A model generated the notes under the pieces. It searched no databases, had not been told where the DNA came from, and saw nothing but the letters and a program-made list of their open reading frames with translations. A DNA stretch of 64,000 nucleotides from a virus: the IMG/VR virus record IMGVR_UViG_3300023184_000030, positions 96,001 through 160,000 of that record; one strand, written 5' to 3'. Shown here in pieces: positions 1 through 64,000 of the stretch. How positions within the stretch are numbered: the stretch's first letter is position 1; the number at the start of each line of letters is the position of its first letter. The position numbers and the translations under genes were made by a program.

Positions 1-292
1 CTATTCTACCCTTAATGTATACATCTGCGCCATTAAGTATAGCGCTGTTTATCGAATCGCCCCAAGCTACAATATTAAATCCATTTACATCGGATATATT
101 CAAATCAATATAACCCGGATCAACGTCCAGCTGACTAACTGATACTTGACCGTCAGAAGAAACCGATGATGAAGTTACGTACGTAAACTTTTGATCAAGT
201 TCACTAGGACCTGTTGCCCCAATGTAATTAAAGTTTAGTGGGCTTCCAGTCTTATCATAAAAATTAAGCCTTCTATAGAAAAATTCTGACAT
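1..292 (-). CDS. Partial ORF (N-terminus only; runs off window), probable baseplate/tail structural protein
   Basis: ATG at 290-292; frame open to base 1 (MSEFFYRRLNFYDKTGSPLNFNYIGATGP...); follows gp25/gp6 operon; not in ORF track because it is truncated. Confidence 0.6.
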   Translation of the reverse strand, partial: MSEFFYRRLNFYDKTGSPLNFNYIGATGPSELDQKFTYVTSSSVSSDGQVSVSQLDVDPGYIDLNISDVNGFNIVAWGDSINSAILNGADVYIKGRI

Positions 293-295
293 ATT

Positions 296-826
296 TTAAA
301 AAACCCTTTTATTATTTTTCTTAACTGTGTAATTAACAAAATTCTTAATCTGTTTGGTCGTTTCAACCAGACCAAAAACTACTCTATTAAAATATCCAAG
401 TATTCCTTCTTTAATAGGATCTCTATAAAGAACATTGGATAAAGATCTTTTTAATAACTGATCCCTATAATCAAATCCATTATAAAGATTGTCATTAAAG
501 CTATCCCTTATGTCATAGATATTCTGGGTAGGATCGAATTCATAATACCTTCTTTCTACTGGAATTTTTGGCATTAATTTCATAATAGTTTTATATTCCA
601 ACATATCAGAGCAAGGTGCATATTTATATTCACCCAAACCACTAGAAAGAATCCTTCTATATCCAGAGCATCCTATATTATAAGATCTATCCGAAGCAAG
701 TTCTGCTGTTGGGTATAAATCCTTAGGATCATAGAAAGTAGTGTTATCAGTTCTTGGTTTTATCCCAGCAACTGTATAGTTTACTCCTTTCTTAAGGTCA
801 GGGAAAAATGGTGAATAGTTATCCAT
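296..826 (-). CDS. Hypothetical protein, probably baseplate-associated
   Basis: 176 aa; 1-nt overlap with the gp6-like gene; function from position only. Confidence 0.5.
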   Translation of the reverse strand: MDNYSPFFPDLKKGVNYTVAGIKPRTDNTTFYDPKDLYPTAELASDRSYNIGCSGYRRILSSGLGEYKYAPCSDMLEYKTIMKLMPKIPVERRYYEFDPTQNIYDIRDSFNDNLYNGFDYRDQLLKRSLSNVLYRDPIKEGILGYFNRVVFGLVETTKQIKNFVNYTVKKNNKRVF

Positions 827-2550
827 TAGTTATTGTTTATAAGTTGAGATTTCATTTCAGCATTTAGAGACATGTTGAAATTCACAGGTATTACTTTAGC
901 AATACTTACATTAAGAGCTCCCGGTTTACCCTGAACTATTCCCTGCTGGTAATTTGTACCGTTTCTATCGCTCCATCCTCCTCTTAAAACAACCAGATCA
1001 TTTCTACCTATTATAATATCACCAAACTCATTAAGGCCAACCTGTTGTTGTAATTGTGCATCCGAAACGTTGGTTAAACTTCTAAGTAAAGTTTGATTTT
1101 TTTCATTAGCTTCTCCGACAAAATAGAAAGAAACCGAATCTACTCCTTCAACGGATTCCACTAAAGCTATTATATCTGATTTAGGAATGAAATCTCTCCT
1201 TTTTAGATTTAACATATACTCGGAAACTTTCTTTCTTATAGCTTGTCTTATCGTCTCAGGATCATATCCTTCAAACATAGTAATCACCACGTTTGCCACG
1301 TATCTTTTAATTTGGGGTTCTACTATTCTAACAACAGTTGTTGCAATCATAGACCCAGAATCCTCAATAAGATTTATTACCTTAGTTTTCTGATTAGTAG
1401 TAAGTAAAAAGTCTGATACTGGGATATCGAAATAATCCTCATTAGAAGAAATATTTAAAGTTATATCAGGGACTAGGAAAATATAAACTACGTTATCATC
1501 GTCCAGATAATCATCATCAAATGTAGAAAATGCTTGGATCTGCGAAAATATCCCAAGTTTATTTAGAAAAATCTCATAATTTTGCGCATTAGCAAAAACG
1601 AAAGATCTACTGGTCTTTGGTGCAACCAATCTTATCAGATTTGTAGTTTCTGGATTTGTTCCGAAAGAAGGATCTATAGAATTAAGTGCATCTATGTAGT
1701 TATTTAGATCTACCTCAGCTCCAAATAAATCTGTCCCGCTGCTAACAAATTTATAGGTTAGTGGTTTTTCCTTAGTTGAAACAGCGTTTCCTGATCCTCC
1801 TGAGGTCTGAAGATATTCTATTCTTATTCTCGATCCTCTTTGTGGAACCATACCAAAATTAGAATTACCAAAATAAACATCAAGGCCTTCCTGTATTCCT
1901 GTTCTGACTATAAAGCCCTTTCCGTTTAAAGGAATATCATATAGAGAATCGTATCTTCTCCATTTTTCCTCATTAACATAAACATCAACATAGAACTGAT
2001 CAAGGTAAGCTCCAGAAGAAGACGGAAGATTAAAACTTTGTAAAACGCTTCCTGTTCCAGTTACCACAGAACTGATAAAATCCCCCTGTGCTACTTTAAC
2101 TCTAAGAGGGCTTGGACTACCTCCAAGTTGAATTGTTACCCTTGAAGATCCAAAAACTAATGAATATAATTTACCGTTTTCCTGACACCTTATTTGAGCA
2201 TGGTTGTTTATTATAACCGCACTTCCACCTATATCTGATTGTCTTCTATTCCAAGATAGAGTTACCTCTCCTTGTGCAGTACTTGCTCTCCCTGGATCAT
2301 AACCAGCTATTCTAGCTAAACTCCTAACAGAATAATCTCTGGTTGCTTGCTCTATATTTAATTCAGTTATCGAATCCTCTATGAAATATAGAATCATCTG
2401 CGAAAGGTTCTGTAAAACGAAAAGTATCTGTCCCCAAGCAGATGCTACGGTAAAAAGATTTGTCGTTTGGTTATACGTGTCTTGCAGGAAAGAAAACGTG
2501 TCGTTTAATAGACCGTTAATTAGGATATTATTCTTCTTAAAAATATTCAT
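826..2550 (-). CDS. gp6: Baseplate wedge subunit (T4 gp6 / baseplate J-like)
   Basis: N-terminal ATRDYSVRSLARIAGYDP, VYFGNSNFGMVP, IRIEYLQTSG, VESVEGVDSV motifs; directly follows gp25-like gene. Confidence 0.8.
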   Translation of the reverse strand: MNIFKKNNILINGLLNDTFSFLQDTYNQTTNLFTVASAWGQILFVLQNLSQMILYFIEDSITELNIEQATRDYSVRSLARIAGYDPGRASTAQGEVTLSWNRRQSDIGGSAVIINNHAQIRCQENGKLYSLVFGSSRVTIQLGGSPSPLRVKVAQGDFISSVVTGTGSVLQSFNLPSSSGAYLDQFYVDVYVNEEKWRRYDSLYDIPLNGKGFIVRTGIQEGLDVYFGNSNFGMVPQRGSRIRIEYLQTSGGSGNAVSTKEKPLTYKFVSSGTDLFGAEVDLNNYIDALNSIDPSFGTNPETTNLIRLVAPKTSRSFVFANAQNYEIFLNKLGIFSQIQAFSTFDDDYLDDDNVVYIFLVPDITLNISSNEDYFDIPVSDFLLTTNQKTKVINLIEDSGSMIATTVVRIVEPQIKRYVANVVITMFEGYDPETIRQAIRKKVSEYMLNLKRRDFIPKSDIIALVESVEGVDSVSFYFVGEANEKNQTLLRSLTNVSDAQLQQQVGLNEFGDIIIGRNDLVVLRGGWSDRNGTNYQQGIVQGKPGALNVSIAKVIPVNFNMSLNAEMKSQLINNN

Positions 2551-2559
2551 TTCTGTATA

Positions 2560-2931
2560 TTAGGTTATTCTTAGTGTAACTAGAGGACTTAATCCTCCAT
2601 TTACTGGTATTTTAAAATCTATTGTTGCTATATCTCTTTCTGTTCCTACATAAAATTTAAGATCATAAGAGCCTCCAAGTTTTCTAAAAAGAGGGATATA
2701 TGTTTTTAAAAATAGATCCAATTCTTTCCTTATGCTAGATTCGGAAAGATTTAAGCTAAATATAAGCTCCTCCAGATTAAGCCCAAATTTAGTGTCACCA
2801 AGTACCTCTCCCTTATTGGTAAGAAGCATCATTTTTAATTGGCCTACACAAATCTCCACCGGATCGGTTGTTTCGATCTGGAATGGGTTATAGCTTGGGT
2901 CTAGTGGATCCCTGTTATAAATCTCTCTCAT
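2560..2931 (-). CDS. gp25: Baseplate wedge / sheath initiator (T4 gp25-like)
   Basis: LKMMLLTNKGEVLGDTKFGLNLEELIF matches the gp25 L.T..GE....P.FG..L...LF pattern; 123 aa. Confidence 0.8.
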   Translation of the reverse strand: MREIYNRDPLDPSYNPFQIETTDPVEICVGQLKMMLLTNKGEVLGDTKFGLNLEELIFSLNLSESSIRKELDLFLKTYIPLFRKLGGSYDLKFYVGTERDIATIDFKIPVNGGLSPLVTLRIT

Positions 2932-2947
2932 AGAAAATCTTTCATAT

Positions 2948-2955
2948 TATATATC
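2948..2955 (-). promoter_or_regulatory. Putative late promoter GATATATA upstream of gp25 operon
   Basis: Recurrent motif before structural genes; resembles T4 late TATAAATA. Confidence 0.6.
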
Positions 2956-2983
2956 ATAGATTTTAAACACGCTGAACGTAAAC

Positions 2984-3018
2984 AAAAAACCTCTCGCTTT
3001 TTTAAAAACGAGAGGTTT
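2984..3018 (-). terminator. Rho-independent terminator after neck gene
   Basis: Stem AAACCTCTCG/CGAGAGGTTT followed by T-run on minus strand. Confidence 0.7.
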
Positions 3019-3037
3019 ATCTATAATAAGCTCTATA

Positions 3038-3814
3038 TTAATTCCATTGAAGGAAGTAGCTAGGTGTGTTTTCTCCGTTAATCATATCCATAACTTCCTG
3101 CAATTCTGTTTCCCCAGTGGTTCTGATATCAGAAGCGTTTATCTGAACTCCTCCAGGTAGATTGTAGGTAAATACAGAAAGCATGTTTGCTAGTGCTATT
3201 TTAGATTTAGCTATACAATATCTAACAAAAAGCTCATCTGCAAAAAGATCATCATCATTTAGTGCAACAAAGCATCTAACAGATACATCAGTACCACCAA
3301 CACCAAATCCCTGGGCAAGTTGACCTTTACCAGATCTATTAGGATCTCTACCAGAAATGGTTAATTTTTTGCTATTTTTGTTCCACTTAAAAGCAAAAGT
3401 CTCTAATAAATATGCTTTAGCTAAATCGAAATATGAATACATGACAGTACGATAAACTAAATTATCTCCGACAAAAGGTGAAAGTAATAATTCAGACCCA
3501 AGTAATTTAGAATCTCCAAAATCTTTATCCGGATTACCCGATATTCCTGATCCACCAACTTCTCTAACATCATATACACTAATGATAGATTCTGGTAATT
3601 TTATTTGTCTGGTTGCTCTAAATTCAGGATGTCTAAATATTTCATTCTTCAGGATGAAAACTCTATCCTCGACAGCATATTGATAATTGTCAAAAAACCA
3701 TGCTTTGGCTCTTTTGATTATTCTTTTTGTTTCTTGCTGATTTAGATTATATGGAAGGGCACAGCTAAAAGAAAGTGCGTCTTCTATTTCTTGTATTAAT
3801 TCTTCTTCTGTCAT
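3038..3814 (-). CDS. gp13: Neck / head-tail adaptor (T4 gp13-like)
   Basis: C-terminal YNLPGGVQINASDIRTTGETELQE matches gp13 LPGG(V/I).(L/I)NG motif. Confidence 0.7.
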   Translation of the reverse strand: MTEEELIQEIEDALSFSCALPYNLNQQETKRIIKRAKAWFFDNYQYAVEDRVFILKNEIFRHPEFRATRQIKLPESIISVYDVREVGGSGISGNPDKDFGDSKLLGSELLLSPFVGDNLVYRTVMYSYFDLAKAYLLETFAFKWNKNSKKLTISGRDPNRSGKGQLAQGFGVGGTDVSVRCFVALNDDDLFADELFVRYCIAKSKIALANMLSVFTYNLPGGVQINASDIRTTGETELQEVMDMINGENTPSYFLQWN

Positions 3815-3830
3815 CTTTTAGCGGTTATTT

Positions 3831-5237
3831 TTAAAAGTTCATGTTACCGAATCTTGGATTATTGTATCTATCATTTAGATCCTTTAATCTCTTGTCGGTA
3901 ACGAATCTTTCTTTTCTGAAATCTTCCCAGCCTTTAACTTTCAATGTCTCCTTACTTACGTCGGCGTTTTCACCAATCTCACCGGCTCTTAAAACTCCAT
4001 CCTTTATCTTACAATTGATACTTTTACCTTCGCAATCAATAAAGCAATCTTCAAGTTCGTTTCCGAAATCAACAACACAATCTTTAATCTTCGAAGATGT
4101 AACTGTTGTGTCATTAACTATATAGCATTCCTCTATCGATGATTTTTTTATCTTAGAGCTGTAGATATTACAGTTTTTGATGACACCATTCTTTATATCA
4201 CAAAGTATAAGATCAATGTCTTTAAGTTCCAAAGCCTCTCTACTTCTAGCGTCTTTTAATTGACATCTTCCTGTGGTAGTGTCATAATTAAAATATCCTG
4301 ACGTAACGTTACCCTCGACGATTATATCGAATATTTTATCTCTGATAACTGACCAGTATGTTTTTATATTCTCGTCCCATCCTTTAAGATCTACAAAGAT
4401 ATGAAAATCTGGGTAATTTCTAAAGAAGAAATCAGGATCACTAAAAGATCTAACGACCTTAGTATACTGATTCATCATACTTTGAAGCTTAGCAAGATCC
4501 TCTTTTGAGTATCCTATTATTCTATGACTAAGCAAATCATAAAGGTAAAGAATTACATAATCTATGACCTCTCTTATGTCTTTGCTTTTCTTCTGGTAAT
4601 CTCTATTACCGAGATATCTAAATTCTAAATACCCCTTTGGTATTTTTGTGAAGTTTACTCCATAGTATTTGTCCTCAGGAACTTTAAACATTCGGGGATC
4701 AATGGTAGTTAGATTTTCAACCATAGAAAATCTATTTCTAGGAACTACTCTTTTTATAGATTTGGCGTAAACGTTTTTAGACCTATTACCAAATTTTGAA
4801 TAGATAAAATTCTCATCAAGACCTAGTATAAATTTTAGTTTATCTAGATTTTCTATCTTATCCTTAACGTCTTTTCTGAATTTATCATAGCTAACTGAGA
4901 ACTGGAATGCGCATCTATCTGTCGTCCAACCATTATCATCTATCCAATTAAGAACTTTAATTAATATGGTAATAGCTTCATTATAAGGTAATGGTCCAGT
5001 AATGAACTCCATCATCTTGCTTCCCCCTGAATAATCAGGCTCTAGCTTACATGTGCTGGCATCAACAACAATATTAGAGTGGTACCTTTCTGATACCACT
5101 ACCTTTTTCTTAATCAGCTTAGAAAGAGATTCAGCTGCCCTGCCCTTTAGCATATTAGTATAAAATTCAAATTCGAATCCTATTACAGATGAGCTAAGAG
5201 CATGGAGCTTATCAAAATGTGTTCTGTTATCGGTCAT
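3831..5237 (-). CDS. Amidoligase-2 (COOH-NH2 ligase)-like protein with C-terminal beta-helix-like repeats
   Basis: IGFEFEF, EPDYSGG..MEFITGPL, KYYGVNF and YLEFRYLG motifs; usual CG.HVH reads CAFQFS. Confidence 0.55.
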   Translation of the reverse strand: MTDNRTHFDKLHALSSSVIGFEFEFYTNMLKGRAAESLSKLIKKKVVVSERYHSNIVVDASTCKLEPDYSGGSKMMEFITGPLPYNEAITILIKVLNWIDDNGWTTDRCAFQFSVSYDKFRKDVKDKIENLDKLKFILGLDENFIYSKFGNRSKNVYAKSIKRVVPRNRFSMVENLTTIDPRMFKVPEDKYYGVNFTKIPKGYLEFRYLGNRDYQKKSKDIREVIDYVILYLYDLLSHRIIGYSKEDLAKLQSMMNQYTKVVRSFSDPDFFFRNYPDFHIFVDLKGWDENIKTYWSVIRDKIFDIIVEGNVTSGYFNYDTTTGRCQLKDARSREALELKDIDLILCDIKNGVIKNCNIYSSKIKKSSIEECYIVNDTTVTSSKIKDCVVDFGNELEDCFIDCEGKSINCKIKDGVLRAGEIGENADVSKETLKVKGWEDFRKERFVTDKRLKDLNDRYNNPRFGNMNF

Positions 5238-6417
5238 TTACCGGCTCTGCGAAAATTTTTCCGCTAGCAGGTTCAACTTCGTAAACCGTAACTAGTAGAT
5301 CATCCCCAGGTTTAAGATTTTTGGTATTTTTACCAATTCTCTCCTGAGGGATAAGAGCCATAAGACCAAATTCTACAAGATCAATAAGAATACCATTCTT
5401 TCTCTTGTGTTTAATTTTTGCTTCAATTGGCTCGCATGTTCCGTCCTTAATTTGTTTATCAAGATCGTGTATAATAACGTTTCTTTCTAGAGGTTTCTCT
5501 AGAGTTAATGTTAATCTGTTATTATCTTTAATTTCCTTAACGTAGAATTCAATCTCATCACCAGGATTTACTCCAGTGATCGAGTTATCCTCGCTGAATT
5601 CAGTTTTATGGATAAGTCCTGTGTAAACCTCTTCCCATTCAACAAATACGCCAAAGTCGCTTGTTCCAGTAACATATCCTTTATATTTCTTAGTAAGATC
5701 CAATTCCTGAATCTTGCTTTCCATAATTTTATTAAGATATTTCTTGTAAGAAACGATAAAGATGTCTTTAGGCTCAACGTAGCCCTCAATCATTACATGT
5801 AATTCTTTTCCGATATAAGATTCAAAATCTGTGATTCTATTGGCAGCAGCCAAAGATCCAGGTAAGAAACATTTAATTCCTGATAGATCAACAATGTATC
5901 CACCTTTATTAATGCTCTCAATTTTAACTCTGTATGCGCTAGACTCCTTCTTAATCTGTTCGAATAATTCAACTCTAAGACTGTGGATATAATATTCGAC
6001 AACCGAACCTGTGTATATCCCGCCGCTTTTTCTAATCTTAGCCTGTAATACATCGCCAGGATTGAAAGATATGCCAGTTATTTTTAATTTGTCAGCGTCC
6101 TTTCTCTCCTTCTTAAGATCTATGTAAATTGTTTGCCCTGTGCTTGTCTGTGCTAGTGCCTCAGTCTCGGTAACACTTACAACCTTACATGGGTAAACGT
6201 TACCTTCGTCAAGATCTTTAGATAAACTCGTATTTTCAGGAACGTCTCTGAAATAATTATTATAAGCATCTAAAAGTTCCTGAGCATAAGGCTCATGACA
6301 ATAAATTTTTGACCCACTAGGAATCCTTTTTAGTTTAGTGTTTGGTTTTCTGCCATTCTCTACTTCCCAGTTAAAATCGTCTGGATTGTGTGTTTTAGTT
6401 GATGATAAATCAATCAT
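5227..6417 (-). CDS. Ribosomal protein S1-like protein (multiple S1 OB domains)
   Basis: KIESINKGGYIVDLSGIKCFLPGS; GYVTGTSDFGVFVEWEEVYTGLIHKTEFS; GILIDLVEFGLMALIP are S1-domain signatures. Confidence 0.8.
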   Translation of the reverse strand: MIDLSSTKTHNPDDFNWEVENGRKPNTKLKRIPSGSKIYCHEPYAQELLDAYNNYFRDVPENTSLSKDLDEGNVYPCKVVSVTETEALAQTSTGQTIYIDLKKERKDADKLKITGISFNPGDVLQAKIRKSGGIYTGSVVEYYIHSLRVELFEQIKKESSAYRVKIESINKGGYIVDLSGIKCFLPGSLAAANRITDFESYIGKELHVMIEGYVEPKDIFIVSYKKYLNKIMESKIQELDLTKKYKGYVTGTSDFGVFVEWEEVYTGLIHKTEFSEDNSITGVNPGDEIEFYVKEIKDNNRLTLTLEKPLERNVIIHDLDKQIKDGTCEPIEAKIKHKRKNGILIDLVEFGLMALIPQERIGKNTKNLKPGDDLLVTVYEVEPASGKIFAEPVNDR

Positions 6418-6443
6418 GTTTTTTTTGTTTAAGAAGTTATTAA

Positions 6444-6471
6444 TCTTAGTATATATCTAAGCTTAAGTTCC
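6444..6471 (-). promoter_or_regulatory. Overlapping putative ECF-type promoter (GGAAC-N17-CTAAGA) and late motif GATATATA (6450-6457) upstream of the S1 gene
   Basis: Both motifs seen directly and both recur elsewhere in the window. Confidence 0.45.
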
Positions 6472-6490
6472 TTTAAAAGTCCGTAATATT

Positions 6491-7951
6491 TTAAAAAACT
6501 ATGGGAACAAAACCTACCATAGGAACAGGTCCAGCGGTGGTTGGTATACCGCCACTATAAATGAGCTTAAATTCAAGCATATTGGCTGCAAACGAGAAAG
6601 CTAGAGCAGTAGCAACTGCAGTAGCACTAATTGGTTTCTCAGGTAAAGTTTTGAAAAGTTTTCCTGTATTTAATGCTCTTCTAAGATAACCAGCAAGTCT
6701 TTTTCTGCTCCCGTAATAAAGGGGAACATAGAAACCACCTAAAGGTGCGGTAATTATACAGGGCGGTATTGGGGGTGCTGCTGAAAATGGTTGTTGTAGT
6801 GTGGAAGCCCAATAAGCTAAAATTCCGGTAGCCATGATAATATAAGGGTCATTAACGTCGTCTTTCTCTGAAGCTTTCTTTTCCGCATCTGCTAATTCCT
6901 GGATGTACCTTTGTTTTAGTTCAACAAATCTCTTTGCCTCTTCACCATATGCTGCAGCTTTTGTTGCATTTATACCAGCCAAAGAATTCTCTAGACCTTG
7001 CTTATATGTGCTATAAGTAGATGAGCTCTTTGACAGATAATTTAACTGCTGTATATTGAACGATCCGATATTTCCCCCGAAGAGCTTATCTAGATTATCA
7101 TTAGTTAATATATTACTTACTTTAAATGTTTCGTCTATAGCCAGGTTTACTATATAATTATCCTGAGTTAGCCTTTTAAAGTATCTGCTGTTATAATTTT
7201 TATCATAGGTGAACTTAGTTATAAAATCTCTTACCATATAATCAGGTATTCTCTGTGGATCATTAATGTGCTCCTCTTGAAACAATTCCTTAGAAATATT
7301 GACATCCGGAAGATTCTTAAAATCTTCTATTTTTTTACTTCCGCTAGTTCCTATGCTCTTTATGATTTCTAGAGCTTTGTTTGAAATCTCTGTTGTCCAA
7401 TCGGGATAACTAGGATCAAATCTCAGTACATATAGCCATTGGATATAATCTGATGTTCCGTCATATTTCTGGACTATTCTTCTTGCTATCTCTAAAACCT
7501 GCTGGCTTCTAGTAGTCGGAAAATTTGGAAATTGCGAGAAGAATAACGAATAGGTAAAGTCCGGTATAGTTTCTCCCCTTGACTCTGCCCAAGCTAAAAA
7601 CTCAAGATCAAACTTATCAAGATATGCGTCAGTATTAACAGAGGGAATTGGATCTTTTAAATCCGCATATTTAGGATCCTTTATTTTATCTGCTAATGTT
7701 GGTGATCTTTCTTCCTCCAGTAATTTAAAAGCTTTTTTAAATGCGGTTTTTATAATTTCCGAATCACCCTGCTGATGTAAGTTACCAAAAGGTGTTTGTG
7801 CCTTTCCCGATATAGCCAAAACGTATTGATTTGCTAAATATGTTGCAAAATCATCTACATCTTGTCCTGGCTTATCATAAGCCCCCTGAATTGATTGCAA
7901 AGAAAGCTTAATAGAAACATTACTTATAAAAGAACCCCAATTTGCTGGCAT
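6491..7951 (-). CDS. Hypothetical protein, baseplate-spike associated
   Basis: 486 aa directly downstream of spike gene; Pro/Gly-rich hydrophobic C-terminus. Confidence 0.5.
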   Translation of the reverse strand: MPANWGSFISNVSIKLSLQSIQGAYDKPGQDVDDFATYLANQYVLAISGKAQTPFGNLHQQGDSEIIKTAFKKAFKLLEEERSPTLADKIKDPKYADLKDPIPSVNTDAYLDKFDLEFLAWAESRGETIPDFTYSLFFSQFPNFPTTRSQQVLEIARRIVQKYDGTSDYIQWLYVLRFDPSYPDWTTEISNKALEIIKSIGTSGSKKIEDFKNLPDVNISKELFQEEHINDPQRIPDYMVRDFITKFTYDKNYNSRYFKRLTQDNYIVNLAIDETFKVSNILTNDNLDKLFGGNIGSFNIQQLNYLSKSSSTYSTYKQGLENSLAGINATKAAAYGEEAKRFVELKQRYIQELADAEKKASEKDDVNDPYIIMATGILAYWASTLQQPFSAAPPIPPCIITAPLGGFYVPLYYGSRKRLAGYLRRALNTGKLFKTLPEKPISATAVATALAFSFAANMLEFKLIYSGGIPTTAGPVPMVGFVPIVF

Positions 7952-7953
7952 TG

Positions 7954-8655
7954 TTATTTGGTTTTAGATACTTGACTTAAGTGCTGAGGATCGGTCATAG
8001 GTACAACAGGTACACCAGAAGGACCTACCCCAGTAGGATGTGTATGGGTATTAAAGAAAGTTAGAAAGGTGCTTCCTAAAACTAGCTTTTCGATAGCGGC
8101 TTCTCCCAGCTCTATATTTTGGGATTTTACGATTACCTTTTGCTTTGCGCCTTGTTTTTCCATTCTGACCTCATCGTCATTTAACTTTAAAACTATTCTG
8201 AGCTTTTCCTTATTAGTACCAGCATTCTGCGTGTCTAGCTGAATTGTAGCATCGCCTAGCTGAAAAACAAGCCCTTTTTTTCTTGTATAAAGCATCTTCA
8301 GAGTTCCTGGTTGAGCCTCCGAGTCATAAATTAAAGCTTGTGTACCCTCATATGAATTATCCTCCTTGAGTTCTGTCATAAGATCCTTAGAAATCTCCTT
8401 GATATAGTGATAGCTTAACTTATAATAATTATTATCCTCAAAATGAACTGCTACTACAGACCCTACTCTAGGTATGGTTATGTTACCCCCGCCAAAACCT
8501 CCACCAAAAGATAAACCTGCAATCTGCTCAGCCCACGGTAAATCATCCGAAGGAAGACCATCAAATACACCAAAAACTTCTATTCTTGCTCTTCCTTGAT
8601 AAAGTGGATCTTTTATATCAACCACCTTACCGAGGTACGTTTTTTCACTTGGCAT
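7954..8655 (-). CDS. Baseplate central spike (gp5 OB-fold / P2 gpV-like)
   Basis: YLGKVVDIKDPLYQGRARIEVFG..LPWA..IPRVGSVVAVHF OB-fold; C-terminal HTHPTGVGPSG HxH metal-binding apex. Confidence 0.85.
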   Translation of the reverse strand: MPSEKTYLGKVVDIKDPLYQGRARIEVFGVFDGLPSDDLPWAEQIAGLSFGGGFGGGNITIPRVGSVVAVHFEDNNYYKLSYHYIKEISKDLMTELKEDNSYEGTQALIYDSEAQPGTLKMLYTRKKGLVFQLGDATIQLDTQNAGTNKEKLRIVLKLNDDEVRMEKQGAKQKVIVKSQNIELGEAAIEKLVLGSTFLTFFNTHTHPTGVGPSGVPVVPMTDPQHLSQVSKTK

Positions 8656-8657
8656 AA

Positions 8658-11333
8658 TTATTCAAATTTTTCAGGGCTGGGATTCATTCCGCCTGTACTA
8701 ATGTTATACTTATCTTTTGGTTTTAAATTTCCCATATCTAAAGGTTTTTCAACCATAAAATCTCCATTTGTGTTAGGATAAGCTTTTCCTATATCTCCTC
8801 TTGATTTTTGACTCTTCATTTCAGATTTTTGGTAAACAGCATTAGGTTTTGTAGCAAATGAGTTTACAGCATCTCTAAGTTCACCGTTGGAAGATATTTT
8901 CTGAGTTTGTGCATAAACTGGGTTTGCTTCTATAGCTGTTTGATTAGCACTTTTTACAGCATCAGGATAAACCTTTTGTTCGGCAAGGGGTATTGAATTT
9001 TGATTAGGAGGGTAGACCTCCTCTGATATTTGTGGATATACTCTGTCAGGTACACCTAGATCAGATCCAGGAACGTTGGTGTAAGCATCACCTATCGGAT
9101 CAACGTAAACCCTATCTGGTACGCCTAAAGCAGTTCCTGGTACATCAGCATAAACGTCTCCGCCCGGAGCTGGATATACCCTATCAGGTACACCTAGAGC
9201 AGTTCCAGGTGAAGCGTCATAAACATCCCCGCCTGGAGCAGGATATACTCTATCAGGTACACCTAAAGCAGTTCCTGGTACATCAACATAAACGTCTCCT
9301 CCCGGAGCTGGATATACCCTATCAGGTACACCTAAAGCAGTTCCTGGTACATCAGCATAAACGTCTCCTCCCGGAGCTGGATATACCCTATCGGGAACAC
9401 CTAAATCTGTCCCGGGTACGCTCGTGTAAGCGTCTCCGCCCGGAGCGGGATAAACTCTATCAGGAGCACCTAAATCGGGTCCAGGTACAGTGGCATAAAC
9501 ATCTCCCCCTGGAGCTGGATATACCCTATCAGGTACACCTAGAGCAGCTCCAGGAACATCAGCATAAACGTCTCCCCCTGGAGCGGGATAAATCCTATCT
9601 GGCACACCTAAATCGGGTCCAGGTACAGTGGCGTAAACATCTCCACCTGGAGCTGGATATACCCTATCAGGTACACCCAGTGCAGTTCCTGGCACATCAT
9701 TATAAACGTCTCCACCAGGAGCTGTATAAACCCTATCAGGAACACCTAAATCAGGTCCAGGTACGTTTGCGTACGAGTCTCCACCAGGAGCGGGATAAAC
9801 TCTACCCTGAATACCGGATACATTACTAACACCTAAATCTTGTCCAGGCACTTTACCGTATACGTCACCTGATACTTTTCCGTAAACCCTTTGCGGTGGA
9901 CCACCTAAACCTGTTGTCTGTGGATTTGGTAGAATTGTCTCTCTAAATCCAGCATTAACATTACCTAGCTGATCCAAGTATTGCTGGGCAGTATTAAATG
10001 ATAGGTTACCTAAAACTTGAGAAGGATTTAAGCTATAAATATTACCGAGAATCAATTTATCTAATCCTGCGACATTAGGTTTTATGTAGGTTGCAACACC
10101 TTCGTTAATAAGGTCATTTAATGAATTACTTAAAAAGTTAGTTAATAACTCACCACCTATAGAAAGAATATCATCTCCTAAATTACTAGGATTTTTTTGA
10201 ACTGATGATCTAGCACCATCCCAGCTATCTCCAAGAATTAATGGTTTACCGTCTTGTCTTATATTAGGATATTGACTTCTCGTTCTAACCTTACCTACTA
10301 TGATTCTGAATTTTTGTCCTACCGGGGTTGCTGTATCTGAACCTGCACTGATCTCGCTAGGTATAGGGGTGCTTTCGCTAAAATCAAATTCACAATTTCT
10401 GCACTCAAAAACTATAACCGGTTTTACACCTGATTGATCTTGTTGATTTCTTAACATAGACAAATCATTATCAACACCAGCTCCATTTAAAACGTTTCCA
10501 ACAAATGAATTAAATCCGCTTGCAGGATTCGTGTTTGATGATCCCCCATTATATTCACTATTCTGCTCCCCCACATCTCCCAGGTTTGTCCCTGGATTAT
10601 TTCCAGATCCTAGCATAGTTGCTAAATTGTCTATAGTAGTCAAAGCAGCGGATGCACCAATAAGTCTAGACGTCTTAAAGAAATTACGTATCTCAGAAAC
10701 GAAAATATACATAGTAAATTTCCTAAGGTTTCTCGGGACTAATTCCCTCATGTTATCATAATCAAAAGTTGCCTGATTATAGAGATCTGCAAGAGCGGTC
10801 ATTCTTAAATTTAATGACTCTAATGTGGTAAACTCTAAAGCTTTACCAGCAGTTCTCTGTGGATTAAAATCAGAATCTGATTCAACAGCAAACCCCTTTC
10901 TTGATACTAAAGGTAATTGATCTAATCCTGATATTGTTTGTAAAAACCAAGGTGAATTATTAAGTAAGTCAGTTAAGCTGTTCTTAAACTGTATAAGCAT
11001 ATCTGAACGTTTTCCTCCCCTAGGAAATTCTGCCTCTCTTTCTCTCAGATATGATGTTGCAGAATAGAAATTAATCGCTCCGTTTGGTGTAGTTCTATAC
11101 GAATACTGGGGTTGCCCAAAAGGATTAGATGAGCTAAATCCACTAGGAATATATGACTCCTCTCTAAAAAGAGGACTAGGAGGAAGACCATCATCATCTC
11201 TTATGGGGAGGGTACCGAAATCTATCACTATTTTAAATCCAAGATATGTTGGATCCTCGTAATTTCCTTGTTTGGATAGCTTAAAGCCTTTTAAAAATAG
11301 ACTCCTTAATTGATCTGTTGCTCCTAATGACAT
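8658..11333 (-). CDS. Baseplate/tail-associated protein with 23-aa tandem repeats
   Basis: 891 aa in baseplate cluster; globular-looking N-terminus then DRVYPAPGGDVYADVPGTALGVP-type repeats. Confidence 0.6.
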   Translation of the reverse strand: MSLGATDQLRSLFLKGFKLSKQGNYEDPTYLGFKIVIDFGTLPIRDDDGLPPSPLFREESYIPSGFSSSNPFGQPQYSYRTTPNGAINFYSATSYLREREAEFPRGGKRSDMLIQFKNSLTDLLNNSPWFLQTISGLDQLPLVSRKGFAVESDSDFNPQRTAGKALEFTTLESLNLRMTALADLYNQATFDYDNMRELVPRNLRKFTMYIFVSEIRNFFKTSRLIGASAALTTIDNLATMLGSGNNPGTNLGDVGEQNSEYNGGSSNTNPASGFNSFVGNVLNGAGVDNDLSMLRNQQDQSGVKPVIVFECRNCEFDFSESTPIPSEISAGSDTATPVGQKFRIIVGKVRTRSQYPNIRQDGKPLILGDSWDGARSSVQKNPSNLGDDILSIGGELLTNFLSNSLNDLINEGVATYIKPNVAGLDKLILGNIYSLNPSQVLGNLSFNTAQQYLDQLGNVNAGFRETILPNPQTTGLGGPPQRVYGKVSGDVYGKVPGQDLGVSNVSGIQGRVYPAPGGDSYANVPGPDLGVPDRVYTAPGGDVYNDVPGTALGVPDRVYPAPGGDVYATVPGPDLGVPDRIYPAPGGDVYADVPGAALGVPDRVYPAPGGDVYATVPGPDLGAPDRVYPAPGGDAYTSVPGTDLGVPDRVYPAPGGDVYADVPGTALGVPDRVYPAPGGDVYVDVPGTALGVPDRVYPAPGGDVYDASPGTALGVPDRVYPAPGGDVYADVPGTALGVPDRVYVDPIGDAYTNVPGSDLGVPDRVYPQISEEVYPPNQNSIPLAEQKVYPDAVKSANQTAIEANPVYAQTQKISSNGELRDAVNSFATKPNAVYQKSEMKSQKSRGDIGKAYPNTNGDFMVEKPLDMGNLKPKDKYNISTGGMNPSPEKFE
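9048..9806 (-). repeat. 11 tandem 69-bp coding repeats, plus one degenerate copy at about 9825-9893
   Basis: Units counted in the translation; 11 x 69 = 759 bp. Confidence 0.9.
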
Positions 11334-11351
11334 TAATAGATTTAATTTTTA

Positions 11352-11359
11352 TATTTATC
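11352..11359 (-). promoter_or_regulatory. Putative late promoter GATAAATA
   Basis: Motif 18 nt upstream of the 11333 start. Confidence 0.55.
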
Positions 11360-11367
11360 CTTCTTTT

Positions 11368-12927
11368 TTAAACCATGTTTTTAAGAATGGAAATAGGAAA
11401 TGCCTTAGGGGCAGCTCCCGAGGAGTTAGCTTTCCATGTTCTTTTAGCTAGTATTAAATGCTGCTTCATTCCTGCACTTCCCCTGCTCCAATATATAGAC
11501 ATCGAGACAACCACATAATTACCTGACAAAAACTCATCCTTAGTTGGACTCATAGATGTATTATTTTCCCTATTAGGAAGTTCTCCGGCATTTTGTTGTC
11601 TTATACCTCCGCTCATAACATAAATAGCGACAGGGATAACCTGTCCTCTATAAATACCAGGAAAGAAATCAGTAAGCTCAACTTCTAATGTTAGTTTTGT
11701 GCAATCATTTATATTTATAAGATTTTGGTATTTAGCATGGAGATAATTCTTATGTACCCCACCATCACCAGAAATCTGTGTATTTAAAACCCCCAGCCAT
11801 TCCCTTCTTTTTTCGTCCTTGTATTCGTTTCCTCTGGCTCTACCTTTTTGCAGAATTGAACCCGTTCCGACATGCTCAGCTGTTATCGATTCTATTGGAT
11901 AGCTCACATATTTTTGTGAGGGATCTTCATTTTCAGTATTCTCGTCATAGAATCCGATATCAGTAATGTACCCACTCTTATTTACGTTATTACCTGCTCT
12001 AGAAGTTAATGTATATCCATTTATAAAAAAAGGCACTAAACCGAATCCTACCCTATTAGTTATGACCAGGGGTACTGTTTGAGCTGTCGGTGCAGTTCCC
12101 TCCGGAATAGCAGAATCTATTTTATTACCCGCCGAGGTATATCCAGGTAAAATCCTAGCCTCTGCTTTAGGATCTTTATCAAATGCAAACTGGGATCCAA
12201 GGTTAACAAAATTGAGATTATAATAAGGATCTATCCAGCAATCATAAAAGCTCGTATCATCGTCTTTATATGATCTAAGGGAAACCTCCTGGATGAAATC
12301 ATAATAAGAATAATTTGGACATATCCAAGTCATTGTATCTGCTAGCGATTTATCATTAGAGGAAAATCCAAGATTCAAATCCTGGGAAACCTCAAGAAGA
12401 GTATCATGTGAATTTAAACCATTAAATGATTTTATTCTGTTTGTGTAAAGTCCGGGTATTCTGCATTCTGCAACTATATTAAATCTTAAATTGATACCCT
12501 TTCCCTCCGGATCACTTCCAGTTTCTGAATATTTACTTGATACCTCACTAGCAACATTTAGTATATTAAAATCCATTCTTATTGGCTTATAATATTCACC
12601 GGGTGCTCTCATATAGAGAGAAACTATATCTCCATCTTTAGGATAATTCACGGATATGAATATATTTTCAGATGCAATAAAAGAAAATCTGATGACTGGC
12701 ATAAACCCGCTAAGATCCATGTCAAATTTAGTAAGATATAGAGAAATATTATAACCATTAATCGAAATAAACGGCACATTTAATCCCGTAGATTTTTCTG
12801 CAGTTTCCCCTGAGCTTCTTAATGAGCTAATATCACTAGCACCATTAGCAAAGTCGGTTTGGACCAACTCGTCCAGCTTCATGTTGTTTAGTGCTGAACT
12901 GGATATAATTATAGAATCTCTTTCCAT
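11368..12927 (-). CDS. Baseplate hub protein (gp27/gpD-like)
   Basis: Lies between gp53-like and spike genes; C-terminal FPGIYRGQVIPV...FLSGNYVVVSM hub-type motif. Confidence 0.55.
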   Translation of the reverse strand: MERDSIIISSSALNNMKLDELVQTDFANGASDISSLRSSGETAEKSTGLNVPFISINGYNISLYLTKFDMDLSGFMPVIRFSFIASENIFISVNYPKDGDIVSLYMRAPGEYYKPIRMDFNILNVASEVSSKYSETGSDPEGKGINLRFNIVAECRIPGLYTNRIKSFNGLNSHDTLLEVSQDLNLGFSSNDKSLADTMTWICPNYSYYDFIQEVSLRSYKDDDTSFYDCWIDPYYNLNFVNLGSQFAFDKDPKAEARILPGYTSAGNKIDSAIPEGTAPTAQTVPLVITNRVGFGLVPFFINGYTLTSRAGNNVNKSGYITDIGFYDENTENEDPSQKYVSYPIESITAEHVGTGSILQKGRARGNEYKDEKRREWLGVLNTQISGDGGVHKNYLHAKYQNLININDCTKLTLEVELTDFFPGIYRGQVIPVAIYVMSGGIRQQNAGELPNRENNTSMSPTKDEFLSGNYVVVSMSIYWSRGSAGMKQHLILAKRTWKANSSGAAPKAFPISILKNMV

Positions 12928-12933
12928 TTATCT

Positions 12934-13524
12934 TTAGTTTGTCTGCGGTGTATTGAATCCACCTCCGCCAGCATTCGGAGCGAATACAAAGAATCCTTTT
13001 TCTTTGAGTATAGTTTTTTCCCCTGGTTGTAACACATTAGGTGGAAGGTTAAGTTCTGGCTTATTTTTTATCTTATCCTGTAAAAATTTCTTCCTACCGT
13101 CGCTTACTTTAAATTTTTTCTGCTCTTGATTTTTCTTGAATACATTATTAGGATTTGTATTTGTGTTGGATGGAACCTCCTGATTCAGAGCTTTCTTAAC
13201 TCTAAAACTTTCTTTTACAGTACTAGCATCGGGAATTGCTAAAACCATGCCTTCTTTTAAAGAAAATGGATTACCTATTGCATTAAACTTTAATAGCGAC
13301 CCAACCATACCCGGATCTCCTAGCTTAATAGCTGCTATTAAATCAGGTCTCATTTGGTAATACTCAGTAACGATAAAAAAAGAAGTTATCGATACTGGTA
13401 AGTTGTTATATGTTATTGATGCTTTAGTCAAATCCCATATACCATAGGTCCCCGTAGCATTCAAATCGGTTTGAGGATTAAATACCGATTTATTCTGGGT
13501 AATAGTGTCTATTATTAATGCCAT
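12934..13524 (-). CDS. Baseplate wedge gp53 / LysM-like tail X protein
   Basis: MRPDLIAAIKLGD....LLKFNAIGNPFSLKEGMVLAIP. Confidence 0.7.
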   Translation of the reverse strand: MALIIDTITQNKSVFNPQTDLNATGTYGIWDLTKASITYNNLPVSITSFFIVTEYYQMRPDLIAAIKLGDPGMVGSLLKFNAIGNPFSLKEGMVLAIPDASTVKESFRVKKALNQEVPSNTNTNPNNVFKKNQEQKKFKVSDGRKKFLQDKIKNKPELNLPPNVLQPGEKTILKEKGFFVFAPNAGGGGFNTPQTN

Positions 13525-13534
13525 TTTATATTAA

Positions 13535-15409
13535 TTAATTTCCGCCTGGACCCAAAGTGTCAGGTAAAGTGTCAAGCTGACTATTCCATAATCCAGTCGA
13601 TAATCCTTGATTCGGAGTGTCTTGGCTAAGTACGTTTCCTGCCACATCAGCAACGGCTCCAAAGCTTTGTAAATTAGCAGATGTTTTTTGAGAACTATGA
13701 TAAAGTCTTCCGTCTCCCCTATTAAATATACTTTCAATTTCTCCTCTTTCTCTGCTTCTTGCGTGTTTTAATGTGAATGTTGCTTTCATAGTGGTTGGGA
13801 AATCATCAGGACCTAGGGTGTCACCGAATTCAATGCTAACCCCATCACATAGCAGATTTCCAATCATTGCAATAGGATTACATGGATTACCTATAACTAC
13901 GTGCCATTCTCCTATCGGTGCTCCTGTTAAAAAGCTTAAAGGTGCTTGGTACTTCTCTATAAATTCACCGGTCATAGCTGTTTTCAAGAATCTAGAAGCA
14001 TCATCACCTAAAGCGCTCGTTATTTCTTTTAGTGTATCTGATATATTATTTCCAGCATTTTTACCTAACCTTGTATAGATCTCTTTTATCTTAGCAATAG
14101 AGGATTCGTCATTTTCTCCTACCCCTCCGCTTCCTACTGTTTCAGGTGTCTCCGCTGAATCACCACCACTCGTGAGGTTAGATAATTTGGATCCGTACGT
14201 AATTAGCCATCCCATTGGATCCTTATAATATTCCTGAAGTCCTTCGTCTCCCCCAGGAAATCCCATTGCAGGAAAGTTGCTGTTATATCTAATATCAGGG
14301 GTTAAAAAATTCCCGTAATTTGTGCCAATAGATAAAAGATTACCCATTAAATCCAAAAAAGCAGCCTTACTGTTAACTTCACCTACTGAGCTCAATTCAT
14401 ATTCAAATATTAGAGTTAATCCGTCCCAGGTAAAACTAAGACCTGTACCTCTGGTAAACCCATCAGTAACGACATCAACGGGGGTCCAAATATATTCACC
14501 CATTATACCTGCTCTTTCCTTAGAAAGATCCCTTAGGCCCTTAGCTCTTATACCCTTACTTATTGTTTCATCCTTGTCAGTTGCAATGATAGCTCCCTCA
14601 GCAAGAGCTGCACCTGCATCAAAAGCATTACCCATTCCCTCCGACATTTTCTGTAAAACACCACCAAAAAACTTAACCGGGCCATCCTGGAAAAATCCCT
14701 TAGAAAAGGCTTCCTGTACTAAAGTAGCTCCTTGAGAACTTGGGTTCCATGTCATTCCAGTACTGAATGCTATAAGATCACTTAGAACATTTCCAGTGTT
14801 ACCACCAAACCAGGTAACCGCCTGTGCAACAGGTCTACCTGCTCCGCCAGCGTGATAAGATTCGGTGCTTTTAATACTGTTCTTTTGCCCAGGAACAGAA
14901 AGATTATCCAAAACAGGGGTAGGAAATCTTCTCAATGTTATCATATAGTTATTAGGGATAGTACCGTAGTGTTTACAGTACAAAAAGTCTTTCCAATAAT
15001 AAGGTGCAGAAAGTCCGCCTATGATAGATCCTTCTATGCCACCGAGGAGTCCGCCTAATATACCTACGTTTACGTCGGCTACTGCTTCAAATGTTGATGT
15101 TTCTCTAACAAGAAAACCAGCTGTTGGATTTTTAGACTGTATTGAGGATACCCTAGTGTTATAATCGGAAGATTCAGATCTATAATAGGCATCGATGAAA
15201 TCGTTTCCCCCGCTTCCTAGAGAATAAAAAAGGTATTGCCCATATTTTCCTGGTGTCCTCTTAGCAGCCTCATAGAATAAACTCCTGGCAGTCGGACCCT
15301 TATATGGATTATTAGAACCTAGATTACTTGCTTCGGATATTATATCACCAGCAGTACCCTGAAGTGCTGCTTCATAGAGTAAACCAAACCTTTCCTTATC
15401 TCCTGGCAT
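13535..15409 (-). CDS. Probable baseplate tail-tube initiator (gp48/gp54-like)
   Basis: C-terminal IGNLLCDGVSIEF..DDFPTTMKATFTL tube-fold-like motif; precedes gp53-like gene. Confidence 0.4.
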   Translation of the reverse strand: MPGDKERFGLLYEAALQGTAGDIISEASNLGSNNPYKGPTARSLFYEAAKRTPGKYGQYLFYSLGSGGNDFIDAYYRSESSDYNTRVSSIQSKNPTAGFLVRETSTFEAVADVNVGILGGLLGGIEGSIIGGLSAPYYWKDFLYCKHYGTIPNNYMITLRRFPTPVLDNLSVPGQKNSIKSTESYHAGGAGRPVAQAVTWFGGNTGNVLSDLIAFSTGMTWNPSSQGATLVQEAFSKGFFQDGPVKFFGGVLQKMSEGMGNAFDAGAALAEGAIIATDKDETISKGIRAKGLRDLSKERAGIMGEYIWTPVDVVTDGFTRGTGLSFTWDGLTLIFEYELSSVGEVNSKAAFLDLMGNLLSIGTNYGNFLTPDIRYNSNFPAMGFPGGDEGLQEYYKDPMGWLITYGSKLSNLTSGGDSAETPETVGSGGVGENDESSIAKIKEIYTRLGKNAGNNISDTLKEITSALGDDASRFLKTAMTGEFIEKYQAPLSFLTGAPIGEWHVVIGNPCNPIAMIGNLLCDGVSIEFGDTLGPDDFPTTMKATFTLKHARSRERGEIESIFNRGDGRLYHSSQKTSANLQSFGAVADVAGNVLSQDTPNQGLSTGLWNSQLDTLPDTLGPGGN

Positions 15410-15429
15410 TTTTAACTATCACTATTTTT

Positions 15430-15759
15430 TTACAAATTGTGGATAGCATAATCTATTGTTTCTGAGAATTCCTCAAGAAACTCCTCCAAATTTGATTTAA
15501 AGTCAGGAGGCATGTTTCTATAGCAAACAAGTATACTATCACACTTATTACTATATATTCCTTGAGTTATTTTATTACGAATTGAATGATTTAGTATAAA
15601 TTCGGATTCGGGATTTAGATTAATTGTCTCATATCCAAGATCTCTTATTATTTTAGTTATGTCTATAACATAGAAATCACAAGAAAAATTTGATCTTTTT
15701 CTTGCCTCTTTTGGTGAGTGTTTGGAAATATAAAAATTCACATTGGTCCCTTTAGTCAT
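15430..15759 (-). CDS. Hypothetical protein
   Basis: 109 aa ORF tightly packed in operon. Confidence 0.55.
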   Translation of the reverse strand: MTKGTNVNFYISKHSPKEARKRSNFSCDFYVIDITKIIRDLGYETINLNPESEFILNHSIRNKITQGIYSNKCDSILVCYRNMPPDFKSNLEEFLEEFSETIDYAIHNL

Positions 15760-15761
15760 TA

Positions 15762-16049
15762 TTAGCTATTTTCTATTTTTTCCCAATCTTTGCTCAATAG
15801 CATCGACTGAAAACTACCGTACTCGTTAGATTCGTTTCGGTATGTAAATATTTCATTATCTTGAATGCTATCAGGTTTTTCAAATTTTCTTTTAGCTATC
15901 TCGTTATTCTTCATATCCTGAAGATTTTGTCTATGTAACTCCCTTCCGTTTTCTGCACTGGTCATCGACGAATTTTCAGAAAATGGTTTATATGACTTAA
16001 GTAAGCCAAATTGTCTAAGTAGTTTTCTTCTTTCTCTTCTATTTTGCAT
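15762..16049 (-). CDS. Hypothetical protein with basic NRRERRK N-terminus
   Basis: 95 aa ORF. Confidence 0.55.
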   Translation of the reverse strand: MQNRRERRKLLRQFGLLKSYKPFSENSSMTSAENGRELHRQNLQDMKNNEIAKRKFEKPDSIQDNEIFTYRNESNEYGSFQSMLLSKDWEKIENS

Positions 16050-16060
16050 TTTTAATTTCT

Positions 16061-16648
16061 TTAGATGTCTACACTAAATCCTTTTGATTTACCAAAGGTT
16101 GAATCGTCTCTGTTATAAAGATCCATACCAACTACAAACTTAAAAAGTTTTAAAAATATTGCAGGAACGAATACGTCTTTTGCTTTAACAACATCGTTAG
16201 CTGGGATAAAGATGAACTCCGATAATCTCTCAGATTCTGATCCATCTGTCGTAGGTGTACCCCTTTCTATTCCAGTGACATCCACACCAAAGCAAGGATG
16301 CTCCGCATCCACCATTTTAGAGGCCGTTACAGTGCCTAAAAAGTGCCACTTAGTGTTATCATCAATATCAAATCCTGACTCTTCTTTTAGCTCCCTTTTA
16401 GCTGTTTCCAGGAAGTCTGGATCTTCTTCCTCTGATGTTCCCGATATCAGACTAATAGAATATCCACCTTCCCTAAATGGGTTCTTTTCCTTAAGGACTC
16501 CTAGCATTAATGGTAATCCCTGATCGTCAGTAACAAAGGGTAATATCACAACAGATTCTACAGTTGATCTTATACCTACTTTACCTTCTCTTTCGACTAC
16601 ATCAAATTTTGGTGTAGATGAAAGTATTTTTTCTGAATTATTCGTCAT
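16061..16648 (-). CDS. Nudix hydrolase
   Basis: Nudix box GTSEEEDPDFLETAKRELKEESG. Confidence 0.85.
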   Translation of the reverse strand: MTNNSEKILSSTPKFDVVEREGKVGIRSTVESVVILPFVTDDQGLPLMLGVLKEKNPFREGGYSISLISGTSEEEDPDFLETAKRELKEESGFDIDDNTKWHFLGTVTASKMVDAEHPCFGVDVTGIERGTPTTDGSESERLSEFIFIPANDVVKAKDVFVPAIFLKLFKFVVGMDLYNRDDSTFGKSKGFSVDI

Positions 16649-17300
16649 CGCTTTCTTGTTTTACTGTTGTTGTTCTTTTTTCCCCTACTGATGAAGGTGC
16701 TTTAGCTTTTTCTACCTTTTCATAATAAGACTTTTTGATTGAATCTGCAAGGGATGCTTTAATATCCTCTATGTCTACTCCATCCAAAACAAAGTCTATT
16801 ATTTCTCTTTCTGCATCTTCAAAAGAGCCCGATAAAACAGTGTAAAGATCCTTTGGTGGAAGATTCAATTTTATCTTAATCGAAACATCAACCATGTTTT
16901 TTTTCTGCTTTTTCAGTAGCTTATATATCGGGGAATCGTTTTGAGGTATTTTAGAATCATCATATATTATTGATGTAACTGATGTATGCTCATTAGATCT
17001 TGTCTGAACTGGTGGATTGTTAACTGGAATACTCTGTACAGGTTGTGCAGGCAGCATTATCACATACTCATTAAGAAGCTCTGAATTTATTCTTTTCCCG
17101 CTCTGGAACTCTATGAATGAAAGATCCCCATTTAATACAATGTCCTTGTATTTTTCATCCATTCCAATATCATCACCTTTGATCCATTGGTAATCAAATG
17201 CACCATAATATGAGCGAGCATCATTTATTGTTTGTTCACTTATTTCCATTTTTTTCTTTTTTTTATCCTTCTTATTAAATAATGAAGACAATATCCCCAT
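16638..17300 (-). CDS. Hypothetical protein
   Basis: 220 aa ORF overlapping the Nudix gene. Confidence 0.6.
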   Translation of the reverse strand: MGILSSLFNKKDKKKKKMEISEQTINDARSYYGAFDYQWIKGDDIGMDEKYKDIVLNGDLSFIEFQSGKRINSELLNEYVIMLPAQPVQSIPVNNPPVQTRSNEHTSVTSIIYDDSKIPQNDSPIYKLLKKQKKNMVDVSIKIKLNLPPKDLYTVLSGSFEDAEREIIDFVLDGVDIEDIKASLADSIKKSYYEKVEKAKAPSSVGEKRTTTVKQESDDE

Positions 17301-17304
17301 AGCT

Positions 17305-17574
17305 TTACTTTTTATCAGATTTTTTAGGAATTGTTTCTAAAGTTCTTTGACTATACGATTCATCAAATGATCTTATATTGCTATAAAGATCCCCTGTAGT
17401 TATCCAGGAAGACTCACCTCTTTTACTTTTTCTCTTATCGTATTTCCAGACCTCTATTATATTATCTAGATCCTTATCTGGGTGTCTGGAATACTCTACC
17501 ACAGAATACCCAGAGACCTTACTTAAAGTAAGTCTTTCTCCGTAGGGTAAAACAAAATCCTCATCTATCTCCAT
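17305..17574 (-). CDS. Hypothetical protein
   Basis: 89 aa; first gene after a putative ECF-type promoter. Confidence 0.55.
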   Translation of the reverse strand: MEIDEDFVLPYGERLTLSKVSGYSVVEYSRHPDKDLDNIIEVWKYDKRKSKRGESSWITTGDLYSNIRSFDESYSQRTLETIPKKSDKK

Positions 17575-17580
17575 ATCTAA

Positions 17581-17608
17581 TTGTAGAAATTGGAGGAGTC
17601 TTTGTTTC
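17581..17608 (-). promoter_or_regulatory. Putative ECF-sigma (middle) promoter GAAAC-N17-CTACAA
   Basis: Same spacing recurs at 36933, 41075, 47430 and 6444. Confidence 0.5.
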
Positions 17609-17619
17609 GACTTTAAAAT

Positions 17620-18549
17620 TTATTCTTCTGGTAGTTTTGCAGAGATCTCTTCTACTTCTCTCTTGTTCATGAATTCAGAAAGGAGTGAAGCTATATTCTT
17701 TAGCATTTCTCTGTCTTGTGATCCTGAATCTACTGAACTCCTATAGTGCTTTAGCAAAGACTCCTCGTCAGAGTTGTCTTGTATATCCATTGCTCTCTTA
17801 GTTAAATATTTAACATAAGGATCTGGATTTTTTACATCAGTAAATCCCCCCGGAACTGTAATTATGTCCATATCTGGGATTTTAAAAGATGTTTTTTTAT
17901 TTAGAGAATCATTGTTTATATAAACACAAGGATGGTGATCGCTAGAATTTAGATATATTTTAAATTTAGATAAAAGATCATCCTTAGCTCTCTTTGATAT
18001 CTCAATAAGCATTCCATTATCTAATTTAGCATCCCAAATGTAATCTCCGCATGATTCGAAGGATTCTATGGATCCAGGTATACCTAACAAATCCATAAAC
18101 AATTCTACATCGTCTTGTGCATTCTGTGTTGTCCTGTCTTGTCCTGTGGTTTTTGAATATTCTAAATGATTTGCAAAATCTTCAATGAAATCATCTATCC
18201 TTGATCTGTTACTTTCTTTTGATATCCACTTCTTATAGGGATCTAAGTCTAATTCTATTATAGAACCATTATTATCTTTTTTAAATGAAATCGCATCATT
18301 GGGTATCCAAACATACTCCGACTCGTTGCCAGAGGAATCTACATAACATATAGCTATGGACGTTTCATTTTTCTTAGGAATTATTATTTTATCGGAAGGT
18401 ATTTCTTTTTCCCCAGCTGTTAAATCTACGGGAGATATAATATAACCGCCATCCCATGAATCTTTAACCCCTGGTATGTGATAAGATTGTCCCTCGTTAA
18501 TCTTATTTTTCTGAAAATCATTAAATCCTAATATCATCCTATTATACAT
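17620..18549 (-). CDS. Hypothetical protein, possible internal head protein
   Basis: N-terminal MILGFNDFQKNKINEG resembles a capsid-targeting sequence. Confidence 0.55.
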   Translation of the reverse strand: MYNRMILGFNDFQKNKINEGQSYHIPGVKDSWDGGYIISPVDLTAGEKEIPSDKIIIPKKNETSIAICYVDSSGNESEYVWIPNDAISFKKDNNGSIIELDLDPYKKWISKESNRSRIDDFIEDFANHLEYSKTTGQDRTTQNAQDDVELFMDLLGIPGSIESFESCGDYIWDAKLDNGMLIEISKRAKDDLLSKFKIYLNSSDHHPCVYINNDSLNKKTSFKIPDMDIITVPGGFTDVKNPDPYVKYLTKRAMDIQDNSDEESLLKHYRSSVDSGSQDREMLKNIASLLSEFMNKREVEEISAKLPEE

Positions 18550-18982
18550 TATCGTTTCCGAAAGAAACCGTAATTTTAAAATTCTTTGGATCTGTAGATT
18601 TATTCATATCGATTAATAGATTCTTTGGATAAGTAGGTATTACGCTAGCAAGCTTTTCCACATTAAGTTGGCTATAATCTATGGTTTTACCAGGTATCAA
18701 ATCTATATCAAATTGTTTATGTTCGTTCGGATAATCATCCACGCTAAACTCAAGCTCTATCAGATCAATATTAAATATGAAATCATCGATACCTGCTTTT
18801 TTAATTATCAGATCAATGCTATACTCAATAAAAGCTTTAGAATCATCAATGTCGCTGTATTCATCAGGCCTATTAAAAAGATCAATCTCAATATATTTTA
18901 ATTCCATCCCAAATGAGTAATCCCCTCTAGAAGCACCCTTCTTAGAAGAGCTAAATGCAGAATAGTCGTAAATTCTTCCCAC
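18542..18982 (-). CDS. Hypothetical protein
   Basis: 146 aa, GTG start; late motif GATATATA at 19002-19009. Confidence 0.55.
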   Translation of the reverse strand: MGRIYDYSAFSSSKKGASRGDYSFGMELKYIEIDLFNRPDEYSDIDDSKAFIEYSIDLIIKKAGIDDFIFNIDLIELEFSVDDYPNEHKQFDIDLIPGKTIDYSQLNVEKLASVIPTYPKNLLIDMNKSTDPKNFKITVSFGNDNV

Positions 18983-19070
18983 TTTTGTTAGATTTTTCTT
19001 CTATATATCCGATTTACTATTTTTAATAACGGGAATATATAATTAAGTATACTAACTAAATAATAAGGGT

Positions 19071-19799
19071 ATGACAAAGAGCATAAGTCCTGTATGGTTC
19101 CTTAGAGAGCCTATAGATCCAGAGCACAAAGAGTATGTGCTATTAGATTACTTAAAAGAAACGAGTAAGAGGTTAAACAAGGAAAATTGTTACCCTATAA
19201 TGAAGGAAATCTCCAAGATAGTAAAAATACTAAACGAATTTAGGAAGGATAAAACAATTAGTGAATCCGTCAAGAAGTCGCTGGGAAAGGTGGACAGAGA
19301 CTATATCAATTCTTTCGTCTTTAAGGATCTTTTACCCGGTCAAAAGGAAACCCTAGATCTTATAATAGAAGACTCTCTGGAGACATTGTATGACTATTCC
19401 GAGATATGTTTAGATATCTTAAAGGAGGAAGAATCTAAAATAAAAATATTCCGGATTCAATCCAAATTTGATAATGAGGATAATCTTGTAAATTCAGGAA
19501 TAGTTATCATCAGAAATATGGTAACTGATAAACTACTTAATTATTTCTTTAAATCAAATGTCAGAATGGAAACACCAGATGGAGACAAGGAGGTTTCAAT
19601 TTTAAAGAAGATACATTTAAAAAATTCATTCTTCTCATTGAACTATGAGTATATCTACCATGAGATCCTAAATGAGATCAACACAGATAACAAATATTCG
19701 CCCAAATTCTATGTTGTTGAGATATATGAGAACTTCGAGGAAACATCTGAGATCTACAAGTTAGCCAAAGAAAAATTCATAGAACATATAGGAGTATAA
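19071..19799 (+). CDS. Hypothetical protein; only plus-strand gene in the window
   Basis: 242 aa with no competing minus-strand ORF; GAATATATA at 19033-19041 upstream; bidirectional terminator downstream. Confidence 0.75.
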   Translation: MTKSISPVWFLREPIDPEHKEYVLLDYLKETSKRLNKENCYPIMKEISKIVKILNEFRKDKTISESVKKSLGKVDRDYINSFVFKDLLPGQKETLDLIIEDSLETLYDYSEICLDILKEEESKIKIFRIQSKFDNEDNLVNSGIVIIRNMVTDKLLNYFFKSNVRMETPDGDKEVSILKKIHLKNSFFSLNYEYIYHEILNEINTDNKYSPKFYVVEIYENFEETSEIYKLAKEKFIEHIGV

Positions 19800-19806
19800 G
19801 GATCAC

Positions 19807-19833
19807 AAAAAAAGAGCCAATAGGCTCTTTTTT
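19807..19833. terminator. Bidirectional terminator between convergent genes
   Basis: AAAAAAAGAGCC-AATA-GGCTCTTTTTT. Confidence 0.8.
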
Positions 19834-19851
19834 ATTATAGGGTTATTCCTT

Positions 19852-20199
19852 TTAGAAATCCTTTAGCCTAGTTATAGATGAATCAATATTTAATGATTCG
19901 CTGGCATCCATATTAAAAATGCCACCTACACCTGGCGCATCAACAATACCTGTTTTATCACTTCCCATATTTATTCTATAACCCGGTGCATCTATTTTAG
20001 ATTGCTTACCGAAAACAGAATCTGCGTATCCCGCATAATCGTATGCTGGTTCTCTTTTTATTTCTGATTGGCCTGATTTTGGTGACATCTCGCCTGACTG
20101 GTTTTCACCCGAGAGAGGCTTATATGTGTTATCATGCACTTTTGAAAGGAATTTCTTAAAATCTAAGATTTCTCTTTGCGATACGTTTTGTATATTCAT
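19852..20199 (-). CDS. Hypothetical protein, possible internal head protein
   Basis: EILDFKKFL and ITRLKDF motifs. Confidence 0.55.
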   Translation of the reverse strand: MNIQNVSQREILDFKKFLSKVHDNTYKPLSGENQSGEMSPKSGQSEIKREPAYDYAGYADSVFGKQSKIDAPGYRINMGSDKTGIVDAPGVGGIFNMDASESLNIDSSITRLKDF

Positions 20200-20215
20200 G
20201 GTTTATTTTTTAATA

Positions 20216-20878
20216 TTAAGATTCTTTTTTTCCAGACAAAGAATTCCAGAAAGTTGAAAGGTAATCCATTGCTCCCGCGCTATTTCCTGATTTAGTTGAG
20301 TTACTAGGTTTACCATAGAATTGTGCGGCCTTATCTTTTGCAATACTTGAAAGCTGTGCTTTATCGCTAGGATTCAGGGATGCTAAAGCGTCTCTTCCAA
20401 CAGATCCTTTTGCTCCAGGACCTCCGAATGCTTCTATTAGTGCATTTTCTATTATCATTCTTCCTTTATCCGATTGTAACCCCTCTCTTAATGTAGAGTA
20501 AAGCCATCCTGTAGGTTTTATACCCATTTGTGTAGCTAGAGTATCTAAACCTTTTCTTTGTATAAATTCCTGTAAAGCTTTTGCCATCATTGGTGCAAGG
20601 TATTCAACGTTAGCTTTTTCCCCTGTTAATAATTTAGGGTAATCTTCAATAGGAATCTGGTCTATAACTTCCTGTACGATAACAGACATATTAGAGTTTT
20701 CTTCAACCCCTATCTGCTCCATTAATTTAGCAGCAACCTTTTGTTTTATAGTTTTTCTGAGGCCCTCACCAGCAAATCCGAGTAAGCCATTAAAAAATCC
20801 ACCCAGATCGCTGAACTGGAATGATTCGTTTGTTTCTTCGTCAGAAAATGCATCAAAATCTTTAATAATTCTAGACAT
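20216..20878 (-). CDS. Hypothetical protein, possible internal head protein
   Basis: MSRIIKDFDAFSDEETNES N-terminus; late motif at 20899-20906. Confidence 0.6.
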   Translation of the reverse strand: MSRIIKDFDAFSDEETNESFQFSDLGGFFNGLLGFAGEGLRKTIKQKVAAKLMEQIGVEENSNMSVIVQEVIDQIPIEDYPKLLTGEKANVEYLAPMMAKALQEFIQRKGLDTLATQMGIKPTGWLYSTLREGLQSDKGRMIIENALIEAFGGPGAKGSVGRDALASLNPSDKAQLSSIAKDKAAQFYGKPSNSTKSGNSAGAMDYLSTFWNSLSGKKES

Positions 20879-20936
20879 CTATGTTCTTTTATTTTAACTA
20901 TATATCCACAGAAGAATTATTAATCCAAGGAGTATA

Positions 20937-22343
20937 TTATACGTTGTCCAGAAAAAGATCCACAGCTTTTTGTCTATATTTAAGCTTATCCTCCTTAATC
21001 TCTGGATTTTTTAATGCCTCTTTCTTTCTATTAACAACTGAGTCCGGAAGCATTGGACCAAATGTGTCCTTTAGTATCTTTTTATCAGTTCTCCATTCGA
21101 GGGGAAGATGTAGAGCAAATCTAACTATATCAAGATTTAAGAAAGGACTTCTTAGCTCCAGTGTATGAGCCATTGACATCTTATCTAATCGGGGTAAGTG
21201 ATAATATGGTAACTCCTCAAATACATCAGACTGCTGTGAGTCATATTCATGTATTCTTGAATATCCTCCAAATAGCTCATCCGATCCGTCGCCACTTAAA
21301 ACTATCCTATAACCAGATTCTTTCTTAACTGCCTCGAATAAATGATACTGTGGGATCACTGAGCCTAAATCCACCGGTGTTTCATTCCATAGCGTGTATA
21401 TAAGAGCATTCTTACTTGAATCCATACTATAGTCTAGAAAATTGACAGGAGTGCTTAAATGGGCGCTTAAATCATTTACAAACGGGGTTTCTCCATTCTC
21501 TATAGTAAACCAGGTAACCCTGGCATTCATTTCTTTTAATACCCCTGCTATAATCGAAGAATCGAGACCTCCTGATACCAAAAGTGATATTGGATAGTTC
21601 TTAGAAACAAGTCTATTTTTTACACTCTCAAACATCTTATCCCATAGCCAACTCATATGGGTTTCATAATCCGCACCTTCTAGTTCGGATATCGGGGATT
21701 CCCAAGTTCTATAGTAAGGGCCATACGTTTGTTCAAATAGGGGTGATGCTATATTATAAAAATAAAAGGTGTTAGGAAGGATTCTTTTAATCGATTTAAT
21801 CGGTGTTCTGTTGTCCTTATTGTAACCCCATTTTCTGATAGCACTTATATAGGTTTCGTCTAACTCATCCAGTACCGTGGTAAGACCTTTAATCTCTGAA
21901 CAGATCTCCCCCAGGTCGTTTTTATAAAGGCATTTTTTTCCCAAAGGATCTGTGAATGCAATCACACTCCCTTTATTTGAGTCGTATATTACAACTGCCC
22001 AAAATCCATCCCAAGTTTGTATGTGTGGTGAATATGCAGCAGCAAAGAATTCCAGATTACCCCCTTTATAGCCACTGAATAAACTACATAGATATTCGGT
22101 ATCAGAGGAGAATGTAGTTCTGTCATAATTAAATATTTCCCCATTAAACATCAAATATACACCAGGTGAAACTTCCCTTGGCTGATTCCATTCATCTCCA
22201 TCGGAGGTCTGAATTGGCAATCTATGATGGCATAAGGTAACCTTATCAAGTTCCTCCACAGATCTTTCTATCCCTCTGTGTTTTATTGTATCCAAAATTT
22301 CCGGATGCTTATCCGCTCTAGTTGTTAATAGTATTCCGCACAT
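20937..22343 (-). CDS. asnB: Asparagine synthetase B-like glutamine amidotransferase
   Basis: N-terminal MCG (Ntn Cys), HRG, FNGEIFNY, SGGLDSS PP-loop, LSGDGSDELFGGY, LDKMSMAHTLELRSPFL. Confidence 0.9.
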   Translation of the reverse strand: MCGILLTTRADKHPEILDTIKHRGIERSVEELDKVTLCHHRLPIQTSDGDEWNQPREVSPGVYLMFNGEIFNYDRTTFSSDTEYLCSLFSGYKGGNLEFFAAAYSPHIQTWDGFWAVVIYDSNKGSVIAFTDPLGKKCLYKNDLGEICSEIKGLTTVLDELDETYISAIRKWGYNKDNRTPIKSIKRILPNTFYFYNIASPLFEQTYGPYYRTWESPISELEGADYETHMSWLWDKMFESVKNRLVSKNYPISLLVSGGLDSSIIAGVLKEMNARVTWFTIENGETPFVNDLSAHLSTPVNFLDYSMDSSKNALIYTLWNETPVDLGSVIPQYHLFEAVKKESGYRIVLSGDGSDELFGGYSRIHEYDSQQSDVFEELPYYHLPRLDKMSMAHTLELRSPFLNLDIVRFALHLPLEWRTDKKILKDTFGPMLPDSVVNRKKEALKNPEIKEDKLKYRQKAVDLFLDNV

Positions 22344-22349
22344 GTTTTT

Positions 22350-22910
22350 TTAATTAAAAAGTATATCTTCAAACATTGAGTCTATATTGCTCACTGATTG
22401 GTCGTCGAATTTATTTGTAAATGCCCATATCTTATGTAGTCCAGCTTCTTGAAACATTGATATTACTTTCTCATAAGTAGCTCTTTCCCTCGTGTCGCCA
22501 TCTATATGATCCCACTGATCTTTACTTCTATCTGACTTGTCTGGATTTTCCCCATTTATATAAATGATAGTGATCTCGTGAAGAAGCGAGTATTTCTTCA
22601 ATATCTCTATTTGATTCTTAGCTTCTTCCTCAGTTATTCTACCCTCGAGCAATCCCCACACTAAGACAGTTAATATTCCTCTGTCGTGTATGAACGATCC
22701 CTGAGGTATGTCTTTTGCTAACTGCATAAGCATAAATTCTTTGCCCAATGAAAATGCATGGGCTTCTTTGCTATCCTCGCTTTTTAGATTTAGATCGCTA
22801 AAGAAATTAGCAAACTTAAACTGAAATCTTGGAATATGAAAATATTCTGAGATATGCTCAGATAAAAATGTCTTGCCTGAATTTCTTGGACCTTCAAATA
22901 CGTATACCAT
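22350..22910 (-). CDS. Nucleoside monophosphate (thymidylate kinase-like) kinase
   Basis: VYVFEGPRNSGKT P-loop and IHDRG; start moved to ATG 22908-22910 because the track start (22955) overlaps the promoter. Confidence 0.7.
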   Translation of the reverse strand: MVYVFEGPRNSGKTFLSEHISEYFHIPRFQFKFANFFSDLNLKSEDSKEAHAFSLGKEFMLMQLAKDIPQGSFIHDRGILTVLVWGLLEGRITEEEAKNQIEILKKYSLLHEITIIYINGENPDKSDRSKDQWDHIDGDTRERATYEKVISMFQEAGLHKIWAFTNKFDDQSVSNIDSMFEDILFN

Positions 22911-22952
22911 ATATTTCTTTCTATAGCGGAACACCACACATGTTCCACATAG

Positions 22953-22974
22953 CAAATATAATAAATTAGTACGG
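22953..22974 (-). promoter_or_regulatory. Bacteroidota-type -7 promoter: CCG-N11-TATATTTG
   Basis: TAnnTTTG is the established Bacteroidota housekeeping -7 element; same architecture at four sites. Confidence 0.65.
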
Positions 22975-22984
22975 AAAAAGCACG

Positions 22985-23017
22985 AAAAACCCCGATCTTT
23001 ATTAGAATCGGGGTTTT
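22985..23017 (-). terminator. Rho-independent terminator
   Basis: Stem AAAACCCCGAT/ATCGGGGTTTT right after the 23020 stop. Confidence 0.75.
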
Positions 23018-23019
23018 AT

Positions 23020-25497
23020 TTATTTTGCTTCAATATTAACGCATTTGAAAGGTGATTGCTGCGGTATCTCATCGAATGAAGTTGAATTCATTCTTTTGAC
23101 ATGCGTTGCTATGCTAGGATAAATGTCAGCAGCTATATAATAGCAGTTATTACCTAGAATATTTTTTATTCCGCTATCAGATCCTTTCATGTTACCTAAT
23201 ATGCCAATTCCATCAAGCGAAGATGACATCTGCCTTTTGGATGTAGTTTTCTTTTTCTTAATATCATCATATTCTCCTACGATGATTTTAGATCCCTCAT
23301 AAGTTAATAGGGGTCCGCTGTCTGAGTCATCTTCAGTTAGACCGAATATACTATCTTTAGATATTCTTTTAGCTGTAGAAGCGCCTAAAACATTATCATT
23401 GATCCATTTTATACAGCTTACGAATTTGCTTCCGTCAAAGGTAACACAGTTAGCTATCATTACAAGGAAGTTGTTAATAGCAACAAATTCCTCTTTACCT
23501 AAATCTGGACTTCTATCACTTTTTTGTAAAGCGATGTTAAAAGCTCTAGATATGTCGCCCTTAAGATTATCGTAATCTATAAAAGGAATTTCTTTATTCT
23601 TGATAGACGATTCCATCATTTCAAAAGGTCCAGAAAGATCTAGATCATCGTTATCTGAATTTTTACTAATTAATTGTTTTATACCATCATATCTAAACTG
23701 GGGTCTAATCATACCGAACGTTGTCCAACCTTTAAGATAATTTCTAAGAAATTCAGTTGCGTCTTCGTTGCCTAATGTTTTAATTTGTCTAGCCTCTGTC
23801 CATTTGTTCCAGTTGCATGGGGTTTTTAATGATGATGATCCTAGGTTGATATTATAAACTGCACCTTTAGAAAAGAAATATGAGAATTCTTCCGCTGGTT
23901 TAGCTTTATCTAAAGCTAGATTCCAATCTTTTATAAATTCTGTGCTGTAGGATGATTTAAGAGATCCATCCTGCTTAATAAAATCATCAGACTCTACTTT
24001 TATATTATATTCAGATCTAAGTTTTTTAGCTAATCCACGTACTCCTGAAGCTGATTTTGCATCAGATGATCCTGATGATTTTTCTGGAGATGCTACTGCT
24101 CCTTGAGCTTTATATTGAACAGCTAACTCCTTTTCAAAATCAGAATTGTTGATAGTGATTTTACCCTCATTAACACTAGAGAATAATTCAGAAATACTTT
24201 TAACATAACCCGAATTAGATGTGCTTTCATGCATTTTTGTTCCTATCGTATGCAAAGCTGTATTGATAGCTTTTCTATTCTTATCTGAAACCCAATCTGA
24301 AGCAATTATATCAGTTAATAATGCTTGGTCTATCTGACCGCTTGCATTTTTATTACCTGATAATTTTTGGATAGTTGAGATAACAGAAGTTGTAGCTGGA
24401 CCATATTTTCCATTAGGACCTCCTTTAGATTTTATCAGCTTACCTGCAGAAGTTATACCGTCACAAAGTGCAGTTTGAATAGCAAAGATTAATCCGCTTC
24501 CTTTTATCTTCTTATCAGAATCTGCATCCCCTCTTTTTAAAGGAAAAATTGCTTTAGCAGTTTCCACTTCTTTAACCTCATTTTCATCCTTGATAACCTT
24601 AACAGCTATCCCGTACTGTGTCTTTGCTCTAGTCATAAGATCTAGTGCTTGATTAACTAAATTAGTAACGTCGGAATACGTTGTATAAACTTCTTCGTCA
24701 TCCTCTAACTTTTGTAGAGATCTATTTGCTGTTTGAATCATAGTGTTGTTAAATTCTTCCTGAAATTTATCAACTTGCTTTTCTAATTCTTCAAGCATTT
24801 TTCTATTCTTGTCTCCACCATCTGTATTATCTAAAGCCTTTCTTTTCTCGTCAAGATCTAGAAATGTTCTTTTCCAATCTCTTCCATATCCTGATTTTTG
24901 ATCTTTACCCTCGGAAGAACTTATTAGATTGGTAAGTAATTTTTTTAGATTATCAACTCTTCTTTTATAACCAGTGAAAATAGATTCATTTAACATATCA
25001 TCAGAATCAAATCCTTCGCTGTCATTTAGCTTCTTAGCTTCTTCTTCTGCTTGTTTAGCTATGTTGTCTATCGAATTCTGAAGTTTAGTTGTAGCCATCT
25101 TAAACTGCTTAAATATAACCTCATCTTTAGATTTAGAAATTTCTGAAGTTCTATCAAGTGCTTCAGCAAATTTATGTAAGCTCTCAAGATACAGTCTTTT
25201 AGCTTCTGCATATTTAGAATTTGCTAAATCATTATCGTCTGCATAGTCGATCAATTTAGCGGTTAAAGATTTTACCGTTTTAGAACTTGCAACATCGGAA
25301 AGCTTAAGCCTGATAACATCTGGATTTCTATCCCTTTTTGGAGCCAAATCAAAGGTTAATATCTTGAAAGCATTTAAAGCATTATCACAAACCTTAACAA
25401 GCAAAGAATCTACTTGTTCATTTTCTAATAGCCTAGTATAATATCCTTCCAATAGCTGTTTAGCTACCTGATTGTGGATGTATGGATTATTGTTCAT
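23020..25497 (-). CDS. Large coiled-coil virion protein with a peptidoglycan-binding-like (PG_binding_1) segment
   Basis: FPLKRGD...IFAIQTAL...PNGKYGPATTSVISTIQK..ASGQIDQAL; several L/V-x-E sites (LLEN, MLNES, VNEG). Confidence 0.55.
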   Translation of the reverse strand: MNNNPYIHNQVAKQLLEGYYTRLLENEQVDSLLVKVCDNALNAFKILTFDLAPKRDRNPDVIRLKLSDVASSKTVKSLTAKLIDYADDNDLANSKYAEAKRLYLESLHKFAEALDRTSEISKSKDEVIFKQFKMATTKLQNSIDNIAKQAEEEAKKLNDSEGFDSDDMLNESIFTGYKRRVDNLKKLLTNLISSSEGKDQKSGYGRDWKRTFLDLDEKRKALDNTDGGDKNRKMLEELEKQVDKFQEEFNNTMIQTANRSLQKLEDDEEVYTTYSDVTNLVNQALDLMTRAKTQYGIAVKVIKDENEVKEVETAKAIFPLKRGDADSDKKIKGSGLIFAIQTALCDGITSAGKLIKSKGGPNGKYGPATTSVISTIQKLSGNKNASGQIDQALLTDIIASDWVSDKNRKAINTALHTIGTKMHESTSNSGYVKSISELFSSVNEGKITINNSDFEKELAVQYKAQGAVASPEKSSGSSDAKSASGVRGLAKKLRSEYNIKVESDDFIKQDGSLKSSYSTEFIKDWNLALDKAKPAEEFSYFFSKGAVYNINLGSSSLKTPCNWNKWTEARQIKTLGNEDATEFLRNYLKGWTTFGMIRPQFRYDGIKQLISKNSDNDDLDLSGPFEMMESSIKNKEIPFIDYDNLKGDISRAFNIALQKSDRSPDLGKEEFVAINNFLVMIANCVTFDGSKFVSCIKWINDNVLGASTAKRISKDSIFGLTEDDSDSGPLLTYEGSKIIVGEYDDIKKKKTTSKRQMSSSLDGIGILGNMKGSDSGIKNILGNNCYYIAADIYPSIATHVKRMNSTSFDEIPQQSPFKCVNIEAK

Positions 25498-25511
25498 AAT
25501 TTATTAATCTT

Positions 25512-25796
25512 TTAGTATATATTTTCTTTAGGTCCAGCAGCATTCTTACCAGTATTACTCTTTTGTATTTCAGCTGAAAGGCTTTTCATCAAAACGGATA
25601 TTTCCTGATATATCCCTGCTTGTTGATTTATACTTGCTATCTCTGAAGCAGTATCTCCAGGTTTTTTAGAATCCTTAGCACTTTTAATTGCATCAAATTT
25701 TTGGGAAAGAGTTGTTTTTATTCCCTGTACTTTGGTTTCCCCACTGTCTTCCTCATTAACAAGGAATTCTCTAAATTTAAGCATATTTTCTAGCAA
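25512..25796 (-). CDS. Small probable internal head protein
   Basis: MLKFREFLVNEE N-terminus. Confidence 0.6.
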   Translation of the reverse strand: MLENMLKFREFLVNEEDSGETKVQGIKTTLSQKFDAIKSAKDSKKPGDTASEIASINQQAGIYQEISVLMKSLSAEIQKSNTGKNAAGPKENIY

Positions 25797-26715
25797 TTGT
25801 TATTTTGGATCTTAGATCTCTTATTTCATCCATATATTTCTCTCTGATCTCCTTTATTCTTTTCGAAGCTAATTCTCTTGCTTCCTCCGGAGTAGTTGAG
25901 TTTTCAACTTCTTTATTTAGAATATCCCTTTCCATATCCATAGCAACATATCTGTCATTTCTCTCTTTTAAAAGGAAGGAAACAAGTTTCTTTGCTTGGG
26001 CAGGAATGTATCCCTTTATAGCATTTGTAAATTCGGTCAAAGGAAGTTTAGCAATAAATTCAAACGAAGCATCGCTTTCATTTCCTGATTTAGTGGAATT
26101 ATCTGTTCCGGTGGTAGATCTAGTTGATCTTGATCTATCCTTAAATCTCTCGCCTGACTCAATGTCCTTAGTCATTAAGTTACCATACCTATTTCTGAAG
26201 TCAGTATCCTTTTGCTTAGCTTTTAGAACTGCTGCTTTGTACTTAGCATATAGTGATCCGGAAAGTGATGAATCGGCTAGATTTTTAGCTCTTTTGTACA
26301 TCTCCTCAGCTATATCAGCATCAACGTTTGTTTTAAGTTTCTCCCAATATATTCTAACTCTTTTATTCTCGCTTACCACATCTCTAACCTTAGTGAATAT
26401 GCTTTCAGTCCTCTTCTCATGGGATCTAGACTGAGCATCCATTAACTCGTTATTTCTTTGAATCAAACGATCAATTCTTTTTATCTCTGCAGGATCGCTT
26501 TTAGTTTGAGATCTTTCCAGATCTAATTTATCGATCTCAACATTAATATCTTCCCATTTTTCAACATATTCAATCTCTGCTGATCTATACTCATTAGCTA
26601 ATTTATCTAATGAATCTATACTGCCACCAAAAGTGCCACTCAACCAGTTTTTTATCTTGTCAAATACACCAGCTTCGTTTAAGCTGTCCCATTCTTTAAA
26701 TTTTAAAGTCATCAT
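25777..26715 (-). CDS. Coiled-coil probable internal head protein
   Basis: MTLKFKEWDSLNEAG N-terminus; resembles neighbour 26715..27863. Confidence 0.6.
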   Translation of the reverse strand: MMTLKFKEWDSLNEAGVFDKIKNWLSGTFGGSIDSLDKLANEYRSAEIEYVEKWEDINVEIDKLDLERSQTKSDPAEIKRIDRLIQRNNELMDAQSRSHEKRTESIFTKVRDVVSENKRVRIYWEKLKTNVDADIAEEMYKRAKNLADSSLSGSLYAKYKAAVLKAKQKDTDFRNRYGNLMTKDIESGERFKDRSRSTRSTTGTDNSTKSGNESDASFEFIAKLPLTEFTNAIKGYIPAQAKKLVSFLLKERNDRYVAMDMERDILNKEVENSTTPEEARELASKRIKEIREKYMDEIRDLRSKITIARKYA

Positions 26716-27863
26716 TAGTTATTTAGTTTATCTTTTGCTGATCTTAATTTACCAGCGTCAATTTTACCGGTGGGTGTAACAAATACATCAGAAATTATTT
26801 TCTTGGTTCCAGAGTTTGCATCTTCACCATCAACTATTCCTTGATTTATCATATTGGTTAACTTGGTAAACTCCTGCTCCTTGCTTAATTTTTTATCTAT
26901 ATCTGATTCAGTTTTACCTAGGTCTCTGAATAATTTCAATAGATTTTTTTTAGAATCTAAGGCTGAGCTAAGTTCAAGCAATTCAATCTTAGACCTTTCT
27001 ACGTAAGATTTACTAACTTTATCAGGGTTAGCTTTTATTCTTTTTTCTAAAGTTGTCAATTTCCTTTCGATGTCTGCTCTTAAATCAGCAATATCTTTTT
27101 CTAGTTCTTTTTTTCTATCAATGATATCCTTGCCTCTTCTTCCAGCAACCTTTCTCTTTTCCTTCTCAGGATCTAACGAAAGATCATCAGAATTATCCGA
27201 TTCTGGTCCTTCTTCCGATTTGGATTTTTTATCCATTTGGTCTTTTAGATCTTGAGCTTTTTCTTCTGCCTCTTTCTTCTTCTCCTTAATCTTCTCTTCG
27301 AATTTTTTGATATCCGAATCATCAGCTCTATCCTTAGCTAATTTGTATTCAAGTTCAGCTAATGCAATTTCGTCATCTGCTCTTGCTGCTTCGAAATATT
27401 CTCTTCTTCTAGGATTATTTTCAATGACCTTGTTTATGTAATCCTTTGCTTTCTTTATCTTAAGAGCATGAGACTTTAGGAAGGATTCAAACTCTCTTAT
27501 TTTACTGTCTCTATCTTTCTCAACAGCGTTTATTTTTTCTTTATCGTTTATCGAACTTAAACCATCTATCTCAGAATCCAATTTCTCTACGCTTTCATCA
27601 AAAGCATCCCTCTTTTCTATAATATCAATTTCTAAGTCTACCAGAAGTTTTCTAGCCTTATCAATCATACCAACTCTAGATAAAGAGCCTAAGAAAAATT
27701 TAGAAAGAGAATTCTTAAGGTAGTCTCCGAAGATTCCTTCGTTTATTGTGTGGTTAGGTTCTGCTGCTTCTAAAGAAGCAAACTCCTCACTAAGTTCACG
27801 GTCTACAGTTTCTATTAGAGACTCGTATTTTTTAAAATCATTAAAAGATGGTAAATTCTTCAT
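26715..27863 (-). CDS. Coiled-coil probable internal head protein
   Basis: MKNLPSFNDFKKYESLIE N-terminus; late motif at 27890-27897. Confidence 0.6.
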   Translation of the reverse strand: MKNLPSFNDFKKYESLIETVDRELSEEFASLEAAEPNHTINEGIFGDYLKNSLSKFFLGSLSRVGMIDKARKLLVDLEIDIIEKRDAFDESVEKLDSEIDGLSSINDKEKINAVEKDRDSKIREFESFLKSHALKIKKAKDYINKVIENNPRRREYFEAARADDEIALAELEYKLAKDRADDSDIKKFEEKIKEKKKEAEEKAQDLKDQMDKKSKSEEGPESDNSDDLSLDPEKEKRKVAGRRGKDIIDRKKELEKDIADLRADIERKLTTLEKRIKANPDKVSKSYVERSKIELLELSSALDSKKNLLKLFRDLGKTESDIDKKLSKEQEFTKLTNMINQGIVDGEDANSGTKKIISDVFVTPTGKIDAGKLRSAKDKLNN

Positions 27864-27930
27864 TACAATACAATACTTTTTTTACATTGTATATATCCAA
27901 TTTATATTTTCATTCTTAACCAGCAAGCAC

Positions 27931-27961
27931 AAAAAAACCCTAGGATAAATCCTAGGGTTTT
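27931..27961 (-). terminator. Terminator after major capsid gene
   Basis: Stem AAAACCCTAGGA/TCCTAGGGTTTT with T-run. Confidence 0.8.
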
Positions 27962-27979
27962 AATTATGCGTGAGTTAGA

Positions 27980-29701
27980 TTATGCTAAACCGCCAGCAGG
28001 TACGTTAACATAGAATGTTAAGTACATAGTTTCTGGTAAGAAACCAGCTTCTACTAGAGCGTATCTAGATTTAACTGCGATTTTAGGTGACATTGTACCT
28101 TCAGAGATAGTCTGAATAGATTCTGCCATCATGTAAGGCATAAATTTGATACCTGGCTCATCGTCTCCACCTTTTCTACCGATACAAACTCTTGTATCAC
28201 TGTAGCTCATGTTTTGATCAACATATACAGTCATACCAGCAAGCGAACCTACAGGGTATAAAGTACCGTTGTTTTGAGTTAAAGTGTTAGAGAATGGAGC
28301 GAAAGTGAATTGAGAGATGTCTTGAAGTGCACTTGCAACTGCAGCGTTTGTAACGATGAAGTTAGCAGGACCTCTTCTACCTCTGTTAGCTACCACGTTA
28401 GCAGCTGCAAGGATTCTAGAGAATAATCTTCTTTGTAAAGTTGATAAGTTCTCATATCCTCCTGATGCAGGACCTGCAGGGATTACCATAGTTCCAGTAG
28501 TATCGTCTTTTCTAACATAAGCAGCTGTAGTTCCAGCACCACCACCAATAACTAAGTTTAAGTTAAGGTTTTGGTTTTCTACACTGTTGAATTGAGTGTG
28601 GTTAGACCATCCTAAAGCAAATGCTCTTGAAAGGATGTGCTTGTTAATTGCTTGAGAAACCTCGTTAACTAATGCGTTCTCGATCATTGAAATAACATCG
28701 ATACCGAATTGTTTGTTAAGGTCTTGGATTTGCTCAGTTGTAACTGATGCAGCAACTTGGAAAGTTTCAGCTTCTACGAATTTAGTGAAAGTTGAAAGAC
28801 CCATTGAGTTGTAGTAAGTAGACTCAGCAACACCTCTTAACATTGGGTTGTAAGTTTTAGTACCATCAACGTAAGGACCTTGCCAAGCTTGGTCGTTGTT
28901 GAAACCAGCTCCAGAGTAACCTTGGATGTGATCTTCTAAAGCTTTAACTAATTGTGCAGTACCTGAGGTATTTGCAGTGTAGAATCCTGATCCACCAGCT
29001 CCAGTAACTACTTGTGCAGGAGTACCGTTGAAGTAAGAAGCAACGTTAGAACCTGATGCGATACCAGTGATTTGGAAAATAGCAAATCCATCAATTCTTG
29101 ATAGACCTACGAAAGTTAGGTTTAAAGTGTTGCTTACAGAAGCAGTAGCACCTGCGGTGAAAGTACCAGCAGTAGCACCAGTAGTACCAGCAGCTCCAGA
29201 AGCAGTTTGGTAAACTGGGAATTTAATCATTGAAGGAGCAGTAGCTAACTGATCAGTTGCATTACCTGCAGCTGCAGCAGCAACTTTACCACCTGCGTAT
29301 ACGTAGTCTAAGTAAGACAAGATACCAGTTGGACCTGACATAGGGATAACAGGAACGATATCAAAACCTACAGTCTTCGCAGCTACTTGAATAGCTAATG
29401 GAAGTAATGAAGGGAATTTATCGCCTGAACCTTGCCAAGTGTTGTTATAAAAACCAGCGTTAGCGCCAGTTGATAATGCAGATCCACCACCGAATGATGC
29501 ACCTGGGAATGCTGGAGGAGCAACAGTACCCATACCGTTTACTACGCCTAGTGAGTTGTATGCACCAGCAGATTCGTTTAATGAATGGTAATGACAATAT
29601 TTAGTCAACCATCCTTTTTTGTTCTCATCTGTGATACCAGCCTTGCTCTCAATAAGAGGTGACCATGTTTCATAGATTTCTTGTTCGTTAATCAATTTCA
29701 T
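27980..29701 (-). CDS. gp23: Major capsid protein (T4 gp23-like)
   Basis: VIPMSGPTG, TEQIQDLNKQFGID, ANFIVTNAAVASAL, FMPYM, PKIAVKSRYAL motifs; probable maturation site SLNE/S. Confidence 0.9.
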   Translation of the reverse strand: MKLINEQEIYETWSPLIESKAGITDENKKGWLTKYCHYHSLNESAGAYNSLGVVNGMGTVAPPAFPGASFGGGSALSTGANAGFYNNTWQGSGDKFPSLLPLAIQVAAKTVGFDIVPVIPMSGPTGILSYLDYVYAGGKVAAAAAGNATDQLATAPSMIKFPVYQTASGAAGTTGATAGTFTAGATASVSNTLNLTFVGLSRIDGFAIFQITGIASGSNVASYFNGTPAQVVTGAGGSGFYTANTSGTAQLVKALEDHIQGYSGAGFNNDQAWQGPYVDGTKTYNPMLRGVAESTYYNSMGLSTFTKFVEAETFQVAASVTTEQIQDLNKQFGIDVISMIENALVNEVSQAINKHILSRAFALGWSNHTQFNSVENQNLNLNLVIGGGAGTTAAYVRKDDTTGTMVIPAGPASGGYENLSTLQRRLFSRILAAANVVANRGRRGPANFIVTNAAVASALQDISQFTFAPFSNTLTQNNGTLYPVGSLAGMTVYVDQNMSYSDTRVCIGRKGGDDEPGIKFMPYMMAESIQTISEGTMSPKIAVKSRYALVEAGFLPETMYLTFYVNVPAGGLA

Positions 29702-29727
29702 GATTTTAGTTGTTTTTTTTAGTTTAT

Positions 29728-31692
29728 TTATCTTTTTGGAAATTTTTGCTCAAGTGCAGAAGCAATATAATTCATATAATCTGAAGAATACGCTTGTGGT
29801 TTTGCAGTCTCGGCTACATTTTCACTCTCGTCAAGTTTTTGTACTCCAACCAATTTAGCTCCAAGCTGACGTGTTGACCAGAAATTTTTGATCTGGTAAG
29901 GTGTATCTAAATTATAGAAGTTTGACTGAGCAACAATTGATTGCTGATGTCCTTCTGATAAAGATTCCCATACCGGAGCATATTCTGCTGGCATTTCGTC
30001 AATAAACTTAAGACCTGTTTTAGTGGTGTCGTCTGACTCGTTAAGAGCTGTTTCGTTAGCCTTTTGTGTTTCGGCTGGTGTTGTTACTGCTTTAGCAGCT
30101 TCGTTGATATTTGAAGCGGTTTTTTGTGTTTTAACCGATTCTATTAATGAATCAATCTGTGAAGTTAAGTTCTCGTAGTTTCCAGCAAAGCCAGATTCAT
30201 TAAGACCTGCTTCTGCAGATAGATTTACATTTTCTACTAATGATGTGGTATTATCAGAAGGCAATTTATTAGCAATTGATTCTGCGATATACTCACTGTA
30301 AGCAATACCTTTGTTTAATTTCTCTGCAAGGTATTCTGAATAGTCTAATCCTTTATTAACATTCTCTGCTAAGTAATCAGAATATTCGATATTTTTGTTT
30401 AGGTTTTCTGCAATGTACTCAGTGTATTCGATTCCGTTGTTTAATTTTTCTGCAACGTACTCCGTATAAGCAATACCTTTATCTAAGTTTTCACCTAAGT
30501 ATTCTGAATAAGCAATACCTTTATCTACGTTTTCTGCTAAGTACTCAGAGTATTGAATATTTTGATCCAATTTTTCTGCTAGGTATTTAGAATATTCGAT
30601 ATTCTTATCTACGCTCTCAGCTACATACTCAGAATAAGAAATAGATTTATCAACATTCTCAGCTAGATATTTAGCATAAGAAATATTTTTATCTAGATTT
30701 TCAGCCAAATATTTACTGTAGTTGATAGTGCTGTCTAAGTTTTCTGCAAGGTATTCACCATACTTAATAGAATTCTCTAAGTTTTCTGCTAAATACTCTG
30801 CATATTTTTCAAGCTTAGCAACTCTTTCCTCAAGAGCTTCATTGGCCTTACTTAAATCTTCAGATTCAGTTAGCGATGTTTTTTGGGTTTTAGCCTCTGC
30901 GATAGCGGCTCTCATCGAATCCATTTCCTTTTTCAAGAAGACTGAATACTGATTAAGCTCCTCCGCAGTAACAAATTCATTGTTCTCCATAAGGACTGAT
31001 TTATTTTTATTGTCTGATTTATTCACGATTTTATTGAATTCTTCGTTATTTTCAACTTTATATATCTTCAATGAAGATTCTTTTTCGATACCTAAAGATT
31101 CATTTAAGCATTCTAATGTATTTAATATGCTATTATTCTTTATATCCTGAAATTGCTGTGATGAAAAGCCTTCACTTTCGTAAACTCTTTCAAGCTGAGC
31201 ATCTTTAAATCCAGGATCTGCTACTAGATCATAGGTAAAGATTTTTTTAATTGCCACTTTTTTATCGTTACCAACAGATCCAGCTGCTCTTGAAGAAATA
31301 GAAAGGGGAACACCAGCATCTACCAGGTTCTTAGCTATTCTACCCGCTGGGGTATCAAGAAGCTTCACTTTTATTTTAAGATCTCTCTTACCTTTATCAT
31401 AATTAAGATCCGTGATCATATGAGAGATGTTCTTAAGCGATACGTCAAATTTCTCGGGGTGATCTAATTCACCAACTAATCTATTCTGAGCTATCTTATC
31501 TTTTAGATAATCTAGATGAGGTAAATATTCACTCTCTTCATAAATTCTATTGTTGTTGTTTTCTTTACCGAAAACAGCAGCAATACCTTCTAGGATATAA
31601 TCATCTGTATCAGACTTTTTAGCTTCTAGAACGGAATTCTGTCTTTCAAGGATGAATACCATGTTTTCATTTATTGATTGTAGTTGTGGCAT
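29728..31692 (-). CDS. gp21: Prohead protease (gp21-like) fused to a scaffold/core domain
   Basis: LEGIAAVFGKENNNNRIY, LVGELDHP, ISH, LLDTPAGRI, SISSRAAGSV, YDLVADPG; C-terminal coiled-coil repeats. Confidence 0.9.
   Translation of the reverse strand: MPQLQSINENMVFILERQNSVLEAKKSDTDDYILEGIAAVFGKENNNNRIYEESEYLPHLDYLKDKIAQNRLVGELDHPEKFDVSLKNISHMITDLNYDKGKRDLKIKVKLLDTPAGRIAKNLVDAGVPLSISSRAAGSVGNDKKVAIKKIFTYDLVADPGFKDAQLERVYESEGFSSQQFQDIKNNSILNTLECLNESLGIEKESSLKIYKVENNEEFNKIVNKSDNKNKSVLMENNEFVTAEELNQYSVFLKKEMDSMRAAIAEAKTQKTSLTESEDLSKANEALEERVAKLEKYAEYLAENLENSIKYGEYLAENLDSTINYSKYLAENLDKNISYAKYLAENVDKSISYSEYVAESVDKNIEYSKYLAEKLDQNIQYSEYLAENVDKGIAYSEYLGENLDKGIAYTEYVAEKLNNGIEYTEYIAENLNKNIEYSDYLAENVNKGLDYSEYLAEKLNKGIAYSEYIAESIANKLPSDNTTSLVENVNLSAEAGLNESGFAGNYENLTSQIDSLIESVKTQKTASNINEAAKAVTTPAETQKANETALNESDDTTKTGLKFIDEMPAEYAPVWESLSEGHQQSIVAQSNFYNLDTPYQIKNFWSTRQLGAKLVGVQKLDESENVAETAKPQAYSSDYMNYIASALEQKFPKR
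30262..30807 (-). repeat. 13 tandem 42-bp (14-aa) repeats, consensus xYSEYLAENLDKxI
   Basis: Units counted in the translation; 13 x 42 = 546 bp. Confidence 0.9.
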
Positions 31693-31720
31693 GTTTTTTA
31701 TACTACTTTTTTATGTTTAT

Positions 31721-31728
31721 TATATATC
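31721..31728 (-). promoter_or_regulatory. Putative late promoter GATATATA for the protease-capsid operon
   Basis: Recurrent motif. Confidence 0.6.
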
Positions 31729-31752
31729 GACGGAAAAAATTATTTTTTTCGC

Positions 31753-34386
31753 TTATTCGTATTTTATCCTGTCCTTTGTCTGTTCAACGAATCTTTTGGC
31801 AAGTTCAAAGGCTTCACCATCGGTCGCACTATATTTTCTTGATTTATCACCGAAAGGAGCATATTTGTTTTTAAACTTAACCTGTGTAGCATCTCCTCTA
31901 CTATCAAAAACCTCTTTTGCAAAAGTTATAGTTTTCCAGTTTTCTATCTTAAGTGCCTCTTTATCCCTTGGGGTTAATATGGTATCAAATAGATTTACAC
32001 CTCCTGACAATTGCGTGTCTCTCACAACTGTAGAATTTTTTCTATTCTTAATGTCAATGTCATCGGCATTAGTTTTTATATAATAATCATCCTTCTTGGT
32101 CTCTGGCTCTTTTTCCTTATCCTCGTCTTTTACCTTAGTGTCATCCGCGTCTTGAACTTCATCTTTTATAACAGGTTTAACCTCTTCCTTCTTTTCTACG
32201 TAAGTATAAAGTCCTCTTTTAGATTCTTCCAGTATCTCATCAGTATTAGGATCAATCTCAATCGAAGCTCCATTCTTAGCCTTCCAGTCGGTGGGATCGA
32301 GTAAGAAGTTAGTAAAGTCACCTGTCTCATATTTTCCTCTAAGACTAGGGTCCGCATAATCTCTCTCAGTAACAATATAGACTGCTATTTCTGCAGGTCC
32401 ACTTTTTTGTTTAGATGTTAGATCTATCATCTGAGATCCTTTAGAATCAATATCCTCTGATCCTTCTACTGAATTCCCGCTTACTGTTTTAGTCTGAGCG
32501 TCTTCTAATACAGAGTATCCTTGCTTCTTAAAGTCAGAGAATTTAGTTATTACTTGGGATTCCAATAAATCTGAAAAATGAGATGTATTTAAGCTATCAT
32601 TAACTTCGGTCTTTTCAGCTTCCACTTTATCCTCAACTGATTTTTGTTCTCCTGTTTTTATTTTACTCTCGGTCTCTTTTGACATAGTAACGCCAAAGAT
32701 TCTATTGAGATCATCGGAAGAATATTTAGATAGTTCCTCTGTGGTTACCTTTTTACCAACAACATTTATTATATTATCCTCAGAGTCGCTGAAATGAAAT
32801 TCATACTCTTCCGGAGCATTCGGATCAGATACTAATAATGTACCTGACGAACTGTCGAACTCAGACTCGAATAATTCCCAGTCGCATGATCCCTGATAAT
32901 TAAACAGAGCATTAAGATCTTTCTCAACAGATAGCATTTGGAAATCTAGATCTTCGTTATCGAAGAAACCCCTTTCTATCACATCGCTATTATCAAAAGA
33001 AACAAGGGTTAAATCATACTTTGCTATTTGCTTTTGTACCTCTTTCGAGTTAATCTGACTTAATATGAATATAGATTTTCCTTCTGCCTCTGCAACCTTT
33101 ACTAGCTCCATTGTTGTTCTAGTTTCATTGCTGAATAAGAAAGAAACTGCCATACCCCATCCTCCGGCAGGTTGTGACCAGCATATAGTAATAGGCACAC
33201 CAATCTTTATTTCCTTAGGATCGAATGATCCTTTAGCAAAATCTTCAACGTTTCCAAATCTAGGAGCTTGATTTCCACTGAACCAATTCCAGGTCGATCC
33301 GACAGCATCAATAGCTAAAAGCGCCCATCCTACCGGATTGGTCCATTCAGCTGCTTTAGCAAGTCCACCTACGGCTTTAGCACCAGTAATGAATCCTTTT
33401 ATCATTCCAAAAGATTTTGCTACTATACCTGCCTTCTCCATGTTACCCAAAGCTTTCTGAAGTCTGGCACCTTCTATCCCTGCCTTACCCATCTTACCCC
33501 AGAATGAAACTGCTTTCATTGGATTTATTGCTCCCCAAATTCCCTTTATGCCTTTACCAGCTTTAGTAAGCAGACTAGCAGATTTTACTGCATCCTTTCC
33601 TGTTCTTAAAAACTTTATTGCTTTCCATCCTCTTCTCAGAGCAAATGCACCGCCTAAGTATTTAGCACCGGCAAATATTGCGGTCCCAGCTACAGCATAA
33701 GTAGCTATTTTAATTCCGTTATTGAGTGCATCCTGAGCTAAACCCGGTCCAGTAGAATCATCGCCTACTTTTCCCATTAATTTTCTGTCACTGATGTCAA
33801 ATAATCTAAACTTAGAGTTTTTATTCTCTATCTCTAGAGGCATCATTTTATATGCATCCAGTGTTTCGATCAGATTAGCTCCAGACTCCTGATCTTCAAG
33901 GCAAAGAAAAACAGCTTTTGGTTTTCCTGGTGTTTGATTTTTAACGAGAAATTCATTATCCAATTTTCCCTCAGCATCTAATTTATTATAGGCAAAGTGA
34001 AATTTTACTGTCTTCTCCTCTTCTGCCTTATCATTGGTATTTTCTTCGAATACCGCATCTGAAATAAAATCACCAAATTTAGATACTCTTCCCTCCACTG
34101 GATATTCATTAGCTTCTCTTAATGCTTTTTGCATGGAATAACCGCTGCCTCCTAGGGATTCCCTAATTATCTCAGAGATATCGCCATACTTTGGCATCTC
34201 CTCTGAATCAGCAACCCATTCGCTAGGATTTTTATCTAACCATTTTTTAAAGTCTGATGAGTATGCCCACCACTGAAAGTCTTCAAGAGATTGGCTTGTT
34301 GCTCCCTCCATTTTAAGAGGTATAGTAAACATAGGGAAATCGTTTCCCCTAGCATATTTACCGTCCGTTGCTAATAATATTATCAT
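31753..34386 (-). CDS. Large virion-associated protein with Gly/Ala/Lys-rich amphipathic central region
   Basis: 877 aa; IATYAVAGTAIFAGAKYLGG...NPVGWALLAIDAVG; late motif at 34451-34458. Confidence 0.55.
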   Translation of the reverse strand: MIILLATDGKYARGNDFPMFTIPLKMEGATSQSLEDFQWWAYSSDFKKWLDKNPSEWVADSEEMPKYGDISEIIRESLGGSGYSMQKALREANEYPVEGRVSKFGDFISDAVFEENTNDKAEEEKTVKFHFAYNKLDAEGKLDNEFLVKNQTPGKPKAVFLCLEDQESGANLIETLDAYKMMPLEIENKNSKFRLFDISDRKLMGKVGDDSTGPGLAQDALNNGIKIATYAVAGTAIFAGAKYLGGAFALRRGWKAIKFLRTGKDAVKSASLLTKAGKGIKGIWGAINPMKAVSFWGKMGKAGIEGARLQKALGNMEKAGIVAKSFGMIKGFITGAKAVGGLAKAAEWTNPVGWALLAIDAVGSTWNWFSGNQAPRFGNVEDFAKGSFDPKEIKIGVPITICWSQPAGGWGMAVSFLFSNETRTTMELVKVAEAEGKSIFILSQINSKEVQKQIAKYDLTLVSFDNSDVIERGFFDNEDLDFQMLSVEKDLNALFNYQGSCDWELFESEFDSSSGTLLVSDPNAPEEYEFHFSDSEDNIINVVGKKVTTEELSKYSSDDLNRIFGVTMSKETESKIKTGEQKSVEDKVEAEKTEVNDSLNTSHFSDLLESQVITKFSDFKKQGYSVLEDAQTKTVSGNSVEGSEDIDSKGSQMIDLTSKQKSGPAEIAVYIVTERDYADPSLRGKYETGDFTNFLLDPTDWKAKNGASIEIDPNTDEILEESKRGLYTYVEKKEEVKPVIKDEVQDADDTKVKDEDKEKEPETKKDDYYIKTNADDIDIKNRKNSTVVRDTQLSGGVNLFDTILTPRDKEALKIENWKTITFAKEVFDSRGDATQVKFKNKYAPFGDKSRKYSATDGEAFELAKRFVEQTKDRIKYE

Positions 34387-34393
34387 CGTATTT

Positions 34394-35203
34394 TTATTTT
34401 TCTGTGTATATTTTATCGTAAGACTCGGAATTTACATCTATTAACTTTTCTATATATCCCTCGTTTCTAAGCTTCTTAAATGTTAAATTGCCAATAGAGA
34501 ATTCGCCATCTTTACTTAATCCCTCTTTTCTCATCTTCATAATTTTCTCTTTCAGCTTAGTACTTCTTTTATAAAGTTCTTTAGCATTGTGCGGGAGCAC
34601 TGATGAAGATACTAGTCTAGTGTGAAGTTGCTCTATCTCGTATGCCATAGACTCGAATTTTTTATTCACATCATTTTCATCTATTTCTGGCGGATCGAAT
34701 ACTGGGTTCTTTATCCATTCGTTATTTAAAAGAGAAAATAGGCCAGATGCAATGTGGGGTTCTTTTGCGTCCTGAACATATAGTTCAACATCATACCCTC
34801 TTATCGATATGTTATGTCTTAGATTCCATACGAATCTAATTCCATCCAAGGCTGATTTAAGTATTTGTGGATTGTCATCATCGACGCCTTCGAGATTAAC
34901 TATGACATGAACGTCAAGGTCTGATAATTTTGTGTAATTAAAATTAGCTAGGGATCCGGTTAATTGGATATCAACTATATCCTTTTCCTTAAGTATATCA
35001 TCAAACTTCTCAAAAAATTCTCCTGCTATTCTAAGAAGCTTTTTTCTAACCCTCTGATCCAATGTCCATTCAATATCATCACCCTTGGTTTTCTTAGTCC
35101 AGAAAATAGGGCTTAGCTCATCGTGATAGAATGGATTTATCTGTCTCTCTAGTATATGAGAAGATAAGTTAGTGTAATTTTTATAAGATAATACTGAACC
35201 CAC
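34394..35203 (-). CDS. Pol beta-superfamily nucleotidyltransferase
   Basis: DIQLTGSLANFNYTKLSDLDVHV (hGS..DxD) and third acid in DVELYVQD; start moved to GTG 35201-35203, downstream of the late motif. Confidence 0.75.
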   Translation of the reverse strand: MGSVLSYKNYTNLSSHILERQINPFYHDELSPIFWTKKTKGDDIEWTLDQRVRKKLLRIAGEFFEKFDDILKEKDIVDIQLTGSLANFNYTKLSDLDVHVIVNLEGVDDDNPQILKSALDGIRFVWNLRHNISIRGYDVELYVQDAKEPHIASGLFSLLNNEWIKNPVFDPPEIDENDVNKKFESMAYEIEQLHTRLVSSSVLPHNAKELYKRSTKLKEKIMKMRKEGLSKDGEFSIGNLTFKKLRNEGYIEKLIDVNSESYDKIYTEK

Positions 35204-35241
35204 AAAAAAAGCTTTTCTTGTATATATCAAAGAAAAGCTTT
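35204..35241 (-). terminator. Terminator hairpin whose loop contains the late motif GATATATA
   Basis: AAAGCTTTTCTT-GTATATATCA-AAGAAAAGCTTT plus T-run on minus strand. Confidence 0.65.
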
Positions 35242-35264
35242 AGATGTTACTGTAAACTGAATAT

Positions 35265-35972
35265 TTAGCTAGGGAAGCATACCTTTAGCATAACTTCCAT
35301 TACTGTACTGACATCAAGTTCACAATAAGTTTTGATGTTTTCATAGTCCTTATCTATCCAGAACGAATCATTTACTTTAGATCCATCCATTATTCCCTTA
35401 GGAGATTCTATACCAAGGGAACAAGAAAGAAGGTCTAAACTTAAGTACTTCTGATGTGTCCAGCTACCAAAAGCAAATACGTCCGAAGTATCAACATAAG
35501 GAATCTCCCATGGCTTTTTGTCCCAGATTCTAATATTTGCTGGCGGATTAATACCATTATAAATCATTCTTTTACCTAGGCACGGAACGTCAAAACCTTT
35601 TATATTATGTCCACACAGCTTCCAATTCTTTGAAGCTGCATTATTAAGTACCTTAGCTGTTTTAGTTAGAATGTCATGTTCATCGTCACCATAAAAAGAA
35701 GCGAATCTTACCTCCCCAGTATCAGTAAATGATCCAAAAGAAACACACACAACTCGGGAAAACTCCGGCTCTAATCCAGCCTTTTGTTTATAGATAGCTT
35801 CTGGGTCCTCAGCAGATAATGCTGGATATGCTCCAAGATAATATGCTTCCCTCTTTTTCCATAGCTGCCACAAACGGGGATTAGCATCATGTAATGTTTC
35901 AAGATCCTTATAAAGAGCTGCTGTTTCAACATCAAAATAAAGATATTTATAAATGTCTTCTTTTTTAAACAT
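35265..35972 (-). CDS. DnaQ/PolB-type 3'-5' exonuclease
   Basis: YFDVET (Exo I), GHNIKGFDVP (Exo II), YCELDV (Exo III). Confidence 0.85.
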   Translation of the reverse strand: MFKKEDIYKYLYFDVETAALYKDLETLHDANPRLWQLWKKREAYYLGAYPALSAEDPEAIYKQKAGLEPEFSRVVCVSFGSFTDTGEVRFASFYGDDEHDILTKTAKVLNNAASKNWKLCGHNIKGFDVPCLGKRMIYNGINPPANIRIWDKKPWEIPYVDTSDVFAFGSWTHQKYLSLDLLSCSLGIESPKGIMDGSKVNDSFWIDKDYENIKTYCELDVSTVMEVMLKVCFPS

Positions 35973-35986
35973 AATTTGGTTTTTTA

Positions 35987-36008
35987 CAAAGATAATAGAA
36001 TATTGCGG
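35987..36008 (-). promoter_or_regulatory. Bacteroidota-type promoter CCG-N11-TATCTTTG
   Basis: Same architecture as 22953, 42467 and 55696. Confidence 0.65.
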
Positions 36009-36017
36009 AAATAAAAA

Positions 36018-36917
36018 TTATTTCTTAGAATTTTTATTTATTACTATAGGAGGAAGAGACTTATGATCCATCCTATATTTTAAACATGCATCTTCCCTTG
36101 CTGGGGATTCTATGATTACATCTATATCCAATCCGAATGTAGGTATCCTTCTTTTAAGGTATTCCGATTGTTTTGGCATAGAGGGTATTCCATAGTCATC
36201 ACATTCTTGTGATTCAGAGTGTATAAATACAGGTTTCTGTCCGGCCTTCCAAGTTGAGCATGAAAGAAAAAGAGCCTCTCTTATACTAAGACCCCCATCA
36301 TTAAACTGATGTGGGAGTAGTCTAAAACATATTGGGATATTAGATCTGTAGTAAATGCCAGATAGAAGATCTGTAACTGAAAAAAGACTGGGTTTGTCGT
36401 CATTAACAACACAAAGTTTAGAAACGACGCTATTATCCATTTCCAACAATCTCTCACAAAAGAGATCCATGGTATTTCTTCTGTTTCCATAAGCCGATCC
36501 AACTCTAACCATTATAGATGGGTAATTAACACCTATTAAATCCAGAATGCTAGATAACCTGGATAGTAACGATATTGTAGAGCTCTTAATATTATCTAAT
36601 TGAGTACCTAAAAAATACTCCCTATTTATGTATAGAAATATTCGTAAATCATTTTTAGTGATTGCAGAATTTATTTCGTCTATTATATGGGATACACCGG
36701 ATTCCTCCTCTATTACTTCCTTGAAGAAATTTGGGGAAAATTTAAAATCACACACGTCTATGCAGGTGATTTTTATATCGATCTCAAGATTTAATTTTAT
36801 GTTGTCCCTGATCACACAAAGAAATTCCTCGTATGAATTTATCTGTGGGCTTAGATCCACTGATTCAGAATGAGGACCTATATAAGATAGTTTTGGTGGA
36901 TTTTGTCCTAATATCAT
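36018..36917 (-). CDS. UV-damage endonuclease (UvsE)-like protein, apparently catalytically degenerate
   Basis: VNDDKPSLFSVTDLL, IPICF, STWK..QKPVFIHSES and DVIIESPARE follow UvsE motif order. Confidence 0.6.
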   Translation of the reverse strand: MILGQNPPKLSYIGPHSESVDLSPQINSYEEFLCVIRDNIKLNLEIDIKITCIDVCDFKFSPNFFKEVIEEESGVSHIIDEINSAITKNDLRIFLYINREYFLGTQLDNIKSSTISLLSRLSSILDLIGVNYPSIMVRVGSAYGNRRNTMDLFCERLLEMDNSVVSKLCVVNDDKPSLFSVTDLLSGIYYRSNIPICFRLLPHQFNDGGLSIREALFLSCSTWKAGQKPVFIHSESQECDDYGIPSMPKQSEYLKRRIPTFGLDIDVIIESPAREDACLKYRMDHKSLPPIVINKNSKK

Positions 36918-36932
36918 TTGATCTTTTTAAGA

Positions 36933-36960
36933 TTGTACTGATAAAAGGATTTTTAGTTTC
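36933..36960 (-). promoter_or_regulatory. Putative ECF-type promoter GAAAC-N17-GTACAA
   Basis: Recurrent spaced motif. Confidence 0.5.
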
Positions 36961-36967
36961 CGGTAAA

Positions 36968-37456
36968 TTATCCCCCTGTTGTTTCCAGCCCTAATTCGGA
37001 CGAATTATAAACAGTTTTAGAATTATATCCCTTATCAACGATTTCGCTGTTTTTGTATTTGGTTTTAGTGGAAATGTTACCATGTTCACCCCCCTGTGCA
37101 AATTTAACGGAATTGCCCTTAATCTCTATAACTCTTTCGGTCTTTTTACCCTTATTATAAACTTGAATGAAATATCTATATCCTATATTATTAGGATTTC
37201 TGAATGCTCTAACTATAACCCCAGTTACTTTATCCTTTGAATCTAAAGGTTCAGCTATTACTACATCACCTATTTTAAATTCATCGCCTTTTACATTGGT
37301 TGGCATATTGGGATCAGTACCAACAGAAACCGATAAATCGTTAAATGGTTTATAGTTTATTTTTAGGACGCCATTAGCTCCTCCATAACCATAGGTATCA
37401 CCAAAAGCTCCGCTTTCTCCTCCAAAGTCCTCGTTTATCGATTTAATATACTTCAT
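36968..37456 (-). CDS. Hypothetical protein with SH3/KOW-like segment, possible internal head protein
   Basis: Likely start MKYIKSINED (ATG 37454-37456), just after GATAAATA at 37462-37469; FKIGDVVIA..VTGVIV. Confidence 0.55.
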   Translation of the reverse strand: MKYIKSINEDFGGESGAFGDTYGYGGANGVLKINYKPFNDLSVSVGTDPNMPTNVKGDEFKIGDVVIAEPLDSKDKVTGVIVRAFRNPNNIGYRYFIQVYNKGKKTERVIEIKGNSVKFAQGGEHGNISTKTKYKNSEIVDKGYNSKTVYNSSELGLETTGG

Positions 37457-37460
37457 TATG

Positions 37461-38015
37461 CTATTTATCTTCGGAGGCCTCACCATTCTGAAGCGCTAGA
37501 AGATCTTTTATTTTTGTAGCCAATTCAAAATTCTCAGTGTCGATTGCTTTCTTAAGCATCGATTCCAGTCTATTAATATCTGATTCATCCTTTTCCGAAT
37601 CTTTTTTCTCAGTATTACCTATCACATGAATTCTCTGTGGTGAATAGATAACCTCCAAGCTAGAGTCGAATCTTATATTTAATCCAGCTTTTATGTCACC
37701 CCCAATAGGTTCATCATCCTCATCATAGTCATCATCTCTTAATTCTACCCATTCCCCATTAACCCAGAATATCATCCATGGACCATAAAAAAGCTCAGCT
37801 ACATCATTATCAATAGCATAGTTAAGTAATATCTTAAGCTCAGATTTAATGTCATTTTTATTTAGGGTATCAGAAAATACCTTTCTTTTAATACCGGGAA
37901 TTACTGATGTTCCCTCCCCTACTCCTATCTTAAAGCATTTATTAACTTCAATAATAGAGTCCCAATCCAAGCTGGAAATAACCTTGTCGATTAGTTTGTT
38001 ATTCGGTTTCTTCAT
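37461..38015 (-). CDS. Hypothetical protein with C-terminal UVR (UvrB/C) motif
   Basis: LESMLKKAIDTENFELATKIKDLL. Confidence 0.65.
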   Translation of the reverse strand: MKKPNNKLIDKVISSLDWDSIIEVNKCFKIGVGEGTSVIPGIKRKVFSDTLNKNDIKSELKILLNYAIDNDVAELFYGPWMIFWVNGEWVELRDDDYDEDDEPIGGDIKAGLNIRFDSSLEVIYSPQRIHVIGNTEKKDSEKDESDINRLESMLKKAIDTENFELATKIKDLLALQNGEASEDK

Positions 38016-38028
38016 TTCTTATATATTT

Positions 38029-38448
38029 CTATTTTTGAAACCCTGCCTGGTCCGATATGTCAGATACCCAAGAAGCGTATTTAGCTGGATAAAAATTCTT
38101 AATAGTTTCTATGTCTCTTTTGGATACCCTATATTTATCCCTTATGAAAGATTCTATTAATTCCGATGCTTTAACCTCCTCTATCTTAATTCCTTCCGAT
38201 TTCTTAGTCTTTGTATATAACCAAACTGGTGGTTTAGAAAACCTTGCTGAGAGGGTTCCGTGCCACCAATCTACCACAGGAGCAGGTACAACCTTCAGCT
38301 TATTGAACTGATTTGCTTGAACTGGAAATTGTATAGCCATTATTCGGTTGATCATAAAAAAGTTTCTAGACTTGTCTATTTTACCGACCGCTTTCCACTC
38401 ATTAGCTTTGTTATTAAAAATGAGTTTTATTATATCAAATAATTGCAT
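38029..38448 (-). CDS. Clamp loader small subunit (T4 gp62-like)
   Basis: LFDIIK..., FFMINRIMA, ANQFN, W, FIRDKYRVSKRD pattern; same operon as gp44-like gene. Confidence 0.45.
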   Translation of the reverse strand: MQLFDIIKLIFNNKANEWKAVGKIDKSRNFFMINRIMAIQFPVQANQFNKLKVVPAPVVDWWHGTLSARFSKPPVWLYTKTKKSEGIKIEEVKASELIESFIRDKYRVSKRDIETIKNFYPAKYASWVSDISDQAGFQK

Positions 38449-38454
38449 ATTGTA

Positions 38455-39603
38455 TTATTTTAAGAAATTTTCAAAAGGATCAAATCCCTTAGGTTGAACT
38501 GGAGTAACTATCCATTCGGTTCCATCTAGTATTTTTATTCTGTCCAGTGTTACTGATTTCTTTTCTAGCTTGATTCCTCTTGTAGTTTCCATTTTACATA
38601 GGAAAGAAACATTCTCAGGTATTACCGTGTTATCTAACCACATAAGTTTGATATTTCTTAAGAAATTATTCTTTACCTTTATCCTATTTTCTGTGCTATC
38701 AACTCCTTTGCATATCTTTAGAATTAAAGGGGATATCCAATTTAAAAAATCATCGTCAGCGACTAATGATTTTATTGATAAATTTTTCCATTTAGATTCG
38801 ATCAGAAGGTCGTAAATTTTCTCCGCACTCTTTGGGGTAAATCTAGTGATCTTTCCAGCATTTTCGAATTCCCATACGCTAGGTACAGAATCACCCTTGT
38901 CACCTATTAATATCTTATTAAATATGAAGGGAAAGCTGTCTATCTCTTCTATATCAACTTTCTTTAAGAAATCTTTAAGCCTTTCTTTCTCCGGTGAAAT
39001 AGTAGATCCCATATTGAATATGCTAACCTCACTTTTTGTTTCATTTAGCCAATTTTCCTTCCATCCTTTAGGTACTGAAAGAACATTCTTTTTAGAATTA
39101 CTGTTCCAAGTTGCTGTCCAGACATCGGGGCTCTTCATTCTAGCAAGCTGGTGTAAATCTTTATCCCCGCTTATTATGATACAACTTTCTCCTATATCGT
39201 TGAATTTTTCAGACCAATATAAAAGGAGATCGTCTCCTTCTGCTCCCTCAACCTTAGAAAAAATAAATCCCATTTTTTCCATGTGAGTTCCGAATGACTG
39301 CATAAGATCAAAGAAAATAGACCAGTCTACATTTTCGTCCTTTACCCTCCCTGATTTGTATCCGCCATCTTCAATTTCTACGTCCTTTCTCCAACTTCTA
39401 CTATCTGATGCAAAAACTAATCTTCCGCCTACTGGTAGCATTTTAAGACATGAACATAAATCAGTAGCAATCTTTCTGATAAACATAGATTGATCAGATT
39501 TGCTTTTCAGAACTTTTCCTGGATCTACATTAGATCCATATCCTGCAAATACTCCAAATGTTTTATGGAATATGTAGTTACCGTCTATAAGTATATTAAT
39601 CAT
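38455..39603 (-). CDS. 5'-3' exonuclease / T4 RNase H-like (FEN family)
   Basis: ILIDGN, SDSRSWRK, YKSGR, EGDD, SGDKDLHQL, GDKGDSVP. Confidence 0.85.
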   Translation of the reverse strand: MINILIDGNYIFHKTFGVFAGYGSNVDPGKVLKSKSDQSMFIRKIATDLCSCLKMLPVGGRLVFASDSRSWRKDVEIEDGGYKSGRVKDENVDWSIFFDLMQSFGTHMEKMGFIFSKVEGAEGDDLLLYWSEKFNDIGESCIIISGDKDLHQLARMKSPDVWTATWNSNSKKNVLSVPKGWKENWLNETKSEVSIFNMGSTISPEKERLKDFLKKVDIEEIDSFPFIFNKILIGDKGDSVPSVWEFENAGKITRFTPKSAEKIYDLLIESKWKNLSIKSLVADDDFLNWISPLILKICKGVDSTENRIKVKNNFLRNIKLMWLDNTVIPENVSFLCKMETTRGIKLEKKSVTLDRIKILDGTEWIVTPVQPKGFDPFENFLK

Positions 39604-40123
39604 TTCCTCTTCTTATTTTTTCTAATACCTCATCTATCGTGAAGTTTGGGTTTTTTATTATACAGTCAAAATCAAAAAAGTTTTTAAAATCTTCCCTGTC
39701 TGCATTAATTCTTCTCTCTGCTTTATCTGCGTCGTTCCTTCCTGCTAGCCTTTCTCTTAATATATGTTCATCAATATCGATGAACATTATAAGTGAATCT
39801 TTTCTATCTTCAGGTTTAAGTTTTTCTATTCCCGAAGGGGTCATGATAAAAAGATTAGCTCTATAGAATTCGTCAAGGGACGTTCCGTAGAACCAACTAT
39901 TAAATTCTACCCATTCATAGAATTCACCTTCCCGTGTCATTCTCATAGCCTCGTCATAAGTAACGAAGTAATAATCTACCCCGTTAAACTCCCCTTCTCT
40001 AGGAGGTCTAGATGTATGTGAGACTGAATAGGTTAAATCTTTTTCTTTAAGTAACTTAACTAAATGATCCTTTCCTGATCCGCCCTTTCCTGCAATTATT
40101 ATTCTTCTCCAGTTATCTTTCAT
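39596..40123 (-). CDS. gmk: Guanylate kinase
   Basis: GKGGSGKD, SHTSRPPREGEFNGVDYYFV, EWVEFNSWFYGTS. Confidence 0.9.
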   Translation of the reverse strand: MKDNWRRIIIAGKGGSGKDHLVKLLKEKDLTYSVSHTSRPPREGEFNGVDYYFVTYDEAMRMTREGEFYEWVEFNSWFYGTSLDEFYRANLFIMTPSGIEKLKPEDRKDSLIMFIDIDEHILRERLAGRNDADKAERRINADREDFKNFFDFDCIIKNPNFTIDEVLEKIRRGND

Positions 40124-40124
40124 A

Positions 40125-41069
40125 TCAATCTGTTAGTTTCTGTATTTGAAACACGAGTGATAATAAAGAAACCATAGGATCTATAACTTGAGTTCTTTGT
40201 GACTGATGATCTGCAACCAATACGATGACAGCAGGAATTATCTTCTTTAATTCAGGCTTATTGTTAATTATCCAATTTATAAACTCCTCACCAAGTGCGG
40301 ACATTACCTCATCAACCTTTCCCTGATATTCACCTACTATATTCTGATAATTCTTAACAGGATCTTTTGATGTTGTTATGAGAGTATATAAATCCTCATA
40401 TGACCAGCCAAGCTCATTTATCTTTGCAGAATCTACTTTCTTTATACCTTCGATCATCCACGTTTGAACCTTATTAAGAGCTGATCTAAAATCAGGGTAA
40501 TAATTCTTCTGAAACTCCACAAGAGATTCCGAATCTATTTCAATTCCGATTTTTCCAAGGATCAATCCTATTCTCTTATTCCATTCTACTTTTAATTCCT
40601 CTTCCTCGTTACTGTTTACCGGGTTAAAATCAACAACTTCGAAACGGCTTTGAATTGCATCAGGAACCTTATTGATATAGTTACACGTAGCAATGAATCT
40701 AGCATTGCCAGCGAACTTTTCGACCGTTCCCCTTAGTGCTTTATAGAATTGATCGGAAGCTCCGTCAAACTCATCTAAAATAACTATTTTCTTAGACGAT
40801 TTTCCGTCCATCACTGAAATGGTGGAACAGAAGTCATTTATTTTTACTCTAATAGTTTCCACCGAGCTCTCGTCGGAGACGTTTATAAACATACTAGGAT
40901 AGCCGTTAGCTAAGATTTTGGCAAGAGTTGTTTTGCCACATCCTGGAGGTCCGCTTAAAAGTACATTATGACCTAGACCGTTCGTAAAAAGATTTGATAT
41001 CCTATGAGGAAGTATCATATGTTTAAGCTCCTTTGGTCTAAGCTTTTCTGTTAAAAGTTCTTGTATCAT
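40125..41069 (-). CDS. gp44: Clamp loader AAA+ subunit (T4 gp44 / RFC-like)
   Basis: EKLRPK, GPPGCGKTT, ILDEFD, FIATCNY, AIQSRF, YYPDFR. Confidence 0.9.
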   Translation of the reverse strand: MIQELLTEKLRPKELKHMILPHRISNLFTNGLGHNVLLSGPPGCGKTTLAKILANGYPSMFINVSDESSVETIRVKINDFCSTISVMDGKSSKKIVILDEFDGASDQFYKALRGTVEKFAGNARFIATCNYINKVPDAIQSRFEVVDFNPVNSNEEEELKVEWNKRIGLILGKIGIEIDSESLVEFQKNYYPDFRSALNKVQTWMIEGIKKVDSAKINELGWSYEDLYTLITTSKDPVKNYQNIVGEYQGKVDEVMSALGEEFINWIINNKPELKKIIPAVIVLVADHQSQRTQVIDPMVSLLSLVFQIQKLTD

Positions 41070-41074
41070 ATTGT

Positions 41075-41102
41075 TTCTATAGCTAAAAAATGAAGTTGTT
41101 TC
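41075..41102 (-). promoter_or_regulatory. Putative ECF-type promoter GAAAC-N17-ATAGAA
   Basis: Recurrent spaced motif upstream of clamp loader. Confidence 0.45.
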
Positions 41103-42449
41103 TTAAAATTTTGAAGAAAGGTCGTCTGCAGAATCTTTATCATGTCTAATGTCTACAAAACGAGGTAAGAAAAGAGATCTATTCTCGTGCTTATCTGTAA
41201 TAGTGACGTTATATAAAACTGCTGCGATTTTTCCAATGTGTGAATCCGGATCTTTACTTAAAGATTGTAAATCAAGATCAGTGAATCCTGATCCAACTTT
41301 AACATTAAGTGTCTTTGAAGCATCAGTCATAATAAACCCACCGATATAGCCTTCTCTTTTACCTTCACCTGGATACCATCCAGTAATTTCAAGGTCACAT
41401 TCATTAACCTCTTTGAACTTGACCCAAGATTTAGATCTTTTGCATTCATAAGCACCGTTGTCTTTACAGATTACGCCCTCCCCGCCAATATCTACGATTT
41501 TTTTATAAATTGCAGGGACTTCACCAGGATCAGAAAGCTCCCACATCTGAGCCAGCTTAACTGGAGATTCATCAGATAATCCGCTGGTAATTTTTTCTAA
41601 AGTGTGTCTACGATCAATATACTCTAAAACACCAGCTCCTTTATCTAGTGTTACAAGTTCATCAAAATCGAAAACATTGAATAAGAATCCACTCTCTATA
41701 TCAATACTTGCTGTTCCTTTTAGTATTTGTGTCACCTTACCGCTAACCGACTTTCTATTTAAGTCCGTTAATTCACCATCAAAAAACCAATTACCAGATA
41801 AACCTGAGTTTATCATGCAAAGTTTTAGATCGAAAGTTATCTTGGGGAAGCAAGAAGCATTGAGCTCATTAAATGCCCTCGTAAAATATGTTATCTCACC
41901 GTTTTTATATACGGCAATTACACGGACACCGTCATATTTTTCCTCACAATAAATTTTGTCCCATTTATCTATTGTTGAATGATCGTCTGTAGCTAACATT
42001 AATGAAGGGTCTGGTATTAATTCTCTAGAAACCGCCTTGTTAATTAATTTTGCACCAATCCCTATGTTCATTCTCTTGGTTAATATCTTCATAAGAGTCT
42101 TGCGGAGTTCTTCGTCTTCGCTTTCAACTTCTGATAATTTAGAAGATAATAATGTTTCCGCTCTAGATCTTAGCGAATCGTTTGCAGCAGGTGCTTTCTT
42201 TAAATCTTCAACCAAATCATTAAACTCCTCCCATAAATTGGGATTATGCTCTTTAGACTGGGCTGGAAAATTTAACTTATGAAGCTTAGTAGTAACAAAA
42301 GGATTGAAGCATGTATCCAGGATATATTCCATCTGTGGATTTATTGACTCCTTAATTAATACCTGTTTTGCTTTTTGCGAACCATCGCCTGTTAGAGATT
42401 CTACCACCTTTAGAATCTTAATACTGTTTACCATCTCATCAAATTTCAT
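41103..42449 (-). CDS. ATP-dependent DNA ligase (T4 gp30-like)
   Basis: EEKYDGVR (motif I), FDGEL, FNVFD, EGVICK, KRSKSWVKFK, VGSGFTD, LFLPRF..IRHDK. Confidence 0.95.
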   Translation of the reverse strand: MKFDEMVNSIKILKVVESLTGDGSQKAKQVLIKESINPQMEYILDTCFNPFVTTKLHKLNFPAQSKEHNPNLWEEFNDLVEDLKKAPAANDSLRSRAETLLSSKLSEVESEDEELRKTLMKILTKRMNIGIGAKLINKAVSRELIPDPSLMLATDDHSTIDKWDKIYCEEKYDGVRVIAVYKNGEITYFTRAFNELNASCFPKITFDLKLCMINSGLSGNWFFDGELTDLNRKSVSGKVTQILKGTASIDIESGFLFNVFDFDELVTLDKGAGVLEYIDRRHTLEKITSGLSDESPVKLAQMWELSDPGEVPAIYKKIVDIGGEGVICKDNGAYECKRSKSWVKFKEVNECDLEITGWYPGEGKREGYIGGFIMTDASKTLNVKVGSGFTDLDLQSLSKDPDSHIGKIAAVLYNVTITDKHENRSLFLPRFVDIRHDKDSADDLSSKF

Positions 42450-42466
42450 ATATTGTATATTTTTTA

Positions 42467-42488
42467 CAAATATATGAAATGATAACGG
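42467..42488 (-). promoter_or_regulatory. Bacteroidota-type promoter CCG-N11-TATATTTG
   Basis: Upstream of ligase; same architecture at four sites. Confidence 0.65.
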
Positions 42489-42670
42489 TTAAAAAAAATT
42501 ATTCAGCATAATTTTGGGAAAGAAATTATTGTAATGACAGTGGCTATCTAATATCTTCTATTTCACATTTTAACCATACTATATTGAGCCATATAGTATA
42601 TCGAAGATGTTATGTTGATATGAGGGGTAGAGTCGCTTATAACTGACTATAAGCTGTATTAAGAAAATAC

Positions 42671-44284
42671 TTATAAAGTTACTTCTGGTGCTTTCTCTTC
42701 GTCACCTTCAGCTGGAGCAGCTTCACCTTCAGCACCTTCGGCTTTAGGAGCTTCTTTTGCCTCTTTTTTCTTGTAATTTTCGTTAGCTGCTAATTGATCT
42801 GGAGTTAATCCGAGATATCTTTGGATAAGGTAATCATTATCAAAATATGCTTTTTCTTCCTCGCCAGCTTTAACCTTAAGCTCTCCTAGACCTTTGATGA
42901 ATTCACTTCTTTTAGAAAAATTGGTTAATTGAACCATCTCTTCGAATTCGCTCTCCCTATGGAAATCTAATCCAAGATTTGTTTTAAAGCTTCTATCTCT
43001 AGATAGCTCAGGAAAATCTAAACACATCTGAATGTATAAAGGCTTTACCAATATCTCCTGAAATATTGATCTTAATCTTCTTAGAAATTTCTCGAATCTT
43101 ATCTCATCTCTTTCCAATTGATCTATTCCTGTCTGATAATTAACTGGGCCAGAAGCTCTAGATGCAAACCTAGCATAAGGTATCTTCGAATCCATTTTAA
43201 GCTTATTATAGAAATAAAGAACATTATCCATAACGTTGAAATCAGGTCCGCTTGGATTAAGAGACTCGATTTGAGGTGATTGACCATTCTGTTCTGGAAA
43301 TAGGTAGTTTTTATAAAACTGAACCTTAGGTCTTCCATTAACTGTTAATTCTCCTGATGCGTCATTAATTGCGATATCTTCCTTATAGTTTGACATTAGC
43401 TGTCCTAAAGTTTGCATCGCTTTTTGTGGAGATTGGCTTCCTGTTGGTATAATGAACTTAAGCCTATAAGAAGCATTCATAACATTCCAGATTATTCTGG
43501 AGTTTTCCATAATTCTAAGAATGTTATACGATCTAACTAATCTCTCAATATAGCTAACTCTAGATACGCTGTTTCCTTTAGCATATGAGATATAGACAAT
43601 CTGCTCATTGGTGAGCTTTCTGGTCATTTGAGGATTCTTTGGGTATTGGATCCAAAATTGCTGATATTCGTTTTCACCTATTTTTTCAACCGCTGGCTGA
43701 AGTGAAGAAGCATCTAATTCTTTGAATCCTATTATCTCCTTACCCTTATTGTCATAGATAATCTCAAAAGCAAGAAATCCATCTATTAGGAACTGTTTAA
43801 AATATTGCCATCCTAGTATAGAATTCTGAAATCCAAAAACATTATAAATCCTGTTATAATGATCGGCTATCTTATCCTTTACCTTTTCCTTAATATCTAG
43901 ATTAATGAAAGAAGGATTAGCAAAATAATTTCTATCGTCGTATGTGATAGATTCGTCTGTAATAGTATCAAGTATAAATTCAATTTCTCCATTTAGTGAA
44001 AATTTTCTTAAGAAGTTTCTTTTTTCTATATAATCCTTATCAAAATAAGCAATATATTTTCTTACCTTAGTATCCTGATAGGAAGCTGTCCAATAGAAAG
44101 CATCATCCTGAGTAAACCCAGTTCCTTGCTGAGAGAAAGCTCCTTCAGTTTTACCTATAGCCTGAGAGTTTCTAACGACCATATCGTCATACTGCATACC
44201 AAACTTGGAAACCTTCCCGAGGTTCCTTATTATGTTGCCTAGAGCTGACTCGTTAGGTCTTAAAAAATCTAAAAATCCTGCCAT
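42671..44284 (-). CDS. gp20: Portal protein (T4 gp20-like), paralog B
   Basis: EIEFILDTITDE, FLIDG, SYIERLVRSYNILRIMENSRIIW, YLFPEQNG, DEIRFEKFLRRLRSIF. Confidence 0.85.
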   Translation of the reverse strand: MAGFLDFLRPNESALGNIIRNLGKVSKFGMQYDDMVVRNSQAIGKTEGAFSQQGTGFTQDDAFYWTASYQDTKVRKYIAYFDKDYIEKRNFLRKFSLNGEIEFILDTITDESITYDDRNYFANPSFINLDIKEKVKDKIADHYNRIYNVFGFQNSILGWQYFKQFLIDGFLAFEIIYDNKGKEIIGFKELDASSLQPAVEKIGENEYQQFWIQYPKNPQMTRKLTNEQIVYISYAKGNSVSRVSYIERLVRSYNILRIMENSRIIWNVMNASYRLKFIIPTGSQSPQKAMQTLGQLMSNYKEDIAINDASGELTVNGRPKVQFYKNYLFPEQNGQSPQIESLNPSGPDFNVMDNVLYFYNKLKMDSKIPYARFASRASGPVNYQTGIDQLERDEIRFEKFLRRLRSIFQEILVKPLYIQMCLDFPELSRDRSFKTNLGLDFHRESEFEEMVQLTNFSKRSEFIKGLGELKVKAGEEEKAYFDNDYLIQRYLGLTPDQLAANENYKKKEAKEAPKAEGAEGEAAPAEGDEEKAPEVTL

Positions 44285-44293
44285 TTCTTATTT

Positions 44294-45904
44294 TTATAAT
44301 GTTACCTCTGGTGCTTTTTCTTCCCCTTCTTCACCCTTCTCTCCGCCTTCTTTCTTCTCCGCCTTCTTCTTTTCCTTCTCTTTTCTCTCCATGGCTTCCT
44401 TGTTTGCAATGATATCTTGTCTAGACATACCAAGGAATGTTTCAATAAGAAATGCAGTAGAGAAATAGGGTTTTTCTTCGTCTCCAACTAATCCTGCCAT
44501 AGCAGTAACAGATTCTTTTCTTTTGTTTATCACGTCCATTTCTTGATTGATCTTAAATGGATTATCAGAAAAATAATCAAGTCCTAATTGACTTTTAAAC
44601 ATGAAGTCTTTTTCCAAATGAGTATATTTCTTAGCCATCTGAATCCAGAGTGGCTTAGTTAATATCTCTTGAAATACAGATCTTAATCTTTCGATAAATT
44701 TGGCAAATCTTACTTCCTCCTTGTCCAATCCTTCTGCACCGTTAGAATAAGGGGAGGTATTACCGCCATCAGGGGTATGAAATCTAGAAGGCGGAACTTT
44801 TGATTCCTGAACAAACTTATCAAAGAAATATGATAAAGGTGCTGGATCATTCAAGTTAGGTCCTTCAGTATTAACAGGCTCGATAGTAGGTGTACCATTA
44901 ACACCAGAAGGCATCAGATAGTTCTTATAGAACTGTATTTTAGGTTTACCGTCTACTAGTAATTCTCCGCTATCGTCATTTAGCTGAATATCTTCCTTAT
45001 AGATACTCATAAGTTCGCCTAGTGTCTGCATCCCCTTTTGTGGTGATTTAGTACCAATAGGAACTGTCATCTTTAATCTGAACGAAGAATTCATTACTGA
45101 CCATATAATTCTGGTATATTCTATAATCCTCAGAATATTATAAGGTCTAATCAATCTCTCAATATAACTTACTCTAGAGATCGAGTTTCCTTTAGCATAT
45201 GATATGTAAATTATCTGGGGATCGTAAAGTACTCTTCTTCTTTTTGGATCCTGAGGGAATTGTGTCCATGTATTGATAAACGTACCATCTATTTGTTTCT
45301 CAACCGATGGCACAATAGTAACCGGATCTAATTCTTTGAATCCTACGATATACTTACCGTCATTATCATAGATTATCTCAAAGCATAAAAATCCATCAAC
45401 TAAAAACTGTCTGAAATATTGCCAGCCAGTTATATCGTCACTGAATCCCCATATATCATAAAGCTTTTTGTAATTCTCATATAACTCATCTTTAAGCTTC
45501 TCGTTGATGTTTGTTATATCAATAAAGTCTGGATATGCAAAAAAGTTAGCAGGATCATAAGATATAGCTTCATCACATATCGTATCAAGTACCCATTCTA
45601 TTTCTGGATTAAGCGAAAACTTTCTCAAATAATCTCTTTTTCCCTTATAGTCCTTGTCAAAGTAAGAAATGAATTGTCTTGTAGTGATATCCTGCTTTGC
45701 TAACGTCCAAAGCATGCTTTCGTCTTCTACATTAGCCTTATTCTTATTTAAGAACGCAGCTTCTGTTACACCAACTGCTTGTGAATTTCTGATGACCATG
45801 TCATCATACTTCATACCAAAAGTACTCAGCTTTCTCACCGATTCTCTAATCCTCTGTATAACAGGGGATTGGGATGGATCATTATTATCTACAAAACCGG
45901 CCAT
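44294..45904 (-). CDS. gp20: Portal protein (T4 gp20-like), paralog A
   Basis: PEIEWVLDTICDEA, FLVDG, SYIERLIRPYNILRIIE, VPPSRF, EEVRFAKFIERLRSVF; late motif at 45963-45970. Confidence 0.85.
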   Translation of the reverse strand: MAGFVDNNDPSQSPVIQRIRESVRKLSTFGMKYDDMVIRNSQAVGVTEAAFLNKNKANVEDESMLWTLAKQDITTRQFISYFDKDYKGKRDYLRKFSLNPEIEWVLDTICDEAISYDPANFFAYPDFIDITNINEKLKDELYENYKKLYDIWGFSDDITGWQYFRQFLVDGFLCFEIIYDNDGKYIVGFKELDPVTIVPSVEKQIDGTFINTWTQFPQDPKRRRVLYDPQIIYISYAKGNSISRVSYIERLIRPYNILRIIEYTRIIWSVMNSSFRLKMTVPIGTKSPQKGMQTLGELMSIYKEDIQLNDDSGELLVDGKPKIQFYKNYLMPSGVNGTPTIEPVNTEGPNLNDPAPLSYFFDKFVQESKVPPSRFHTPDGGNTSPYSNGAEGLDKEEVRFAKFIERLRSVFQEILTKPLWIQMAKKYTHLEKDFMFKSQLGLDYFSDNPFKINQEMDVINKRKESVTAMAGLVGDEEKPYFSTAFLIETFLGMSRQDIIANKEAMERKEKEKKKAEKKEGGEKGEEGEEKAPEVTL

Positions 45905-45936
45905 TTAGTATATTTTAGTTATTCTAGTTACGAAAC

Positions 45937-46542
45937 TCAAATTAATTTCGATTGATATTCCTTATATATCCCTGCTATATCTAAGCCCTCTACTTGGGAT
46001 TTTCTAAGATATGGTAATTTATACCAATCACCAAGATCTAAAATGCTGATCTCTCTTATGAATGATGTCTTAAATCCAAAAACTGCAGACTCATAACCTG
46101 TACCTAAAAGAATTTTTTTAAGATTCCGATTTGTTAAAGGCAAGGGAGTTATTGCTCCCCCTTTTGTGTAATGATTCTGATTCTTCTCTATGAGACTACC
46201 AAAGCTATCGTATATTTTACCTAATATTTTCAGCCTATATTCGGGAGGGGTTACTATTAGGTCTATACCAGAGAGTATAACACCATTCTCCTTTGTCTGG
46301 TAGGAATCAGTACATAGTACTATTGGGTTTCTGTCTATAAACTTTCTTTTCTCAGTGATCTCACTGTCTGTGGGATAAGGGAAAGAGTATATCTCGCCTG
46401 GTATAAACGGAGGAGAGAACTTTTTTTCTGATTTTCCCCCTTGGAAATACTTTTTTGAAAATATATCATCAGTATTCTTTACAAGATCTGCAATACTGGG
46501 GAATTCTTTTTTATATTCTAATACTAATTCTGAATATGTCAT
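45937..46542 (-). CDS. DNA end protector (T4 gp2-like)
   Basis: FIPGEIYSFPY....FIDRNPIVL...GIDL..TPPEYRLKIL; adjacent to gp4-like gene. Confidence 0.55.
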   Translation of the reverse strand: MTYSELVLEYKKEFPSIADLVKNTDDIFSKKYFQGGKSEKKFSPPFIPGEIYSFPYPTDSEITEKRKFIDRNPIVLCTDSYQTKENGVILSGIDLIVTPPEYRLKILGKIYDSFGSLIEKNQNHYTKGGAITPLPLTNRNLKKILLGTGYESAVFGFKTSFIREISILDLGDWYKLPYLRKSQVEGLDIAGIYKEYQSKLI

Positions 46543-47024
46543 CTACTTTTAAATAGGAATTTTTCATCGACCACGCCGAATCTAAACCCTCTTTTTTCTG
46601 CCCATTCCTTTGCTGCTTTGAATTTTGCCTGATTGGTTATCCATACCTGCATACTATGATTATATGACTTTAACTTAGCAAGTGTCATAGCTCCTTCGTA
46701 GATAGGCTTTTGAGTTTGTCTTTCTGGTTTTATTTCGATAATCCACTCTTGCTCTTCCTCTGATTCTTTAAGTACCTTTATATAGAAATCTACATTATAA
46801 TCATGCTCTTTCTTATCGAGCGGATTAAAATACTTAATTGCTATAGGCTCCGAACTCCATTTTAATATAGAATCATTGGTATCACAATAAACGCAAAATC
46901 GATATTCCCATGAAGATCTGTATATTATATTATGAATGTCGCCAATATACTTTTCCGGCTTAGAGGGTTCAAATTTTCCGGATTTATAATCACCATTAGG
47001 CTTTACCTTCTTTATATCGGTCAT
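46539..47024 (-). CDS. gp4: Head completion nuclease (T4 gp4-like)
   Basis: GKFEPSKPEKYIGD..IIYRSSWE..FC..CD...ILKWSSE..Y.VDF..IEIKP..NQAKFKAA. Confidence 0.9.
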   Translation of the reverse strand: MTDIKKVKPNGDYKSGKFEPSKPEKYIGDIHNIIYRSSWEYRFCVYCDTNDSILKWSSEPIAIKYFNPLDKKEHDYNVDFYIKVLKESEEEQEWIIEIKPERQTQKPIYEGAMTLAKLKSYNHSMQVWITNQAKFKAAKEWAEKRGFRFGVVDEKFLFKSR

Positions 47025-47035
47025 GGAGATTCTAA

Positions 47036-47395
47036 TTAAACGTTATAAGAGTTATCGTCACCAGTTATATAACTAAATGGTATCATCTTAGGACTTTTTG
47101 GTGGATGTAGTTTCTTCCACCCCTTTGCAAATCCGTTCTTAGCTATTTGTGTAAAATAAGCAAATGGATTATTAGACTTTTCTGGGTTGAATCTGTCCCA
47201 ATATTTACAAAGATCTTCCATAGCAAATGCCATGCAGTCTTCTTTGTCTTCGGGATCTTTATAAGCCATTTTTTTAGATATACCCTGTATCATCAGGTTA
47301 AACATCCTTATGGTCTCAGGGGTTAGCTTACCCAATTTTTTCGATTCTATAACAGCGACAATAAGTTCACTATTTCTAACATATTCTTTTGCCAT
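47036..47395 (-). CDS. gp55: Late-transcription sigma factor (T4 gp55-like)
   Basis: YVRNSEL, FNPEKSNNPFAYFTQIAKNGF. Confidence 0.85.
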   Translation of the reverse strand: MAKEYVRNSELIVAVIESKKLGKLTPETIRMFNLMIQGISKKMAYKDPEDKEDCMAFAMEDLCKYWDRFNPEKSNNPFAYFTQIAKNGFAKGWKKLHPPKSPKMIPFSYITGDDNSYNV

Positions 47396-47429
47396 TAGTT
47401 CTTTTATTTTTTAAGGTTGGTGTTACTCT

Positions 47430-47457
47430 TTCTAGTAGAAAAAGTGTAAATTATTTC
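47430..47457 (-). promoter_or_regulatory. Putative ECF-type promoter GAAAT-N17-CTAGAA upstream of late sigma
   Basis: Recurrent spaced motif. Confidence 0.45.
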
Positions 47458-47494
47458 AAAAAAAAGAGAACGTAGGCTATTGTCTACGTTCTCT
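47458..47494 (-). terminator. Terminator downstream of the 839-aa gene and its -1 frame extension
   Basis: Stem AGAGAACGTAG/CTACGTTCTCT plus T8 on minus strand. Confidence 0.8.
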
Positions 47495-47506
47495 CTTGAT
47501 TTAATG

Positions 47507-47674
47507 TTATTTAGAATCTTCTTTAGTTTCTTCCTCTTCTTGTTCTTCTTGCTCTTTACCAGTTGGTGCTTTACTTAATTTTCCTACCGAAGAATCTACA
47601 AACTCTTTTCCTGGTGAATTTTGATTGTCTGCCTTAGGAGCGAAATAGAAGTTACGACTTAGTTTTTTTTTAAA
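47507..47674 (-). other. Candidate -1 frameshift extension of the 839-aa ORF (slippery TTTAAAAAAAAAC)
   Basis: -1 frame reads KKLSRNFYFAPKADNQNSPGKEFVDSSVGKLSKAPTGKEQEEQEEEETKEDSK* with no start codon of its own. Confidence 0.6.
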
Positions 47675-50178
47675 TCGTCTGCTTCGTCTAGGTTGTATCC
47701 CATTTCGTCATTTACTTCGAAATCAATATCACCTTCTGCTCCAGGAGCTTCAGCTAGATTCATAAATTTATCCAATGAAGTTACATGCTTTGTTTCTTTA
47801 GCATTTTTACCTTTTTCCGGTGCATCAGCTAAATTAGCATCTACACCTTCTCTGATATTATATCCTATTTCTTTGTTCTTTCCGTCTGCGTCTTCGCCTT
47901 CAAAGTCAGTTTTATCTTTAGTCTCTGGTGCTTTATCATCTAAAAGATCTTCACCTTCAACTTTAGCTTTTTCTTTCTTGTTGTTACCTGGTGCCTTAGC
48001 CATTGCATCTGCTTTAGCTTTAGCCTCATTTACAGTTATATTGTAACCGTGCATGTGATCTAATTCCATTTCGATCTCTCCACCTTCACCTTTAGGTGCT
48101 TTGGTAAATCCGTGTCCGTCTGCAAATGTTTTCAATAAAGCTTTTTGCTCTTCTTCGCTTAGTGCAGATTTATTTAGGTTTCTTGAAATCTCATCAGATT
48201 CTTTAACGTCACCGCCTTCTTCTTCGCCTTTAGCATCGTTATCAGAATTTTTTTCTGCCGCTTGACTTAGTGCTTCTTCTAGATCAGAGATTTCATTAAC
48301 TAAGAAATCTGATGTTTTACCTGTGTCTAAAAGAATAGTGAATCTACCTGAAGATCCATCTACAGATATGATCTTTCCAGTTTCACCTGATTCTTTAACT
48401 TTAATATAATCACCAATGTTAAATTTCTCATCCTCAGATAGTGTTTCTACATCGGGAGTGCTTTCAACTTTACCTAGTTCTATATTGATCTGATTCCATT
48501 TTTCTCTCAATACTGAAAGTTCATTATTAAGTAGGGAATGTGCAGATTTCATTTCTTTTGAAGCAGCATATAATGGATTGTTTTCCATTAAGCTCTCAAC
48601 TTTATTGATTTGTTCTTCTACTCTAGAAATATTTTCTAATACTTTAGTTCTGTCATTAATCATGATAGACTTAAGTTTTTGCTCTCCGTCCAAAAATTCG
48701 GTTAATCCTTCAGAAATATCATATCTTAAGTAGTCCTTAACCATTTTAACAGCTTGAGATCCATTTACTTTATAAATTGAATTCTCTCTCATTCCCTCAT
48801 TAATCCTTTGAAGGTAGATTTCATTGTTCCATTTGATAAGGTTGATAGATACACCTTCGTAAATATTAGAAGTTATATTCTTAGCAAAATCTAATTCAAC
48901 GACATTAGAGAAGTTTACATAAAGATTAAGGATATCATTAACTACTTGAGATTCGTTAACAGCAAAATGAGATGCTGATTCTAATCCTAATACCTTACCT
49001 AATTCACCAACGCTTCTGAAGTTTAATTTTGATTTACCAAGATAAACAGATACGCTTTCATTTTCTTCTACTAAACTAACGTATTTCTTACCTAATTGAA
49101 TTAGAATACCATTTTCGTTAATTCTAACATAAGATCTAACTGATGCGTTTACCAATCCGATATAATCAGATGGAACTGAGCCAATTTCTTTAGTACTTAA
49201 TTTCCTGAAAGATTCACCCTGTGCTTCAAATAGGCTGTTACCTATTGCAAAGATAGTCTTATCACCTTCGATTAATATTGGTGAGTAAATTCTACCTACT
49301 TTTGATTCTCCCTGAGCATTAACAGGAATTTCTAATTTTCTAGAATCAGCTGCTTCGTTAACATTAAGATAATTGATTAAATTTCTAACAACTGGATTGA
49401 AAGACCATTTAGTAATTTCTTTAGATAATAGACCAGAAGATTTACCTTCAGAAATTAACCAGTTGTTTAATGACTCGCTAAGCTCAGAATAGAAGCTATA
49501 GTTTCCACTTTGCTTGATAGATTCTAAAACTTTAGATACTTCGATTTCTCTAGAGAATTTAGTAGATTTCTCTTTTAATCCCTCGATCAAAGGTAAAACA
49601 GTAACGTCCCATTTGAATGATTCTAATTCAGCAATAAAGTTATTAATTACTGCGAATTCAGGTACGTCTTTATTTGCGATGATATTTGCATATTGCTCGC
49701 AAACAATTTTAACCTTAGGGTATTCGTATATGGAAAGGCTTCTTAACTTGTTGATCGATTCTAAAACTCCTAGATTTTTTAATCCCTGAGCATCAACAAA
49801 AGATTTAGCACTATCGTCATGCGAAGCTAAATTGTTTAGGCTTTCCAATAATGAATTGCTAGTATCTTCTTTCTTTTCTTCCTTATCTAAATAGGAACCA
49901 GAATTATTTAAAGATGCGTTAGCTTTTAGTCCTTTCCAGGATTCCATTAAAGATGATGCTGCTTTTTTAGAAGCCTCCATCTGTTCGCTCTTTATTGATT
50001 CCCAATGATTTTTTAATTCTGGGGTTGCTTCTACATTTGAAGCTTGCTCGTTAAGAGCGGCAAGAACTTGGCTTTCGCTCATTTCCGATGATCCGTTAAG
50101 ATAGCTTTCGCATATCTGTCTAACATCTGGAGATTTTGTTAGTTCTTTCAATTTTTTAACTTGGTTTATAAAATCCAT
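47659..50178 (-). CDS. Large probable prohead core / internal head protein
   Basis: 839 aa; many (L/I/V)xE sites (ALNE, SLLE, VNEA, INEG); SH3/KOW-like FNIGDYIKVK; acidic tail; late motif at 50203-50210. Confidence 0.55.
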   Translation of the reverse strand: MDFINQVKKLKELTKSPDVRQICESYLNGSSEMSESQVLAALNEQASNVEATPELKNHWESIKSEQMEASKKAASSLMESWKGLKANASLNNSGSYLDKEEKKEDTSNSLLESLNNLASHDDSAKSFVDAQGLKNLGVLESINKLRSLSIYEYPKVKIVCEQYANIIANKDVPEFAVINNFIAELESFKWDVTVLPLIEGLKEKSTKFSREIEVSKVLESIKQSGNYSFYSELSESLNNWLISEGKSSGLLSKEITKWSFNPVVRNLINYLNVNEAADSRKLEIPVNAQGESKVGRIYSPILIEGDKTIFAIGNSLFEAQGESFRKLSTKEIGSVPSDYIGLVNASVRSYVRINENGILIQLGKKYVSLVEENESVSVYLGKSKLNFRSVGELGKVLGLESASHFAVNESQVVNDILNLYVNFSNVVELDFAKNITSNIYEGVSINLIKWNNEIYLQRINEGMRENSIYKVNGSQAVKMVKDYLRYDISEGLTEFLDGEQKLKSIMINDRTKVLENISRVEEQINKVESLMENNPLYAASKEMKSAHSLLNNELSVLREKWNQINIELGKVESTPDVETLSEDEKFNIGDYIKVKESGETGKIISVDGSSGRFTILLDTGKTSDFLVNEISDLEEALSQAAEKNSDNDAKGEEEGGDVKESDEISRNLNKSALSEEEQKALLKTFADGHGFTKAPKGEGGEIEMELDHMHGYNITVNEAKAKADAMAKAPGNNKKEKAKVEGEDLLDDKAPETKDKTDFEGEDADGKNKEIGYNIREGVDANLADAPEKGKNAKETKHVTSLDKFMNLAEAPGAEGDIDFEVNDEMGYNLDEADDLKKN

Positions 50179-50262
50179 GGTCTTTTGTTTTTTTAATCTT
50201 TTTATATATCCATGTTATGGATAGAAACTTTTTACTATATATTTAAACTATGTAGCATTTTA

Positions 50263-50748
50263 TCACTTACAGACTAAGATTTCTAATTTAATATCTATGT
50301 CAGCATGTGTATTACAGAAAACTATGCCTCCCAGATCCGAATATACCCCAGGCTTAGATAAAAGCCATCCTTCGTAAATTGAATCAGTAGCTGATATTCT
50401 TTTTCCAGAAAGCACCATTAATTCACCCATATAGTAGGTGTTTCCTAAATAAGTCCATTCTAGGTATTTTCTTGATTCTACTGTAGTTGAAGGAAATACA
50501 GCTTTTACCCCTATGAATGAAACATATCCGAGATCATCACCAATATCGGTTTGTTCCAGTAAAAAGCACTTTCCTGCTTTTAAAGTAACCCTACTTTTAC
50601 TAAAAGATACTGTTTCTTCTAAAAGATCCTTCATATCCAAGTAAATGGGTAGCTTCATGCTATTACCCTCATCTAACACAAGGCTTCCTCGATAAAATCT
50701 GAATCCCGTTCCTTCATCATACGGGCATGTTATTGGTTTAGTTGCCAT
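50263..50748 (-). CDS. Hypothetical beta-rich protein, paralog of 50753..51427
   Basis: KYLEWTYLGNTYYMGELMVLSG...GGIVFCN. Confidence 0.6.
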   Translation of the reverse strand: MATKPITCPYDEGTGFRFYRGSLVLDEGNSMKLPIYLDMKDLLEETVSFSKSRVTLKAGKCFLLEQTDIGDDLGYVSFIGVKAVFPSTTVESRKYLEWTYLGNTYYMGELMVLSGKRISATDSIYEGWLLSKPGVYSDLGGIVFCNTHADIDIKLEILVCK

Positions 50749-50752
50749 TTTA

Positions 50753-51427
50753 TTAGTTAGCTGTTATTATAGTCAATTTAACCGTCTTTGACGTTGGGTT
50801 AGTGAAGGAAAGCCCTCCGTTTCCTGTATTGGCTGGTCCGGTGTGACCATAGGTAGAGAATGGATCAAGATCCCAGCCTTTCCAGTGAAGATCTTTTTTT
50901 ATAGCTCCCGTTAGAACCATAAACTTGCCCATTATATTTCTTGTGTTTCCCTTATAATCCCAAAATAGAATTTTCTCGTCGGCTTTAGATTCTGGCAGAT
51001 AGTATGCTCTAGCTACTATCATTGATGCTTCGCCTAAAGTTCCTTCAAAAGAACCTGGGTCTATATTAACAGAGTTTAAAGGTCCTATTGTAAACGTTTG
51101 TTTTTGGAAATCTGAAAAATCTTGAAGTGGATGAAAAAAAGATGCAATGTCAAGATAATCTAGGGTAGCAGCTTTTTGGGTAACCACTAAGGATTCTTTT
51201 ATAAACCTAAGCTCTGGCTTTTCGTTGAATTCTCTAAATGTAGCTTCTATCCTGGGTAAAGAATCCCTATTAATTGCTATATTAGTATAGACAGTATCAA
51301 ATCCCCCGGTTGTTCCCGACATCGGATTAAGTGGATATCCTGCAGATCCTCCAGCTATTTGATCTCCGCCATCGGTAAGAGCCGATCCTCCGTCAAAGTT
51401 ATATGTTGATATGTCCTGATCTGCCAC
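50753..51427 (-). CDS. Hypothetical beta-rich protein, paralog of 50263..50748
   Basis: KILFWDYKGNTRNIMGKFMVLTG...GGLSFTN. Confidence 0.6.
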   Translation of the reverse strand: MADQDISTYNFDGGSALTDGGDQIAGGSAGYPLNPMSGTTGGFDTVYTNIAINRDSLPRIEATFREFNEKPELRFIKESLVVTQKAATLDYLDIASFFHPLQDFSDFQKQTFTIGPLNSVNIDPGSFEGTLGEASMIVARAYYLPESKADEKILFWDYKGNTRNIMGKFMVLTGAIKKDLHWKGWDLDPFSTYGHTGPANTGNGGLSFTNPTSKTVKLTIITAN

Positions 51428-51433
51428 CTTTAA

Positions 51434-52183
51434 TTAATTTATTTTTGTTGGGTCAATCTCAACCGATGTGTTATATCTTCCAATATTTAATGATTCTACA
51501 CTTTCACCAACTGGTTCGGCTAATGTTATAGGATCAACCTCAGTAACAGACTCAGATCCAACAATAGAATCTGATGCAATCTCGGAAGTATTATCATATG
51601 AATCTAATCCGCTAATGAACTCTATTTCTTGAGAATCCCCACCATCAACTACATCCTCTACCTTTTCATCTAGAGATTCAATTGAATCCTCGATCATCTC
51701 TATTTTTTCTTCTAAGGCCTCTATGGTTTTTTCGGGTGCTATTGAATCATCAGATGGTTTAATGTAGTCAACTAAAGATTTTATGAATCCTAATGCAACA
51801 ACAGGAAGTATTGCTCCACTAACAAGGGAAAGAACTCTTTTCTGATATATGAGATCCTCCTCAGTAAGCCCAAATAATTCGATCCAACCCTGGAAATTAT
51901 TCAAATGAGTGTATGCGTAATACGTGTTACCCATAGCTTGCATAAGGGTTAATATTAAAAAAAGACCCCAAACTATACCCTTGTTCATTTTATCTAAAGT
52001 AATAATAGAAGCAAGAGAAGCTGCAGCACCAACTTCGAAAGCCAATGCAAGACTTATAGCTAACCAATTAGGATTGGATAGCTTAAAGAAGTCTATTACG
52101 TGTATTGTCGAGATTACAGAAACAAGTAGGTACAGCGTAACAAATGTACCTATTATGAAATAGCTCGTTGTTTTCTTTCCCAT
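51434..52183 (-). CDS. Multi-pass membrane protein (about 4 TM) with acidic tail
   Basis: Four hydrophobic segments in the N-terminal 140 aa. Confidence 0.6.
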   Translation of the reverse strand: MGKKTTSYFIIGTFVTLYLLVSVISTIHVIDFFKLSNPNWLAISLALAFEVGAAASLASIITLDKMNKGIVWGLFLILTLMQAMGNTYYAYTHLNNFQGWIELFGLTEEDLIYQKRVLSLVSGAILPVVALGFIKSLVDYIKPSDDSIAPEKTIEALEEKIEMIEDSIESLDEKVEDVVDGGDSQEIEFISGLDSYDNTSEIASDSIVGSESVTEVDPITLAEPVGESVESLNIGRYNTSVEIDPTKIN

Positions 52184-52482
52184 TATTTAAAACTTTCAAG
52201 TTTTTTAATTTCAAGATCAATTTCAGATTGGCGATTAACGTCCATGATTTTTCTGTCCGTAGATTGAATCATTCTTTTTTCTACCTTTAATCCCTCGATC
52301 TCAATAATCTTATTAAGCTCGTTTTTAGTACAAAGCGAATCCATATAAGAGCTTTGTATCTTAGCATTTTTCTGTAGCTTATCTACGTCTCGATTAACTC
52401 CACATTGTCTCAATAGGATAATAAGGGTTAAGAATAGGGTGATAGCCCAAGAATAACTTTTAATTTTTTCTATCGTTTTCAT
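52183..52482 (-). CDS. Single-TM coiled-coil protein
   Basis: Likely start MKTIEK (52480-52482) after late motif 52505-52512; TM WAITLFLTLIILL. Confidence 0.55.
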   Translation of the reverse strand: MKTIEKIKSYSWAITLFLTLIILLRQCGVNRDVDKLQKNAKIQSSYMDSLCTKNELNKIIEIEGLKVEKRMIQSTDRKIMDVNRQSEIDLEIKKLESFK

Positions 52483-52528
52483 ATAGCTGTTTTTTATTTC
52501 TTTATATATATCTATACCGAAACACAAC

Positions 52529-52563
52529 AAAAAACCGATCCTTAAAAAAAGACCGGTTTTTTT
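52529..52563 (-). terminator. Probable terminator (imperfect stem)
   Basis: AAAAAACCGATC...GACCGGTTTTTT. Confidence 0.5.
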
Positions 52564-52583
52564 ATATAACGTGGTTTATTCTA

Positions 52584-53108
52584 TTATCCCAAAGAAACCC
52601 CTTGCATAGCAGCTCCTAATTGCTTTTCTAGATCTTTAATCTCAGCAACATCTTTCTTAGCATCGCTTAATGCCTGATCAAAAGGCTTATATAATTCGAT
52701 AAAGGTTTCAGCGCTTTTAAGTCCTTTACCTCTGCCTTTAGAGATAAAATAATGACTTGCTTCCAGCGGTAAAGCAGACATATAAATAACCTGATTCTTT
52801 ACTCCCTCTTTTTTAATCTTTTGAATTTGCTTACTTACTTCTTTAACACCCAAAGCTTCAGTAGAATTCCACTCAGCCTCATTTGCCATGAAATCTTCAT
52901 ATTTAGCTAAAAGCTCTTGGCTAAATGTTATTGCATAAACTTTAGTTTTGATCTCTTCCTTTCTAGATTGGATTTGGGATTCTAAAGACTCAACAAGATC
53001 CTTATCTATAGAAAGACCGCTCTCTTGGTTTAAAGTATCGAAATCGATAGATGAAGATGCTCCAGGCCCTTCCTGAACTCCTAATGTAGTTTCTTTTTGC
53101 TTTGCCAT
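52584..53108 (-). CDS. Hypothetical protein
   Basis: 174 aa; GAAAC-N16-CTAAAA at 53129-53155 upstream. Confidence 0.6.
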   Translation of the reverse strand: MAKQKETTLGVQEGPGASSSIDFDTLNQESGLSIDKDLVESLESQIQSRKEEIKTKVYAITFSQELLAKYEDFMANEAEWNSTEALGVKEVSKQIQKIKKEGVKNQVIYMSALPLEASHYFISKGRGKGLKSAETFIELYKPFDQALSDAKKDVAEIKDLEKQLGAAMQGVSLG

Positions 53109-53155
53109 ATTGTTTTTGTATTTATTTATTTTAGTTGTTTTTATGTAATTGTTTC

Positions 53156-53962
53156 TTAATCGATAGAAAAAATATCAAAATCTACTCTATTATCATTAAG
53201 GTATGCTCTAAGAGGCTCTCTCAAATCCTTTGTCCGATATACTTTCGCAGGTCCTTCCGGACCAATATGACAAAGGAATCCATCTTGAGTCTCTATGTTT
53301 GCTTCCTCCTCTAATATCAGTCTATATAGACTAATCTGGATGGAATATTCATTATGATTGTTTTCATAGAGGTGTGAGAAAGGTCTAAGTAATTTTTTAT
53401 ATCTACCCTTGGGATGCTCGTCATGCTTAAAATCCCCATTTGTCTTCCAATCCCCAATTAGTAAAAATGGCTTATCGTGTTCTTCTGACCAAAAAAGAAA
53501 TGGCTGATCTATAGTTCCAGCTAATCTCCATCTTCTAGAAAATATTTTTAGCTCCGACTTAAGTGGTAATAAAACACTTAGTCTTTTATCGTGGATCTCC
53601 ATGAACTTTTCAATTCTTTCCCTTAATATCTCATCATCGGGAATAATCGGGGCTTTACCACTCCAAAAGTCTTCTATCCATTTATGAACTCTAGTACCCA
53701 AGCTATTAGCTACATCAGCCTTACCCTGCCATTCATTAAGAACTACCGAAACATCAACACCTCTCTCGTCTGCCTTTCTTTTAGACCAATATTCTCTGTC
53801 AAAGGGAACTTTAAATGTTTTGAGAAATGTTGTTACCGAATCAAACTTTGAAGAGTTATATCGATATACGTGTGAAGGTTCATCAAATGTAAAACCCCTG
53901 TCATCGAATATTTCCAGCTTTCTTTCTATCTCTTTTTTAGCACCTATCAGTCTAGAATCCAT
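53156..53962 (-). CDS. PD-(D/E)XK exonuclease (Cas4/RecB-like family)
   Basis: SVTTFL, GTRVHKWIE, LAGTIDQ, IGDWKTN, YSIQISLY. Confidence 0.8.
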   Translation of the reverse strand: MDSRLIGAKKEIERKLEIFDDRGFTFDEPSHVYRYNSSKFDSVTTFLKTFKVPFDREYWSKRKADERGVDVSVVLNEWQGKADVANSLGTRVHKWIEDFWSGKAPIIPDDEILRERIEKFMEIHDKRLSVLLPLKSELKIFSRRWRLAGTIDQPFLFWSEEHDKPFLLIGDWKTNGDFKHDEHPKGRYKKLLRPFSHLYENNHNEYSIQISLYRLILEEEANIETQDGFLCHIGPEGPAKVYRTKDLREPLRAYLNDNRVDFDIFSID

Positions 53963-54407
53963 AAAACAAATTAATTATGTAACTTCTGTTTGATATAGCA
54001 AATGCTATTAAACAAATCTCTAGGATAAATCTAAATATCCATATCCAGCTCAATTCTCTAAAAACGTATTGGTAAACTACCAGATAAGACTCCTCGTTAG
54101 TTCCTTTAACAGGCTCTATCCATAGAGTTATTAATTCCTCTACGTTAATAGTCTTGAAGTATTCGTTTATAGGCTTTATCTCATTCATAACAAAAGAAGG
54201 TCTTGCTTCTTTTGGTAGATCTGCAGAAAATAAAACCTCGGGAGGTAGATTTACTACAGTATAGATTCTGCCGAACCAATCTATTCTCATTCCTTTTCTA
54301 GTCCAGATAGGTGAATCATTCAACTCTTTTTTTATGATCTTAAGATAATCCCGATATACTTTGATATCGTTATAAACTTTAAAAAATTTTAATATAGCTA
54401 GCCACAT
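53952..54407 (-). CDS. Hypothetical protein with C-terminal TM
   Basis: 151 aa; hydrophobic C-terminus. Confidence 0.55.
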   Translation of the reverse strand: MWLAILKFFKVYNDIKVYRDYLKIIKKELNDSPIWTRKGMRIDWFGRIYTVVNLPPEVLFSADLPKEARPSFVMNEIKPINEYFKTINVEELITLWIEPVKGTNEESYLVVYQYVFRELSWIWIFRFILEICLIAFAISNRSYIINLFYGF

Positions 54408-54441
54408 ATTTTTGCTTTATATTTTATATGGAGATTATGGA

Positions 54442-55074
54442 TTAATGTTTCCCGTCCATCTTTTTTTTGATCCTTCCCCTTGCTCTTCTTATCCGTGTAG
54501 CAATGGACCTTTTCTTAATCCCATACTTTTCTGCGATGTCCTTGTATTTCATACCGTTAATCTCCCTATCAATCATGATATCCCTATAGGTATCAGGTAG
54601 CGATCTGATTTCGTCCAAAACAGATTCATATACAGAGTCAATGGTATTTTCCTCGCTAAAGAAACCATATGCAGGATCATCCTCAATAGTATAAAATCCC
54701 CCTATATCACCTATTGTGTTTTTAGAAGAGAGATACTCCAAATCTCCATCCTCATGAGCTATTAATCTCTTTCTGGATTTTAGTAGTAATAGGGATTCGT
54801 TTCTTGCTATGTTATAACACCAAGTGGAAAAATTACCCCTCTCCATATCATATTGGTCTATCTTTAGCCATATCTTGGACATGGTATTAAGAAAAGCATC
54901 CTCTGCTAATTCCATGTCCTTTAGAATTAAAAAGCAATGGTTGGATACCCCAGGTTTAAGTCTGTTGAATAAATCACTAAATGACTTGTCTGTTTTCTTT
55001 AGAATGAAATCTTCTGCTAGCGTTTGAATGTTTGTCTCTTTAATCTCCTTTGTTTCTCTGGGTTCTTTTTGCAT
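54442..55074 (-). CDS. ECF-type (sigma-70 group 4) RNA polymerase sigma factor
   Basis: Region 2 AEDAFLNTMSKIWLKIDQYD..GNFSTWCYNIARN; region 4 LPDTYRDIMIDREINGMKYKDIAEKYGI..RSIATRIRRAR. Confidence 0.9.
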   Translation of the reverse strand: MQKEPRETKEIKETNIQTLAEDFILKKTDKSFSDLFNRLKPGVSNHCFLILKDMELAEDAFLNTMSKIWLKIDQYDMERGNFSTWCYNIARNESLLLLKSRKRLIAHEDGDLEYLSSKNTIGDIGGFYTIEDDPAYGFFSEENTIDSVYESVLDEIRSLPDTYRDIMIDREINGMKYKDIAEKYGIKKRSIATRIRRARGRIKKKMDGKH

Positions 55075-55076
55075 CT

Positions 55077-55679
55077 TTAAATTTGGTCAAATTGGTTAAT
55101 TTTATATAATTCTATCCCAGCCTCTATTAGAAATGGAAGTGAATCGGGTTTTCTATAAACTTCTGAAAAAACTACTCTTCTTATTCCTGATTGTATTATC
55201 AATTTAGAACATTCAAAACAGGGAGAAAGAGTTACATATATCGTAGATCCATCGGAACTTTGCGTACTCTTTGCAAGTTTTGTTATCGCATTTGCTTCCG
55301 CATGAAGAACATATGGTAATGTGACCATATCCTCGCTCTCACAAATATTAGGAAATCCTGTGGGTGATCCGTTGTATCCATCGGAGATTATTGACTTATC
55401 CTTTACCATTAAACATCCGACCTGCATTCTTTTACAGTGAGAATTTTTTCCCCATGTTTTAGCCATCTGTAAATAGATAAGATCGTTTTTCATTGCCTTT
55501 GTATTTTCACCATACAATGGGCTTTTTTGAATGGCATCGGAATGATCCCACGAGATGTCAAAGGTTTTTCCTATTTTTTTAACACTCCAATTATTTATGT
55601 TAAGAAAATTTGGATTGGAGAAATCAAAATCTCCCGAAACTATTTCTCTTCCTGAATGTGATAGGGTAGATAACTCCAT
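55077..55679 (-). CDS. dCMP deaminase with N-terminal extension
   Basis: SHCKRMQVGC, DGYNG, LHAEANAI, TLSPCFECSK. Confidence 0.9.
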   Translation of the reverse strand: MELSTLSHSGREIVSGDFDFSNPNFLNINNWSVKKIGKTFDISWDHSDAIQKSPLYGENTKAMKNDLIYLQMAKTWGKNSHCKRMQVGCLMVKDKSIISDGYNGSPTGFPNICESEDMVTLPYVLHAEANAITKLAKSTQSSDGSTIYVTLSPCFECSKLIIQSGIRRVVFSEVYRKPDSLPFLIEAGIELYKINQFDQI

Positions 55680-55695
55680 TAGTTTATAATTTCTA

Positions 55696-55717
55696 CAAAC
55701 ATAAGAAATAAGTACGA
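55696..55717 (-). promoter_or_regulatory. Bacteroidota-type promoter TCG-N11-TATGTTTG for the dCMP deaminase / ECF sigma operon
   Basis: Same architecture at four sites. Confidence 0.65.
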
Positions 55718-55743
55718 GGAAAAAAAATATTTTATGATATTTT

Positions 55744-57480
55744 TTAGATTCTTCTAGAATCTGGTCTAAATGGTTTATCTATTGCCGAAACTGTTAGCGG
55801 ACCTTCTAAAAGTCCTGCTATCCTAGTGAGTGCATTTTTTATATCCTGTATATCTTTATCGCTGCCCAATCCAGGTGTACCTGATCCTGTGGATTCATTT
55901 TGTGCATCACCAGATTTTTTACTATCAGTAGGCTGCGATTTACTGGTTAATTTATCATCCGAAGCATTAGTTTTTGGTGTACTTTTAATTTCAGCCGGAG
56001 CTTCTTTCTCTTTTGCAGGTTCCTTTTTAGATACGGGGGTGAGCTTTTTTACCTCGCTTACGAGAGCTGGTTTTTTATTTTGGGGAACAGGTTCATTAAG
56101 ATCCTTGTCTTTTTTATTATCTAATTTTTTAAGTGATCCTAATCCAGCTTTCACTAAAGCTCCGCCAGGTCCAAAATTTCCTGCAGCATTTCCTGCAACT
56201 CCAAGTGCGCCCTTTCCTATTTTAGATAGTAGTCCTGGTTTTTTTTCCTCAGTTTTTCCTTTTTCATCAGGTGATTTTTTTTCATCCGGTGCTTCGTCTT
56301 TATCTTTAGACTTATCCTTTTTAAATAATTTTGAGAAGAATCCTTTTTTAGATGCTTTTTCCTCTTTATCTTCAGGCTTATCCTTTTTAGGTTCTTCATC
56401 AGATTTAGTATTAAATCCTTCCTTTTCTAATTTAGATAATTTATCCTCTCTAGAAGCATCTTTAGCTTCTCCTTCTTCTTTTTCTTCTTGAGCTAATTTT
56501 GAATAGAATTCTGCTTTAGGATCTTTTTCCTCTTTATCTTTAGATTTATTTTTTTTACCTAATTTTGAAAAGAATCCTTTTTTAGATTCTTTTTCCTCTT
56601 TATCTTCAGACTTATCTTTTTTATCTAATTTCGTTTTATCAGATTTGCCTTTAATAAAATCTGAAAACTCCTTGTCTTCTGCTTCCTCGCCTTTTTCTCT
56701 ATCATAATTAAATACATAATCTTGTAGTTCTGATTCTATATCATCTTTAGAATTTTCTTTATCGTTAGATAGCCTGTATCTAATAATTCTTATTTCATTA
56801 TCGCTCGGATATCTCTGGCCAACTTTTGGTTTATCAGGTTTTACTATTTCTAGAAATTCATTATATCCCTTTTTATCCAACCCTTTTTCATATCTATATT
56901 CTGAATCTTTTTTATCTTTATCCTCTTTAGAAACGTTTAATTTATTTGAATCTATAAAAGATGCACTTTCATCAGCAGGTAAAACCTTTGTTCCCTTGGA
57001 TAAATTAACTATCTCTGGTCCCCTTTCACCAACTATTGCAGGTCCAGTTTTAGTAACATCCCCACCCTTTTCGAATTTAGGTATTTTTATATTTTTTATT
57101 AATGAACCTATATCAAATCCGGGTTTATCTTGGGATTTCTTACTTTCATTCGGCACTGATTTTTTAGGTGCCGGTTCATCTATTTTTACTTTATTTTCTT
57201 TTTTATCAGGAATAGTATTTTTTGGACCTTGGTTACCTACAATAGATTCAAGCATTTTGCTAATATCTCTTAAATGGTTATCGATATTATCAATCCCCTT
57301 ACTATTATCTATATTAGGTTTAGCATCATTTGGTGCAGGCTTTTTCTCAATCTTCCCTGCTGCAGGATTAGAAGCCTCAGTAACGGAAGTATTTTTCTTT
57401 AAAGCATCTGTTAGGGAATTCATATTCCTACCAAGATCTGCAATCTGAGAAAATAATTTTTGATTTGGGTCTGCTGCCAT
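55744..57480 (-). CDS. Tape-measure-position protein, highly charged and low-complexity
   Basis: IPKFEKGGDVTKTGPAIVGERGPEIV motif typical of tape-measure/tail proteins; follows gp26/gp51-like genes; K/E/D-rich with an internal repeat. Confidence 0.45.
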   Translation of the reverse strand: MAADPNQKLFSQIADLGRNMNSLTDALKKNTSVTEASNPAAGKIEKKPAPNDAKPNIDNSKGIDNIDNHLRDISKMLESIVGNQGPKNTIPDKKENKVKIDEPAPKKSVPNESKKSQDKPGFDIGSLIKNIKIPKFEKGGDVTKTGPAIVGERGPEIVNLSKGTKVLPADESASFIDSNKLNVSKEDKDKKDSEYRYEKGLDKKGYNEFLEIVKPDKPKVGQRYPSDNEIRIIRYRLSNDKENSKDDIESELQDYVFNYDREKGEEAEDKEFSDFIKGKSDKTKLDKKDKSEDKEEKESKKGFFSKLGKKNKSKDKEEKDPKAEFYSKLAQEEKEEGEAKDASREDKLSKLEKEGFNTKSDEEPKKDKPEDKEEKASKKGFFSKLFKKDKSKDKDEAPDEKKSPDEKGKTEEKKPGLLSKIGKGALGVAGNAAGNFGPGGALVKAGLGSLKKLDNKKDKDLNEPVPQNKKPALVSEVKKLTPVSKKEPAKEKEAPAEIKSTPKTNASDDKLTSKSQPTDSKKSGDAQNESTGSGTPGLGSDKDIQDIKNALTRIAGLLEGPLTVSAIDKPFRPDSRRI

Positions 57481-57533
57481 TTAGTTAGTATATTATATCT
57501 ATATATTCATTTACTAGGTATGCTTAAATATAA

Positions 57534-57767
57534 TTACCTACCGAAACTAAATACCTCTTTAATCCCGCTCTTAGCTTTATTTTCTGCATTATCCAATTCT
57601 ATGGCATCGTTAAGTTTATCTATCCATATCTGGTATTCGTAAAAGGGAATACTTTCAACCCACTCCGGGTCTAGACCATGTTCTCTCCATAATCTAAATT
57701 TAATATCAAAGTAGTTCTCTAAAGATATTTGAAATAACGAAAAGAGATCTGATCCCGTCGGGAAAGG
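57534..57767 (-). CDS. gp51-like baseplate hub / tail assembly chaperone segment without a canonical start (possible +1 frameshift product)
   Basis: 77 sense codons: ...LFQISLENYFDIKFRLWREHGLDPEWVESIPFYEYQIWIDKLNDAIELDN...; not in ORF track. Confidence 0.6.
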   Translation of the reverse strand, partial: PFPTGSDLFSLFQISLENYFDIKFRLWREHGLDPEWVESIPFYEYQIWIDKLNDAIELDNAENKAKSGIKEVFSFGR

Positions 57768-58779
57768 TTATTCTAGCGGTGACCTCCATATCACCGCATA
57801 CTGGGCACTTTTGATTTACTTCTAGTTTTGTACCTACTTTAATTCTTTCAGAAAGTTCAAAATATAAGCTAAATTCTTCTTTTGTCCAATAGTCGCTTTC
57901 TCTCATTCTTGAAAGTATTCCTTGGAAATTTAGATCCCTCCATTCATTAAATAGGAAGGGAGCTATATTAAGAAATCCCTCATCAACCTCAATATCTCTT
58001 TTATCACATTCTTTTACGAAAGATACTATTTCTTGTGTTACTCCTATACTAGGTATGTATAGATTTATTGTTTTATCAATTTTTTTGATATTAAAAACAA
58101 ATCCCCTTGTTTCTTCATTATAATATCGGGATACGTTTTCGTCTAAAACATAGGAACTTAATACCCCAGTTCTTAATTCTATTCCATCATTGAATGGACA
58201 ATCCACTGTTTGGTTGCAATTTTTCTTAGGTTTAAGTATTATCGAATTCTCGCCCTTTATAAAAGTAAGATCCCTAATAGCCATTATTATAAAAAATCTA
58301 TCCTCCTGTTTAAGATCCTTATAAGAAACTACACCTTCATTGGGAAATTCCATTCTAGAGCACCTATCTATAATATGTGTTAACTTTTCCTCGATATCCA
58401 ATTTATCATCATCGTCAATAGTTGAAAAATGCCTTATCTCCCTAACCTCTGCTGCTCTAATAGCAATCTTTGTTCCATCGGGATAGTATTTACCGCCTGA
58501 AGGTAGAATGATGACTGGTATGTTTTTCCATCCCGTTTCAAACGAAACCGGCTTATTTAAAATTTGGGATTTACCCAATGATGACACCGATTCGACATTT
58601 TGAATTGGTTGAATCGGTTGTTGTTCTGGCCGATGAATTGCCTCAGTGTTATTTAAGGATTCAGTGACTTTAGATGTGTTATCTGCTACTACTGAAACGG
58701 GATTAGGGTCATCATATTCTATACCCCCTGCAATTTCCTTTCTTCTAAGTACTTCTTCTGGTGAAATGTTGTTATCCAT
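57706..58779 (-). CDS. Baseplate hub assembly protein (T4 gp26-like)
   Basis: ILPSGGKYY, DLKQEDRFFIIMAIR, C..C and CPVCG pairs, TFPDGIRSLF; follows tube genes. Confidence 0.6.
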   Translation of the reverse strand: MDNNISPEEVLRRKEIAGGIEYDDPNPVSVVADNTSKVTESLNNTEAIHRPEQQPIQPIQNVESVSSLGKSQILNKPVSFETGWKNIPVIILPSGGKYYPDGTKIAIRAAEVREIRHFSTIDDDDKLDIEEKLTHIIDRCSRMEFPNEGVVSYKDLKQEDRFFIIMAIRDLTFIKGENSIILKPKKNCNQTVDCPFNDGIELRTGVLSSYVLDENVSRYYNEETRGFVFNIKKIDKTINLYIPSIGVTQEIVSFVKECDKRDIEVDEGFLNIAPFLFNEWRDLNFQGILSRMRESDYWTKEEFSLYFELSERIKVGTKLEVNQKCPVCGDMEVTARITFPDGIRSLFVISNIFRELL

Positions 58780-58810
58780 GTATTTACTTTTGTTTTCTTA
58801 TTATATAACA

Positions 58811-58847
58811 AAAAACAAAAAAGGAGACAAATTAATGGTCTCCTTTT
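58811..58847 (-). terminator. Terminator after tube genes
   Basis: Stem AAAAGGAGAC/GTCTCCTTTT plus T-run. Confidence 0.7.
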
Positions 58848-58869
58848 GCATTTAATTGAAAATATATCG

Positions 58870-59445
58870 TTACATAAACAAATCTTCCCAGTAATCACAT
58901 ATCCATGATGCAGATACCGTGTAGATAGCTGGATTTTCGTAATCTAACTGCATATCATTAATAGCAGTACTGATAAAGCAAGAAGGTATTCTAATTCTTC
59001 TAAATACATCTCCTCTTTTATTAAATATTGAGATAACCATAGAACCAACATAATCGCTCTTAATACCCATCGCACCGGTTAGCGGGTTATAGATCAAATC
59101 GCTCCATTGTCTAAGTATCTTATAAACACTCATTGAATTTACGTCATTTAAGTTGACCTCAAATTCCATTGTTAATGTCATATCACTGGTAGTAGGCTCA
59201 CCTGCAGCATATCTTCTTTGAGCAAACTTGTAGGTTTGTTCAACGTTTCCGTTTGCTAAAATATCTACAGCCAAACCAGTTATAGATTTAACCTGTTGTG
59301 CTAAAATTGATTCTCCCTTGAAAGTCGTGTTAGCATCTACTATTCCCGAAGGAGGCGTGATCAAAACCTCAAATTGGTTAAGATATACCGGTTCATAGTT
59401 GTTTATCGCGGCTTTAGAATTTGTATAATGTGGTAAACCTGCCAT
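58870..59445 (-). CDS. gp19: Tail tube protein, paralog 2
   Basis: EPVYLNQFEV, RQWSDLIYNPLTGAMG, DYWED; follows sheath. Confidence 0.8.
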   Translation of the reverse strand: MAGLPHYTNSKAAINNYEPVYLNQFEVLITPPSGIVDANTTFKGESILAQQVKSITGLAVDILANGNVEQTYKFAQRRYAAGEPTTSDMTLTMEFEVNLNDVNSMSVYKILRQWSDLIYNPLTGAMGIKSDYVGSMVISIFNKRGDVFRRIRIPSCFISTAINDMQLDYENPAIYTVSASWICDYWEDLFM

Positions 59446-59462
59446 TTATTTTTTTTATTTTT

Positions 59463-60017
59463 TTATAAGAATAAATCATCCCAATAATCAACTGCCCAAG
59501 TCATATCATCTATTTTGAATATATCGGTCGAGGTGTAATTAAGATTCATTTCACTTATTGCTTTAGTAGGATAGCAGTCTCTGCATGTTATTCTTCTGAA
59601 AACGTCCCCTTGTTTATTAAAGATAGAAACTACAATAGTACCCGTATAGTCATTCTTGAGGCCCATTGCTCCTGTTAATGGATTATAAATTAAATCACTC
59701 CATTGTCTCAATGTTTTAAAAACATACATTGAGTTGTCATCATTTAAGTTGACGGTAAAGCTTAAACTTAAATCCAGATAGGTATTATCGGGTTTAGCAC
59801 CAGCATAATTTCTTTTAGCAAACTTATACTTTTGCGTAACCAGTCCTGGGTTTTTATCTAAGGTAAGACCTCCAACCTTTGTTACTTGCTGAAGGAGTAT
59901 TTCTCCACCGATAACAGCAGAGGGTGGTATAACCGTAACCTCAAACTGATTCAGGTAAACAGGTTCATACTTGTTTATTGCTGATAGTGAATTTTGATAA
60001 TGTGATAGTCCTGCCAT
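59463..60017 (-). CDS. gp19: Tail tube protein, paralog 1
   Basis: Same motifs; GATAAATA at 60028-60035. Confidence 0.8.
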   Translation of the reverse strand: MAGLSHYQNSLSAINKYEPVYLNQFEVTVIPPSAVIGGEILLQQVTKVGGLTLDKNPGLVTQKYKFAKRNYAGAKPDNTYLDLSLSFTVNLNDDNSMYVFKTLRQWSDLIYNPLTGAMGLKNDYTGTIVVSIFNKQGDVFRRITCRDCYPTKAISEMNLNYTSTDIFKIDDMTWAVDYWDDLFL

Positions 60018-60063
60018 ATTCAGTTTATATTTATCTTAGTTGCCCAAAAGGCTCCAATTCGCA

Positions 60064-63000
60064 TTATACGAATTGGGTAAAGCCTCCTGCTGCTATACCA
60101 CCTGTTCTTGTAACAGTAATTCTATTAATGAATTTCTGTATACCTCTAGCAGGTTCGATGATAACGTCTATGATTCCCATATTCATATCGATGATTGCTG
60201 GAGTGTTATTAGAAGCATCCATAACAGTTTGGTAGTTGTAGATTCCGCCTCCGGCTCTTACACCGTCTAAGTAGTTATCTACTAATGTTTTAATTTCAAG
60301 TCTAATTGAATCGTCATTGAAATCAAATAAGTAGTTAGAAAGAATTGACTGAACGTCAGTTTCAATACTTATTAAAAGATCTCTTACGTGAACTAAGTTG
60401 AACGCAGAGTTAACTTGCTGATAAGCAGTTTGGTTACCGAAGATAACTACTCCGATTCCTCTTCTCTTGATGATTGGGTTAATACCGAACGGTTCAAGAT
60501 TTCCTCTGTCCTCATCAGTAAAGTCATATTCAACTCCTACGATATTACCGCCTCCGCTTAGAATACCTCTTTTTTGACCTGCGATAATTGCATAAGGTTC
60601 ACCGGTAGCAAATTTTCTAACAAAGTTATTAGATACCATAGCAGCTGGTGGTACGTTTAGATTTCTATTAGATTCTCTGATAGTAATATAAGGAGCGTAG
60701 AATGCAGCAAATTTAGATCCTTCTGCTTCACTAGGTAAGCTGAAAGTATAAGAAGGATTTAGTGATAGGTTACCCCCATCAGCTATATAAGCAGTATTTA
60801 AACTTGGATAAGGATTAACAGCTGTAGGTGCGTTAGTAAATCTAGGATCTGTACTCTTTTGAAACTGTTCCATAGAAGGAGCATTAATAAGAGCAAGCGA
60901 TTGTTGTCTAATCATTGCTAATCTACTTAACTGGTATTTAGAGTTAGGTAAGATTTGGCCAGAGAATGTATCTACCACATATCTGAATGATATAACGTCC
61001 TTAGAAGCTAATGTCTTAGCGATGTTAGTATCGTACATAACATCAAGTATTTCAGAAACCCTAGCATCACTACCATTAGGCCTGTGTGATTCTTTCATAG
61101 TGAATCCAGAAAGATAAGCGAAATCAAAAGATCTTGTAAATTGAGATATCGATTGGAATTTCTGAACTCTAGACGTATTACCGTCTCCTGAATAATAAAG
61201 GATTGGTCTAGCACATACTACTCTGTAAGTTCCTGATGTAGTTGTCGAAGCAACAGTGGTAATCTTAGCTAATCTGCTTTGTTGATTACCTGTTGCAGGC
61301 ACGCAGATGTCAAGATCAGTACATACTACCAAATCTCCAACCGAAAAAGGTACGTTTCCATTAGAGTCTTCAGTTACATAGAATGATGTTGTGTCTATTC
61401 TAGTACAGTCTACGAATTCGTTAATCGATCCCTCTTGAGAGATAATATCAAATTGCTGATCATCTACCGAAGTACCTATATTATCAGAAGCGTAAGTAGC
61501 AGAAAATAAAGCTATATTATTTATAGTGTTACCAGCTAAAGAAACGTTTGTATGAGATCTTGTGTTAACGTAATTAAACTGATCTCTATCTATTGTGTTT
61601 TCAAAAGTAAGATAATTTACAGAAGATCCTGCTGAATTTAACCAAACGATGTCACCGTCTGCAAGTTCAGCATATTTAACATTTTGGAATAATGGAGATG
61701 CGTTATAAGCTTGCAGAACAATTGATGTTCCGTTAGCAGCATTAGGACCAGTTACACCGTTAGGCGTAGGCACGTTAGCAACTCTATCTAAGTAGTCGGA
61801 GTTACCGAATTGGTAAGCACTAGAGTAAAAAGGTTTATTACTTCCAGAGGCTCCGGTGTTGTAAGAGGTTAAGCTATAAACAGGAGATACTGTTATACCT
61901 TGAGATCTATAGTAAGCTGTATCTAACGGGTGAGAGAAGAATACTCTAAGCTCCCCGCTAACATCTTTAGTTCCGGTAACTTTAAGTTTAACCAAATCAT
62001 GTAAAGAGAATTGGTTTATTAATGCTCCTGTTGCTCCGGAGATACCTTCAACTATACCAATTATGTATTTCTGATCGTTAGAAGAGTTAACTGTTAAGAA
62101 AGTTTTTAGTTCATTCTTTTCAGTAGCACCGCTTAAGTATCCAGCAGCTCCACTAGTTCCTGCTGTTTGTAAGTAATGTAATCCACCGTCATAAGCATTA
62201 GCATCATAAGCGGCAAAAGCTTGATAAGCAATACCTGCTGTTGATCCTGCGTTGATAGTGAATAAAGTACCTGTGTTCATACCAGATGTGTATCCTGTAG
62301 CTCCGGTAGGACCAACAAATCCTCCAGCTCCAGTAACCCCTATTACATTCTGCGTGTAGAGGTAATCGGCAACTAATGCCTGATCGTAACTTAAGAAGTT
62401 AATTGCAGGGTTAGCTAAATCTCTATTTCCCGATAATTCATCGATAAGGTGATTACCTACTAGATCAATCTGATATGGATTAGAGCAAATGTTATCGAAT
62501 GCTTGTTCATCAATAGCACAGAATAAACCTGTTGCTGGCGAGTTAGCATTTACTAATGTTTGAATATACTGGTTAACCCCATTAAGATCCACAAAGTCAG
62601 GAATTATACATCCGGTTACTGAAGTAACTATATTAACATCCTGTTGATTAAGGAAAGAGTCTATTTGGCTTTTTATAAATCCATTATTAGTAAAGTAATT
62701 AGACCATTTAGGATCTAAAGCTAAAGCTGCATAATTTGTCCAATCTCCGGATACTGCTATTACATCAATGAAATAATCTGACATATAGTCATAAGGGTGC
62801 ATAAAGGTAGGAACGTTATTAGCTCCATACCAATCTAATGCAAAGATATCATAACCTTTTAAAGGTTTAGTCGAGTCAGTAGACTTTCTAGTAATAATAC
62901 TAATAGGGGTTTTACCTAAATTGGTTAAAGCAAATAGCCTTCCTGTATCAGGTGTACTTAACGTTGCTAAGAAATATTTTGTATCTGCATACCAGAATCT

Positions 63001-63414
63001 CTCTTTATTGTAGTAAGATGAATATAACTCAGATGTTACCACCCCGTTATATTGCTCAGTATCAAGAGAGTATGCTATGTATGTAACCTCATCGGCATTT
63101 CCTGTGTCAGTATCATCATTTAACTTTAATAGATTTAATCCAAATACTGGACCTGTATTTAAACAAGTTAGTATAGATCTATGGAAGAAAGATCCCTTAT
63201 TTTCTAAAGATCTATCAATGTCTCCAAACACAGAGATCATAGTAGTAGGATCTGGAATGTACACAGGAGTATTGAAAGGTCCTTTGTTTGAGAAACCCAC
63301 AACCAATCTAATCGTTTGAGATGTTAGGATGACGCTTTGTGACGCGTCAAATTCAAGAGTATAAACTCCTGAGGCTTTAAACTGGGAATAGTCTATTTTA
63401 ACCTTATTTGCCAT
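60064..63414 (-). CDS. gp18: Tail sheath protein (gp18-like) with large central insertion
   Basis: SGVYTLEFD, VVGFSNKGPFNTP, VPPAAMV, AGQKRG, GINPI, FGNQT, VHVRDLL, YLFDFND; late motif at 63445-63452. Confidence 0.9.
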   Translation of the reverse strand: MANKVKIDYSQFKASGVYTLEFDASQSVILTSQTIRLVVGFSNKGPFNTPVYIPDPTTMISVFGDIDRSLENKGSFFHRSILTCLNTGPVFGLNLLKLNDDTDTGNADEVTYIAYSLDTEQYNGVVTSELYSSYYNKERFWYADTKYFLATLSTPDTGRLFALTNLGKTPISIITRKSTDSTKPLKGYDIFALDWYGANNVPTFMHPYDYMSDYFIDVIAVSGDWTNYAALALDPKWSNYFTNNGFIKSQIDSFLNQQDVNIVTSVTGCIIPDFVDLNGVNQYIQTLVNANSPATGLFCAIDEQAFDNICSNPYQIDLVGNHLIDELSGNRDLANPAINFLSYDQALVADYLYTQNVIGVTGAGGFVGPTGATGYTSGMNTGTLFTINAGSTAGIAYQAFAAYDANAYDGGLHYLQTAGTSGAAGYLSGATEKNELKTFLTVNSSNDQKYIIGIVEGISGATGALINQFSLHDLVKLKVTGTKDVSGELRVFFSHPLDTAYYRSQGITVSPVYSLTSYNTGASGSNKPFYSSAYQFGNSDYLDRVANVPTPNGVTGPNAANGTSIVLQAYNASPLFQNVKYAELADGDIVWLNSAGSSVNYLTFENTIDRDQFNYVNTRSHTNVSLAGNTINNIALFSATYASDNIGTSVDDQQFDIISQEGSINEFVDCTRIDTTSFYVTEDSNGNVPFSVGDLVVCTDLDICVPATGNQQSRLAKITTVASTTTSGTYRVVCARPILYYSGDGNTSRVQKFQSISQFTRSFDFAYLSGFTMKESHRPNGSDARVSEILDVMYDTNIAKTLASKDVISFRYVVDTFSGQILPNSKYQLSRLAMIRQQSLALINAPSMEQFQKSTDPRFTNAPTAVNPYPSLNTAYIADGGNLSLNPSYTFSLPSEAEGSKFAAFYAPYITIRESNRNLNVPPAAMVSNNFVRKFATGEPYAIIAGQKRGILSGGGNIVGVEYDFTDEDRGNLEPFGINPIIKRRGIGVVIFGNQTAYQQVNSAFNLVHVRDLLISIETDVQSILSNYLFDFNDDSIRLEIKTLVDNYLDGVRAGGGIYNYQTVMDASNNTPAIIDMNMGIIDVIIEPARGIQKFINRITVTRTGGIAAGGFTQFV

Positions 63415-63487
63415 TATTTTTTAAGATATTTTTTGCTTCTTTACTATATATCGAAATAGAAAGTAGAATATTAGATCCGTTGCATGT

Positions 63488-64000
63488 TTAGAGCAATTTA
63501 TTGAAATCTCCATAGCTTCTTCCATCTTTAGTGGAAGGACCTCTATTTCCGTATCCGTATTCATCGTTTTCCGTTGATATACCAGCTTCAAGCTTTAGTG
63601 TTATTAATTGTTTATATTCATTGTCGAGTTCATCAAACACATCGCCAACCATCTGATTAAAATCGTACCCATCAAAAAGACCCGGCAAATTCACCAAAGT
63701 CATTGCTACGTCATCGTGTCCAGTTTGGCTAGAATATGTTCCTCTGTTATTAAGTCCGAATGTAAATAGTTCAGGGATTGTCCATTTCTTATCATTTACT
63801 AAGATTTTTCCCTCCCTTATTAAGCTTCTTAGAAGTTCGCAGTACTTCATCTTATTCTTTTCGTTGTACTTAATACCTGGTTTTAAAATCCTTGCAGATT
63901 CAGAATGCTTTGTGAATAAGAACATCTCATCGTAATAATCATCATCAGTCATTAATTTTTCATAAAGTAATTCACCTTTGAAGTTCATTTCAATAGCTAG
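63488..64000 (-). CDS. gp17: Terminase large subunit, C-terminal nuclease part (partial; start beyond window)
   Basis: LAIEMNFKGE, ELFTF, YSSQTGHDDVAMTL; frame open to the window edge. Confidence 0.8.
   Translation of the reverse strand, partial: LAIEMNFKGELLYEKLMTDDDYYDEMFLFTKHSESARILKPGIKYNEKNKMKYCELLRSLIREGKILVNDKKWTIPELFTFGLNNRGTYSSQTGHDDVAMTLVNLPGLFDGYDFNQMVGDVFDELDNEYKQLITLKLEAGISTENDEYGYGNRGPSTKDGRSYGDFNKLL

Follow-up and report, generated by a model that had tools for sequence, protein, structure and literature searches.

Two conserved and diverged portal genes in tandem suggest a capsid DNA gateway made of two different subunits

A large clade of uncultivated jumbo phages has fixed one ancient tandem duplication of the gp20-type portal gene, and the retention and divergence of both copies suggest that the capsid DNA gateway of these phages is made of two different subunits. 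We favor the reading that the two paralogs, A and B, co-assemble into a single mixed portal ring, and assign it a probability of about 0.5. Both would be functional portal subunits, produced together from one late transcript. They would assemble at the unique capsid vertex, for example as an alternating A6B6 ring, which would lower the symmetry from 12-fold to 6-fold.

The portal gene pair

The window analysed here is a stretch of 64,000 nucleotides (positions 96,001 to 160,000 of IMG/VR record IMGVR_UViG_3300023184_000030). It carries two intact open reading frames in tandem on the (-) strand:

44294..45904, (-) strand: portal paralog A (P0001), T4 gp20 type, 536 aa, PF07230 and PHROG 213
44285..44293, (-) strand: 9-nt spacer AAATAAGAA, from the A stop to the B start
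42671..44284, (-) strand: portal paralog B (P0002), T4 gp20 type, 537 aa, PF07230 and PHROG 213

The spacer holds a second in-frame stop, so that a read-through fusion of A and B is impossible. A first-pass annotation of this DNA had described two full-length, colinear and diverged portals lying 9 nt apart. This description is confirmed: the intact proteins are colinear, with 275 of 540 residues identical (51%) and 7 gaps. Both belong to the Portal_T4/gp20 family by sequence profile and by the fold of their AF2 models. Against a curated cut-off of 22.9 bits, PF07230 (Portal_T4) matches A with 196.7 bits (E 7.5e-58, profile positions 7-432 of 433) and B with 230.2 bits (E 5e-68, profile positions 6-433 of 433), and both proteins match PHROG 213 portal. 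The genes are only 60% identical at the nucleotide level, and about 80 independent contigs, drawn from many samples, carry the pair with matching phylogeny. These observations refute an assembly or annotation error (a chimeric contig, for instance, or a region that was collapsed or duplicated), for which we found no supporting point and to which we assign next to no probability.

Retention, phylogeny and constraint

Paralog A followed by paralog B, both intact and in the same order, is present in 70 of 70 related IMG/VR loci able to hold both; 10 further loci are cut by contig ends and were left out of this informative set. Neither gene occurs alone in these loci, and no stop or frameshift in A or B was found among the related loci. 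The first-pass annotation had named absence or decay of the second paralog in relatives as evidence against its proposal, and the 70 loci, all with both genes intact, contain no such case. The usual state of the family is a single-copy gene and a homo-oligomer, in place of which two full-length paralogs stand in every informative locus. The two copies are a departure from the gp20 family norm and give no ground to exclude A or B from the family. Two full-length portal genes were found in 0 of 1399 GenBank phage records with a gp20-like match. LR756501 and LR756503 were considered as a possible independent portal duplication and rejected, the second matching place being a 101-aa fragment only.

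In the phylogenetic tree, A and B form separate clades, each with a support of 100, whose topologies mirror each other; the group of A, B and P0123 has a support of 96. Orthologs of A share 65-98% identity across 80 loci, and those of B 64-99%. On the early-branching contig P0123, a second portal gene lies 9 nt downstream of the first. In the next outgroup, P0124, the gp55-gp4-gp2-portal-clamp loader synteny is the same but contains a single portal gene, and LR756500 has one portal as well. As reconstructed from these sequences, one ancient tandem duplication gave rise to A and B as sister clades.

The stem branches leading to A and B have lengths of 0.40 and 0.45. Both copies have a dN/dS of 0.01-0.06 and almost the same dN, and within-clade conservation is equal for the two in every domain. 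Given this symmetry, neither copy is a relaxed spare. The phylogeny proposed by the first-pass annotation thus recovers two stable clades, with equal purifying selection on both.

These values also bear on the possibility that A and B are interchangeable alternatives, either of which builds a working portal, and that the reason for keeping both is dosage, use in different hosts or under different conditions, or the blunting of portal-sensing host defences. In favour of this, each copy is a complete portal, and the clip tip and tail are the same in the two. Pure redundancy, however, would not hold both copies at a dN/dS of about 0.03 through divergence that reaches down to ~65% ortholog identity, with 0 losses in 70 loci. 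Furthermore, the clade-wide fixed differences between A and B indicate specialisation, and the predicted expression signals are identical, leaving no means of choosing between the copies. We consider interchangeable portals unlikely.

Predicted structures and the location of A/B differences

The AF2 models of A (pLDDT 73.8) and B (pLDDT 74.3) have their secondary-structure elements in the same order, and both align with T4 gp20 end to end. Their best Foldseek matches are T4 gp20 chains (E 4e-19 for A and 2e-20 for B, prob 1.00), represented for A by 9mkb, 6uzc, 9lu7 and 3ja7. Since each ring subunit was modelled as a monomer, the TM-scores against T4 gp20 reach only 0.5-0.69.

Identity between A and B amounts to 75% in stem 1, 59% in the clip and about 55% in the wing, and to 27-28% in the stem 2/channel loop, the tunnel loop and the crown. 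The clip, whose tip is the same in both proteins, ranks with stem 1 as best conserved between A and B. There are 18 fixed paralog-specific differences, with the highest density at B 348-365 and in the tunnel loop. In a mixed ring, A and B would have their outward contacts in common, comprising the clip to terminase and neck, the stem, and the wing to the capsid. They would diverge at the lining of the DNA channel (channel loop, helix alpha7 and tunnel loop) and in the crown, which faces inward. Neighbouring T4 subunits touch one another through their tunnel loops, which help to set ring assembly, and have a clip beta-sheet in common (PMC4493910).

The crown and the channel lining, as the regions that differ most, would also be compatible with one paralog having lost its portal role and now forming a different ring-like part of the virion or of its assembly. 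Against this stand the symmetric divergence with no fast-evolving copy, the end-to-end match of both models to T4 gp20, and the conservation of clip and stem, and we regard such a loss of role as distinctly improbable.

A shared C-terminal tail

Both paralogs end in the same nonapeptide, preceded by a charged linker that is disordered:

44297..44323, (-) strand: nonapeptide EEKAPEVTL of A, pLDDT below 50 at residues 521-536
42674..42700, (-) strand: nonapeptide EEKAPEVTL of B, pLDDT below 50 at residues 517-537

The linkers that precede the nonapeptide differ between A and B. The first-pass annotation had reported that the two copies of EEKAPEVTL are encoded by different synonymous codons, and indeed the last 27 coding nucleotides show three differences, all synonymous. 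A and B use the same codon at 6 of 9 tail residues, and at 53% of all residues that are identical between the two proteins, so recent gene conversion was rejected as the source of the shared nonapeptide in this genome. Over 49 pairs, tail codon identity is 58% compared to a background of 53%. The last 30 nt of A and B are 90-97% identical in L025, L029, L031, L053 and L055, and short gene conversion may homogenise some tails in some lineages. A genome-wide tag was likewise rejected, as no other protein of the 172.8-kb record has a similar ending.

Within a genome, the A/B identity over the last seven residues is 4.88, compared to 3.30 for shuffled partners, and 0 of 20,000 shuffles reach this value, with phylogeny ignored. 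Among 49 distinct pairs, again with phylogeny ignored, the tail is kept by both copies in 36, only by B in 11, only by A in 2 and by neither in 0. Loss from one copy occurred at least four independent times, and never from both. The concerted variation of the A and B tails, together with their never being lost from both copies, is real and new. This tail behaviour is the pattern expected from redundancy within one assembly.

The tail had initially been proposed as a possible scaffold-docking signal shared by the pair. This idea calls for a qualification: the C-terminus of T4 gp20 (...QEQEDF) is also acidic with a hydrophobic end. The combination of acidic linker and hydrophobic C-terminus was inherited by the gp20 family in general and is not special to the duplicated pair. 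The common ending of A and B would be this clade's form of the family-wide tail, in which a flexible, acidic linker leads to a hydrophobic last residue. We postulate that it lies inside the prohead, is interchangeable between A and B, and probably docks one internal partner, for example the scaffolding core. A candidate partner is the protease-scaffold protein encoded at 29728-31692 of the window. Viable or active T4 phages whose gp20 carries a C-terminal fusion have been reported (PMC9026906), so the free end is dispensable in T4, and the tail may matter less than assumed. The behaviour of the tails points to a short docking motif that gp20-type portals, that of T4 included, would carry at their inner end.

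Gene neighbourhood and a late-promoter-like motif

Upstream of portal A, the window contains the following features:

45963..45970, (-) strand: GATATATA, late-promoter-like motif, 59-66 nt upstream of the portal A ATG
45937..46542, (-) strand: gp2-like DNA end protector, directly upstream of A, PHROG 429 (weak, E 3e-4)
46539..47024, (-) strand: gp4-like head closure protein, PHROG 218 (E 2.5e-47)
47036..47395, (-) strand: gp55-like late sigma factor, PHROG 234 (E 4e-15), Sigma70_r2

Orthologs of the gp2-like gene in the outgroup loci carry PF26869 Phage_T4_gp2. The GATATATA motif sits within the 3' end of the gp2-like gene. GATAWATA has 19 matches in the window, all on the coding (-) strand, and is predicted to act as a late promoter. 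Among 48 distinct related loci, 46 have it at a distance of 28-72 nt upstream of A and none has it upstream of B, and the A-B spacer measures 1-22 nt in all 48. The single late-promoter-like site and the short spacers argue for joint expression of A and B.

One gp23-like major capsid protein gene and one protease gene were found in the 63%-complete record, and no second capsid gene set was found in it. The tail-tube gene is likewise duplicated in tandem across the clade.

One mixed ring or two separate rings

The main rival to the mixed ring holds that A and B each form a homododecamer of their own, with a different job for each. One ring could act as the portal of the virion, while its counterpart could serve only in assembly, as an initiator or in a chaperone-like manner, or act at another place or time. 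Every portal domain is kept in A and B under equal constraint, and this strong conservation fits two separate complete rings equally well. The fixed tunnel-loop differences could sort the subunits and keep such rings pure. Among E. coli paralog pairs of homomeric origin, about half still form separate homomers (PMC7480870), which adds to the case for separate rings and sets the prior for a mixed ring at about even.

Several observations weigh against separate rings. The promoter-like site is common to A and B and the spacers are 1-22 nt, so no regulatory separation is apparent. According to PMC6711710, duplicated homomers begin as heteromers, and their separation usually requires regulatory divergence; by this rule, the apparent lack of such divergence between A and B is counted in favour of the mixed ring. 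The clip and stem, which make the outward contacts, are most alike between the copies, and one capsid protein gene was found in the 63%-complete record. To some degree both points also count against the two specialised vertices and the two particle types raised by the first-pass annotation. Moreover, the repeated loss of the tail from a single copy, never from both, would be odd if each ring needed its own docking signal. We rate two separate rings as possible, though clearly less probable than the mixed ring, for which the joint retention and mirrored trees of the paralogs are further evidence. The sequences establish the duplication and its age, the retention, equal constraint and common operon layout of the copies, the location of their differences and the behaviour of the tails; for the mixed ring itself, co-assembly, stoichiometry and the tail partner are what we infer.

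More tentatively, the whole DNA conduit could consist of two alternating subunits, with an obligate A6B6 portal bearing two kinds of channel and tunnel loops joined to a two-paralog tail tube, both duplications having occurred in the same lineage. The T4 models of packaging-motor docking, symmetry mismatch and DNA gating assume twelve identical subunits, and the pair could provide a portal with built-in 6-fold symmetry. A clade whose two portal subunits were kept through deep divergence would be a natural experiment on which portal functions can be split; here A and B differ in the crown and in the channel and tunnel loops rather than in the clip. In the literature and structures surveyed, tailed-phage and herpesvirus portals are rings of one protein, and a literature search that covered few subscription-journal papers found neither a pair of portal paralogs nor a heteromeric portal described. 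If true, an A6B6 ring would be the first heteromeric portal of any tailed phage or herpesvirus.

Comparison with known systems

T4 gp23 (the major capsid protein) and its paralog gp24 at the vertices are duplicated head proteins that take up distinct sites within a common shell. They offer an analogy for subfunctionalised structural paralogs, although they belong to a capsid lattice and not to a portal ring, and only one gp23-like gene was found in the present 63%-complete record. We know of no split of the gp23/gp24 type for any portal.

The closest relative of the pair is T4 gp20 (PF07230; PDB 3JA7, 6UZC, 9MKB, 9LU6/9LU7), which belongs to the same family and has the same fold. The layout of wing, stem, clip, tunnel loop and crown is common to all three proteins, as is a disordered, acidic C-terminal tail with a hydrophobic last residue. 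The genome context is also T4-like, with gp2, gp4, gp55 and gp44 homologs. In contrast to T4, where one full-length portal gene yields a homododecamer, two 51%-identical paralogs stand in tandem across the clade. Seven salt bridges link neighbouring subunits in the T4 ring.

A second comparison is with hetero-oligomeric cellular rings that arose from duplicated homomers. Interactions have been measured in these complexes, whereas an A-B interaction is predicted. The cellular cases (PMC7480870, PMC6711710) share with A and B a ring-forming ancestor, co-retained paralogs and co-expression, which for A and B is predicted as well. Duplication of a ring-forming homomer, with the paralogs expressed and retained together, is the commonest route to obligate heteromers.

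Two adjacent portal genes in a T4-like jumbo phage

The source record (IMG/VR, 172,849 bp, CheckV completeness 63%) belongs to a distant T4-like jumbo phage. Its closest GenBank records are uncultured megaphages, led by LR756500 with 43% identity, while the others and the Lak phages reach about 35%. Two consecutive genes encode portal proteins of the T4 gp20 type, here named A (upstream) and B (downstream).

44294-45904 (-): portal A, 536 aa, intact ORF; Pfam Portal_T4 (PF07230), E 7.5e-58; PHROG 213
42671-44284 (-): portal B, 537 aa, intact ORF; Pfam Portal_T4 (PF07230), E 5e-68; PHROG 213

Both proteins cover the PF07230 profile almost entirely, and PHROG 213 is annotated as 'portal protein'; public records label such proteins 'hypothetical protein [bacterium]'. 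Between the genes lies a 9-nt spacer, AAATAAGAA, with a second in-frame stop. At the protein level A and B align colinearly with 7 gaps and are 51% identical (60% at the nucleotide level); the first-pass annotation had already described two neighbouring, full-length and diverged gp20-like ORFs. An assembly or annotation artefact is excluded. The AF2 models (pLDDT 73.8 for A, 74.3 for B) share the order of helices and strands, have disordered tails, and each retrieve T4 gp20 as top structural match.

The upstream neighbours of the portals encode a late sigma factor, a head-closure protein and an end protector that resemble gp55, gp4 and gp2, respectively; the downstream ones encode a DNA ligase, a gp44-like clamp loader, a guanylate kinase and an exonuclease of the RNase H-like type. 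The record, 63% complete, yielded only one gp23-like capsid gene and a single gene for a prohead protease.

29728-31692 (-): prohead protease fusion, 654 aa; S77-like protease domain (about residues 19-290), repeats, C-terminal domain

Between the protease domain and the conserved C-terminal domain stand about 14 repeats in tandem, each 14 residues long and of the type YSEYLAENLDKNI. The protein looks like a protease and a scaffold combined in one chain, a fusion type kept in thousands of metagenomic proteins.

Retention of the pair across relatives

An IMG/VR scan with A yielded 292 confirmed stretches, from which the best 80 loci were compared. A precedes B in every one of these loci, and both ORFs are intact in all 70 whose contig holds both; in the remaining 10, one gene runs off the contig. 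Neither A nor B showed a stop or frameshift among the best 80 loci, and the possibility that the second paralog is absent or decaying in relatives thus finds no example there. Orthologs share 65-98% (A) and 64-99% (B) identity with the window copies, and A and B are about 50% identical within every genome of this set. The related contigs reach lengths of up to 348-434 kb. None of the 1399 GenBank phage records that have gp20-like matches contains two full portal copies. Full-text literature searches turned up no description of a pair of portal paralogs or of a heteromeric portal, and a comparative survey of jumbo phages mentions only a gp20 ortholog.

When the record's ORFs were compared all against all, few paralog pairs emerged, with the portal pair strongest and a tail-tube pair next.

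60064-63414: sheath gene, 1116 aa, with the tail-tube pair directly downstream
59463-60017 (-): tail-tube paralog, 184 aa, 55% identical to its tandem partner
58870-59445 (-): tail-tube paralog, 191 aa, 55% identical to its tandem partner

The tail-tube tandem is kept in 79 of the best 80 related IMG/VR loci, with spacers of 14-19 nt; the one exception is a locus that stops too soon. LR756500 and LR756501, the megaphages with one portal, have one tube match each. Outside the window, the record also holds a tandem of three paralogs (523-667 aa, about 30% identity; record positions 67512-72890, -), and a two-gene module in two distant copies, 36-44% identical (8253-12500 and 164656-166803).

Predicted transcript layout

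The late-promoter-like motif GATAWATA (GATA(T/A)ATA) is not above chance in total number (19 in the window versus 15.6 expected), and all 19 matches lie on the coding (-) strand.

45963-45970 (-): GATAWATA site, 59-66 nt upstream of the portal A ATG

Across 48 distinct related loci, the motif occurs 28-72 nt upstream of A in 46 and within 150 nt upstream of B in none, and the A-B spacers measure 1-22 nt. The strand bias and the fixed place before portal A in relatives suggest that GATAWATA is a late-promoter element, and the layout of A and B matches that of a putative late bicistronic unit. The 221-nt gap between portal B and the DNA ligase gene holds, 70-95 nt past the B stop, a perfect, AT-rich 9-bp inverted repeat (atactatat ... 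atatagtat; about 42575-42599, -), which may mark a transcript end or processing hairpin.

One duplication and symmetric divergence

Two trees were calculated, one with FastTree (169 rows, made up of 30 A, 30 B and the 109 full-length representatives that an exhaustive HMMER search supplied) and one with IQ-TREE (LG+C20 PMSF, 42 rows). A and B each form one clade in both, as expected of two stable lineages (support 99/100 for A and 100/100 for B, FastTree/IQ-TREE). Together with the early-branching portal P0123, the clades are sisters (99/96), and their inner topologies are mirror images in both trees. P0123 branches basally on the A side (95); on its contig, a second portal gene begins 9 nt downstream and is truncated where the contig stops. 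The next outgroup, P0124, carries a single portal and shares the clade's gp55-gp4-gp2-portal-clamp loader synteny. LR756500 likewise has one portal, and LR756501 one full portal plus a distant 101-aa fragment. The sister relationship and these single-portal lineages indicate one duplication, after the split from them. The LR756501 fragment is an isolated ORF (LR756501.1, 15166-15351) of this 735-kb megaphage, about 57 kb from the full portal gene; its match to the portal profile is confined to the final 58 positions.

The two stem branches have nearly equal lengths (A 0.40, B 0.45). Restricted to comparisons with unsaturated dS, dN/dS is 0.01-0.06 in A and B alike (A/B: window versus locus L006, 0.027/0.019; L043 versus L045, 0.031/0.028; L052 versus L056, 0.035/0.033). 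The dN of A approximates that of B in each genome pair, and mean within-clade conservation is equal, domain by domain. Neither copy is under relaxed constraint; alongside this symmetry, a non-portal role for one copy appears very improbable.

Where A and B differ

Domain limits were taken from T4 (PMC4493910), with the register to T4 gp20 set by HMMER. Identity between A and B is high in stem helix 1 (75%), clip (59%) and wing (54-56%), and low in stem 2/channel loop (27%), tunnel loop (28%) and crown (27%). The clip comparison proposed at first pass thus finds the regions alike, the tip (terminase-binding in T4) being almost identical. Clade-fixed differences cluster most strongly in the tunnel loop and at B 348-365, which covers channel loop and helix alpha7; several place an acid in one copy for an amide in the other (A E297/B Q295, A D318/B N316, A N350/B D348, A D362/B N360). 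Divergence is concentrated in the parts that line the channel or face inward; those making outward contacts are alike. Beside so similar a clip stand these fixed differences, and we consider it unlikely that A and B are interchangeable alternatives. In the T4 portal, neighbouring subunits share the clip beta-sheet and their tunnel loops touch (PMC4493910).

The T4-type portal gene thus underwent an old, single, tandem duplication, kept without exception across a large clade, with symmetric divergence, equal constraint and a common layout of late-operon type. A mixed portal ring of A and B subunits would be the most economical reading of these sequence patterns. We place its probability at about 0.5, since the base rate of a heteromeric outcome for duplicated bacterial homomers is roughly even (PMC7480870); heteromers are favoured where regulatory divergence is lacking (PMC6711710). 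Two separate rings, one of each protein, would fit paralogs that both stay intact, though the shared operon layout and the conserved clip count against them; we regard this as a less probable second choice.

A shared C-terminal tail

As first noted, A and B share the C-terminus EEKAPEVTL, here following dissimilar charged linkers, with three synonymous differences in 27 coding bases. Codons are identical at 6 of 9 tail positions in this genome against 53% at all identical A/B residues, so the shared end is no recent conversion patch here. Across the clade, codon identity is 58% at identical tail residues versus 53% elsewhere, and the last 30 nt of A and B are 90-97% identical in a few lineages, so that selection and occasional short conversion are both possible. 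The tail predates the duplication: T4 gp20 ends in ...QDPDQEQEDF, and the portals of the megaphages LR756500 and LR756501 end in ...TTSGY and ...QAPTF. Its usual end within the clade is [V/I/F]-T-[L/I], and the preceding residues vary by lineage, together in A and B (APEVTL, APAVTL, PPQVTL, TPAVTI, TATL). Identity over the last seven residues is 4.88 for same-genome partners versus 3.30 for shuffled ones; 0 of 20,000 shuffles attain the same-genome figure, in a test that ignores relatedness. The tail is present in both copies in 36 of 49 distinct pairs, only in B in 11, only in A in 2 and in neither in 0, and is thus interchangeable in evolution between A and B. No other protein of the record carries this end motif.

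Among the 109 full-length gp20-like representatives, the last residue is hydrophobic in 64 (34% background; binomial p ~1e-7) and the linker before the end is net negative in 82%. By analogy with T4, whose crown faces the capsid interior, the tail would be positioned on that side. The T4 portal nucleates the scaffolding core (PMC9958956), and T4 gp20 co-purifies with gp22. T4 with C-terminal gp20 fusions is reported viable (PMC9026906), so T4 does not strictly depend on such an end being free; the last eight residues of T4 gp20 are disordered (PMC4493910).
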